Virus record (IMG/VR): IMGVR_UViG_3300020045_007943
Coordinates: 1 to 43,691 of that record
DNA length: 43,691 nucleotides
Source: a virus
Taxonomy: Duplodnaviria; Caudoviricetes
Reading direction: 5' to 3' (one strand)
Part shown: piece by piece, positions 1-43,691 of the stretch
Position numbering within the stretch: the stretch's first letter is position 1
Layout: each line of letters starts with the position of its first letter
The notes under the pieces: generated by a model
The model's database searches: none
Seen by the model: the letters and a program-made list of their open reading frames with translations, nothing else
What the model was told of the DNA's origin: nothing
Position numbers and translations under genes: made by a program

Positions 1-2
1 AT

Positions 3-341
3 TGGGTAATATTAACACTAACAATAGGCTCAATAATTTGTATGATTTTATTGTGTTCCTTTATTATTATGCAAGCCGACAGGGAAAATGTACACCCTAT
101 TAAAGCGGTATGGCTTAAATATATAATGCGCGATAATGAACTGTACGACCGGCTTAAAATGTACAGAAAGACGACTGTAGGACTTATGATGGTGCCAGTA
201 ATACTAATACTCATCATGTTCTACATAGCGCAGATAAGTGAAGGGAGGCTGCATTTCAGGAAGGACGTTCAAACGCTATTCGGATGTATATTTTGGATAG
301 GTTTGTTTATTTATGTAAAAGCTAAAAATAAAGTAAGATAG
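3..341 (+). CDS. Multi-TM membrane protein of the lysis cassette (holin-like); frame is open back to the window start
   Basis: Three hydrophobic segments; frame reads [13 protein letters not shown] upstream of ATG 42; directly precedes the endolysin. Confidence 0.55.
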
Positions 342-343
342 AT

Positions 344-862
344 ATGGCAGATATAAGCAAGTTGGCTCCAATTATAGCCAAGTGGGAAGGCGGCTACGTG
401 AATGATCCTACCGACAAAGGCGGCGCTACTAACATGGGTGTTACAATAGCAACATGGCGCGCTGTAGGATACGATAAAGACGGGGATGGAGATATTGGCG
501 TAAAAGATATAAAGCTACTTAATAAAAACGATTTTAAAGCTGTTTTAAGGCAATATTGGAATAAGTGGAACGCTGATAAGATAAATAATCAAAGTATAGC
601 TAATATACTCGTAGATTGGGTTTGGGGCAGCGGTAAATGGGGTATTGTTATTCCGCAAAGGGTGTTAGGCGTTGTTGCTGATGGTGCAGTAGGTGATAAA
701 ACTATATGCGCAGTTAATGCTCAGGATCAAAAAATGTTCTTCGATAAAATATATGCAGCCCGGATTAAATTCCTTGATGATATAGTAAAAAATAACCCAT
801 CACAAAAAAAGTTTATAAAAGGTTGGAAAAATCGATTAAAAGACTTTACATTTACACCGTAG
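344..862 (+). CDS. Endolysin, glycoside hydrolase family 108 with C-terminal peptidoglycan-binding region
   Basis: [20 protein letters not shown] motif and C-terminal KFIKGWKNR. Confidence 0.92.
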
Positions 863-885
863 CATATTTATTGGTTTGGTTAAGT

Positions 886-922
886 TTAAAAAGCCCCTTC
901 GTAGTAGTAGGGGCTTTTTTTT
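886..922. terminator. Bidirectional intrinsic terminator
   Basis: AAAAAGCCCC...GGGGCTTTTTTT between converging endolysin and minus-strand operon. Confidence 0.85.
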
Positions 923-1265
923 ATTTAGCTACAACAATGCCAATCAACAACCCTAATATTGCACCGGTAATTGGCGACTTATACCACGGTGTAGGCATAT
1001 TCTCGTAAGCCTGTTTTAATTTTGCATCATTCTCTTTCATTAGGTCAAGCGTCATATTAAAATCATAAGACTGCTCCTGAACGATGTTATTTAGGCTATC
1101 AATGGCTATTAACGCATGGTCGTATTGATGCTTGTACGCCTGTCCATGTTTTAGCCCGAAATAAACCTCACGGACTTGGGATGGTTGCAGTGTTAGCGGC
1201 TCGGTAACTTGTGATATACTCACACATGGCAGCATAAGTAGTATCGCGTATAATAGGTTTTTCAC
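921..1265 (-). CDS. Exported coiled-coil protein with signal peptide and C-terminal TM (spanin-like candidate)
   Basis: GTG start, MKNLLYAILLMLPCVSISQ signal-like N-terminus, C-terminal GAILGLLIGIVVAK; overlaps upstream TM gene. Confidence 0.5.
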   Translation of the reverse strand: MKNLLYAILLMLPCVSISQVTEPLTLQPSQVREVYFGLKHGQAYKHQYDHALIAIDSLNNIVQEQSYDFNMTLDLMKENDAKLKQAYENMPTPWYKSPITGAILGLLIGIVVAK

Positions 1266-1482
1266 GGGGTAATGATTTTGTTATGGCTGCAGCTCGTGCA
1301 ACCTGGTTCTTAGATTTAATTTTTGCTATCGTAATTATGCTGTCTTTTTTTGCTTGAATAAGCTCCACCTGTTTCTTTGTGGTGGCTGGCACATTAGCGG
1401 GTTTAATCGCCCAGAAAAAAGCATATCCTATTATGAACAATATAATGAAAGCCGACAGCCACGGGAATTTAGTGTTTTGCAT
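1168..1482 (-). CDS. N-terminal TM protein (i-spanin-like candidate)
   Basis: Single N-terminal TM followed by basic helical region; ~100-nt overlap with next gene. Confidence 0.5.
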   Translation of the reverse strand: MQNTKFPWLSAFIILFIIGYAFFWAIKPANVPATTKKQVELIQAKKDSIITIAKIKSKNQVARAAAITKSLPREKPIIRDTTYAAMCEYITSYRAANTATIPSP

Positions 1483-2371
1483 TTGATAGTATTATTTCGC
1501 CTACGAAGGGTTTGAACATATTTTTTACACAATCTCGGCTGTTCTGACCTATCTTGTAAGCTGCCCCATCTCCATGCCTCATATATGTTGCTGCAAAATT
1601 ACGACCTTCATGTTCTCCTGAAGTAAGCCAAACATAATTCTTTTCATTTACTACCAACTGCCCCGGCACGCTCCAGTCTATCTCTTTAGGCTGCTCGACT
1701 ATCTCTGCCCAGATACCACGCTCGAAAAGGACGTGTTTACCAAAATCAGCAACATTTACATAAAGTACATTGCCAAATTCCTCATAAACACAACCATGCC
1801 CGTCGCTAATAAGTTTTCGTGATATTGCCTCTTCAATAAGGGTGGCAGATACTTCTTCGTGGGTGGCTGGTTCGCCTTTTTCCCATCCATCAGTATTATG
1901 AAAGTCATGCCATTTTCCTGAAACACCGAAGCCATATCCAAGAGGGTGATTATCGGTATTATATTCTCCTGTAAAATAGTAAAGACAACCATGTTCAGTT
2001 TTACGCCATCCCACTTCAAGCCCAGGCTTCACTTCCTCAGCATCCACAACCTGCAGTGATTCTAAGTAGTATTTAGTTTTTATTAGAGTACACGCAAAAG
2101 GCTTACCAGCGATGGTTATTGTGTCTAACTGTTTGCTGATAGCCTTAACCCTGTCCTTTAAGCGCGTCTTAATGAAGTCTGAGGCGGGGAGGACTGTTTC
2201 ATTTGGAGTACTTAAGAATGAGATACTATCCCCCTTACCTTGTAAATATTTACCAACGAAATATGATGCATGCATTTTTCTATCGGCTAATTTACGGATT
2301 GCCTTAGCCTCCCTCTTAGTGCGGATCAATATGCACTCGTTTTCTTTTAGTGATTTAATTTTTCGTGTCAT
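1469..2371 (-). CDS. Hypothetical phage protein, apparently multi-domain
   Basis: 300-aa ORF tightly coupled to neighbours. Confidence 0.7.
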   Translation of the reverse strand: MTRKIKSLKENECILIRTKREAKAIRKLADRKMHASYFVGKYLQGKGDSISFLSTPNETVLPASDFIKTRLKDRVKAISKQLDTITIAGKPFACTLIKTKYYLESLQVVDAEEVKPGLEVGWRKTEHGCLYYFTGEYNTDNHPLGYGFGVSGKWHDFHNTDGWEKGEPATHEEVSATLIEEAISRKLISDGHGCVYEEFGNVLYVNVADFGKHVLFERGIWAEIVEQPKEIDWSVPGQLVVNEKNYVWLTSGEHEGRNFAATYMRHGDGAAYKIGQNSRDCVKNMFKPFVGEIILSNAKH

Positions 2372-2373
2372 TT

Positions 2374-2754
2374 CTATTTTGTGTTAGGTGGTGTTGGTAG
2401 TGGCATCCAATGTGTGACTGCTGACGTTTCATCCGTACCATATTTAGATTTAATAAACCATTGTTTATCGTCATCTATAAAGCCTATATCTTTCGTTTTA
2501 TTATCTAAAATAGGAACTCGTTCATAAGGATTAGGCAGTGCATCATTTACGCTTATCCATTTAGGCGCGGTCATACTGGCATGCTTAAGGTTCTCATATT
2601 CCCATACAAGGCGTTGTATAGCCTGTAATATTATTGGGCTGTCATCAAATGATTTATTAAACAACATTACTAATACTTCAAGTTCGATTGTGTGCAGCGG
2701 CTCAACATTAGCGCGCTCTTGTACGTGGTCGGGGCTATTGAATACTATGCTCAT
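2374..2754 (-). CDS. DUF551-like domain protein
   Basis: WISVNDALP...VTHWMPLPTPP motif. Confidence 0.8.
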   Translation of the reverse strand: MSIVFNSPDHVQERANVEPLHTIELEVLVMLFNKSFDDSPIILQAIQRLVWEYENLKHASMTAPKWISVNDALPNPYERVPILDNKTKDIGFIDDDKQWFIKSKYGTDETSAVTHWMPLPTPPNTK

Positions 2755-2885
2755 TTTTTATCTTTATAGGTTAAAAAATCCAAATCTTTTTGGTCGGTAT
2801 AGCCTAATTCCCTGTAAAAAGCCTCATCTCTTTTAGGGGGCAAAGGAACATTTATAATCCTTTTAGGGGGTTCAAATATTGCCAT
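2751..2885 (-). CDS. Small hypothetical protein (44 aa, not in ORF track)
   Basis: MAIFEPPKRIINVPLPPKR..., ATGA overlap with the downstream gene. Confidence 0.55.
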   Translation of the reverse strand: MAIFEPPKRIINVPLPPKRDEAFYRELGYTDQKDLDFLTYKDKK

Positions 2886-2911
2886 AAGTTAGTATTTTTT
2901 AAACCGCCCAG

Positions 2912-3151
2912 TTATGAGGAGGTGATTATCTTAGCGGTTATACGTTCGTTTCCGATATAGAGTATAGGATCATCGGTAATCCTATTAAGCTGGATTTCGT
3001 GTGCATATCCAGTCGGGGTCTTCGCTACAAACATAGCGGTTACTGTTGAAAAATAACCGCGTGTCTGTATTTTAGTCCTGTCTACCTGTACGGGGTACGT
3101 GAAGGTTAGGCGGGTGTTGGGTTGCCTAATAGGTGTCATGTAGCCAGCCAT
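2912..3151 (-). CDS. Hypothetical protein
   Basis: ORF coupled to the SSB stop codon. Confidence 0.6.
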   Translation of the reverse strand: MAGYMTPIRQPNTRLTFTYPVQVDRTKIQTRGYFSTVTAMFVAKTPTGYAHEIQLNRITDDPILYIGNERITAKIITSS

Positions 3152-3525
3152 TAGAATGGTAAATCATCTTGTTGTTGCTCCGCGGCTGGCGGTGTGTAAG
3201 TTTGCTGTACCGGCTGTTGATAACCATATTGCGGCTGCTGAGCTTGCTGTGTGGGTTTATCTATTTTCCAGCCTTGTATGCTGTTGAAGTATTTTGTTTC
3301 TCCCTGCGGGTTAACCCATTCACGGCCTCTTAGATTAATGTGAACAGTTACAGGCATTCCTACTTGGCATCCATTAAGTAAGTCGCACTTATCTTGGGTA
3401 AATTCTACCATAATATGCTGCGGGTATTGTTCATCACTGGTTACAACCACCTCACGCTTACGAAACCCATTAGCGCCAAATGCTTTTGTGTCTTCGAGCA
3501 TTCTTATTCTTCCTTTAATTTCCAT
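3151..3525 (-). CDS. DUF3127 family single-stranded DNA-binding protein
   Basis: MEIKGRI...FRKREVVV..EQYPQHIMVEF...LRGREW...YFNSIQGWKI and SSB-like acidic tail DDLPF. Confidence 0.88.
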   Translation of the reverse strand: MEIKGRIRMLEDTKAFGANGFRKREVVVTSDEQYPQHIMVEFTQDKCDLLNGCQVGMPVTVHINLRGREWVNPQGETKYFNSIQGWKIDKPTQQAQQPQYGYQQPVQQTYTPPAAEQQQDDLPF

Positions 3526-3765
3526 TTATTTACTGTTTTTACGATTATTTTCTCTTAACTGATATGCACGTTCTTCCATGTGCTTTTTTGTTTCTTTTTG
3601 CGTCTTATAAAGGTCGCTATAAGTTTTGTCCTGAATAAGCATATCGAAGTCATTTACACTTGTGCTGTAAATCTTATCCCTTAAATGTGTTTCCCTGATT
3701 ATTTCAGGAATTTCCATATACTCCTCTTCGCGCATACGGATAAACAGGTCTTTTGAGGCTCCCAT
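3526..3765 (-). CDS. Hypothetical protein
   Basis: ORF between recombinase and SSB genes. Confidence 0.7.
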   Translation of the reverse strand: MGASKDLFIRMREEEYMEIPEIIRETHLRDKIYSTSVNDFDMLIQDKTYSDLYKTQKETKKHMEERAYQLRENNRKNSK

Positions 3766-3767
3766 CG

Positions 3768-4463
3768 TTAAGCTACCTCGGCGGCGGCATCGTTTAACAA
3801 TTGTTCATTTTCCGGGGTGATACTAAAGTGCTGCTTAACTATATCAATAGTCTGCCCCTCTTTTAGCTTTTTAATCACGCTTTTCCAAGACTTGTGAGAT
3901 GGGTTAAGGTCGGGCAGTTCTAAAATAACATCATGCTGCACATCGAATGTTTGAGGCTCTTGCTCCGGCACTTCATCAGCAGTATATGGCATACCTCCGA
4001 GTTCGTCAGAGAAACATAGACGGAAAGCCTGTGAAATAGCAACCTTTTTAGTCATAAAAGCCGACTTTTGCCAAAACTTAGTGACTGCTCCTGCGTTTGT
4101 TCTTTGAACGCATTCATCATATAAAGCCTCCCAAACGAATGGATGTGAACGGTCTTTACGGTGTATAGTAACGGTGGCTTTTAAATCGCCTGCAGCTACA
4201 CTTCCACTTGTTACAGCATTCCACCCGTCAAGCTGTCCGCTTCTTTCGGCTCTTTTTATATACACTTCATAGCCTGTAATTATGCTAAGGTTATCCCCAT
4301 ACTTTGAGACGTGTATTTCTCGTTTAAATGGATTTAAACCAAAAGCTTTTGCTATGCTAATGTAAGTGTTTTTCTCGCCATCATTTAATTTTGATGTGAG
4401 TCCCAGGTTATCAAGGTAACCAATCAGTTCTTTGTCTGATACTAATGCAATTTCTGTTGTCAT
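3768..4463 (-). CDS. bet: Single-strand annealing protein, Red-beta/RecT family
   Basis: GLNPFKREIH, IITGYEVYIKRAER, W...MTKKVAISQAFRLCF motifs. Confidence 0.88.
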   Translation of the reverse strand: MTTEIALVSDKELIGYLDNLGLTSKLNDGEKNTYISIAKAFGLNPFKREIHVSKYGDNLSIITGYEVYIKRAERSGQLDGWNAVTSGSVAAGDLKATVTIHRKDRSHPFVWEALYDECVQRTNAGAVTKFWQKSAFMTKKVAISQAFRLCFSDELGGMPYTADEVPEQEPQTFDVQHDVILELPDLNPSHKSWKSVIKKLKEGQTIDIVKQHFSITPENEQLLNDAAAEVA

Positions 4464-4464
4464 A

Positions 4465-4626
4465 CTATAATTGATCTATAAGTTTAAAAATATTCTCCTG
4501 TGCGTTTTGCTGTGCGTTGATGCAGTCGCTCATATCGTCTCCGAATAGCACGCCGCCCATCTGAGCCTCGGCATCGTCGTAAATGGATTTGTATGTTTTA
4601 AGCTCGGCTATTATTTTAGCATTCAT
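4465..4626 (-). CDS. Small hypothetical protein (53 aa, not in ORF track)
   Basis: MNAKIIAELKTYKSIYDDAEAQ..., fills gap up to the bet start. Confidence 0.6.
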   Translation of the reverse strand: MNAKIIAELKTYKSIYDDAEAQMGGVLFGDDMSDCINAQQNAQENIFKLIDQL

Positions 4627-4725
4627 TTTCGATAGCGGTGTTGATGGTTCGTAATGCCTCCTTGTCGGTAGTGCTGCCGGTCGCTAAATATGCCACGTAA
4701 GCATTGTAGCGTTGTTGTTGTAGTG

Positions 4726-4941
4726 TCATAGTATAATGATTGAAGCGGTTGTTGTTTGTGATTTGATTTCAATGGTTGCGGGCAGTCCGTTTTCAACGAA
4801 TATACGCTTAACGGTGCTAAGGTTAGGATTGGCATAACCCTCACGGAAGGCCTTCTTTTGCGTTGCAGACAAGCCCTTAATAAATCTCTCGTCTCCAGCA
4901 TGTGTAATAAGTTGCTTGTAAATTTCTTTTGCTATGTTCAT
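4726..4941 (-). CDS. Small putative HTH (Cro-like) protein
   Basis: FREGYANPNLSTVKRIF resembles the XRE/Cro C-terminal helix; start taken at MNIAKE. Confidence 0.4.
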   Translation of the reverse strand: MNIAKEIYKQLITHAGDERFIKGLSATQKKAFREGYANPNLSTVKRIFVENGLPATIEIKSQTTTASIIIL

Positions 4942-5130
4942 TTTTATATTAGTTTTTAACATGTAAAATTAGTGTCCTTTCGCCTTTACCTGTATTAGAC
5001 CGCTCTTCTGTTATGGCCGATACTTTAAAAGATATATCGTCAATGTTGTCTAAATACTTAAGACCTTTTATCTTTATGGTAGTATCCTTATTAATTAATG
5101 TTCTCATATTGTTTAGTTTTAATTACACTG

Positions 5131-5203
5131 CAAACATACAACAAATAATTAAATAAAAAAATTTAATAATTTATTTTTTATACGAAATATTGTTTTATAT
5201 TTG
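5131..5203. promoter_or_regulatory. Divergent promoter pair (Bacteroidota -7 boxes)
   Basis: TATGTTTG on minus strand (5131-5138) and TATATTTG on plus strand (5196-5203) in an AT-rich gap at the strand switch. Confidence 0.75.
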
Positions 5204-5236
5204 CCTCATGTTTAACCAACAAATAATATTTACGAT

Positions 5237-5542
5237 ATGGATTTTCCAAAATTAAAAGTATCGGGTACTTACCCGAATGAATCAGGAGAGCTTAGGACTT
5301 TAGTTTCTACAAGAGACGATCGAAGAGATATACTTATAGCTGAAGTTTATGAGTATAACCCGTACAACACTAAGCCTTTTAATACTCAAAAAGAAATGGG
5401 CACTCTAATTGCCGCAGCCCCTGAATTATTAGACGCGCTTGAAGACATTGTTAAGTATTGCGAGGATAATGATGTGCCTTGTGATCTTGAAAATGCGAAA
5501 TACGCTATTGAACATGCAAGAAATGGACGCCAAATATCATAA
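5237..5542 (+). CDS. Hypothetical early phage protein
   Basis: LIAAAPELLDAL motif common in small phage proteins. Confidence 0.75.
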   Translation: MDFPKLKVSGTYPNESGELRTLVSTRDDRRDILIAEVYEYNPYNTKPFNTQKEMGTLIAAAPELLDALEDIVKYCEDNDVPCDLENAKYAIEHARNGRQIS

Positions 5543-5545
5543 GTT

Positions 5546-5809
5546 ATGAACTACGACGAATTACTACTACAGTCTGCTTACGAACGTGATGAGACTATTT
5601 CAGAAGATGATAACGAAAAGCTCTTTGCACACTACCATGATGGGCTACTTATATCGTGCGGCAATGATGAAGCCGATGTAAGGTTTAGCTACGACCACGA
5701 GGATAATTCAGAGTATCCAGGGCTGCACCAGTTCGGAACAATAGAACCGACTAATGATGCTGCATACGACTACCGTAATATGAATGTTATTTTATCTAAA
5801 AATATATAA
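5546..5809 (+). CDS. Acidic hypothetical protein
   Basis: D/E-rich 87-aa ORF in the operon. Confidence 0.65.
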   Translation: MNYDELLLQSAYERDETISEDDNEKLFAHYHDGLLISCGNDEADVRFSYDHEDNSEYPGLHQFGTIEPTNDAAYDYRNMNVILSKNI

Positions 5810-5810
5810 T

Positions 5811-6062
5811 ATGAAATTCCAAATAACACAAAATTTCGGTCATGGAATTTTAGGATTTATTTATTTTGAAGCTGCAGAAAACTCAACTATTGAAGATTTA
5901 AAAATAAAAGCTTTAGAGGCTCAAAGGATAGACTATAAGAAAAGGTATTCGGGATGGTCAGGAAAATCTACAGAATTGCCGACCATAAAAGTAAAAGAAT
6001 ACGACTCAGTTAAAAATAGAGTAGTTTATAAGGGTTTAAAATTTAAAGTAAAATGGAGATGA
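5811..6062 (+). CDS. Hypothetical protein
   Basis: Start taken at MKFQIT after the upstream stop. Confidence 0.6.
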   Translation: MKFQITQNFGHGILGFIYFEAAENSTIEDLKIKALEAQRIDYKKRYSGWSGKSTELPTIKVKEYDSVKNRVVYKGLKFKVKWR

Positions 6063-6198
6063 GAAATTCGGAAACATGGCTCGACAGGCTAAATGATAGC
6101 CGCGAGCATAAAGGCGATATACCAAATAAACTTTACTGGCGCATAATTATGGGAGTATTCCTGTTTTGGGCGGCGGTTTTAACAACACTATACACACT

Positions 6199-6516
6199 AT
6201 GCTAAACAAAGAACACATAACACGCGGCGAGGCTGTCGCAGGCAGAGGTAACTACGTTTACAACAACGCAAGTGATGATCCGTGCAGGAATTTTACTATT
6301 GCAGATTGTGTACAGGTAGGCATTCCCTACCAAAGCCAAACCGCCAACGCCGCCTTCATAGCCGATGCCTTCAACGGGTTTAACCGAACTGGTAAGACTT
6401 ATGGGGAGTTGCTGAATGATAATGAGCAGATTAAACTAAAATCAGTTGAGAAATCAGACATTAACCAAAAAATGCTGGAAGCAGTAGCTGAGAATTTAAT
6501 AAAAGATATGCGATGA
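6199..6516 (+). CDS. Hypothetical protein
   Basis: Start taken at MLNKEH; ANAAFIADA motif. Confidence 0.65.
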   Translation: MLNKEHITRGEAVAGRGNYVYNNASDDPCRNFTIADCVQVGIPYQSQTANAAFIADAFNGFNRTGKTYGELLNDNEQIKLKSVEKSDINQKMLEAVAENLIKDMR

Positions 6517-6941
6517 AACAACTACCAATAACCACAGCAGAGATATGGGCGATTCCAGTGCCTGCCAGACAAACCACAAACGACTATGAAATAGTTAGGT
6601 GCCAAGATAATTTTAAAATTAGGCAACTGCATTATCCAAGTGATGTTTATATGGTCATATATCAAAATTATGTAAGTGTAAATATTGGCGAATATGATTG
6701 CATAATCTTAGGCACAGCCACGGCAGACGAAATTGATTTTGATGCTGCCCCACTATTTGAAAATGCAGGCGGTATGCTAAATAATAAATACGCTTTGCAC
6801 GCAGCCATCAAAGCTGCCGGATATTATTTTGTGAATCATTATGGCAACTACAGCCCATATAGAAGCGATGTAACGCCTGAAGTTTACGATGCCGCCCAAT
6901 CTAACGTAGTTGATAAACTTGTAATAATTAAGAAGGTATGA
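6513..6941 (+). CDS. Hypothetical protein
   Basis: ATGA-coupled ORF. Confidence 0.65.
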   Translation: MKQLPITTAEIWAIPVPARQTTNDYEIVRCQDNFKIRQLHYPSDVYMVIYQNYVSVNIGEYDCIILGTATADEIDFDAAPLFENAGGMLNNKYALHAAIKAAGYYFVNHYGNYSPYRSDVTPEVYDAAQSNVVDKLVIIKKV

Positions 6942-7582
6942 AAATACTAAACCTATATGCCTGCTTGGGGGGAAACCGCTATAAATGGGGCGAAGAACAC
7001 GAGGTTACGGCTGTAGAGTTAGACCCAGAACTTGCACGGCTTTATCAGGAGCGTTTTCCGAACGATACGGTTATAGTAGCCGATGCACACCAATACCTAC
7101 TTGACCATTACAAAGAATTTGATTTTATATGGAGTTCGCCGCCGTGCCCAAGTCATTCCAGGGCCAGATATTGGAGCAGTAGCAACTACGATACCACGAC
7201 AGAGGCTATTTACCCCGACATGACACTCTACGAAGAAATTATATTTCTTGAACATTATTTCAAGGGAAAATGGCTGGTAGAAAATGTGATACCATACTAT
7301 GAGCCTTTGCGCCCCGCACTTAAAAGAGGTCGCCACTTATATTGGTGCAACTTTAAATTACCCAACAATTTAGGCGAAAGAGAAATACAGATAGGAGCCG
7401 GCGCAAATGAGGTTAAAAGGCTATCCGTATTTCATGATTACGACTTTACCCAATACAAAGGAGAACAACGTCTTGACAAAATAGCCAGGAACCTTGTAGA
7501 CTATGAGTCCGGCAAAACAATACTTGATACGGTTATGGGAATTGTAAAAAAGCAAAATGAAAAACAAACTGAATTATTCTAA
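6938..7582 (+). CDS. DNA (cytosine-5)-methyltransferase
   Basis: Motif I variant NLYACLGG, catalytic SSPPCPSHS, motif VI VENV. Confidence 0.88.
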   Translation: MKILNLYACLGGNRYKWGEEHEVTAVELDPELARLYQERFPNDTVIVADAHQYLLDHYKEFDFIWSSPPCPSHSRARYWSSSNYDTTTEAIYPDMTLYEEIIFLEHYFKGKWLVENVIPYYEPLRPALKRGRHLYWCNFKLPNNLGEREIQIGAGANEVKRLSVFHDYDFTQYKGEQRLDKIARNLVDYESGKTILDTVMGIVKKQNEKQTELF

Positions 7583-7586
7583 CACC

Positions 7587-8027
7587 ATGAAACAAATAGA
7601 AAGACTTATCCCGTGTAGCGCCTTTGTGCTGCACCACCAGGGCGAAAATGCTGTACCATACGCCACCTTCCTACAGCGCGCACTTGAACTTTGGATGTTT
7701 GTCCCGTGCGGGGAGGATGGTAAGCCGTTAACAAAACCTTTGGATTATTATCAATTCCGAAGTACTTACCAAAGTGTAGACGTAGATAGTCAAGTAGAAT
7801 TATGGTATAATGACTGCTTGAAGTATGAAAAAGCCAAAGAGCGATGCCTGTTTGAGGGTTTTGAATACGTATCTGAATGGTACGACACCCACCTCATTGC
7901 TAAAGACAGAATATCAGGCAAAGGGCAGTTTAAAATGAATTCTTTTAATACTGTCGAGAAACTTATTACCCTCCACTATCCAGTTACCCTCACCCCCACA
8001 GCCTTAAAAGAAATATATGGAAGCTAA
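7587..8027 (+). CDS. Hypothetical protein
   Basis: Start taken at MKQIER. Confidence 0.7.
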   Translation: MKQIERLIPCSAFVLHHQGENAVPYATFLQRALELWMFVPCGEDGKPLTKPLDYYQFRSTYQSVDVDSQVELWYNDCLKYEKAKERCLFEGFEYVSEWYDTHLIAKDRISGKGQFKMNSFNTVEKLITLHYPVTLTPTALKEIYGS

Positions 8028-8316
8028 GACACTACACCTCACTTTAAAACGCCAATGGTTTGACATGATACTATCAGGCGAAAAGCTTGAAGAGTATCGG
8101 GAGATTAAGCCGTATTGGGATGAAAGACTATTATGGAAGCATCTTGAATACAGTACAATTACATTTAGAAACGGTTACGCCTCGGATGCCCCTGAAATGG
8201 TTATTGTATTACGAGGCATGCTTGTGAAAGAAGGCAATCCTCAATGGGGCGCGACTGAAGGCGTTGAATATTATTGTTTAATACTTGGCAAAATACTATC
8301 AACTAAAAACCTTTAG
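8017..8316 (+). CDS. ASCH domain protein
   Basis: LHLTLKRQWFDMILSGEKLEEYREIKPYW (GxKxxExR). Confidence 0.85.
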   Translation: MEAKTLHLTLKRQWFDMILSGEKLEEYREIKPYWDERLLWKHLEYSTITFRNGYASDAPEMVIVLRGMLVKEGNPQWGATEGVEYYCLILGKILSTKNL

Positions 8317-8463
8317 TAATGGATTCAAAACACAAACCACAAGGCTTCCACTCTTTCGGACATTATTACGCAATGGGCGAACCTGAATTACCATACGTAG
8401 ACCAATTAAAAGGATTGCTTTCAGAAATCAGAGAAGCAGCCAGTAACAACAAAAACATAAAAG

Positions 8464-8727
8464 ATGAACACACTACAATTTTACCTTGATGAAACCGCCC
8501 GTAAGCATGGGCGAGAAGATTTCCACGGAGCTTACCATATTAGCTTGAAAAAAGAACTGGTTGACATTCTTAAAGAAGCCGCCACGCTATACGCTGAAGA
8601 AGCGTGTAAGGAGCAAAAGCGGATTGATTCGGATGCTGCAAGATATATCAAGATATTTAGCCACATATCCGTAAACAAAGATTCAATCCTTAACGCGCCC
8701 TTAGCTGTAAACACCGAGAAAGTATGA
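8464..8727 (+). CDS. Hypothetical protein
   Basis: ORF in coupled operon. Confidence 0.65.
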   Translation: MNTLQFYLDETARKHGREDFHGAYHISLKKELVDILKEAATLYAEEACKEQKRIDSDAARYIKIFSHISVNKDSILNAPLAVNTEKV

Positions 8728-8927
8728 GTACTATTAAACCTATAATGATTAATGCAGGCATTCCTGTCTTGTGTATAAAATCTATAGTTATTGGTGGAGT
8801 TCTATTCTTTAAAGAAGGAGAATATTATAAAGGCAGTAAAAATAATTGTCTTATAAATGAATTTAACGAGGAAAACTTTATCACCCATAACAACCTAAAA
8901 TACTTTGACTGTAATGAACCAGAATAA
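8724..8927 (+). CDS. Hypothetical protein
   Basis: ATGA-coupled ORF. Confidence 0.6.
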   Translation: MSTIKPIMINAGIPVLCIKSIVIGGVLFFKEGEYYKGSKNNCLINEFNEENFITHNNLKYFDCNEPE

Positions 8928-9333
8928 CACCCTCACCCTACACCACATTTTACCGTACCTGCCTTTTGGATTGGAGGCTAAGACAAAAAAAGAAAGCTAT
9001 GCCAATGCCGAATTCGGTAAAATAACATCATGGCAAGGTTCAGGACATGAAGACGAACAAATAGTTATTGATAGCGAAAACGGTTATTACTTAACATCTA
9101 TAGCAGATACCGTACCCCTCCTGTACAGCTTGGATGAATGCTTTGACTTAGCATCCCCATTCATAATGAATAATACTGATTGGGATATAACAATAGCAGA
9201 AGAGGTTTCAGACTTCGCGAACTATAAAAAGTCATTGCTGCAATGCTCCTACGCCGCCATACAAGCAATGGCAGAAGCGCATATCGACATGTTCCGGCTG
9301 ATTGATGCTGGCCTTGCAGTGAAAAAAGATTAA
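8914..9333 (+). CDS. Hypothetical phage protein
   Basis: ILPYLPFGL...PLLYSL...HIDMFRLIDAGLA pattern, resembles 9852..10325. Confidence 0.7.
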   Translation: MNQNNTLTLHHILPYLPFGLEAKTKKESYANAEFGKITSWQGSGHEDEQIVIDSENGYYLTSIADTVPLLYSLDECFDLASPFIMNNTDWDITIAEEVSDFANYKKSLLQCSYAAIQAMAEAHIDMFRLIDAGLAVKKD

Positions 9334-9367
9334 CTAACCTATGCCGAAAGGCTAAAAAATAAAGAGA

Positions 9368-9859
9368 ATGGAGAATACAAAACCTCAGTACATAGTAATA
9401 GCTGAATTCCCGAATAACAAGGATTTCCCTATTGGAAAGTTAATAGATTTTACGCCTTGGAATGGTACCCATTGGCAGCATGTTGTAAACGATTGCCAAG
9501 GGGAAAGAATGTGGCTTTCTGATTATTTTGAAAAATATCCACACTTATTTGCTAAAGTTGATGATTTAGGCAATATCCCCGATTATCAAATGTATGACGC
9601 TATCCTGCCTGCCTTTCAAAAGTATATGCGTAAAGAACTGGAATCTAATTACAAAAAGGGCGACAGATCAGGCGCAGGCGGATGGCTTCAGGTTAAAGAA
9701 AATAAATTTTGGCTAAACGAACTTTACTATCATGTGGGCAAATTGCAATCGGCTTTGATGTCTGATGATATTGATAGGGTGAAAGAAAACACTGCGGATA
9801 TTGCTAATTTGTCAATGATGCTTTTAGACGTTAAAATAAATCTTTTAGGCAATGACTAA
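9368..9859 (+). CDS. Hypothetical protein with possible MazG-like C-terminal helical domain
   Basis: C-terminal ENTADIANLSMML resembles the ExADV motif of all-alpha NTP pyrophosphohydrolases. Confidence 0.45.
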   Translation: MENTKPQYIVIAEFPNNKDFPIGKLIDFTPWNGTHWQHVVNDCQGERMWLSDYFEKYPHLFAKVDDLGNIPDYQMYDAILPAFQKYMRKELESNYKKGDRSGAGGWLQVKENKFWLNELYYHVGKLQSALMSDDIDRVKENTADIANLSMMLLDVKINLLGND

Positions 9860-10325
9860 CCCACTAACAAAAACAGAAGCGGCTTTGCTGTATGGTTACG
9901 GCTATAGGCTGGTGGATAAAGAATGCGAATGGGATATAATTCAAGTTGGCGGCGGCGGATTAACAATTGTTAGAGTTAGCGGTCAAATGCCGAGATTTAT
10001 ATCGTTTTCAAGTATCGGCACCGATTACCACGTACTCGTACATCCCCTTTCAAGACTAACAACCGAAATAGAAGGGATAGGGGTGCCGATTGTGGAGCTG
10101 GCGGCCATTTCATTCCCTAAAGAAGATTTTACTTTAATTAAAGATGTGGCTGGATGCTTTGATTTCGACTTTGGTTATATAAACGATGACTTTGTATCGG
10201 TTGGATATGATTATAAAAGCGTACCTGTAAAAAACATAAGAGGCCTATTCGCCCAAATGTACGCTTGGCACTTCGACTGCTGCAATTTTCTTGAACGTGG
10301 AATAGGTAAAGAGATAACGGTATGA
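9852..10325 (+). CDS. Hypothetical phage protein
   Basis: LVHPLSRLTTEI...WHFD..FLERGIG pattern. Confidence 0.7.
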   Translation: MTNPLTKTEAALLYGYGYRLVDKECEWDIIQVGGGGLTIVRVSGQMPRFISFSSIGTDYHVLVHPLSRLTTEIEGIGVPIVELAAISFPKEDFTLIKDVAGCFDFDFGYINDDFVSVGYDYKSVPVKNIRGLFAQMYAWHFDCCNFLERGIGKEITV

Positions 10326-10516
10326 GCAATAAAGGCAGGATATACCACAAGTTCGACCCAATAACAGAAACATGTACGGTATGTGGCGTAATAAAAAGGA
10401 ATGTGTATTTAGTAGGAAGCGGGTATAATCCAAATCTAAAAAAAATGATGGGTTCGGAGTACTCTATTAACGGAATAAATTTTATAAAAAAATATATAAA
10501 CTGTAAAAACAAATAA
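10322..10516 (+). CDS. Small putative zinc-binding protein
   Basis: H...CTVCG...C arrangement. Confidence 0.5.
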   Translation: MSNKGRIYHKFDPITETCTVCGVIKRNVYLVGSGYNPNLKKMMGSEYSINGINFIKKYINCKNK

Positions 10517-10660
10517 TATTATGGACAAGCAAGCAGAAGCATTAAAAGAGTTTTTAGAAAGGCACGATATGCTATTCTCATTTGAGTGTTTTTTAGAATC
10601 TGAGGACTTGACACTTGAAGATTATGGGATTTGTGATGATAATACCGAAGAAAACTAACC

Positions 10661-11089
10661 ATGAAACAAACATTCACAAAAGAAAGCATTTCTATAAATG
10701 ATGGGGAAATTGAAATATGGGATGGAGAAACCCTTATTGGTGCAAGTGAGACGTTTTTATGGAAGCACGTTGATTGCATTATTTTAGACCGTACGGAGTT
10801 TGTGAAGCCGGTGGATGTGGAGAAATTAGCACACATCAATAGTGAGAAGTATTACTTCAGTGGTGCGCCTAAATCTGCCGCCTTTGGTTCGTTTATGGAA
10901 GGCTACAACGCCAACCCTAACGAGTTTACAAGGGAGGATATGGAACTCGCATTTAAAGCGGGATGCCTAACAAAAACCGAAGTAGGTTGGTCTGGATTTG
11001 GCGAATTTATTAACAACCTGCGCCCCCTTTCAATCCCAGAACAAGTAACAATTGAAAATAACAAGGTAATTAGTGTAGTATGGAAGTAG
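10661..11089 (+). CDS. Hypothetical protein
   Basis: ORF in coupled operon. Confidence 0.7.
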   Translation: MKQTFTKESISINDGEIEIWDGETLIGASETFLWKHVDCIILDRTEFVKPVDVEKLAHINSEKYYFSGAPKSAAFGSFMEGYNANPNEFTREDMELAFKAGCLTKTEVGWSGFGEFINNLRPLSIPEQVTIENNKVISVVWK

Positions 11090-11490
11090 CGAAAATAACA
11101 CCAGACGAATTAATGTGCGGGAACTTGGTTACCGGCGTGTACGATGATGGAGAAGCTGAGCAGCGTATACTATGTACAGTTACTGGGTACGACCCTTACG
11201 AATTTGGTATATATGTGGAATCCGATAATGAAGATATCGAGCGTTACGATTCTTTCGAGAGCATACCAATAACCGAAGATTGGTTAATCAAGTTGGGTTT
11301 TGATTATTACCCAGAAAATCAAAGCTACCAACTTGATACAAATTTAGGCTTTAATCTTTGGGGTAGAGATGGAATTATAAATATCTATTCAGAGTACAGT
11401 GATCAGATTGGCGAAGATATGCTTTTCATTCATCAAATTCAGAACTGCGTATTTGCCCTCACACAACAACCTTTAACTATTAAGAAATGA
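11080..11490 (+). CDS. Hypothetical phage protein
   Basis: ELMCGNLV...IPITEDWLIKLGF...IHQIQN pattern typical of Bacteroidota phage ORFs. Confidence 0.75.
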   Translation: MEVAKITPDELMCGNLVTGVYDDGEAEQRILCTVTGYDPYEFGIYVESDNEDIERYDSFESIPITEDWLIKLGFDYYPENQSYQLDTNLGFNLWGRDGIINIYSEYSDQIGEDMLFIHQIQNCVFALTQQPLTIKK

Positions 11491-11831
11491 GCCAGACAGA
11501 AACACACATCGGAAAACTCCGCAAAGTACAAACTGAATTATCAGTTGAAGAATGGTGCAAAGCGCGCCTTAACGCTAATGGCGTGACTGAAATGCCATCT
11601 TATAATAAAACATGGAAAGAAACTCTTATCGATCATGAAAATGACAATATATTTTTTATTGATGATGAAGTATGGGAAGCGGTAGAGCGAAAAGAATTAG
11701 AGGAGGGCGAAGATATTAACCACTTTCAGCTTAATGATGATGGCACGATAAGCTTTGTCACTCAATTTTATAACGGTGCCACCTACTTAGCCGAATGCAT
11801 TGAGGACGGACTTAAATCTATTAAGAAATGA
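11487..11831 (+). CDS. Hypothetical protein
   Basis: ATGA-coupled ORF. Confidence 0.7.
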   Translation: MSQTETHIGKLRKVQTELSVEEWCKARLNANGVTEMPSYNKTWKETLIDHENDNIFFIDDEVWEAVERKELEEGEDINHFQLNDDGTISFVTQFYNGATYLAECIEDGLKSIKK

Positions 11832-12136
11832 AACAAACCGCATTACAGCAGCTTATCGAAAGGCTATATGAACGCTTTGAGCACGATAAGGCCATTTACG
11901 AAAAGCTACAGCAAAAAGAAAATTTTGATATTCGCCAGCTTGAAAAAGCAAAAGGCAAGTGGCACAGTTCCCGCGATGCCTGGAAGACCGCGTGTGAGTT
12001 TCTTGAAATAGAAAAGCAGGATATAATTGAGGCTTACCGTGCAGGCGATGAAGCGGAATACCAATACTTAGTTAAGGGTAAGCCATTCATCAAAATTACA
12101 GAGGAACAATACTACACCAAAACATTTAAAAAATGA
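11828..12136 (+). CDS. Hypothetical protein
   Basis: MKQTA...EKQDIIEAY...EQYY pattern; ATGA-coupled. Confidence 0.7.
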   Translation: MKQTALQQLIERLYERFEHDKAIYEKLQQKENFDIRQLEKAKGKWHSSRDAWKTACEFLEIEKQDIIEAYRAGDEAEYQYLVKGKPFIKITEEQYYTKTFKK

Positions 12137-12333
12137 CAAAATCAATTAGAAACGAATTACAAGAAACCCTTAATGAAGATGATGAATGCTATATTCTGCT
12201 TACCGATGAACAGATTTGCGATTACATTTCAGAGAACGGTAACGGATTCTATGAATTTCACGCAGCCGACATAAACCGATTGGTTGTGGAATGTATGAGA
12301 ATGAAAGAATTATTAAACATAACCGAAATTTAG
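12133..12333 (+). CDS. Small acidic hypothetical protein
   Basis: ATGA-coupled ORF. Confidence 0.6.
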   Translation: MTKSIRNELQETLNEDDECYILLTDEQICDYISENGNGFYEFHAADINRLVVECMRMKELLNITEI

Positions 12334-12335
12334 CA

Positions 12336-12785
12336 ATGACAAACGAACAACTAAAACAGCAAGCCATACAGGAGGCGTATGGGGACAAATATAAACGGTT
12401 AAGCCCTTTTATAGACAAAGAAGGTTATTGCATAATGTACGATGACAAAGGCGAAAAGATAAGCCCTAATTTTAATGAATTAGGCTTTACTCAGGAATAT
12501 GTACAGGAGCATTTATGCTCAGGTTTGTTTGCTAATGGATTGCTACAATGGCGCCCTAAATCTCTTTCAGGCCTTCAGAATAACAACGGTTGGACGCGCA
12601 TAGAGCAGTATGGCAGTAATTTGCCTGCTAAATTTGGTAAATATCAACCTGGATTATTAGGCGAAGATGGCACATGGACACAATTTTCAGAAATAATGGA
12701 CATGGACGAACTTATTGAATATGCTTGTGCAGGTCAAATCACCCACTACCGCCCAGTAGTTGAACACCCTAAACCTGTGTATTAA
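12336..12785 (+). CDS. Hypothetical protein with DUF551-like C-terminus
   Basis: GWTRIE...LP...ITHYRPV; start taken at MTNEQ. Confidence 0.65.
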   Translation: MTNEQLKQQAIQEAYGDKYKRLSPFIDKEGYCIMYDDKGEKISPNFNELGFTQEYVQEHLCSGLFANGLLQWRPKSLSGLQNNNGWTRIEQYGSNLPAKFGKYQPGLLGEDGTWTQFSEIMDMDELIEYACAGQITHYRPVVEHPKPVY

Positions 12786-12786
12786 G

Positions 12787-13038
12787 ATGACCCGATCACA
12801 ACAAATAATTATAAACAGGATTGCCGATATAGATGATCCTGTTTTATTAAATGAAATAGCTACCGTTATTGCCAGGTATGATACAATTTATGTAAGGTAC
12901 TATAAACTAAAGAAGGGCTTCTACGAGGTTAAGGCAAGATTTAGGGGTGTTGATAAATACTTAATGAGAGCTACATCTGAACAACACGCTAAAAAAATAA
13001 AAGCACATTATGAACTACACGGAAATATCAAAATATAA
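12787..13038 (+). CDS. Hypothetical protein
   Basis: Start taken at MTRSQQ. Confidence 0.6.
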   Translation: MTRSQQIIINRIADIDDPVLLNEIATVIARYDTIYVRYYKLKKGFYEVKARFRGVDKYLMRATSEQHAKKIKAHYELHGNIKI

Positions 13039-13573
13039 AGAAGCTGCCATTAAAATATATGGCACAGATCCACTATTAAAAAATAGGGAGACAATGACTG
13101 TATGGGGACGTTATGCAATAATTCAGTCTCTAATTCAAGAGGGCTTAGGTGTTCTTAATGCCGGTAAGGAGTTATCGTTATCTCATTGCACAGTAATTCA
13201 CGGACGTAAAAAACACGAATCATTATATGGAACCGATAAATATTACAGAAATCTTTACGATAAGTATAGTTTGCTTTTTGATAGAAAAAAATGTTATATA
13301 GCGGGAAAAATAACAGGGCTATCTAAAAAAGAATACATTAAAATCTTTGATGATGCAGAGCAAAAAGTGCTGAAACTTAATATGTACCCCATAAACCCCA
13401 CAAAGCTAAAACATGACCATGATAAAAGCTGGGAGAGTTATATGCGTGAATGTGTAACTGCTTTGACCGGATGTTCATTTATATATGCACTGCCTAACTA
13501 CAAGGATAGTAAAGGCGCTATGATAGAAGTTCAACTGGCTATCGATTTAAAAATACCCGTTATATACGAATAA
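13010..13573 (+). CDS. DnaA-C-terminal-like HTH fused to DUF4406 (nucleoside deoxyribosyltransferase-like fold)
   Basis: GKELSLSHCTVIHGRKK HTH; YIAGKITG...PINP...W.SYMREC...SKGAMIE. Confidence 0.75.
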   Translation: MNYTEISKYKEAAIKIYGTDPLLKNRETMTVWGRYAIIQSLIQEGLGVLNAGKELSLSHCTVIHGRKKHESLYGTDKYYRNLYDKYSLLFDRKKCYIAGKITGLSKKEYIKIFDDAEQKVLKLNMYPINPTKLKHDHDKSWESYMRECVTALTGCSFIYALPNYKDSKGAMIEVQLAIDLKIPVIYE

Positions 13574-13611
13574 AAATTAACCATTTTTGCGGATTAAGAA
13601 AAAAGGTTTTG

Positions 13612-13673
13612 TATATTTGTAATAGATAAAGCCCGATGTAATATTCGGGTTTAATTTAATTTATTTTGTAATA
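13612..13673 (+). promoter_or_regulatory. Promoter (-7 box) followed by a hairpin and TGTAATA repeats
   Basis: TATATTTG at 13612-13619; AAAGCCCGA...TCGGGTTT hairpin; TGTAATA at 13618, 13637, 13667. Confidence 0.65.
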
Positions 13674-13686
13674 AAAACATACAGTA

Positions 13687-13845
13687 ATGATAAGTTTAAA
13701 GCAAAGAATAAAAAATAAAGGGTTAAAAATAACATGGATAGCCGAGCAAATTAAAGTTAGTCAACCAGCACTATCTATGTACCTTAACGGAACCAGGGAT
13801 ATGCCTAATGATGTTAAGCAGCGTATAGAGAAAATAATAGCTTAG
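13687..13845 (+). CDS. Cro-like XRE HTH regulator (52 aa, not in ORF track)
   Basis: MISLKQRIKNKGLKITWIAEQIKVSQPALSMYLNGTRDMP. Confidence 0.85.
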   Translation: MISLKQRIKNKGLKITWIAEQIKVSQPALSMYLNGTRDMPNDVKQRIEKIIA

Positions 13846-13897
13846 TTTTTTTAGCTAAAAAATGTAATAAAAATATAACCAACAAATCTATAAAATA

Positions 13898-14218
13898 ATG
13901 TATAATAATTCAGGATTCAGATTTTATTATGATAAGGATATAGAGTACTTATTGAAAGAAGAGATAGAACGGTTATCCGGGTACTTTGCTTTAACATATT
14001 CTAAAAGAAGGCTTAGAATGTATGCGAATAATTATTGTAGGGATATGCGTAAAATTCTTATTAAGGAAAACACGATGTGTAATTTTTGCTTTACGGTAGA
14101 TAATCTTACTATAGACCATATTATACCCATATCTAAAGGTGGTGAAAACGAAATGGAAAATCTTCAGGTTCTATGCAAAAAATGCAATAGAGCTAAATCT
14201 GATAAAGTATTAAATTAA
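13898..14218 (+). CDS. HNH endonuclease
   Basis: CNFC...LTIDHIIPISKGG.N..NLQVLCKKCNRAK. Confidence 0.92.
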   Translation: MYNNSGFRFYYDKDIEYLLKEEIERLSGYFALTYSKRRLRMYANNYCRDMRKILIKENTMCNFCFTVDNLTIDHIIPISKGGENEMENLQVLCKKCNRAKSDKVLN

Positions 14219-14224
14219 ATAAGC

Positions 14225-14947
14225 ATGGCAGAAAATAAAAAGTCATTCGTGTTGTATAGTGACGTAAAAGGAATGGTTGACCAGCTACCTGATGAGGTTG
14301 CGGGAAAGCTATTTAAGCACATATACGCTTACGTTAACGACGAAAACCCAGTATCAGATAACGTGTTGTTAAATATTGCTTTTGAGCCTATTAAAATGCA
14401 ATTGAAGCGTGATTTAATAAAGTGGCGTGATTCTGTTGAAGTTAAGTCTTACAATGGAAGGGTTGGCAATCTTAAGCGTTATAATCCCGACTTGTACAAT
14501 AGGTTTAACTCGGGTAAAATAACATTAGAAAAAGCCGAAGACATCGCTAAATCTCGCAAAGTGTCGCAAGGCGATAGTGAGCCATCGCAACCCGTCGCTA
14601 ATCTCGCTGTAAATGATAATGTAACTGTTAATGTAATAAATAAAGAGAAGGCTACGCCGCAGTCTATCGACTGGTCGGTTCTTATTTTACAGTTTAATGA
14701 AATAACAGGAAAGAAAACAATAACTGTTCCTGAAAAAGCTAAAAAGCAATTTATAGCACGTCTTAAGGATGGTTACACAAAGCAAAATATTTTAGATGCT
14801 ATTATAAATTGTGCTAAAGATCCATATCACATTGAAAATGGACTTAAGCACCTAACTTATGAATTTATAAGCCGACCTGATAAGATGGAAAAGTTTTGCA
14901 CTATGCAGCCGGTTAAATTACCAAAACCAAAACAAGACAAACTATGA
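14225..14947 (+). CDS. Replication initiator (DUF6291-like N-terminus, conserved phage C-terminal domain)
   Basis: KSFVLYSD...LPDEVAGKLFKHIYAY; C-terminal ARLKDGYT...EFISRPDKMEKF; internal iterons. Confidence 0.78.
   Translation: MAENKKSFVLYSDVKGMVDQLPDEVAGKLFKHIYAYVNDENPVSDNVLLNIAFEPIKMQLKRDLIKWRDSVEVKSYNGRVGNLKRYNPDLYNRFNSGKITLEKAEDIAKSRKVSQGDSEPSQPVANLAVNDNVTVNVINKEKATPQSIDWSVLILQFNEITGKKTITVPEKAKKQFIARLKDGYTKQNILDAIINCAKDPYHIENGLKHLTYEFISRPDKMEKFCTMQPVKLPKPKQDKL
14541..14645. repeat. Putative replication origin: phased TCGC repeats plus AT-rich tract
   Basis: TCGC at 14544, 14554, 14564, 14585, 14595, 14604 and inverted GCGA at 14571. Confidence 0.7.
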
Positions 14948-15483
14948 CAATCGAAAAAGCAATGCAAAGAATGTTTTGGCGCATACAAAACGGAAAATTC
15001 GAGCCTAACGAAAATGACCTGCAAAGTATAACTTTTATAGCTGAATGGATTAATAGGGAAAAACAGATTAGAATTAATCAAAACAGATATTTTGGAAAAA
15101 TATTAATATATACACTAATGCGTGAAATTGACTTCTTTGAGGACAGCAATTTAGCGGAGGTTAAAATACATGACATACTTAATCATCCAATAAATTACTG
15201 GTATGATAGATTTAGACTTTTATGTGTTACAAGAGAATTAACCATCAATCTTGAAATTTTAGGAATAGATCACATTACAAAAATATGGGATAGGAATAAG
15301 GATAACAACGGCTACCTGGATGTTGAAAAAATACAACAAGAGGGTAAGGAAAGTGATAGGCTATTAAATGAAAATAAAGAAGCCCTTATAAAATCGATTA
15401 ACCTATGGTCTCAAAAAGAAGTTAACGATAAGCTAAATAATTTTATAAGTGAATTACTTAACGAATACGGTAACATGCCATGA
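14944..15483 (+). CDS. Hypothetical protein in replication block
   Basis: ATGA-coupled between initiator and ATPase. Confidence 0.7.
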   Translation: MTIEKAMQRMFWRIQNGKFEPNENDLQSITFIAEWINREKQIRINQNRYFGKILIYTLMREIDFFEDSNLAEVKIHDILNHPINYWYDRFRLLCVTRELTINLEILGIDHITKIWDRNKDNNGYLDVEKIQQEGKESDRLLNENKEALIKSINLWSQKEVNDKLNNFISELLNEYGNMP

Positions 15484-16376
15484 TTGATATACCTAAAATA
15501 ACCCTAAAAAAAGGTAGTGCTGAGGAAAAGCCAGTAATTGACTTTAAGTTAATTCACGACGCGCACTTTATAAATATTGAGGAGGTATTAAAGCCGCAGC
15601 CTGTTGCTATAAGCATAGGTGAGAGTCAATATAAAGGAAATTACTATCCGGTGTCATACGGTAGTTATGGGGATTTTAGTTGCATAGTTGGGGCATCAAA
15701 ATCTAAAAAAACGTTTTTAAAATCTATGATTACAGCTGGCTATATTGGGGGTAACTCAAATCAATTTGCGGAACAGATAAAAGGGCATAATACAGGAGGA
15801 AAATTCATTATAGACTTTGATACTGAACAATCCGAATATCACTCACAACGTGTTTTTAGGCGTGTTATTGAAATGGTAGGATGCAATACTGAAATGTACC
15901 GGCCATTTTCGTTACGAAAACTATCCGCTAATGAAAGATTAGATTTTATAAATTGGATATTTACAGAAAGCCAATACGCAGGTAAAATAGGCTTAGCCCT
16001 AATTGATGGCGTGGCCGATTTACTGAATGATGTTAACGACCTTGAGGCTTCTAACATGATTGCTCAAAAATTATTATCATGGAGCGCAGGAACTGAATTA
16101 TTGCAGCCTTGCCACATCATAACTGTACTACATAAAAACTTTGGTAGTGCAAAGCCTACAGGTCACTTAGGCAGTGCTGTTTTAAAGAAAGCAGAAAGCG
16201 TTATTTTTGTTGAAAAATTAGACTCAGGAGAAATTAAAGTAAGCCCTGAATACACACGTAACATTCCATTTGATGAATTTGTATTTGATGTAAATAATGA
16301 ATGGTTGCCTTATGTAGTGCCTTTTGATAGTATAAAGCAGGTTGATACAAAAAATAATAAAAATGCAAATTTCTAA
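15480..16376 (+). CDS. RecA-like/AAA_25 family ATPase, probable replicative helicase
   Basis: Walker A variant GASKSKKT, DTEQ, Walker B ALIDGVAD, VLH.N...GHLGS. Confidence 0.8.
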   Translation: MIDIPKITLKKGSAEEKPVIDFKLIHDAHFINIEEVLKPQPVAISIGESQYKGNYYPVSYGSYGDFSCIVGASKSKKTFLKSMITAGYIGGNSNQFAEQIKGHNTGGKFIIDFDTEQSEYHSQRVFRRVIEMVGCNTEMYRPFSLRKLSANERLDFINWIFTESQYAGKIGLALIDGVADLLNDVNDLEASNMIAQKLLSWSAGTELLQPCHIITVLHKNFGSAKPTGHLGSAVLKKAESVIFVEKLDSGEIKVSPEYTRNIPFDEFVFDVNNEWLPYVVPFDSIKQVDTKNNKNANF

Positions 16377-16876
16377 TGAACAAAGAAAATAAGAAACGCT
16401 TACATGATTTAGCCATACAGCACCTTAAGCAGAGATACCCATCATTCCCTGAATCTTTTATACCTGTACCGAAATACTCAGATAGTAGTGCAAACGCGCT
16501 TACAAAGACTATAGTAGAATTTCTACAATACAGTGGACACCAAGCAGAGCGGATTAACACGATGGGGAGGCCTATTGATAATAGAAAACAGGTTATAGAT
16601 GTTTTAGGAAGGAGCAGGACAATAGGCAGCATGGAGTGGGGTAAATCCACATCGACAAAAGGAAGTTCAGACATTTCATCAACAATATTTGGATATTCAG
16701 TAAAGATTGAGATTAAGTACGGAAAGGACAAACAAAGCAAAGACCAGGCAAAATATGCGGAATCAGTTAATAGCGCGGGTGGTGTTTATTTTATCGCTAC
16801 CGATTTTGATATGTTTATTTTGTGGTACGATGTAATTTCGGAAAAACTAAAGTCATTTAATCAAAAACTGTTTTGA
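16376..16876 (+). CDS. VRR-NUC-like PD-(D/E)xK nuclease (putative resolvase)
   Basis: GSSDI...VKIEIK..KDKQSKDQ...AGGVYFIA. Confidence 0.75.
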   Translation: MNKENKKRLHDLAIQHLKQRYPSFPESFIPVPKYSDSSANALTKTIVEFLQYSGHQAERINTMGRPIDNRKQVIDVLGRSRTIGSMEWGKSTSTKGSSDISSTIFGYSVKIEIKYGKDKQSKDQAKYAESVNSAGGVYFIATDFDMFILWYDVISEKLKSFNQKLF

Positions 16877-16948
16877 GCCCTCGGATTTGAATACAAAATA
16901 ATACGCAGCGTTGAAGAGTTTAAAACCTACATACAAGAAAAATTATGA
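16877..16948 (+). pseudogene. Remnant C-terminus of a second VRR-NUC-type gene
   Basis: In frame after the TGA: ALGFEYKIIRSVEEFKTYIQEKL*, ending in an ATGA overlap with the next gene. Confidence 0.55.
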
Positions 16949-17679
16949 GCATTAATATAACAAACGAAGATAATATGGACTTAATGAGCCGATACCCTGA
17001 TAAGTATTTTGATTTATTAAATGATGATCCACCATATTTTAGCGGGCCGAATAAAAGAAGATTTTACGGTTGTAAAGTGAATAAGTTAAACATAAAACGC
17101 AAAGATTATGATGTAATCGACAATTGGAGTGTACCGGATCAAAATTATTTTGAAGAAGCTAAGCGTTTGAGTAAAAACCAAATTATATGGGGCGCGAACT
17201 ATTATGATTTTATAGGCGAACCATTTAAAACCCCAAGAGGACAGGACATATACAAGTGGATAAAAGAAAATCCTATAGGCTGGATTATTTGGGATAAATG
17301 TAATGGTTCTTCATCATTTAACGATTATGAGTTAGCATGGACTTCTTTTGATATTCCAACATATATTTATAAATTTATGTGGAATGGTATGTTACAAGGA
17401 AAAAGTATGTTAGAAGGGCATATTATGCAGGGAGATAAAAGTCTTAATCAAAAAAAGATACACCCTACCGAAAAACCAATTCCACTATACGATTTTATCC
17501 ATAACAAATATACCGAACCAGGATTTAAAGTACTGAGTAATTATGTAGGTAGTGGTGCAGATGCAATAAGCTCTCTTAAATTTGACATTGAGTTTTATGG
17601 TGCCGAATATGACAAAACGATATATCAAAAAATGATGCGACGTTTAAGTGAACACCAAGCACAGGGTACGCTATGGTAA
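16945..17679 (+). CDS. DNA N6-adenine/N4-cytosine methyltransferase (beta class)
   Basis: DPPY near N-terminus, IIWDK, HPTEKP, YVGSG motif I variant. Confidence 0.9.
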   Translation: MSINITNEDNMDLMSRYPDKYFDLLNDDPPYFSGPNKRRFYGCKVNKLNIKRKDYDVIDNWSVPDQNYFEEAKRLSKNQIIWGANYYDFIGEPFKTPRGQDIYKWIKENPIGWIIWDKCNGSSSFNDYELAWTSFDIPTYIYKFMWNGMLQGKSMLEGHIMQGDKSLNQKKIHPTEKPIPLYDFIHNKYTEPGFKVLSNYVGSGADAISSLKFDIEFYGAEYDKTIYQKMMRRLSEHQAQGTLW

Positions 17680-17891
17680 CAGACCCCACAATAACCCATA
17701 CAGCACCCTCAGGACGCGCCTACAGGCTTATCTCAATAGAACAGCTAACAACACCCGCGAGCAAGTGGATAGAGGCTAAGAAAGCCTTTTGTAGCCATTG
17801 GAGAACTCTTATACAGTTCCATGACGATATGAGCCGGGTATGGCTGTACTACGATTATGAAGATAAATTTTATAAATTGGAAAACTTTTAA
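17673..17891 (+). CDS. Hypothetical protein
   Basis: Coupled ORF before terminase. Confidence 0.6.
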   Translation: MVTDPTITHTAPSGRAYRLISIEQLTTPASKWIEAKKAFCSHWRTLIQFHDDMSRVWLYYDYEDKFYKLENF

Positions 17892-17904
17892 TACATTTGG
17901 GGCT

Positions 17905-18309
17905 ATGGCAAGACCTTCAGAATACAATTTTGAAATGTGCATAACGATATGCGAAGAGGTGGCAAATGGTTTTAATATAAAAACTGTTTTGTCATCTAAG
18001 CCTGAATATCCCGACTTCTCTACTTGGTGCCGTTGGAAGCGTGAGCATACTGAATTACACAACCTATACGTAAACGCTATTCAGGACAAGGCCGAAAGTG
18101 TTGATGAGGAAATTGACGCTATAATGCATGAAGCAAGGCATGGTGGTATGGAGCCATCTATGGCAAACGTACTTATCCAAACCCTTAAATGGAAAGCTGC
18201 TAAATACTACCCAAAGATGTTTGGTGAGAAGGTACAGCAAGAACACTCAGGAGAGATAAAGGGTACAGGCAACAAGACAACAATAGTATTCAAAAAATTC
18301 AATGAGTAG
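17905..18309 (+). CDS. terS: Terminase small subunit
   Basis: MARPSEY...ICEEVANG...PDFSTWCRW...KWKAAK.YPKMFGEK (Sf6 gp1-like); precedes TerL. Confidence 0.88.
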   Translation: MARPSEYNFEMCITICEEVANGFNIKTVLSSKPEYPDFSTWCRWKREHTELHNLYVNAIQDKAESVDEEIDAIMHEARHGGMEPSMANVLIQTLKWKAAKYYPKMFGEKVQQEHSGEIKGTGNKTTIVFKKFNE

Positions 18310-19591
18310 TGAATTAGGCATAAGCTACAAATTCCAACCCTTATTTGAGCTATTCGATAAAGCTAATTACCCTGATGTAGACACGGTTATTATGACCGGA
18401 GGCAGGTACTCGCTAAAATCCTTCTCAACGTCTATATTCACACTTGTAGGACTTGTAGACCATGATTGGAATACTCTATACAGCAGGTTTACTAATGCTT
18501 CAATTGTGGACAGTATTAAACCGGAGGTAAGTGGCAAAATAGAGTTGTTAGGCTATGATAATTTAGTAGTTGATACTAATACCCATATTGAGACAGCTAA
18601 AGCCAGGATAGCCTTTAAGGGGATAAAAACAGGCAGTAAGGGACAGACCGCAAACCTAAAATCATTATCAGGTTTTAATGTATTTGTAGTTGATGAAGCT
18701 GAGGAGATCCCTGACTATGCTACTTTCAAAAAAGTATTTTACTCTATACGTTCAGAAACAAAAAGAAACTTATCTATACTCATTCTAAACCCTACAACCG
18801 CCAGTCATTGGATATTTAACGAGTTTTTCGAGACACGAAGTATTGAAGCAGGTAGTAATTGCGTGCATGATAACGTGATGTATATTCACACCAGCTACTT
18901 AGATGCGGATTTAGATAAGATGCCTCAGAACATACGCAGGGATTACGAGCGACTAAAAGAAGATAACCCTACAGAATATGAGAACATTGTCTTAGGAGGC
19001 TGGATAACTGAGCCTGAAGGGGTGCTGTTGCCATTGTCTCAAATTAGGTTTGGAGATATGAGCCTTATTGATGAAAGGGATGTGGTTTTTAAATTTGCTG
19101 TAGGAGACCCGGCAGACAAGGGTGGAGACCATTTCTGCATACCATTTGCCCACGTGGTTATAATAGATAATCAGCTATCCGTTTATATAAAAGATGTTAT
19201 ACATAGCAAAGATGGTATTGAGGTTGTTAATGAAAGATCGGCTGAGAAGTCCAGGGAGTTGTTTATGGAGGAAATATACCTCGAAGTTAACGGCGTTGGT
19301 TCCGGCGCTTACTACCTTCTTAAACGGGATTTGTCTAACCACGCTAAGATAAAGCCATTTACAAGCACTATAAACAAAGAGGTAAGGATACTTAGCCATT
19401 ACGAATTTGTAAAGAAATACTTTGTATTTGATAAGGCGTATAAGTCTAATCCTGAGTATGCCGAATTTATACGTCATGTATCTGGTTATGAACGTGAGGG
19501 GGATAATAAAAACAAAAAGGACGCTATAGATGCGCTTTGCAGCATGGCTTATATTTTGAAAATAAAATACAAAAAGTTGCTATATGGATAA
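18302..19591 (+). CDS. terL: Terminase large subunit (PBSX-like)
   Basis: TGGRYSLKS Walker A variant, VFVVDEAEE Walker B, LNP, C-terminal nuclease DPADKGGD...DAIDA. Confidence 0.92.
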   Translation: MSSELGISYKFQPLFELFDKANYPDVDTVIMTGGRYSLKSFSTSIFTLVGLVDHDWNTLYSRFTNASIVDSIKPEVSGKIELLGYDNLVVDTNTHIETAKARIAFKGIKTGSKGQTANLKSLSGFNVFVVDEAEEIPDYATFKKVFYSIRSETKRNLSILILNPTTASHWIFNEFFETRSIEAGSNCVHDNVMYIHTSYLDADLDKMPQNIRRDYERLKEDNPTEYENIVLGGWITEPEGVLLPLSQIRFGDMSLIDERDVVFKFAVGDPADKGGDHFCIPFAHVVIIDNQLSVYIKDVIHSKDGIEVVNERSAEKSRELFMEEIYLEVNGVGSGAYYLLKRDLSNHAKIKPFTSTINKEVRILSHYEFVKKYFVFDKAYKSNPEYAEFIRHVSGYEREGDNKNKKDAIDALCSMAYILKIKYKKLLYG

Positions 19592-19611
19592 AATTTGTAT
19601 ATTTGCGGTAT

Positions 19612-20862
19612 ATGGCATGGTATAACTTTAAAAAGACTAAGGTACAAGGATATGCAGAGCAGGATAACACCGGCGCATGGATGCAATACTTTAGGCAGTA
19701 TTCTGATCTATTGGGTACAGATAAACTGGAGAAATTAAATGATACCAACGCCTACACTTTAGGCACAAGCTTAGCCGAGGTATTTATACCTATTGATGTT
19801 ATAGCTGACAGGGTTTCTTCTGTTGAATACGTGCTTAGATATATTGAAACACAGGAGGAATATAAGCCAAGCCCTAATCTAAAACGCCTTATATCACAAC
19901 CAAACCCAATAGACAGACTTAATGATTTAGTTTATAAATCAGTAGTTTCAGACTATGCAGCAGGGGAAAGTTTTATTTACACTAAAACACCTGACAGCAT
20001 TAAAAACCCGACTATTGATAACATAGCTAACATTTGGGTATTGATGCCTAATGTAACTAAGCCTAAACTAAAAAAAGAAGTACCAAACCCTTTTTTGATT
20101 AAAGACAAAAATGAGTTGATAGAATACTATGCTACTTTCTTTTTAATAAATCACAAGATAGATCCAAGATATATAACTCATCGAACCATAACCGGTTTAG
20201 ATGAGAACTTTTGCGCTAAGTCCCCGTTGCTTAAAGTATCAAGAAATATAAATAATCTTCTTGCTGTTTACCAGGCGCGTTACAATGTATACGCTAAAAA
20301 CGGTAACGGCGGTATACTTAGCCGTGATGCAGGCACTAATTTAGGTGCGATGCAGGACGTTGTAGATCCGGCCACTCGTGAAGATATGCTGAAAGACCTG
20401 AACGACCGTAACGGGATTACCGGAAATAAGAACTTCATAGGCATAAGCTCTATACCCATGAAGTTTATAAAAACGCTTGGCACGATATCTGAGTTAGAAC
20501 CATTCAAAGAGACCGAAGCCGACATGATTACCATAGGAGGTATGATGGGCGTTAATAAATACCTACTGCCAATATCTGAGGGTACTACATTCACAAACCA
20601 ACAGGATGCTGAAAAAGGACTATGGCAGAATGTAATAAAATCACTGTGTGAGGATAAGGCAAAGGACTTAACAAAGGCTTTTTATTTACCTGAAGGAGTT
20701 GCTTTCTTCCCTGATTTTAGCAAAGTAGAGGTGCTGCAGGAGGATAAAAAGACAGGTCTTGATGCAGATAACGTTTTAATTACTAACTTGCAGGCTTTAA
20801 CCGAAGCTGGCCAGGATGTTAAAGCAGCATATGCCAGCCTAAAAGATAAGTACAATGGGTAA
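19612..20862 (+). CDS. Portal protein
   Basis: Position after TerL; LISQPNP, SPL, GGILS, TFTNQ motifs of HK97-like portals. Confidence 0.85.
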   Translation: MAWYNFKKTKVQGYAEQDNTGAWMQYFRQYSDLLGTDKLEKLNDTNAYTLGTSLAEVFIPIDVIADRVSSVEYVLRYIETQEEYKPSPNLKRLISQPNPIDRLNDLVYKSVVSDYAAGESFIYTKTPDSIKNPTIDNIANIWVLMPNVTKPKLKKEVPNPFLIKDKNELIEYYATFFLINHKIDPRYITHRTITGLDENFCAKSPLLKVSRNINNLLAVYQARYNVYAKNGNGGILSRDAGTNLGAMQDVVDPATREDMLKDLNDRNGITGNKNFIGISSIPMKFIKTLGTISELEPFKETEADMITIGGMMGVNKYLLPISEGTTFTNQQDAEKGLWQNVIKSLCEDKAKDLTKAFYLPEGVAFFPDFSKVEVLQEDKKTGLDADNVLITNLQALTEAGQDVKAAYASLKDKYNG

Positions 20863-20989
20863 TGTAGCAACTGAGAATACTGTTAAGAGGTTAGAAAGCG
20901 AGTTAAACAAAGCAAGTAACCCGCATTTAAAGACAGAAATACAGGAGAAAATAAATGCTCTTAAGCAAAATAAAGAGATATTGAAATGA
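20855..20989 (+). CDS. Small hypothetical protein (44 aa, not in ORF track)
   Basis: MGNVATENTVKRLESEL..., overlaps both neighbours. Confidence 0.55.
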   Translation: MGNVATENTVKRLESELNKASNPHLKTEIQEKINALKQNKEILK

Positions 20990-21801
20990 TAAAATGTTTA
21001 GAACTTGATAGGGAATTCTCAACTAAGCACGAAATGTTTAAGGCATTACTTGCTAATGAGAAAAACATAATTGAACTTAAGAAGGCCGCTATATTAAAAT
21101 CAGCGGATAAAGGACAGCTTAGTACATTCAAGTTATTCAAAGTAACAGAGGAAACTAAATCTTTGCTTCAGCTTAAGGAGGGTTATATTTACCCGGTTAT
21201 AAATACTACCAAGTATCTTGACAGCCATGGTGATGTTCACTTAGATGGTATTTGGAATAAATCAATAAAAGAGCAGCAAGGGCATCTATTCTACGCAGCA
21301 GACCATGAGTTAAAAACAACATCAATAATTGCATGGCCTAATGATGTGAATGCAATGATAAAAGATGTTCCATGGTCTTTTGTTGGCAAAGACTTTGAAG
21401 GCACTACACAAGCTCTTATATACGAAATAAAGAGCGATGTTATAGAGCATTCAGACGCTAAGAATATAATTGACAAAAAGCGACCTGTACAAAATAGCGT
21501 AAGGATGCAATATGTTAAGGTTCGTCTTGCTATTAATGACACTGCTAAAGAATTTAGCGAAAATAAAGCATATTTTGATAGCGTAATAGAAACTATAGCG
21601 AATAAAGATACTGCCATTGAGTCAGGTTATTTTTGGGGTATAGAAGAGGCTAAGATAGTAAAAGAGGGAAGCATGGTTATTTATGGTTCAAACGATGCCA
21701 CGCCAATAAGATATACAGAAGCCGCCGAGAAAGGCACTCCTGCTAACGAGCCGCCTATAAGCACTCAAACCGAGAACAAAAACAAAGTAACATTCATTTA
21801 A
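20986..21801 (+). CDS. Putative prohead protease
   Basis: Between portal and capsid; DSHGDV, DH, SV.M, EGSMVIYGSN.ATP match an HK97-type protease layout. Confidence 0.65.
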   Translation: MIKCLELDREFSTKHEMFKALLANEKNIIELKKAAILKSADKGQLSTFKLFKVTEETKSLLQLKEGYIYPVINTTKYLDSHGDVHLDGIWNKSIKEQQGHLFYAADHELKTTSIIAWPNDVNAMIKDVPWSFVGKDFEGTTQALIYEIKSDVIEHSDAKNIIDKKRPVQNSVRMQYVKVRLAINDTAKEFSENKAYFDSVIETIANKDTAIESGYFWGIEEAKIVKEGSMVIYGSNDATPIRYTEAAEKGTPANEPPISTQTENKNKVTFI

Positions 21802-21811
21802 TCTATTTGAA

Positions 21812-23089
21812 ATGAACAACAAAAACATTAGCCTTATAGACGCTCTGAAACAAGCAGGTGCGGATGTGAGTGAGGAACAAAAAGCGTTTCTAAATGCTGT
21901 TGATGTAGCCCTTAAGGCACGTCAGGCAAGCACAGAGGAAAGCTACAGCGAAGCCATGAAAGCCGCAATTTCTGAGGCAGTAGGCGCGCTGGAAAAAGAC
22001 AAAGATGGGACTGTTATCCCAATGGCTACAAAACTAAGTGAAATCGCAGCCTCCCTTGAAAAAATGGAGAAGATGAACACAAAAGTTTTGGGCGACAAAG
22101 AGAAGTACCAGCTCAAAAAGTACGTTAAAGATAACCACGAGGCAATCGTTAAGGCTATCAAAAACGGCACCGACTTACCTGAGTTTACATTTAAAGCTGC
22201 TGCAATTTTCACAACAACATCGGCAATGACAAACGGTTCAGGTGTAAGCCTTCCGCTTGTTGAGAATTTCCTTGTTGAAGATGATATTGCCCGTATTCGT
22301 TACCCGGAGAACTTCATCCTTGATGTTATCCCTAACAGGCAGGTAGCAAAAGTTCCACAACAGGTTATACGTACTGAGCAGGCAACAGCCGAGGGCGCTG
22401 TAGCGGTAGTAGCTGAGGGTGGTACAAAACCACTTACATCAGACACGTTTATCCGAAACACGACCTTACGTAAAAAGTATGCCGGTCGTATCGAATGGAC
22501 TGAAGAGTTTGAGATCGACTTTGAAATGCTGTTTGGCGAGATCGTAAGGCTGTTTGAAGATAAAGTTATCCGTGCATGGCAGGATGGGATTATAGCTACA
22601 ATACAGACAAATGCCGTTGCTTACACATCATCTGTGCTTGATGGTACATTTATAGTTCCTGACAATGCTCTTGCTGTAGTGGCCGGCCAATCTGTAATAC
22701 AAGGTATGTACTTTACGCCTAACGTTGTTATCATGAACCCAAGCGATATATTCGCCACCATGTTTACACAGGATGCTGAGGGCAGGCCGCAGATTAAGCC
22801 ATATATCGTAAACACAAATGGTTCTTACACCATTAACGGTATGCGTGTATTTGCATCGTACAAAATCGCCCAGGGTACAGCCCTTGTAGGTGAAAGCGGT
22901 GTTTACCAGGAATGGCACTCAGAATTTATTTTCAGGGTTGGTACTTACGGTACACAATTCATTGAGAATAAGAAGACAGCGATAGGCGAGGTGTTCAGCC
23001 TTCTACGTATAGCAAACAACGAAAAACCTGCTTGGATGTTGCTAAACCTTGCAGCAGTAAAAGCAGACCTTGAAGTAGTAACCCCATAA
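21812..23089 (+). CDS. Major capsid protein (HK97 fold) with N-terminal coiled-coil scaffold region
   Basis: VAEGGTKP, VIMNPSD, GTALVG motifs; 425 aa. Confidence 0.9.
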   Translation: MNNKNISLIDALKQAGADVSEEQKAFLNAVDVALKARQASTEESYSEAMKAAISEAVGALEKDKDGTVIPMATKLSEIAASLEKMEKMNTKVLGDKEKYQLKKYVKDNHEAIVKAIKNGTDLPEFTFKAAAIFTTTSAMTNGSGVSLPLVENFLVEDDIARIRYPENFILDVIPNRQVAKVPQQVIRTEQATAEGAVAVVAEGGTKPLTSDTFIRNTTLRKKYAGRIEWTEEFEIDFEMLFGEIVRLFEDKVIRAWQDGIIATIQTNAVAYTSSVLDGTFIVPDNALAVVAGQSVIQGMYFTPNVVIMNPSDIFATMFTQDAEGRPQIKPYIVNTNGSYTINGMRVFASYKIAQGTALVGESGVYQEWHSEFIFRVGTYGTQFIENKKTAIGEVFSLLRIANNEKPAWMLLNLAAVKADLEVVTP

Positions 23090-23099
23090 TAAGCAAGAT

Positions 23100-23336
23100 A
23101 TGCCACAGTTTGAGATAAAAACAAAAGAAAGCAAAGAGATCGCAAAGGCGACATTTGATAAAAAAGAGGACTACAAGGTGGTTACTCTTAATTCAGACCC
23201 TACAAAAACAGAACACGTTTTACATGTGCTGCAGGCCGACAGGCTGATAGCTAATAAAAAAGCTACAGCCGTAAAGGACGCTAAGCTTGATGTTAGGGAA
23301 GTTGAAGCAACAGTAACCACAGTTAAAGCAGAATAA
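23100..23336 (+). CDS. Hypothetical head-associated protein
   Basis: Small ORF right after capsid gene. Confidence 0.6.
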   Translation: MPQFEIKTKESKEIAKATFDKKEDYKVVTLNSDPTKTEHVLHVLQADRLIANKKATAVKDAKLDVREVEATVTTVKAE

Positions 23337-23974
23337 TGATTATAGATACTTCATACTTCATTTATAAGCCGGTATTTATACCCGGTGCAGTAGCGCAGCC
23401 AAGCATTGGTGTTAACACACCCAACAGCCTTGTTGAGCTTCAAAGCTTCATAGATGAAAAGGAGTATACATTTTTGTTAAATTGCTTAGGATATGATCAA
23501 ACTACCGAATTACTAAGTCAATTCAATACTAACGGATCTTGGAAAGAGGATGCGATTGAGAAATGGGTTGACTTAGTGGACGGTTTTGAGGACTGGAGAG
23601 GGTTACGGTATACGGTTGGAGCTACAAAAGTAAGCCTTATTGCTTATTATGTGTTCTTCTATTACCTGGGTGATGACTGGAAGGTTTACACAACTACAGG
23701 AGTGCAAGTACCTGATGCTTCTAATTCAGTTGCGGCTGTGCCATTCGATAAACAAGCTAAGGCTTGGAATGCATTTGTAAAGATGTATAATTCGATACAC
23801 AACGGCATCAATAGCCCGGCTTTTTTTAGCAATTGGAACGGTACAGGTATGATGTGGTTAGGTGGTGGTAATGGTAACGAAGTCGATTTGTATTCATACC
23901 TACAAAAAAGGAATGATATATACGATGCATCTAAATTTCAATACCAATCATTTGTAAATCCTAATGGCTTATGA
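23336..23974 (+). CDS. Putative head-tail adaptor
   Basis: Position and size only. Confidence 0.5.
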   Translation: MIIDTSYFIYKPVFIPGAVAQPSIGVNTPNSLVELQSFIDEKEYTFLLNCLGYDQTTELLSQFNTNGSWKEDAIEKWVDLVDGFEDWRGLRYTVGATKVSLIAYYVFFYYLGDDWKVYTTTGVQVPDASNSVAAVPFDKQAKAWNAFVKMYNSIHNGINSPAFFSNWNGTGMMWLGGGNGNEVDLYSYLQKRNDIYDASKFQYQSFVNPNGL

Positions 23975-24483
23975 TAGTGGTTGAGGAACGGTTAGAGCAG
24001 CTATTCTCTTATTTACCTGAGATAAAAGGCTTCAAGCCTAAGTATTACTTTGGGGACGATAAAGAGATAAATGCGCTAATAAAAGCTTCTGATGGTGGTA
24101 TATACCCGCTTATATACCAAACGTCTAACGAATGGACTGAGAACAGCAGGAATGCGCGTGTTGTTGAGGCTAACTTAACATTCGTGCTTGCGGTTAGGAA
24201 CAGAGAGCAGATGTTTAACGGTAGCCGGTGGGCGACAAGCTACAGGGAGGTGTTAAGGCCTTTGTATGAAAATATGAAGATCCTTTTTGCTAAATCTAAC
24301 ATTACCGTATCAGATAAAGACTATACCGTTACCAATTTCCCTAATTACTCTGAAAACGAAACTACAAAAGACAAAAATAAATTCATTGATATTGTGGATG
24401 CCTTAGTAGTAAACGTAACACTTAAAATTACTAATGATTGCATTAACGTAAATGCTTTAAACAATATAAACATATGGCTTTAA
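23971..24483 (+). CDS. Putative tail terminator/completion protein
   Basis: Directly upstream of tail tube gene; YPLIY motif. Confidence 0.5.
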   Translation: MIVVEERLEQLFSYLPEIKGFKPKYYFGDDKEINALIKASDGGIYPLIYQTSNEWTENSRNARVVEANLTFVLAVRNREQMFNGSRWATSYREVLRPLYENMKILFAKSNITVSDKDYTVTNFPNYSENETTKDKNKFIDIVDALVVNVTLKITNDCINVNALNNINIWL

Positions 24484-25457
24484 TAAACGCAGTAAACTGC
24501 AATAAAGAGTTTTTAGGCACCGGCATAGGTACATGCGAGGTGTTTCTGAACAACGAAATGGACGGTGTTATTATCGTGCCAAAAGGATGGTCGCTACCTG
24601 TTACGGCTAACAATGTAGCCTTGACCCTGGCAAACGTGATAGGTCTTGTACAGGCAACTACTTTCGACCCTATCATAGGAGCGATTGAGTTTACCGACAA
24701 TACAGGTGATGCTACCACGCAAGAGTACACAGGCGGTATTACATCGGTAGTAAGAAACGCTAAGCCAACCTATCAGCTTAGGTTTGAAAGTGGCTTAGGA
24801 TTCCACAGGGCGGCATACAGCAAAAACAGCTTTAACCAGCGTAACGTAATACTTGTATTTGGCGGCTACCTTGTAGGTGCTTACTCCCCTGATGGCACTT
24901 TGTTTACAGGGCTTAGCATGAGTATGTTCAACACACAAACTCTTAGGCTACCTGCCGGAGATACGCGTATGGCTACACTTGTAGACTTCCAGCTATCCGA
25001 TGAGGAACAATTCAACAAACGCCTGGCTGTACTTACGCCTGATATGCTTGGATTTGACTTTAGCTCACAGGTACAGGCTATCCAAAACACTACACTAACA
25101 GTTGTAGCCACTGCCGGCGATCCTATACAGGTTACTGTAAACTCACTTAACAATACTAATTACGGTATTGAGGCACTGGGTGTTGAGAACTTCAGGGTTG
25201 TAAACCTGACTACGAATACCGAGTTGGTTATTTCAAACGTTGAAGAGGGTGCCATAGAAGGCACTTATGTACTTACAATGGCTGTACCTTTGGTTCAGGG
25301 AGCTAACATACGTGTTGAGCTATACGATAGTACGGAGAACGTACCGACTGCATTGATTGAGCCTAATCAACTGTACAAAGGTCTACGCACTGCTATAGTA
25401 GCGGCGACCGTAGTTATGGCGGTATTCAGTCCTGTATTTAACTCAATATTCGGTTAA
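24474..25457 (+). CDS. Major tail (tube) protein with C-terminal Ig-like extension
   Basis: Position, beta-rich composition, 327 aa. Confidence 0.65.
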   Translation: MALINAVNCNKEFLGTGIGTCEVFLNNEMDGVIIVPKGWSLPVTANNVALTLANVIGLVQATTFDPIIGAIEFTDNTGDATTQEYTGGITSVVRNAKPTYQLRFESGLGFHRAAYSKNSFNQRNVILVFGGYLVGAYSPDGTLFTGLSMSMFNTQTLRLPAGDTRMATLVDFQLSDEEQFNKRLAVLTPDMLGFDFSSQVQAIQNTTLTVVATAGDPIQVTVNSLNNTNYGIEALGVENFRVVNLTTNTELVISNVEEGAIEGTYVLTMAVPLVQGANIRVELYDSTENVPTALIEPNQLYKGLRTAIVAATVVMAVFSPVFNSIFG

Positions 25458-25460
25458 TAT

Positions 25461-25925
25461 ATGCCGACTAATGTTGAGTTATACACTCAGATAGATGAGC
25501 AGATAACAGATAAGACAACAGCAGCTTCTATTTCCCCTACTAACGTGGGGGAAAATATTAAAGCAGCGATAGAGTACACCGATCAGGAGGTAGCGGCTAT
25601 GCAAGTGCCTTATAAGTCGTATATTGCTGTATTATCTCAATCAGGTACGTCTTCCCCGACATTTACTGTTTTATTTAATAATACAGGTATAACACCGTCA
25701 ATTGGATATGTAGCTGTAGGGGTTACGGGAATAATATTTGCTGGTGCTGACATAAACAAGGTTGTTGTTATACATAGTAACAAATGCCAGTCCGCTAAGA
25801 ACATGCATCAAAATTACTATATAACAGGAAATACTATTTTTAGTAGGACTTACAACTTAGTAAATGGTGCGTATGAAAATGACATGCTTTTAAATACGCC
25901 TATTGAAATTCGCATATATAACTAA
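25461..25925 (+). CDS. Putative tail decoration protein
   Basis: N-terminal helix, then YKSYIAVLSQSGT..P...IEIRIY beta domain. Confidence 0.45.
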   Translation: MPTNVELYTQIDEQITDKTTAASISPTNVGENIKAAIEYTDQEVAAMQVPYKSYIAVLSQSGTSSPTFTVLFNNTGITPSIGYVAVGVTGIIFAGADINKVVVIHSNKCQSAKNMHQNYYITGNTIFSRTYNLVNGAYENDMLLNTPIEIRIYN

Positions 25926-25930
25926 ACACT

Positions 25931-26191
25931 ATGAAATACGATAACGTAAGTTTTAGTAAGGACGGGCATAAGGCTTTTAAAGCATTGCCTGAACAACAAC
26001 AAATTTCGTATCTTAGCGAACGGTTAAGCCCTAAAAATCCTGTTAGGGCAGCTAAATTGTTAGGATATGAGTATATCAGCAGCGGAGTGGATACGAAGAG
26101 CGTCGAAAATAAATCAGTCGGTACTACATCAAAAAGTAACGGAGCTGGTGGAGAGGGACGCAAATCGGGAGCTACGGAAAGCAAAGATTAA
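25931..26191 (+). CDS. Hypothetical protein
   Basis: Fills gap; C-terminal part overlaps next ORF. Confidence 0.5.
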   Translation: MKYDNVSFSKDGHKAFKALPEQQQISYLSERLSPKNPVRAAKLLGYEYISSGVDTKSVENKSVGTTSKSNGAGGEGRKSGATESKD

Positions 26192-26525
26192 CGAATTTGA
26201 ATTTGGCTACCGTCCATCTCACAAAAAGATAGGCAAGTACCGTAGTGATTCGTATGCCTTTATTAAAAATAATCAGAACCCCCTTGCAGGATATGGCTAC
26301 GTTGACCTTATTCGCACGGGGGCTACTGTTAATAGCCTGTTTCCTATTCGTAGTGGTGCGATTGGTTATAAGTTCGATAGCGGCAACGATTTATGGAGTA
26401 CCCTAACAGGAAAATATGGGCAGGACATACAAAGACTTAACCAAAAAACATTCAACACCATACAGCGTGATATATATGCGCCTGACTTTATCCAACACAT
26501 AAAGAAATTCTTATCAAATGCTTAA
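26067..26525 (+). CDS. Putative neck/tail completion protein
   Basis: Basic protein with DLIRTG motif typical of morphogenesis proteins. Confidence 0.5.
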   Translation: MSISAAEWIRRASKINQSVLHQKVTELVERDANRELRKAKINEFEFGYRPSHKKIGKYRSDSYAFIKNNQNPLAGYGYVDLIRTGATVNSLFPIRSGAIGYKFDSGNDLWSTLTGKYGQDIQRLNQKTFNTIQRDIYAPDFIQHIKKFLSNA

Positions 26526-27159
26526 ACTCCTATCCCGATTACGCCGCCGTTCCGTTACCCCTAAGTCGCATATACTTTACTCAAACTGCGATATACCCGC
26601 ACGGCTATTCTTCAATAACCTAAGCGCCGGTGATTTGTCCGTATTGGGTACTGGCACAAAGGAAGAACTACAAGCTGCCTATTACAGCATACTTGACGAG
26701 TATTGCGAACTGGACAATAACACCGCTTTTATAGAGGCGTTTAAGAAAGAGGAAATAATTAGCCTGATACAGTCGGATATAGCCAACATCCGATCCGCAT
26801 TGCAGGTTATTGTGTACGCTGAATTAAGTAAGGATGAGCGTATATCTATTATTGATAAATTAAACGAGTGGAAGCCACCGCACGCAGTCGTAAGGTTTGA
26901 CAAAGACAAGCCTATTAATGAAGAAGTGGTTAGGATTAGTAAAAAGGTAATAGGGGGACTAAAAAACTATCTTAACAAAGAGATAAGCACCCGTAAAAAG
27001 CGGATTGAAAAGGTTAAGCGTACATTTGAAGCTGACTGTGTTTCAATACACGCGTGCTTGGGAACAAAAATAGATAGTGATGTTACACTAAGGTTGTTTA
27101 TTGAGTACAGTAAATTGGCAATAGAAATGAATAAAAAAACAAGTCATGGCAGAAAATAA
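26518..27159 (+). CDS. Putative tail assembly chaperone
   Basis: Helical protein immediately upstream of tape measure. Confidence 0.45.
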   Translation: MLKLLSRLRRRSVTPKSHILYSNCDIPARLFFNNLSAGDLSVLGTGTKEELQAAYYSILDEYCELDNNTAFIEAFKKEEIISLIQSDIANIRSALQVIVYAELSKDERISIIDKLNEWKPPHAVVRFDKDKPINEEVVRISKKVIGGLKNYLNKEISTRKKRIEKVKRTFEADCVSIHACLGTKIDSDVTLRLFIEYSKLAIEMNKKTSHGRK

Positions 27160-30100
27160 AGGCGAATTTATAGACATATTAAGCCCGTCGGCATTATCGG
27201 ACTTAGCTAAGGGTATTAAAAGCACGAAGGAGCTTGTTAAGGAAATAAATAAAGCCCTTGATGCTCAGGGTAAACTTAACAACAACGGTAAAAGCCCGTC
27301 AGCATCCGCAACTAATACCAGTAGCAACAATTCGTCTACTGCCACCGCCAACAAACTTGCATCAGAGAACGCCAGGCTCACACAACGCCTTGCAGATTTA
27401 AAGAAAGCCGAAGCATTAGAAAATGCAAAGCTACGTGTAGAGATTGAGAACCTAAACAAGCAGCAAAAACAAGCAGCTAAAGAAGCGTTAGGCGTATTAA
27501 CATCATACCAAAAGTTATCGGCAGAACTTAACGAGCTTAGAGGTGAGGCTAAGGCTGTTGCCGCCGATATGTTTAACCTTGAACAGGCGGGAGAAAAGAA
27601 CAGCGACCAATACAAAGAACTTGCCGCTACATACGCTAGATTATCACAACGTGTGGGAGTTTTGCATACAGGATTGACGGGTATAGATAGGAGTTTAGGC
27701 GACCATAGGCGCGAGGTTGGTAACTATGAGAATGCTTGGAACGGATTAGGCAATGCTATTAATCAGCTTAGCCGTGAGGCTCCTGCTTTTGCTGTTAGTA
27801 TTAGCACCGGTTTCTTAGCAATATCAAATAACATACCTACTCTTGTAGATGAGCTTGGGCAACTAACGCGCCGGAACAATGAATTAAGAGCGCAAGGGCA
27901 ACCAACTGTTAGTGTATTAAGGCAGTTTGCATCCTCTTTGTTTAGCTGGCAGACGGCATTAAGCGCCGGCGTAACATTGCTTACTTTATATGGGGCTAAA
28001 ATAATTGATTTTGCGTTCGGGGTACAGAAAGCCACAAGGCAAATAGACCAATTACAAGCGGCTCAGGAGCGTTATAATGATACGGTAGTAGAAGTTACCA
28101 CAAATAGCGAAAGAGAGCTTACAGCGTTGAACAGGCGCGTTGCTGTAGCACAGGACGTAACCAAGTCGGATAAGGAACGTGCAGCCGCAGCAAAAGAAAT
28201 TATATCCCAATACCCTGGCTATCTTGACGGGCTTACTGAAGAGCAAATAAGGTTAGGGTATTCCGCTAAAAACAATAAGGAATATGCGAAGCAAATACAG
28301 GCTTTAACCGCTGACATTCAAAAAAGGGTCGAGGCAGAAGCTAAGCAGGGGGCAAACCGTGAAAGCTTAAAGATTGCCGCTGAGCTTGAACAGGAAGCAA
28401 AAGTAAGGGAGCGTGTAAACAAGGCTGCTCAGGATTACTATAATAAATATGGTGATGATAGCGCTTATGCTAAATCAAGTGTTGACGCTCTAAGGAGACA
28501 GGTTAAGGCTCGTCAGGAATTGCTAAAGGAAGACCAAACGTTTATTGAAAAGTTCGGTGAACTTGGGGTTTCTGAAACAGGACGCGTTGATATGTTAGGG
28601 CTATATGAACCTGCACAAATAACAGAACTGCAGAAAAGGGCGCAGGAGTTAAGACGTGAAGTTGCTAAACAAAATGGCGAGATAAACCAAACATTTAAAG
28701 ATACGTCTCTGCTTGATTATAAAGCGGAAGGCAAACAGCAAATAGAAAGCTTAGTTGATTATTACGCCAGCAGGTACGAACTTATACGCACACAGTTAGA
28801 AAATGAGGCTAATGCTCAAAAGCTGATTATAGATGATGAGGCGAAAAGCCTAGAGCATCGAAACGCGGCAAATCAAGAATACCACAAAATACAGTTAGCA
28901 TTAGCTAAAGAGGCTTTTGTAGAACAAAAAAGATTATTAGATTATAATTTAGCAGAAGAAACGGCTAAACTACAAAAACGTGTTAAAGATAAGGAAATAA
29001 CAGAGAAAAATGCTAACGGGGTTATATACACTCTGCGTAGGCAATACCATTTTGATTTGCTTAAAGCAGAAGAGGACAACTCGGAAGCTATAAAGAATGT
29101 AAACAGGTCGCTTGCGGAAAGCCTTAAAGGTGTATGGCAAGAAATGGATCTTAAAAAGCAAACTAACCTTATTGATGAGAGGGAATTAGAGAATACACGC
29201 TCGTACGTTGCCGAACTTAAAAATATAGTTGATGGTAATGAGGATTATCAAAAAATATTAGCCGCCGAAAAGGAATTAAACGAAGCCAATGTAAGCCTAA
29301 CACAGGAACGACTGCAAGCTGAGGAACGGGCTATTGAAGCAGAATTATCGGCTTTCCCTGAGCGTGAAAGGAATAGCCAGGCTTACTTAGAACTACAGAA
29401 CAAACTTGTAGCCAAGACAAAAGAACGTGCAGAGGTTGATAAAAAGAGCGCAGAGGAAGCTGCCGAAGCAATGGCTAAGTTGCAAAAAGCTACCCAGGAC
29501 TATTTAGGTAAGTTTACAGACTTAGGACAATTCGGTTTTGAAGGACTTAACCCATTCCTTAAGTTAGAAGAGAATGGAAAAACAGCATTCCAAAACCTCA
29601 TGGCTGGGGCTAATACAACCGCGGAGAAAGTGGCCGTGGCATTTAACTCTATTAGCACCGTAGCTACACAGGCTATCGACTTCTTAGCCCAAAACCAACA
29701 AGCCCGCTTTGATGCTCAATATGCTGGCTTAGAAAAACAATATGAGTTAGACCAACAGTTTAACGCTAAAGGGGAAGAGGCGAAGGCAGAACTACAGAAG
29801 CAGTACGATGAAAGGCGACGTGAGATAAGGATAAAAGAGGCGAAGGCAGAAAAGGAGAACGCAATATTTAAGGCTATAATAAACACAGCCCAGGGTGTTA
29901 CTTCTGCGCTTGCAACGGCAAACATACCGCTATCAATTATTATCGCGGCATTAGGTGCTGCACAGGTCGCGAGTATTGCCGGTCGACAAATACCTGCTTA
30001 CGAGTTTGGTACAGCTAATCACCCGGGTGGTGCAGCTATTGTTGGGGATGGAGGACGCGCTGAGCTTATACACCAACCAAGTAGTGGGTGGAGCGTATCT

Positions 30101-30367
30101 CCAAGTGTACCTACATTAATGAACCTTGAACGAGGATCGGTTGTATTACCTGATGCAAATGCTTACAGGCGTGAGATCCCTGCCTCTATGGGCAGCGGTG
30201 GGGTAAGTATAGACTATGACAGATTAGGAGCGGCTGTAGGTTCACAAATACCTGCGCTTACAAGTATAGAGCTTACTAAAAGTGGTTTTAATTCCTATGT
30301 GGTAAAAGGTTCGGCACGTGCTAAATCATTCAATGATAGGATTAGTAGTGTGGGTAGAAAAATATAG
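27146..30367 (+). CDS. Tape measure protein
   Basis: 1073 aa, A/E/K/Q-rich coiled coil, REVGNYE motif, C-terminal AYEFGT...VGDGGRAELI. Confidence 0.9.
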   Translation: MAENKGEFIDILSPSALSDLAKGIKSTKELVKEINKALDAQGKLNNNGKSPSASATNTSSNNSSTATANKLASENARLTQRLADLKKAEALENAKLRVEIENLNKQQKQAAKEALGVLTSYQKLSAELNELRGEAKAVAADMFNLEQAGEKNSDQYKELAATYARLSQRVGVLHTGLTGIDRSLGDHRREVGNYENAWNGLGNAINQLSREAPAFAVSISTGFLAISNNIPTLVDELGQLTRRNNELRAQGQPTVSVLRQFASSLFSWQTALSAGVTLLTLYGAKIIDFAFGVQKATRQIDQLQAAQERYNDTVVEVTTNSERELTALNRRVAVAQDVTKSDKERAAAAKEIISQYPGYLDGLTEEQIRLGYSAKNNKEYAKQIQALTADIQKRVEAEAKQGANRESLKIAAELEQEAKVRERVNKAAQDYYNKYGDDSAYAKSSVDALRRQVKARQELLKEDQTFIEKFGELGVSETGRVDMLGLYEPAQITELQKRAQELRREVAKQNGEINQTFKDTSLLDYKAEGKQQIESLVDYYASRYELIRTQLENEANAQKLIIDDEAKSLEHRNAANQEYHKIQLALAKEAFVEQKRLLDYNLAEETAKLQKRVKDKEITEKNANGVIYTLRRQYHFDLLKAEEDNSEAIKNVNRSLAESLKGVWQEMDLKKQTNLIDERELENTRSYVAELKNIVDGNEDYQKILAAEKELNEANVSLTQERLQAEERAIEAELSAFPERERNSQAYLELQNKLVAKTKERAEVDKKSAEEAAEAMAKLQKATQDYLGKFTDLGQFGFEGLNPFLKLEENGKTAFQNLMAGANTTAEKVAVAFNSISTVATQAIDFLAQNQQARFDAQYAGLEKQYELDQQFNAKGEEAKAELQKQYDERRREIRIKEAKAEKENAIFKAIINTAQGVTSALATANIPLSIIIAALGAAQVASIAGRQIPAYEFGTANHPGGAAIVGDGGRAELIHQPSSGWSVSPSVPTLMNLERGSVVLPDANAYRREIPASMGSGGVSIDYDRLGAAVGSQIPALTSIELTKSGFNSYVVKGSARAKSFNDRISSVGRKI

Positions 30368-30475
30368 CCCAAAGTTACTATTATTCACTTAGGGCTAATT
30401 GCGGTTGGCATCCCTGCCTAATATTTCCAACTATTTTTTTAATCCGCTGGGGGTGTGTGTTTGGCTATTTCATAA

Positions 30476-30658
30476 TTAACATCCTAATTTATTTTTTTCG
30501 TGTTCATACTGTGCTTTTATCTCTTTGATAGCGGCAGGGTTTCCGTTAGCATTCTCTATGCTATTTAGGTATTGCTGGTACAAATCATCAGCTTCCTGAT
30601 CGCAGTTGGTGCAGCTTGTCATAAATATAAGGGCTGCGATTAGTAGTAGGTGTTTCAT
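30476..30658 (-). CDS. Small lipoprotein
   Basis: MKHLLLIAALIFMTSC lipoprotein signal. Confidence 0.7.
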   Translation of the reverse strand: MKHLLLIAALIFMTSCTNCDQEADDLYQQYLNSIENANGNPAAIKEIKAQYEHEKNKLGC

Positions 30659-30987
30659 AATGCTTTTAATTTTTGTTGATATTCATACTTTATCTTTTCA
30701 GGCGTTGCGGCTATATTAAAAAGATATTTAGTTTTAGAGCCATCTTTAATACACTCATCTGCTTTTGATATTGTATTTAAGTAGCTATTTGTTAGTTCTG
30801 ATTTTGAATACCTAACCCAATACGGGTGATTACTTGGCAAATCACAAGGCCTGACACCTGCAGGTAGTTCTAAATTAAGGTTTTCTTCGCAGTATTTTAT
30901 ATCTTTGTTTACCGCTGATACCCATTCATCCCAGTTATTAAAATCGGCGCTGAATAGTTCTTTATTGTTTAGAGATACGAATATCAT
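30655..30987 (-). CDS. Hypothetical protein
   Basis: Coupled ORF in antisense cassette. Confidence 0.6.
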   Translation of the reverse strand: MIFVSLNNKELFSADFNNWDEWVSAVNKDIKYCEENLNLELPAGVRPCDLPSNHPYWVRYSKSELTNSYLNTISKADECIKDGSKTKYLFNIAATPEKIKYEYQQKLKAL

Positions 30988-31237
30988 TATAAATTTTGTT
31001 AGCGATTATTATTGCGGATTCGCTGGCTTCTGTACGTGATAATGCAGCACCTAAAAACTTATCGATGCTCCATTGAAACAATTTACCATTGGTTTTTATA
31101 TTAATATAAATGCCTACACTGTCAAAAAATTTAGTACTATAGGCAAGAAATATTAAGTCTAAATCCATCAATTCAATTGGCAGGGATTTTATTACCCACG
31201 CCTCAAAATGTTCCTTTGCTTTTCCTGTTAGTATCAT
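30962..31237 (-). CDS. Hypothetical protein
   Basis: LTGKAKEHFEAW...FFDSVGIYI pattern. Confidence 0.7.
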   Translation of the reverse strand: MILTGKAKEHFEAWVIKSLPIELMDLDLIFLAYSTKFFDSVGIYINIKTNGKLFQWSIDKFLGAALSRTEASESAIIIANKIYNDIRISKQ

Positions 31238-31635
31238 AGCTCACGTTGTTTTATCATTGCATCGGCTTGTTTGTATGCGTCTTGTGAAATCCATTCGCTA
31301 ACAGTCAGTTTTTTAATGCTTGCTATATAACGATATCTTTCAAATTTTGCATCGGTGTCTATACCTGTAATCATACCTTGCATCGCTTTAGACGCAAAGT
31401 AATCTCTTAAAAATATATTGTTTTCATTTTTAACTTTTTCGTTTGAAAATAATTCTACAATTTCAAATTTAAGAAATTCGCTTATTTTTATTAAATCAGA
31501 TATAGATATACGTGAGTCGTTTTTCTCAAGTCTGCCATAGTTAGACTGAGTTACACCTAAAAAAGCACCTAATTGCTCCTGAGATACATTTTTGCTTTGA
31601 CGTATAAGTTTTATTTTGTTGCCTATTGTATTCAT
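31234..31635 (-). CDS. XRE-family HTH regulator fused to a small phage domain
   Basis: IGNKIKLIRQSKNVSQEQLGAFLGVTQSNYGRLE; C-terminal LRDYFASKAMQG...AYKQADAMI. Confidence 0.85.
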   Translation of the reverse strand: MNTIGNKIKLIRQSKNVSQEQLGAFLGVTQSNYGRLEKNDSRISISDLIKISEFLKFEIVELFSNEKVKNENNIFLRDYFASKAMQGMITGIDTDAKFERYRYIASIKKLTVSEWISQDAYKQADAMIKQREL

Positions 31636-32027
31636 ATAAATAGTCTTTTAATCCAGTTAGGTATGCGGTCTAGGCTTTCAAGATATGCATCCTGCCTTTT
31701 TAGTTGCTCATTAGCGCGTATTAGGGCTTTGGAGTTTTGCCTTAGCAATGCTCTTGTTTCCTCTACATCGCCAATAATAGCCTGAACATCGTTTTTAAAC
31801 TCTTGAAGTTTAGAATCAAGTTCTTCTTTTTTAATATCGTGAGCGATGCTTATTTCTCTTGTTATATCACAAGATATGCTAAGAGGATTATGTTTAATAT
31901 TTACCGGGATTTCTTTCAGTATGATGGTTATGGCAGGCTCTTTAATTTCTTTTAGCCTTATCACTTCTTCACGCTGCTTGCGTAAATTGTCGTACTCGCT
32001 TATTGGAATGGTTACTGTGTTTATCAT
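31632..32027 (-). CDS. Coiled-coil hypothetical protein
   Basis: TVTIPISEYDNLR start, IPNWIKRLF end. Confidence 0.65.
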   Translation of the reverse strand: MINTVTIPISEYDNLRKQREEVIRLKEIKEPAITIILKEIPVNIKHNPLSISCDITREISIAHDIKKEELDSKLQEFKNDVQAIIGDVEETRALLRQNSKALIRANEQLKRQDAYLESLDRIPNWIKRLFI

Positions 32028-32049
32028 TTTTTATCGGTGTTACTCAAAA

Positions 32050-32430
32050 TTAATCATAAACTCCTATTTCGATAAAATCGACGCTTTCAGAATAATATCC
32101 ATTGCTTGCACCAAACCAACGAACATCAACATATCCTTTTATTGTTGCAAATCTATAAAAAGTATAAGTGAAAGATTCCTCATACTCAGGAACTTCTCTA
32201 TTTTTTATATAATCTTCGTTTTCATATTCTTCTGATAAAGTTAGGGGAGTAAATAAAAGGTCTTTTAAATCTCCGTTTATATCATCTATTTCAACGCTTT
32301 CACAACAATCCTGTTCATGATACATTTTAAAGCTCCTGCCTTTGTCTGTAGTGAAAATTATTTCCGTTTCTTCTGTATTAACTTCTATTTCAATAAGAGT
32401 TAATCCTAATAAATCTTTTACTTGTGCCAT
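32050..32430 (-). CDS. Conserved acidic phage protein
   Basis: [11 protein letters not shown]...[26 protein letters not shown] motif. Confidence 0.8.
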
Positions 32431-32451
32431 ATAATTTCAATTTATTTAAAA

Positions 32452-32541
32452 CATAAAACCCGTATAATCATTATGCGCATCACTGCATAAATCCTATACG
32501 GGCTGTATAATTTCTTTAAGTGCCTAAAGTGATGCGGCAAC
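32452..32541 (-). ncRNA. Candidate structured leader/small RNA with complementary loops
   Basis: Two hairpins with 8-nt complementary loops between a -7 box and a U-tract. Confidence 0.5.
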
Positions 32542-32545
32542 GGTA

Positions 32546-32574
32546 CAAACTTACACATTTTTTATTTACTTTTA
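32546..32574. promoter_or_regulatory. Divergent promoter boxes
   Basis: TAAGTTTG on minus strand (32546-32553); TACTTTTA variant on plus strand (32567-32574). Confidence 0.55.
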
Positions 32575-32578
32575 CAAC

Positions 32579-35185
32579 ATGGTAAAGAATTATTTTCATT
32601 TTATCACTTTGGGCGAGTCTAACCCCATTGAGGTGCGCGAGCCATTTGGCGGTGATGCGGTAGGATTTTCACTAAAGCGTGATGCACAGCGCAAAGGCAT
32701 TGATACAACATTCGCTGGAAATAGCGAGGCTAATTTTAGCATCCCAAACAGCGATGAGTATGCCTTTGATAAGTTGCTAACATCCTGGCTTATGAAAGGA
32801 TACGAAATGAATGTAAAGCACAGTATAGACTTCGGTACGGGGTTAACAGTTGTCGGAAATGTAGATGGCAAGACGCTAAAAACCGATACCGTAAATGAGA
32901 TTAAATTTACTGTAATACAAGAAACTGAGCAGGCTTTGTTTAAAAGGCGTTTTGACACTGCTGTAGATTTGCTTTCAGACCCGGTGCAATGCCCGGTTAC
33001 CAATGTGTTGCTTAAATCGCCTCCTGTTACGCTAAAAAGCAGCTGGAAGCTAACGGCAAGCAATTACATAATGTACCCTAATGGTAACACTATCTTAAAC
33101 GGGTATTTTAACCCGTTGCAGGTACAAGTAGATTATGATATTAAGGATAGCCTTACATGGCTTAGGCCTGATGCGTATGTGAATGGGAGCAACGATTCGT
33201 CAGATTACACCATGCCGCCTCAGAACTTCAAGTTATTACGTGCCGCTAACAACCTGAATAATGTTCAGGCTTCGTTTAGGCTGCATATGAAAACTGAATG
33301 GACGAATATAAACCCTCCACCAGTAGCGATGCAGGTTATAGGCCGCTTTGCTGTTGGTGAGGGCGACGAAACATTTAACGAGTTCCGTACTCTAATACAA
33401 AACGGAATTACGTTCTACAATACCGGCGCGCTTACATCAACTAATCAAAGCTATGAATATGATGGTACGTTTAACCTAACACTACCTAATATGCGCAGGG
33501 GGCAGGTGCTTTATATGGTTTGGCTACACGGTGCAGGCAGTGATATTGCCCTATCTAAAAATACGTTCTACGAGGCTAAGTTAGATATAAAAGCTTCTGA
33601 AACAGGATACAGCACCGTTATACCAATGATACGCTTACGAGATGCTATCAAATATGCGGCAAGCGGACTGGATGTTATTTGCCCGCGTTGGGAGTTTGGA
33701 GGCGAGTTCTACAACCAGTTTATAACTACGCCGTCATTGATGCGTAAAAAGTACACTACTTTTAATATCACGAATAAGACTATATACGATGAAATTATAC
33801 GCCCGGAAGTAAACGGAGATTACATTATACAGCCTGACAGTAAAATATTTGTTGGTATTTACGATGACTTTTACAGGGATTTCCAGTGTGCCGACTTTAA
33901 GCAGACTTTGTTTGAAGATTTTGAGCAAGGTAATGTAGAGGATACGCCTAACCAATTCAAATTATCATTCAAGGAATATGCCTCCCAAAAGGAAATTACA
34001 AAAGATAACAGCGGACAAATTACCAGTGGAGAGACAGCCCACACAATCAATAACAATAGCGTTGAGGATACTCGCGAGGTAAACATAGGCGGTGTTAGGG
34101 ACGGCATTTCAATTGCAGGTTACCAACAGGCTATATTTGAGCTTACAAGCGATGAAGTAAGCCAGGATGATGACAAGGTAGTAATTATTGATTGCGTTCC
34201 TAAAACAGGTTCGGTTAAGTTTACAGAAACAAGCCAGTTAAGGCATAAGGTTGATGAAGATGTAGACAACAAGCTTACGTTAACAATCGCCACCGATGAA
34301 GGCGAAACATTTAGTTGGGGCGATTTAGGCATTAATATTACCGACAACTTCAACATCCTTAACGGCGATAACACAGGGCAGTACACCGTGTTTAATATTG
34401 ATGGATTGGATATAGTGCTGCTAAAAGTGGGCGGATTAGATCCTGTGGCTATATCAAGCCTAAACACCACTTACGAATACTTTGTAAATAGCAGCGTACA
34501 GGTAATGAACCGAACCAACGAGGGCTTTACATCAATATCCGGCATAGACGACCCTACACGCGCTATTAACTTAGATTGGACGGTGCGCCGTATTATGGAG
34601 CGTTTCTACAAGCAGTCATTAGGTACGGATACTTTCTTTGCCGATGACAAAACAATGAAGAACACCATATACAAAAATAATCGTGCTGCTACCATAAACG
34701 GCGTACGTGAAGATTCGGACTTTACACCATCTACCCCTATTTTAACGCCATTCACTCGTAATTTAACGGTCTTAGCCACTTTAAACGAGTTCTTCGATAT
34801 GCAGGATAAACTACGTTATCAGCGGGGCTATGTGCGTTGCTATGACCCCGATAAATGGCCTGTAGATTTATTCCTAACTGAAGCAAACTGGACTGTGGTT
34901 AAGCGAGGAACTTTAGAGGGGCAAATAGTACTTAAAGGGCAGGTTATGTACAGGGAGTTCCTGGTTGATATTATAGCTATTGGTGGGGTAGTAACCTTTA
35001 ATAATGACATCACCCCGTCTGCGTTTAGTTTCGCTGACAAGGGTGATGGATGGTTTGAATTCTACGATGCGACAGGCAAACGTTTGTTTAGCCGTGTGCA
35101 ATATAACCGTGTACGCATTAACGGTGGCAATGCAGCTGTTAGTTCTGAGGAATTGGGTATATGGCTTAGTCAGTATTCTCTGTAG
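32579..35185 (+). CDS. Large tail tip/hub protein
   Basis: 868 aa beta-rich protein, first structural gene after tape measure. Confidence 0.65.
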   Translation: MVKNYFHFITLGESNPIEVREPFGGDAVGFSLKRDAQRKGIDTTFAGNSEANFSIPNSDEYAFDKLLTSWLMKGYEMNVKHSIDFGTGLTVVGNVDGKTLKTDTVNEIKFTVIQETEQALFKRRFDTAVDLLSDPVQCPVTNVLLKSPPVTLKSSWKLTASNYIMYPNGNTILNGYFNPLQVQVDYDIKDSLTWLRPDAYVNGSNDSSDYTMPPQNFKLLRAANNLNNVQASFRLHMKTEWTNINPPPVAMQVIGRFAVGEGDETFNEFRTLIQNGITFYNTGALTSTNQSYEYDGTFNLTLPNMRRGQVLYMVWLHGAGSDIALSKNTFYEAKLDIKASETGYSTVIPMIRLRDAIKYAASGLDVICPRWEFGGEFYNQFITTPSLMRKKYTTFNITNKTIYDEIIRPEVNGDYIIQPDSKIFVGIYDDFYRDFQCADFKQTLFEDFEQGNVEDTPNQFKLSFKEYASQKEITKDNSGQITSGETAHTINNNSVEDTREVNIGGVRDGISIAGYQQAIFELTSDEVSQDDDKVVIIDCVPKTGSVKFTETSQLRHKVDEDVDNKLTLTIATDEGETFSWGDLGINITDNFNILNGDNTGQYTVFNIDGLDIVLLKVGGLDPVAISSLNTTYEYFVNSSVQVMNRTNEGFTSISGIDDPTRAINLDWTVRRIMERFYKQSLGTDTFFADDKTMKNTIYKNNRAATINGVREDSDFTPSTPILTPFTRNLTVLATLNEFFDMQDKLRYQRGYVRCYDPDKWPVDLFLTEANWTVVKRGTLEGQIVLKGQVMYREFLVDIIAIGGVVTFNNDITPSAFSFADKGDGWFEFYDATGKRLFSRVQYNRVRINGGNAAVSSEELGIWLSQYSL

Positions 35186-35429
35186 CCTCGCGCTCGGTTA
35201 CTATCCAGTTATGACCATTAATATGCCCACTTTCATTTTCAATGTTAGAAATTCTATGCCCCACATCATCTTTTATGTAAAAACCCCACCCTTTTGATTC
35301 GTCTCCGCTATTTTTATCTGCCCAATAACCTATTACAGTATATTCCTTACCCTTTGTAATATCTGTTGCATCTATAGGCGCCACCACCTTTAGCGGCTTA
35401 CCTGTTCCTTCAATGTGTATGTGTTTCAT
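35166..35429 (-). CDS. Hypothetical protein
   Basis: ITKGKEYTV..FYIKDDVG motif; converges on the tail gene with 20-bp overlap. Confidence 0.6.
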   Translation of the reverse strand: MKHIHIEGTGKPLKVVAPIDATDITKGKEYTVIGYWADKNSGDESKGWGFYIKDDVGHRISNIENESGHINGHNWIVTEREATENTD

Positions 35430-35596
35430 TTTGCCTTTCCTTTTCGTGTTGTTCAATTTGTTTCTTGTACTGATTTTCTAAGTGATGCCACCTGCCTTTA
35501 TAATATCCAATGAAGTATGCTAAATGGCTTATCAGTGTTATTATAGATATTACAGGTATTATTGCTAAGTATATCATGTTGTCATATGTAAAACGT

Positions 35597-35860
35597 TTAG
35601 TTGTTGATTACAAGTAGTGAGGTCTTATAATTTATTTCATCAAGAGTTAACTTTTGCTGATTTAGCAATTCTTGACAATTAATATAGTCTTGTTTCTTTA
35701 TTAAATGACTATAGTTTTTAAATTGTGAATGTAAATCTGTTATTTCTTTAATCAAAATCTCATTTTTATAAAGGCTAATTTCATCTATACAGCTATATCT
35801 TTTATTGCTGTTTAATAAAAAACACACAACAACTGAACAAAGTATTAAAAACATTTCCAT
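35597..35860 (-). CDS. Hypothetical protein with N-terminal hydrophobic segment
   Basis: MEMFLILCSVVVCFLL. Confidence 0.55.
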   Translation of the reverse strand: MEMFLILCSVVVCFLLNSNKRYSCIDEISLYKNEILIKEITDLHSQFKNYSHLIKKQDYINCQELLNQQKLTLDEINYKTSLLVINN

Positions 35861-35865
35861 AAGTT

Positions 35866-36240
35866 CTAAGGTGTTAATTTTAAAGCCTCTTGTAATCCCG
35901 TCTCTAAAGCGTCTTCGTAGGTGGTAAATCTGTTGTCTATGTTATAGTATTCGCCGCCTTGTATCTTAAAAACACAGACTCGGTAATCTCCTGAGTTAGC
36001 TGTGCAGTCAATTATTATATGCAAGCCATGCACCTCCCTGATCCATTTTTGTAATATTGATTGTCTAACAGCGTGTGTTTTTTCAAATGTAGCTCCCTTT
36101 ATAAAATCTTTAGTTAATAAAGCTTGCGGGGTATATCCGTCTTTGTTTCCTCTATTGTCGTAGTATGGGCTACCCACAGAATTAAAACCCTTTTCTTTAG
36201 CCAGCTTAGCCGTCTCGAATGTGATTAGTTGTTCTTGCAT
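35866..36240 (-). CDS. Hypothetical phage protein
   Basis: ITFETAKLAKEKGF...QSILQKWIREVH...TYEDALETGLQEAL pattern. Confidence 0.75.
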   Translation of the reverse strand: MQEQLITFETAKLAKEKGFNSVGSPYYDNRGNKDGYTPQALLTKDFIKGATFEKTHAVRQSILQKWIREVHGLHIIIDCTANSGDYRVCVFKIQGGEYYNIDNRFTTYEDALETGLQEALKLTP

Positions 36241-36244
36241 ACCT

Positions 36245-36565
36245 TTAACAATTACCGCCTGCAGACGCAGACCATAGATGACTACCATATTTCACTTCTC
36301 CGTAACCTGGCGTTACCGGCTCGTCAAAACCCATGTGAGGATTGTATAAGCTGTTAGGTCGCCATTTTACAGTGTATATCTGCCCCTGAAAGCGTATTAC
36401 CGCCGAGCCTGTTTGTACTCCCCAAGTTCCCGACTGGCAGAGTATCTGAATATCGGACGTTATTTGGTAAGTATATCCTGAATCTGTTGTGATTAGATAC
36501 TGCTTGTTGTTACCGTTGTAAACGAATGCCACAATAAGGGCGAAAATTGTAATTAGTGTTTTCAT
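36245..36565 (-). CDS. Putative exported protein
   Basis: MKTLITIFALIVAF signal-like N-terminus. Confidence 0.55.
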   Translation of the reverse strand: MKTLITIFALIVAFVYNGNNKQYLITTDSGYTYQITSDIQILCQSGTWGVQTGSAVIRFQGQIYTVKWRPNSLYNPHMGFDEPVTPGYGEVKYGSHLWSASAGGNC

Positions 36566-36567
36566 TT

Positions 36568-36858
36568 TTAATGTTTATGATGATTAATGCAATCCTGTTC
36601 TGTTTCAAATATTATCTCCTGCCCTGATAATCCTAAATCAATATTCATCAATTTAGCCAATCCTACAAATTGGTTTTTATCTCCTTTTATTATCATATGC
36701 CCCGCAGATTGTAACCTGTTAGGGTCTTCTGTTTTGTGGCATGTAAAAGTATTCGACTGCAATATTTCTGCCATCCTACTTTCTCCAAGCCAACCTTGCT
36801 GAATATCTTTTCTAAAGGGGCAATCTTTACAAGGCTTCTTTACGTTAGGCAGTTTCAT
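36568..36858 (-). CDS. Cys/His-rich phage protein (DUF6283-like)
   Basis: KPCKDCPFRKD...FTCHKT. Confidence 0.65.
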   Translation of the reverse strand: MKLPNVKKPCKDCPFRKDIQQGWLGESRMAEILQSNTFTCHKTEDPNRLQSAGHMIIKGDKNQFVGLAKLMNIDLGLSGQEIIFETEQDCINHHKH

Positions 36859-37286
36859 GCTCCCTTAAGTTTAACCCAGCCCATACTAACCAAATCTTCT
36901 ACGCTTGCATCAAGATATGGCATGGCGTAACCTTTTGAGCGGAGGTAGTCGATCATATACGAAAGATTTTTAACTGTAAGCCAGCACCCTGTGTTTTGGC
37001 AAACCATCCTCTCTATACCTCTCTTCAAATAATTAATGTTGAATTCATTTCGGTCTTCACCATCATCCCAGTACATAGTGTCTTTAACTATTTTTTTAAC
37101 CTCAATAGCATCTTCATCTGTAATGGCTGATAGAGAGGTGAGTTCTAATATTGATTTATCAAAAAGTTTGTCTATAAGATATTCATTTACAACTTGTAAT
37201 CCAAATTGCTTAGGCTGAGTCTTTCCTATTCGGTGCCCCCAGTACTGCGCAAAGAATCGCGCTTTGTTTTCTAAATTATTTTCCAT
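36855..37286 (-). CDS. Hypothetical phage protein
   Basis: LTSLSAITDEDAIE...DYLRSKGYAMP pattern. Confidence 0.75.
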   Translation of the reverse strand: MENNLENKARFFAQYWGHRIGKTQPKQFGLQVVNEYLIDKLFDKSILELTSLSAITDEDAIEVKKIVKDTMYWDDGEDRNEFNINYLKRGIERMVCQNTGCWLTVKNLSYMIDYLRSKGYAMPYLDASVEDLVSMGWVKLKGA

Positions 37287-37427
37287 TAGTTTAATTCAAA
37301 AAGGTTAGTATATTAGTTTTGTACATCTTTGCCATTCCTGTAACGGCACTTTGAAAGTCGCAGAATATAGAGTTAGAATTTAGCGTTCGGAACTCATAAG
37401 TGTGCGTTTTAGGGTCGAATAGTAGCA

Positions 37428-37583
37428 TCATAGCTCATATCTTTTTAAATATCGTTTAAACAATTTGTGAATGTGGGCATATCTTGATACCGGCACGCGA
37501 ATAGCTAAAGTCCTGCTTTCTTCGCCGTACTTGTTGGTATTACCCGCACCTGGTCTTTTACCCCCGTGTGTGTGTTTAGTCAT
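37428..37583 (-). CDS. Small DNA-binding protein (AT-hook-like plus ribbon-helix-helix-like; 51 aa, not in ORF track)
   Basis: MTKHTHGGKRPGAG...TLAIRVPVS. Confidence 0.7.
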   Translation of the reverse strand: MTKHTHGGKRPGAGNTNKYGEESRTLAIRVPVSRYAHIHKLFKRYLKRYEL

Positions 37584-37587
37584 AGGT

Positions 37588-37794
37588 TTAAAGGCTTTCG
37601 CCTGATTGGTTTAATAAAACTTTTTTATGCCGATTACTGACAGGCATCCAAGAAAACCAACCTGATTGATAAAACCCAAGGTAACCATATTCATTCTTTG
37701 AAACCAATTTCGGGTTTGGTGATTTTTCAAGAGTATTTATAGCAAAATCCCCCTCTTCAATATCCCCATCACTTACTGTATAGTCCATACTCAT
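37588..37794 (-). CDS. Hypothetical protein
   Basis: ORF in antisense cassette. Confidence 0.55.
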   Translation of the reverse strand: MSMDYTVSDGDIEEGDFAINTLEKSPNPKLVSKNEYGYLGFYQSGWFSWMPVSNRHKKVLLNQSGESL

Positions 37795-37803
37795 TATTTT
37801 TAA

Positions 37804-37821
37804 AGGGCGGTGTTAACCGCC
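37804..37821. other. Intergenic GC hairpin (terminator or processing site)
   Basis: GGGCGG-TGTTAA-CCGCCC. Confidence 0.5.
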
Positions 37822-37826
37822 CGGGG

Positions 37827-38078
37827 TTAGTTAATAAAATGTAATTCGTGTACGTCTGCGTAACCTATTTCTTTTACCCAACCTTTTAACATAAATTCGG
37901 TAATATTATACGCTAATTCTTTTCTATCCTCCCTTGTATCTATTTCCCATTCTTTTTGTAAAACAGTAAGATTAACTACATTTTTGCCTCCTAATTTTTC
38001 TTTTAAATCATTAGCAGATTTAGCAGACATTAAAATGCTAAATAAGTTCCATGATTTTTTAGCGTGTATATCTTCCAT
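37827..38078 (-). CDS. Hypothetical protein, first gene of antisense cassette 2
   Basis: ORF downstream of a -7 box. Confidence 0.65.
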   Translation of the reverse strand: MEDIHAKKSWNLFSILMSAKSANDLKEKLGGKNVVNLTVLQKEWEIDTREDRKELAYNITEFMLKGWVKEIGYADVHELHFIN

Positions 38079-38110
38079 AATCTTTATATTTTGTTGTTGT
38101 TATCTGAGTG

Positions 38111-38187
38111 CAAATATACACCATATATTTGAATACGCAAACGAAATCAAATATATTTTTACATTATTTTTTTTAGTGGTATATTCG
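38111..38187. promoter_or_regulatory. Divergent promoters with inverted-repeat operator candidate
   Basis: TATATTTG on minus strand (38111-38118); ATATATTTGA-N14-TCAAATATAT (38123-38156); TATATTCG on plus strand (38180-38187). Confidence 0.6.
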
Positions 38188-38191
38188 CCTA

Positions 38192-39523
38192 ATGAATCAA
38201 CCCGTATTTATAAGGTTAGAGAACACGTATGAAGCAGCTATGTATTATAACAATAGCCCTATTATGCGTTCGTATAGCTTTAACGGGATACAGTTATTGC
38301 CTAATGCAGCTTATGCCTATACGCAGGTAGCTTATGTGGAGTTAGAAAACTTTATAGTGGAGTTGTTCAATATATGCGATAATAAGCTGGCAGATATAAA
38401 CCCGAACCTGTTTGAGATAACAACTTTTCAAGACCCTGAAACGGGGGAGAACGCTATATATTGGAGCTATAAACCTGATGATACCGACTTTGGGCAGCAG
38501 CTTGTTTACTTAAGGTTTACCCAGGGAGCTAACGATTATATTTACAGCAGCCCGTTTTACCTGACTAATGACGGTGCGGAGTACACAAGCCGCTGGGATT
38601 ACTGGAATAAATTAAATGATACGGTACTTTCTACGCAGCTAATTTTACATTACATACAGCCGCTTACACAGATTACGCTAAACGAATATAACGAGGTTTA
38701 TAGGGGTGGTTATAAATCTATTGTAAACAGGACAAAATATGAGCGTTGGCGGTTTGGGATTGTCTTTATTGAAATATTCCAAATGTTTGCTGATATGATG
38801 CGTAACAACTACGTATATGCTAACCTTAATCGGGCTAACCTATACAAGGCTTACGAAACACCTGAGCTTGTAGAAACTGAGAACTATGCCGAACTTAACA
38901 TAGACCTATATGTTAATGCAGCCGATAAGTACGACCCTAATTATGTGCCTTACGTACCACCTGCACCACCTGAAGATATGCAGATTATACTTGATGCCGT
39001 ACAAGGTAGTGGCGGTAACGTTATTTACACCCACCACGAAGTAGGATTTTCACCGGTCGCTTTGGTATATCAGTATAGTCTCGATCAGGTAATTTGGCTA
39101 AGCCAATTACAAACACCCGCAAGTCCACAAACTGTGCCAGTTGCAAACTGGGCGACTAACAGTTACTACTATCGTATAAAAGATGCCAGTTCTGATTTAT
39201 ATAGCAATGTACTGCAGCTTATCGCCCGATCGATTACTTTAGTGGCTGTTACAAGCGGGGATAGCCAATTTAACCCAAAAGGCAACCGCTATGCGCTATC
39301 ATACGCCGTTAATGGCTTTCAAATACCATCAGGTCAGGGCTTTACATTACAGTACAGCACCAATGGCGGAACAACGTTTGCAGGAAGTGCTGATTTAGTT
39401 GCGCCTAACCCGATAGCGGGTGTTATTGATTTTTCGATAACAGGCGATTTTGAAGCTACCAAATTTAGATTGAGATATTCGCCATTTGGCTTAATTTCTA
39501 ATACCGCAACACATGAGTTTTGA
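38192..39523 (+). CDS. Tail tip protein with C-terminal Ig/FN3-like domains
   Basis: Pro-rich linker YVPYVPPAPP; repeated YQYSLD / LQYSTNGG..F motifs. Confidence 0.6.
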   Translation: MNQPVFIRLENTYEAAMYYNNSPIMRSYSFNGIQLLPNAAYAYTQVAYVELENFIVELFNICDNKLADINPNLFEITTFQDPETGENAIYWSYKPDDTDFGQQLVYLRFTQGANDYIYSSPFYLTNDGAEYTSRWDYWNKLNDTVLSTQLILHYIQPLTQITLNEYNEVYRGGYKSIVNRTKYERWRFGIVFIEIFQMFADMMRNNYVYANLNRANLYKAYETPELVETENYAELNIDLYVNAADKYDPNYVPYVPPAPPEDMQIILDAVQGSGGNVIYTHHEVGFSPVALVYQYSLDQVIWLSQLQTPASPQTVPVANWATNSYYYRIKDASSDLYSNVLQLIARSITLVAVTSGDSQFNPKGNRYALSYAVNGFQIPSGQGFTLQYSTNGGTTFAGSADLVAPNPIAGVIDFSITGDFEATKFRLRYSPFGLISNTATHEF

Positions 39524-40337
39524 GCCAATAGATAATCTTATCATAACCCGTAAGACTTCCAAATATTGGACGTTGCAGGTTAATGATGAAACAGAAACGC
39601 GCGCGTCAAGTGCCTACGAGGGCATAAGGACTGGCGATTTTATCACTATTAAGACAAACACCGGAGCGCCTATAACAATGGTAGTGCCTTATAGCGTTAT
39701 ACAGTACTACGATAGCATGGATGCGGCAAATAACCTTACTGCACCTCAGAACTCCGATGAAATGTTCTCGCACCTTTTAGATCAGGATTTTTTCCTCGCC
39801 AGTAGCGGAGGCTCAGGGGGCGGTACTGGCGTAAATAATTTCCTTGAACTTTTAGATGTATTATTCCCAACTTACATAGGGCGTGAAGGAGAGGCTATAG
39901 TGATTAACGGCAATGGATTGGATTCTGCTCCATTCAATGCGAGTATAGCCTTTGAGGATCTTACAAATTGGCTGGGCGGGGTGCTGCAACCGAATCAGTA
40001 TATACTTAGTAATAGCGATGGCAGCGGTCTGGTGCAGGCTTCGATAAATAATATTGTAAACAGGCCGCACGCGTATGATGAGTACCAAATATTAGATAAG
40101 GGCTATACATGGGACGGAGACACAATTATACCAAATGAGGATTTGTACAGCCTGCAAATAGGCGATGTGATTAGGAAGTGGTTTTATGTATTGCCTTCCG
40201 AGGACTTCCCAAGCGGACAGGTGCTGTTAATGGAAAACGGAAGATATAAAGGCGGCGATATAAACGTACCACTTAACTACATACACTCAGGGCTTAAATC
40301 TTACGCGTTCGATACAGACCCCGATAAAGAATTTTAA
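39513..40337 (+). CDS. Putative tail fibre adaptor
   Basis: GGSGGG linker then FLELLDV / FEDLTN repeats; precedes fibre gene. Confidence 0.55.
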   Translation: MSFEPIDNLIITRKTSKYWTLQVNDETETRASSAYEGIRTGDFITIKTNTGAPITMVVPYSVIQYYDSMDAANNLTAPQNSDEMFSHLLDQDFFLASSGGSGGGTGVNNFLELLDVLFPTYIGREGEAIVINGNGLDSAPFNASIAFEDLTNWLGGVLQPNQYILSNSDGSGLVQASINNIVNRPHAYDEYQILDKGYTWDGDTIIPNEDLYSLQIGDVIRKWFYVLPSEDFPSGQVLLMENGRYKGGDINVPLNYIHSGLKSYAFDTDPDKEF

Positions 40338-40347
40338 ACACAAATAT

Positions 40348-42765
40348 ATGAAAATACGTTTTTTAATAGCATTGATGCTAATAGGATTGGGTGTAAATGC
40401 CCAAACCACAAACCCGTTAAGCGGCATAGTAAAGTTTGTGGAAAACCCGCAGCTTGCAACGATTGATACTACAGCCACTAAGCTAATCGGTCGTAAGGCT
40501 TCTGACGGGCGTATAGTCCGCTATAATTGGGGACAACTGGCTGCGTTATTTCAGTCGGGTGGCAGTACGCCATCTTTGCAGGAAGTTATTAATGCAGGTA
40601 GTACGGCAACGACTTCTAACCCTATCGTTATGAACGGGCAGGGAGGGCAAATATCGCTAAACAACCAAGGTGTTACCCTTATATCAGGCAACGGGGTAAA
40701 TACATTCTATGTAAGCGATACTATTGCTAAATTCTACAGCCGCGCACAAGGGATACCTGCAATACATAATAATGAATTGGCTACCCTTGGTCAGGTAAAT
40801 ACATTAGTAAGCGGTCAAGACCTGCAGGATGTTTTAAATTCAGGAAGTGCTGCAACCGTTAACACCAATGTGCTAATAAATCACGGCACCGGCGCTACAT
40901 ACTCAAACATCGCGTTAGAGGACGACTCAGCAGTGATAGGCACACTGAGCAATAATCTTAAAGTTACAAATACAACGGCTGTCATAGGCAGTCCGTTATC
41001 GGTTGGCGCGCCTGTGACGGAAGATGATGCTGTGAGACTTCAGGATTTACAGGGCTACATACCATTAAGCGGGACTGTTAGCGGTGCACCTGTAACGGGC
41101 GATATAGAAGTTAACGACGGTGTATACATAAAGCCTTCAGAAGCGAGTAATTTAAATGTAGGCACAGTAGGAAAAACTTATCTTCAATTTACAGATGAAG
41201 GCAAAGTTGTAATGGTTTCAAACGGCACAAATACAGGCGGACTTTTTGCTGATGCTGATTTTTCCCCTTATTACCTGCCTAATTCTTTTGTTCAAAAGTC
41301 ATGGGTGCAAAGTCAAATAGCTTCTGCTGGTGTCGGCACCGTTACATCTATAACGAGTAATAATGGGGTTACAGTAGATAATACAAATCCAGCTATACCC
41401 ATAATAGGATTGGGAAATATAACCCCGGCATCTGTAACATCTATGAATGGTACGTTTATAAGTGATTTGATAGTACCTACAATACCAGTAGGAGCAAACT
41501 CGGCAGTCTCTCGTAATTATTTAGACAATGCTTTAACAGGACTAACGTGGAAACAGGAGGTTAGGGTTAAAACAACTGGCAACATTACACTATCAGGCAC
41601 CCAAACAGTGGACGGGGTTTCATTAGCTGTTAATGATAGGGTTTTGGTGGGTAGCCAAACCAATGCTACTCAGAACGGAATTTATGTAGTTGCTTCAGGT
41701 GCATGGACGCGCGCACTCGATGCTGACACTTCAGCAGAAATAGGACAATCTGCTGAGCTGGTAAGGCTGGGAACTTTGTATAAAAATACCCAATGGACAT
41801 GTACAAATACATCGGATCCTGTAATCGGTACAGATAATATTACTTTCGGACAACTTGCAGGGGCAGGGACTTACACTAATGGTAATGGGATAACGCTTAC
41901 AGCTAATGTATTTGCTGCCGACCCTACATACATAAGCACTGCTACACAAACAGCACTTAACGGCAAAGAGCCTACACAATCAGGGACGGGTGTTGTTACA
42001 AAATCAGGCACAACAACAACCTACACTCCTGTATCTGCCACGCCTACATCAGGTAGCGCCGATATACTTACAAGCGGTGGCGCTTTTACAGCATTGGCGG
42101 GCAAGGCTACTATAGGGGGCGATGCTACTACAGCAACAATGATGATTGGAACTACTAATTCTTTTAACCTTACATTAATAAGAAATAATGTAAATCAGTT
42201 AAATCTTGACGGTAGCTATATACGTGCATTCATGCCGTTTACTTCTGCTACAGTTGCTAACGGTGTATTGTCTTTACTTACTACAGGTGTGGATGTTACC
42301 AGAACTCAAACCACAGGTGTTGCATTTACAGCAGGTAATACTAATGCCAGCAATACAGGCGACTTATTTAATGTTAAGAATTCTACAGGTGTTGTGGGGG
42401 GCTTTAGGTCTGATGGCAGGGGCTACGGTAGTAACGCAACAGCAAGCAATGATTTTGTACCTTTAGGTCAGGTACAGGCGGCCTTAATCCCCGCGTACTC
42501 CGCTAAGACTGCCAGCTATACCCTAACAGCTACAGATTATACCGTTACGCTTACATCAGGCACAGCAACCTTTACGTTACCTACAGCGGTAGGCATAACA
42601 GGTAAGATTTACATTGTAAAGAATAAAGGCGCGGGCGTTCTTACCATAGCCACTACAAGCAGCCAAACAATGGACGGAGCAACCACCGCAACCATATCTA
42701 CCACTTACGCAGGTAGGGTGCTGCAAAGCAACGGTACTAACTGGGACGTTATCGGATTATTTTAA
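40348..42765 (+). CDS. Tail fibre/adhesin-like protein with N-terminal signal peptide
   Basis: T/G/N-rich; fibre domain WKQEVRVKTTGNITLSGTQTVDGV...DRVLV..QNGIYVV..GAWTRA; signal peptide MKIRFLIALMLIGLGVNA-Q. Confidence 0.8.
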   Translation: MKIRFLIALMLIGLGVNAQTTNPLSGIVKFVENPQLATIDTTATKLIGRKASDGRIVRYNWGQLAALFQSGGSTPSLQEVINAGSTATTSNPIVMNGQGGQISLNNQGVTLISGNGVNTFYVSDTIAKFYSRAQGIPAIHNNELATLGQVNTLVSGQDLQDVLNSGSAATVNTNVLINHGTGATYSNIALEDDSAVIGTLSNNLKVTNTTAVIGSPLSVGAPVTEDDAVRLQDLQGYIPLSGTVSGAPVTGDIEVNDGVYIKPSEASNLNVGTVGKTYLQFTDEGKVVMVSNGTNTGGLFADADFSPYYLPNSFVQKSWVQSQIASAGVGTVTSITSNNGVTVDNTNPAIPIIGLGNITPASVTSMNGTFISDLIVPTIPVGANSAVSRNYLDNALTGLTWKQEVRVKTTGNITLSGTQTVDGVSLAVNDRVLVGSQTNATQNGIYVVASGAWTRALDADTSAEIGQSAELVRLGTLYKNTQWTCTNTSDPVIGTDNITFGQLAGAGTYTNGNGITLTANVFAADPTYISTATQTALNGKEPTQSGTGVVTKSGTTTTYTPVSATPTSGSADILTSGGAFTALAGKATIGGDATTATMMIGTTNSFNLTLIRNNVNQLNLDGSYIRAFMPFTSATVANGVLSLLTTGVDVTRTQTTGVAFTAGNTNASNTGDLFNVKNSTGVVGGFRSDGRGYGSNATASNDFVPLGQVQAALIPAYSAKTASYTLTATDYTVTLTSGTATFTLPTAVGITGKIYIVKNKGAGVLTIATTSSQTMDGATTATISTTYAGRVLQSNGTNWDVIGLF

Positions 42766-42781
42766 CTTTAATATATTTATT

Positions 42782-43201
42782 ATGAAGAGAATTTTAAGTG
42801 CTCTATTTTGTCTATTGACGGTATGCGGTGTCATTGTGTGGAGCATTGCTGCTAACAACCCGCCTGAGAATACCGTGACCTTTAGCGGCGAAACCGTAAC
42901 CAAACAATTAGGCTTTGTAGGCATACCCATTGCCAGTAAGGTTAATACCGATGTAAATGGATTGATTACGGTAACGTATCAAAACCCATACACCGTAACC
43001 CCTAACGTTCAGGCGAACATTGCTAACGGTACAGCTAACAGCCGTCAATACATAAGGATTTACAACAATACGGCCGCTGGCTTCACGTGCCAGGTTTATA
43101 GCTTTAATACCGCTACCGTGTTGGGATTAGATGTGCTGCTCGGTGCTAACGTTCCTGTATCGGGTGCGACCGTCGACTTTCTTATAACCGCAATGCAGTA
43201 G
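42782..43201 (+). CDS. Exported beta-sandwich protein (H-type lectin/gp53-like fibre tip candidate)
   Basis: Hydrophobic N-terminus; ITVTYQNPYTVTPNV...TAAGFT pattern. Confidence 0.55.
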   Translation: MKRILSALFCLLTVCGVIVWSIAANNPPENTVTFSGETVTKQLGFVGIPIASKVNTDVNGLITVTYQNPYTVTPNVQANIANGTANSRQYIRIYNNTAAGFTCQVYSFNTATVLGLDVLLGANVPVSGATVDFLITAMQ

Positions 43202-43203
43202 CT

Positions 43204-43575
43204 ATGACAACAGGAAACGTATATTTAGATTTGTTTATAGGTGGCATATTAGGGCAATTACTTCATGTACTTGTGCTTAAATTGCCAGCTGTAAAAAAAC
43301 GTGCCGAGAATGCTAATATGCAGTTCAACGCCCTTCAATATTTTAAAGATGATTGGCTTGGGTTAGCCGCGTCCATTATATCAATACTTATTTGTATATT
43401 TGTTTTTGATGAGATAACAGGTGCATATCCAAGCATAGTAAAATATGCCAAATTCTTTTTTATATTTGTGGGGTACACAGGTTCTTCTTTCCTGCTTGGT
43501 ATATTTAGCCGCGCAGAAAAAAAGATACAAAATGTTGTCGATGTAAAAACTAATATAGCCGATAATAAACAATGA
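43204..43575 (+). CDS. Putative holin
   Basis: Three TM segments, charged C-terminus, upstream of endolysin across the junction. Confidence 0.6.
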   Translation: MTTGNVYLDLFIGGILGQLLHVLVLKLPAVKKRAENANMQFNALQYFKDDWLGLAASIISILICIFVFDEITGAYPSIVKYAKFFFIFVGYTGSSFLLGIFSRAEKKIQNVVDVKTNIADNKQ

Positions 43576-43691
43576 AACAAGTAAGGGATTTTCTAAGAAG
43601 TTTATTTTATATTTGCCTTATACTGGCAGTGTTTATAGTATTTACTTTTAGCTGCGAATCCTGTAACCAAAATAAAACACAAAATGAGCAA
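43572..43691 (+). CDS. Small membrane protein/lipoprotein running off the window end
   Basis: MKQVRDFLRSLFYICLILAVFIVFTFSCESC; ATGA-coupled to the holin. Confidence 0.5.
   Translation, partial: MKQVRDFLRSLFYICLILAVFIVFTFSCESCNQNKTQNEQ

Follow-up and report, generated by a model that had tools for sequence, protein, structure and literature searches.

A predicted kissing-loop leader in a 43.7-kb phage genome is a member of an apparently undescribed family of portable phage leaders

Genomic setting of the leader

The window, i.e. the whole stretch of DNA that was analysed (43,691 bp), is an entire virus record that is 97% complete. It encodes terminase, portal, capsid and tape-measure genes, and Bacteroidota-type TAnnTTTG promoter boxes are present. 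Among cultured phages, Harreka_1 of Olleya has the closest terminase (a match of 57.9% that covers 56% of the protein), and thus a Flavobacteriia host is likely. A minus-strand accessory cassette of six small ORFs (30476–32430) is found between the plus-strand tape-measure gene (27146–30367) and a plus-strand gene of 868 aa (32579–35185), for which a tail role is suggested by position. The first gene of this cassette, which is also the first gene that the leader would control, encodes a DUF7448 protein of 126 aa (32050–32430, minus strand; Pfam PF24240, E 1.5e-26). The remainder of the cassette comprises five small ORFs (30476–32027, minus strand), one of which (31234–31635) carries an HTH_3 domain fused to a C-terminal phrog_2201 domain of unassigned function, its product being the sole HTH regulator match among the proteins scanned. 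The leader sits in the 148-bp gap between the cassette and the tail gene, and a covariance-model search of the genome returned this single clear copy. At eight loci with DUF7448 relatives (43–52% identity), the 250 nt upstream of the gene hold no such leader. Two further sites in the window were observed. A second minus-strand accessory cassette (35166–38078) interrupts the tail module and has a promoter box at 38118 without a kissing-loop leader. On the plus strand at 13612–13660, a promoter box is directly followed by a strong hairpin with an A/U tail, ahead of HNH and DUF6291 replication genes, and no loop partner was seen for it.

Anatomy of the leader

The leader extends over positions 32448–32553 of the minus strand. 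The original prediction described a promoter box and two hairpins with complementary loops at this site, and its coordinates all agree with the minus strand, exact to the base. The TTG at 32575–32577 (minus strand), which precedes the −7 box by 21 nt, is a candidate −33 element by the spacing rule of Bacteroidota promoters, and adjoins the initiation codon of the tail gene on the plus strand. The −7 box itself, TAAGTTTG (32546–32553), is of the Bacteroidota sigma-A type TAnnTTTG, and its letters T, A, T, T, T and G are invariant across 35 aligned members of the family described below, partly due to selection of members on the box. As this box is placed at −12 to −5 (PMC9723704), transcription would start at 32541. 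Hairpin 1 (32521–32539; 4 bp, 11-nt loop, predicted −4.0 kcal/mol) would then begin at +3, i.e. at the extreme 5′ end of the RNA, and presents in its loop the pairing segment L1, GCAUCACU (32528–32535), which is defined by its sequence and by covariation of the loop helix. An A/U linker of 18 nt (32503–32520) holding a semi-conserved AAAGAAAUUAU motif (32517–32507) leads to hairpin 2 (32459–32502; predicted −18.5 kcal/mol), which consists of a lower stem, a GGAU/UGAU internal loop that likely forms tandem G-A pairs, a 6-bp upper stem and an 8-nt loop. This loop, L2, AGUGAUGC (32477–32484), is the exact complement of L1 over 8 nt, or 9 nt on counting one adjacent stem base per side, with a predicted duplex energy of −10.8 kcal/mol. 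On dinucleotide shuffling of the 5′ segment, a complement of at least 8 nt arises in 8/5000 cases and one of 9 nt in 1/5000.

The minimum-free-energy fold of the RNA retains both hairpins at −29 kcal/mol (z −3.50), and 0/200 shuffles are as good. Hairpin 2 is closed by G+C pairs and followed by a U-run (32448–32458), so that the form of an intrinsic terminator is predicted, with a U-run that is imperfect in the window (6 U among the first 8 nt). A simple terminator scan, in which the loop limit was 8 and internal loops were disallowed, did not call this hairpin. From 32541 the predicted RNA would measure ∼83 nt to the base of hairpin 2 and ∼92 nt with the U-run, and the ATG of the DUF7448 gene follows hairpin 2 at a distance of 28 nt.

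A leader family with covarying loops

Related leaders were sought with a loop-blind pattern, built from promoter core, linker motif and terminator base and free of loop letters. At least 110 distinct viral matches were obtained (120 loci listed). Among those listed, 39 carry the full box and 32 of these have a terminator-like hairpin, in the order TAnnTTTG box, small 5′ hairpin, A/U linker, long terminator-like hairpin, U-run and ATG. In 31/32 of the listed matches with box and hairpin, not all of which are independent, the 5′ segment and the hairpin tip share a 6–9-nt complement, as compared with 112/992 for a control in which partners are swapped. These 31 members use 26 different pairing strings. 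When 14 members were aligned by sequence alone, RNAalifold chose the loop–loop helix as the consensus helix, in which 6/8 pairs are changed on both sides. When all four helices are specified for the same 14 members the loop helix is 93.5% paired, and 0/500 shuffles match either the observed pairing or the observed covariation. Shifting the partners out of register lowers loop-helix pairing to 38–49%. Loop covariation among homologous leaders, which had been put forward as a check on the predicted pairing, is thus borne out, and the comparison of sequences supports a loop–loop pairing that is real and selected. The variability of the loop helix in the 14-member alignment is no higher than that of the stems, and no loop column reaches 90% in the 35 aligned members.

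A similar trend is seen in 24 phage records, where a partner of at least 7 nt is present for 36/106 hairpins with an upstream promoter box versus 10/380 without one; these records were picked partly for holding a member, which enriches the partner count, and a few record ends were left out. The hits L225, L278, L408 and L498 and the TTAAAT row of G044 were excluded from the family counts as false or unrelated, and one true copy, CCGCCAAG in G001, is missing from the scoring. Scans with loop-specific patterns gave mostly chance matches (10 real leaders among the 120 viral loci listed, 94 of them distinct), and on genome contigs none of the 120 loci listed was accepted. The loop-blind pattern gave 119 distinct matches on genome contigs, of which 20 had a full box, 2 a hairpin and 0 a partner. 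With the covariance model, leaders were found in 0/5 and 1/151 genomes of the genus Flavobacterium, which is weak evidence of rarity, as scoring covered just 150 or 25 candidates in each genome. A pattern search of metagenomes gave one match that was judged to be noise.

Variation in length, linker and internal loop

Sixty-three members were compared. The 5′ hairpin is predicted at dG ≤ 0 in 53/63, and the sense strand folds better than the antisense strand in 59/63, which indicates that the element works as RNA rather than DNA; a DNA-hairpin or origin role is ruled out by the same strand asymmetry. The distance from L1 to L2 is 40–54 nt in 80% of members. Linker length does not rise as hairpin 2 grows (rho −0.56), a negative correlation that partly reflects the placement of the stem boundary. 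Long linkers form an extra A/U hairpin in 13/17 cases (7 of the 13 from one subfamily), short linkers in 0/36 and shuffles in 44%. As the long linkers fold, the effective free tether has a median of 18 nt.

Three alternatives to attenuation by the RNA itself bear on these features. It is improbable, though the linker and internal loop invite the idea, that a phage or host protein bound to the A-rich linker motif or to the GA/GA (loop-E-like) internal loop decides the outcome, with the loop pairing merely building the fold. The linker motif AAAGAAAUUAU (≤1 mismatch) is indeed enriched, occurring in 8/30 members found without using it versus 5/65 and 8/388 control hairpins, and GA is present on both sides in 23/28 large internal loops, 5 of them having AGUA/GAA. 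However, a large internal loop is absent from 35/63 members and the motif is loose, and against a dedicated protein there is also the diversity of the carrier phages, among which no common neighbouring gene was seen.

The compactness of the element, with its own promoter, 5′ hairpin and terminator and a box-to-U-run length of 86–105 nt in 80% of members, would also suit a discrete small RNA of ∼90 nt acting as a decoy, an antitoxin or a loop-to-loop multimer, the downstream genes being expressed by leak or from other promoters. We regard this as doubtful, at about the level of the protein model, in that the leader is invariably just ahead of a gene on the same strand, accompanies first genes that change, and beyond the linker offers no conserved unpaired stretch that a target or a protein could recognise. 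Still less probable is a post-transcriptional fold that guards the 5′ end of the mRNA or limits ribosome loading ∼20 nt downstream, in which the U-run would be an A/U-rich Bacteroidota initiation context. A short and steady distance to the ATG (an ORF start within 110 nt of the hairpin in 63/63 members scored, median 20 nt) and the imperfect U-runs of some members are in its favour, but a G+C-closed stem followed by 5–8 U in the next 8 nt, as found in 59/63, is the shape of an intrinsic terminator, and in the window neither L1 nor L2 pairs with the translation initiation region.

Several departures from the common layout were noted. The leader at L537:8611–8690 (+) has a family-type hairpin 2, the promoter and the linker motif, with hairpin 1 and the loop partner absent, and is either a natural deletion or a different switch. 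A promoter-plus-hairpin leader also lies ahead of a packaging-module gene at L138:7675–7771 (+) and L141:7675–7773, as well as in G004, G005 and G010 (before a portal-like gene). Three packaging-module leaders are a strand-exchange variant, in which the partner of the 5′ segment is the 3′ arm rather than the loop of the hairpin. Finally, L271, L282, L318, L263:3000–3060 and L580 near 13650 contain a further conserved GGTAATCTT/AAAACC-like motif downstream of the U-run, ahead of an ATG that lies farther away, and precede a common gene family of ∼65–75 aa.

Carrier phages, first genes and module swapping

Leaders occur in several cultured phages: Cellulophaga phi18:3 at 3058–3156 (−) and 23584 (+), Olleya phage Harreka_1 at 30126 (+), Flavobacterium phage elemoA_7-9A at 10253 (−) and sniff9-2 at 12541 (+) and 13582 (+). 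By the annotation of the records, four cultured-phage leader sites head replication operons. No leader was found in Arctus_1 or P12024S, two of the six cultured phages scanned. The 62 first genes scanned include 7 DUF6291 replication genes, 7 HNH/NUMOD4 nucleases, 4 of primase type, 3 methylases, 2 helicases, 8 others and 31 without a Pfam match.

Close relatives of the phage illustrate how the leader changes neighbours. In L009, the tail protein of which is 90% identical, the leader is identical and the downstream gene differs, identity stopping just past the U-run. In L010 (tail protein 88%), the leader at the same site is another one, with CCGCCAAG/CTTGGCGG as its pair, and the window's leader has its orthologue further down the cassette, where the loop pair is GTCTCAC/GTGAGAC. 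DUF7448 is exchanged for unrelated genes in both relatives. A 250-nt contig of depth 2 from DNA run X1 matches 32445–32549 without differences and has different flanks on both sides, and a contig of DNA run X2 likewise diverges from the window at 32445; these contigs, weak evidence alone, fit a swappable module of ∼105 bp. No RNA run is listed among those that contain the stretch, which bears neither way on expression. From such sequence comparisons the leader is not special to the DUF7448 cassette but portable, and is found ahead of many unrelated genes.

Two observations concern the neighbouring tail gene. At L010:2470–2500 the swap point of the cassette is the tail-gene start codon, and the leader promoter adjoins the initiation region of the tail gene on the opposite strand. 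Extra copies of GCATCAC at 32652 and 32679 were set aside as chance, as they lie in codons of the tail gene and are also present in L010, which has a different leader code.

Loop pairing as a candidate antiterminator

We give about an even chance, on the strength of folding models and of analogy, to the reading that this portable promoter-plus-leader module is a cis transcription attenuator with the loop–loop helix as antiterminator. An attenuator-like placement was part of the original prediction, and is supported by the position of the leader, which separates a promoter from the first cassette gene, together with the covariation of the loops. RNA polymerase would initiate near 32541, and hairpin 1 would form immediately and expose L1. 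L2 would appear ∼45 nt later, at a point where hairpin 2 still lacks its 3′ arm, and pair with L1. The upper stem may close around L1:L2, which would then stretch the short linker, and the lower stem (the terminator proper) would shut slowly or never while polymerase crosses the U-run. Transcripts missing the loop pairing would end as an RNA of ∼90 nt. The proportion of read-through would thereby be set kinetically, and the genes reached would be early or accessory ones that are sensitive to dose, in the window DUF7448 with the rest of the cassette.

When growing transcripts of the window leader are folded in nested fashion, the minimum structure (−18 to −20 kcal/mol) contains the L1:L2 helix for as long as hairpin 2 is a few bases short of completion; the terminator fold (−25.5 kcal/mol) wins once these final bases emerge. 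Across the family, the probability of the L1:L2 helix exceeds 0.5 in 63/63 members at 2 nt beyond L2 and in 51/63 at 7 nt before the stem base, and the helix is kept in 31/63 at 2 nt before the base and in 5/63 at the base. Nested folding cannot score a true kissing complex, and the choice of members by complementarity partly builds in the early dominance of the helix. RNA polymerase hides the last 10–14 nt of the transcript, and therefore the loop helix would persist while the U-run is made. By a crude estimate of spans, the tethers are too short for all helices together in only 12/53 members. The imperfect U-run of the window and the L537 leader, with its family-type hairpin 2 and no loop partner, likewise speak against this reading.

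The guanidine-IV riboswitches provide the closest geometry. These are ON switches (PMC7736828, PMC11611296) in which kissing is proposed to stretch the linker and so block the outer pairs of the terminator (PMC7736828), and for which single-molecule work reports that the kissing loop competes with the terminator as it grows (PMC11611296). It is from this shared topology and the order of events in nested folding that the loop helix is read as an antiterminator.

Feedback in trans

Pairing of the loops between molecules, which the original prediction raised, may occur as well. The same cis switch could be shut in trans if finished leaders, as terminated RNA or as 5′ ends of mRNA, exposed L2 on a complete hairpin 2 and captured the L1 of nascent transcripts that have yet to make their own L2, giving an RNA-only negative feedback that counts transcripts or genomes with a private code for each operon. 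Such an attenuator would be free of ligand and protein and would double as a counter: with a code of 7–9 nt per operon, self-kissing would antiterminate and finished copies would silence new ones. We consider this extension unlikely, yet better placed than the protein-gated and small-RNA models. Antisense attenuation controls plasmid rep genes (pT181, pIP501), which is a precedent, and replication and primase genes are frequent first genes of the leader family. The complete RNA is predicted by folding to free the loop helix and make both loops available. Two to three leader copies are present in 13/24 phage records, each copy with its own loop code, and cross-pairing of at least 6 nt is seen in 0/42 ordered pairs within a genome versus 93/1598 between genomes. 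However, at a rate of 5.8% some ∼2.4 pairs are expected, from which 0/42 does not differ significantly. The loop helix varies no more than the stems do and so gives no sign of diversifying selection on the code, and a trans partner would have just ∼45 nt of transcription time.

Relation to known RNA switches

The original prediction likened the leader to the P4 CI and P1 C4 immunity RNAs, and this likeness was not upheld: the leader has one partner site, no C4-type match in Rfam, carriers that in 18/19 cases are without a tyrosine integrase, and no enrichment of an antisense promoter. The Rfam search proposed for the window matched no family (best E 1 and 4.8, chance level), nor did Rfam 15 match two sets of 20 member loci, the C4-type and IsrK models included. 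A promoter box on the opposite strand within 200 nt is present in 12/62 members versus a background of 17.6%, and none is found within 30900–32964 of the window; a long plus-strand late transcript may run across the leader. The only other 8-nt copy of L1 on the minus strand of the window, at 35488, is upstream of the promoter and at about chance level. Resolvase-type integrases are absent from 19/19 carrier records and neither type is in the 43.7-kb genome; the carriers may have a plasmid-like lysogeny.

The P4 CI RNA (seqA/seqC; PMC4825925), P1/P7 c4 and Gifsy-1 IsrK resemble the present family in being phage leaders with short complementary segments and premature termination. They differ in that an antisense RNA is processed from the leader and has a target on either side, as P4 CI does with the two sites that flank it (PMC4825925), within temperate immunity operons, whereas the leader family has one partner inside a unit of ∼90 nt and mostly integrase-free phages. 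That the leader silences a superinfecting or resident phage in the manner of P4 CI or c4 is therefore very improbable, even though P4, too, ties loop-specific pairing to a premature stop of transcription (PMC4825925) and phi18:3 has an integrase and two leader copies, in that there is a single partner site with none downstream and the leaders are scattered over unrelated operons.

A ligand-binding riboswitch related to guanidine-IV is equally remote. The guanidine-IV (GGAM-1 or mepA) motif and its variant Gd4v share with the leader a loop-joined pair of hairpins of which the second is an intrinsic terminator, predicted in our case (PMC7736828, PMC11611296, PMC9788692), and Gd4v has an optional extra hairpin like the long-linker members. 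This common topology of two pseudoknot-joined hairpins (PMC9788692) argues for kinship, but guanidine-IV loops carry highly conserved nucleotides (PMC7736828), whereas the leader family has dozens of interchangeable codes and implies no ligand; with not one loop position conserved among its members, a ligand is unlikely. The setting differs as well, the leaders preceding replication, nuclease and methylase genes of Bacteroidota phages rather than guanidine exporters. Among the 62 first genes (31 without any Pfam match), transporter families number 0, as do SugE, MATE, GNAT and transaminase genes.

Other systems share single traits. In the pT181 and pIP501 antisense attenuators and the HK022 put RNA, termination close to a promoter is governed by RNA alone, and replication genes often lie downstream. 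The put RNA has neither kissing loops nor a terminator function of its own, and from the pT181 type the leader family differs in the lack of enrichment of a counter-transcript promoter noted above. A weak riboswitch candidate before formate-tetrahydrofolate ligase is similar in that its terminator stem-loop is proposed to form a pseudoknot with the hairpin before it, which would prevent termination, and differs in having a host metabolic gene and a single context (PMC11109978); the main text of that paper has no match for phage, Bacteroid or Flavobacter. In the cobalamin riboswitch, an upstream domain is likewise brought onto the regulatory hairpin by kissing of L5 with L13, and a large ligand-binding aptamer is required (PMC10907184), of which there is none in the leader.

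Significance for Bacteroidota phages

The leader of the window is a real member of an apparently undescribed family of phage leaders and would be a variant of kissing-loop attenuation. No description of the family was found in the literature searched, which holds few subscription papers and includes PMC2864571, PMC9788692, PMC11109978, PMC10690425 and PMC10907184. Four supplementary tables or documents of PMC10690425 likewise gave no match; the family may be among the 10,006 unnamed viral candidates of that study. Little is known of gene timing in Bacteroidota phages, and the leader precedes replication operons of several cultured ones. With the geometry of guanidine-IV and no conserved pocket, it makes the steric model of antitermination testable free of ligand effects, and dozens of natural variants in loop, stem and linker are on offer for this. 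Orthogonal loop codes would in turn be useful parts for Bacteroidota genetics. If the counter reading is true, phages would use the leader as a swappable expression cartridge of ∼105 bp for timing their replication, nuclease and accessory genes, and the family would offer a naturally occurring set of orthogonal RNA switches for use in Bacteroidota.
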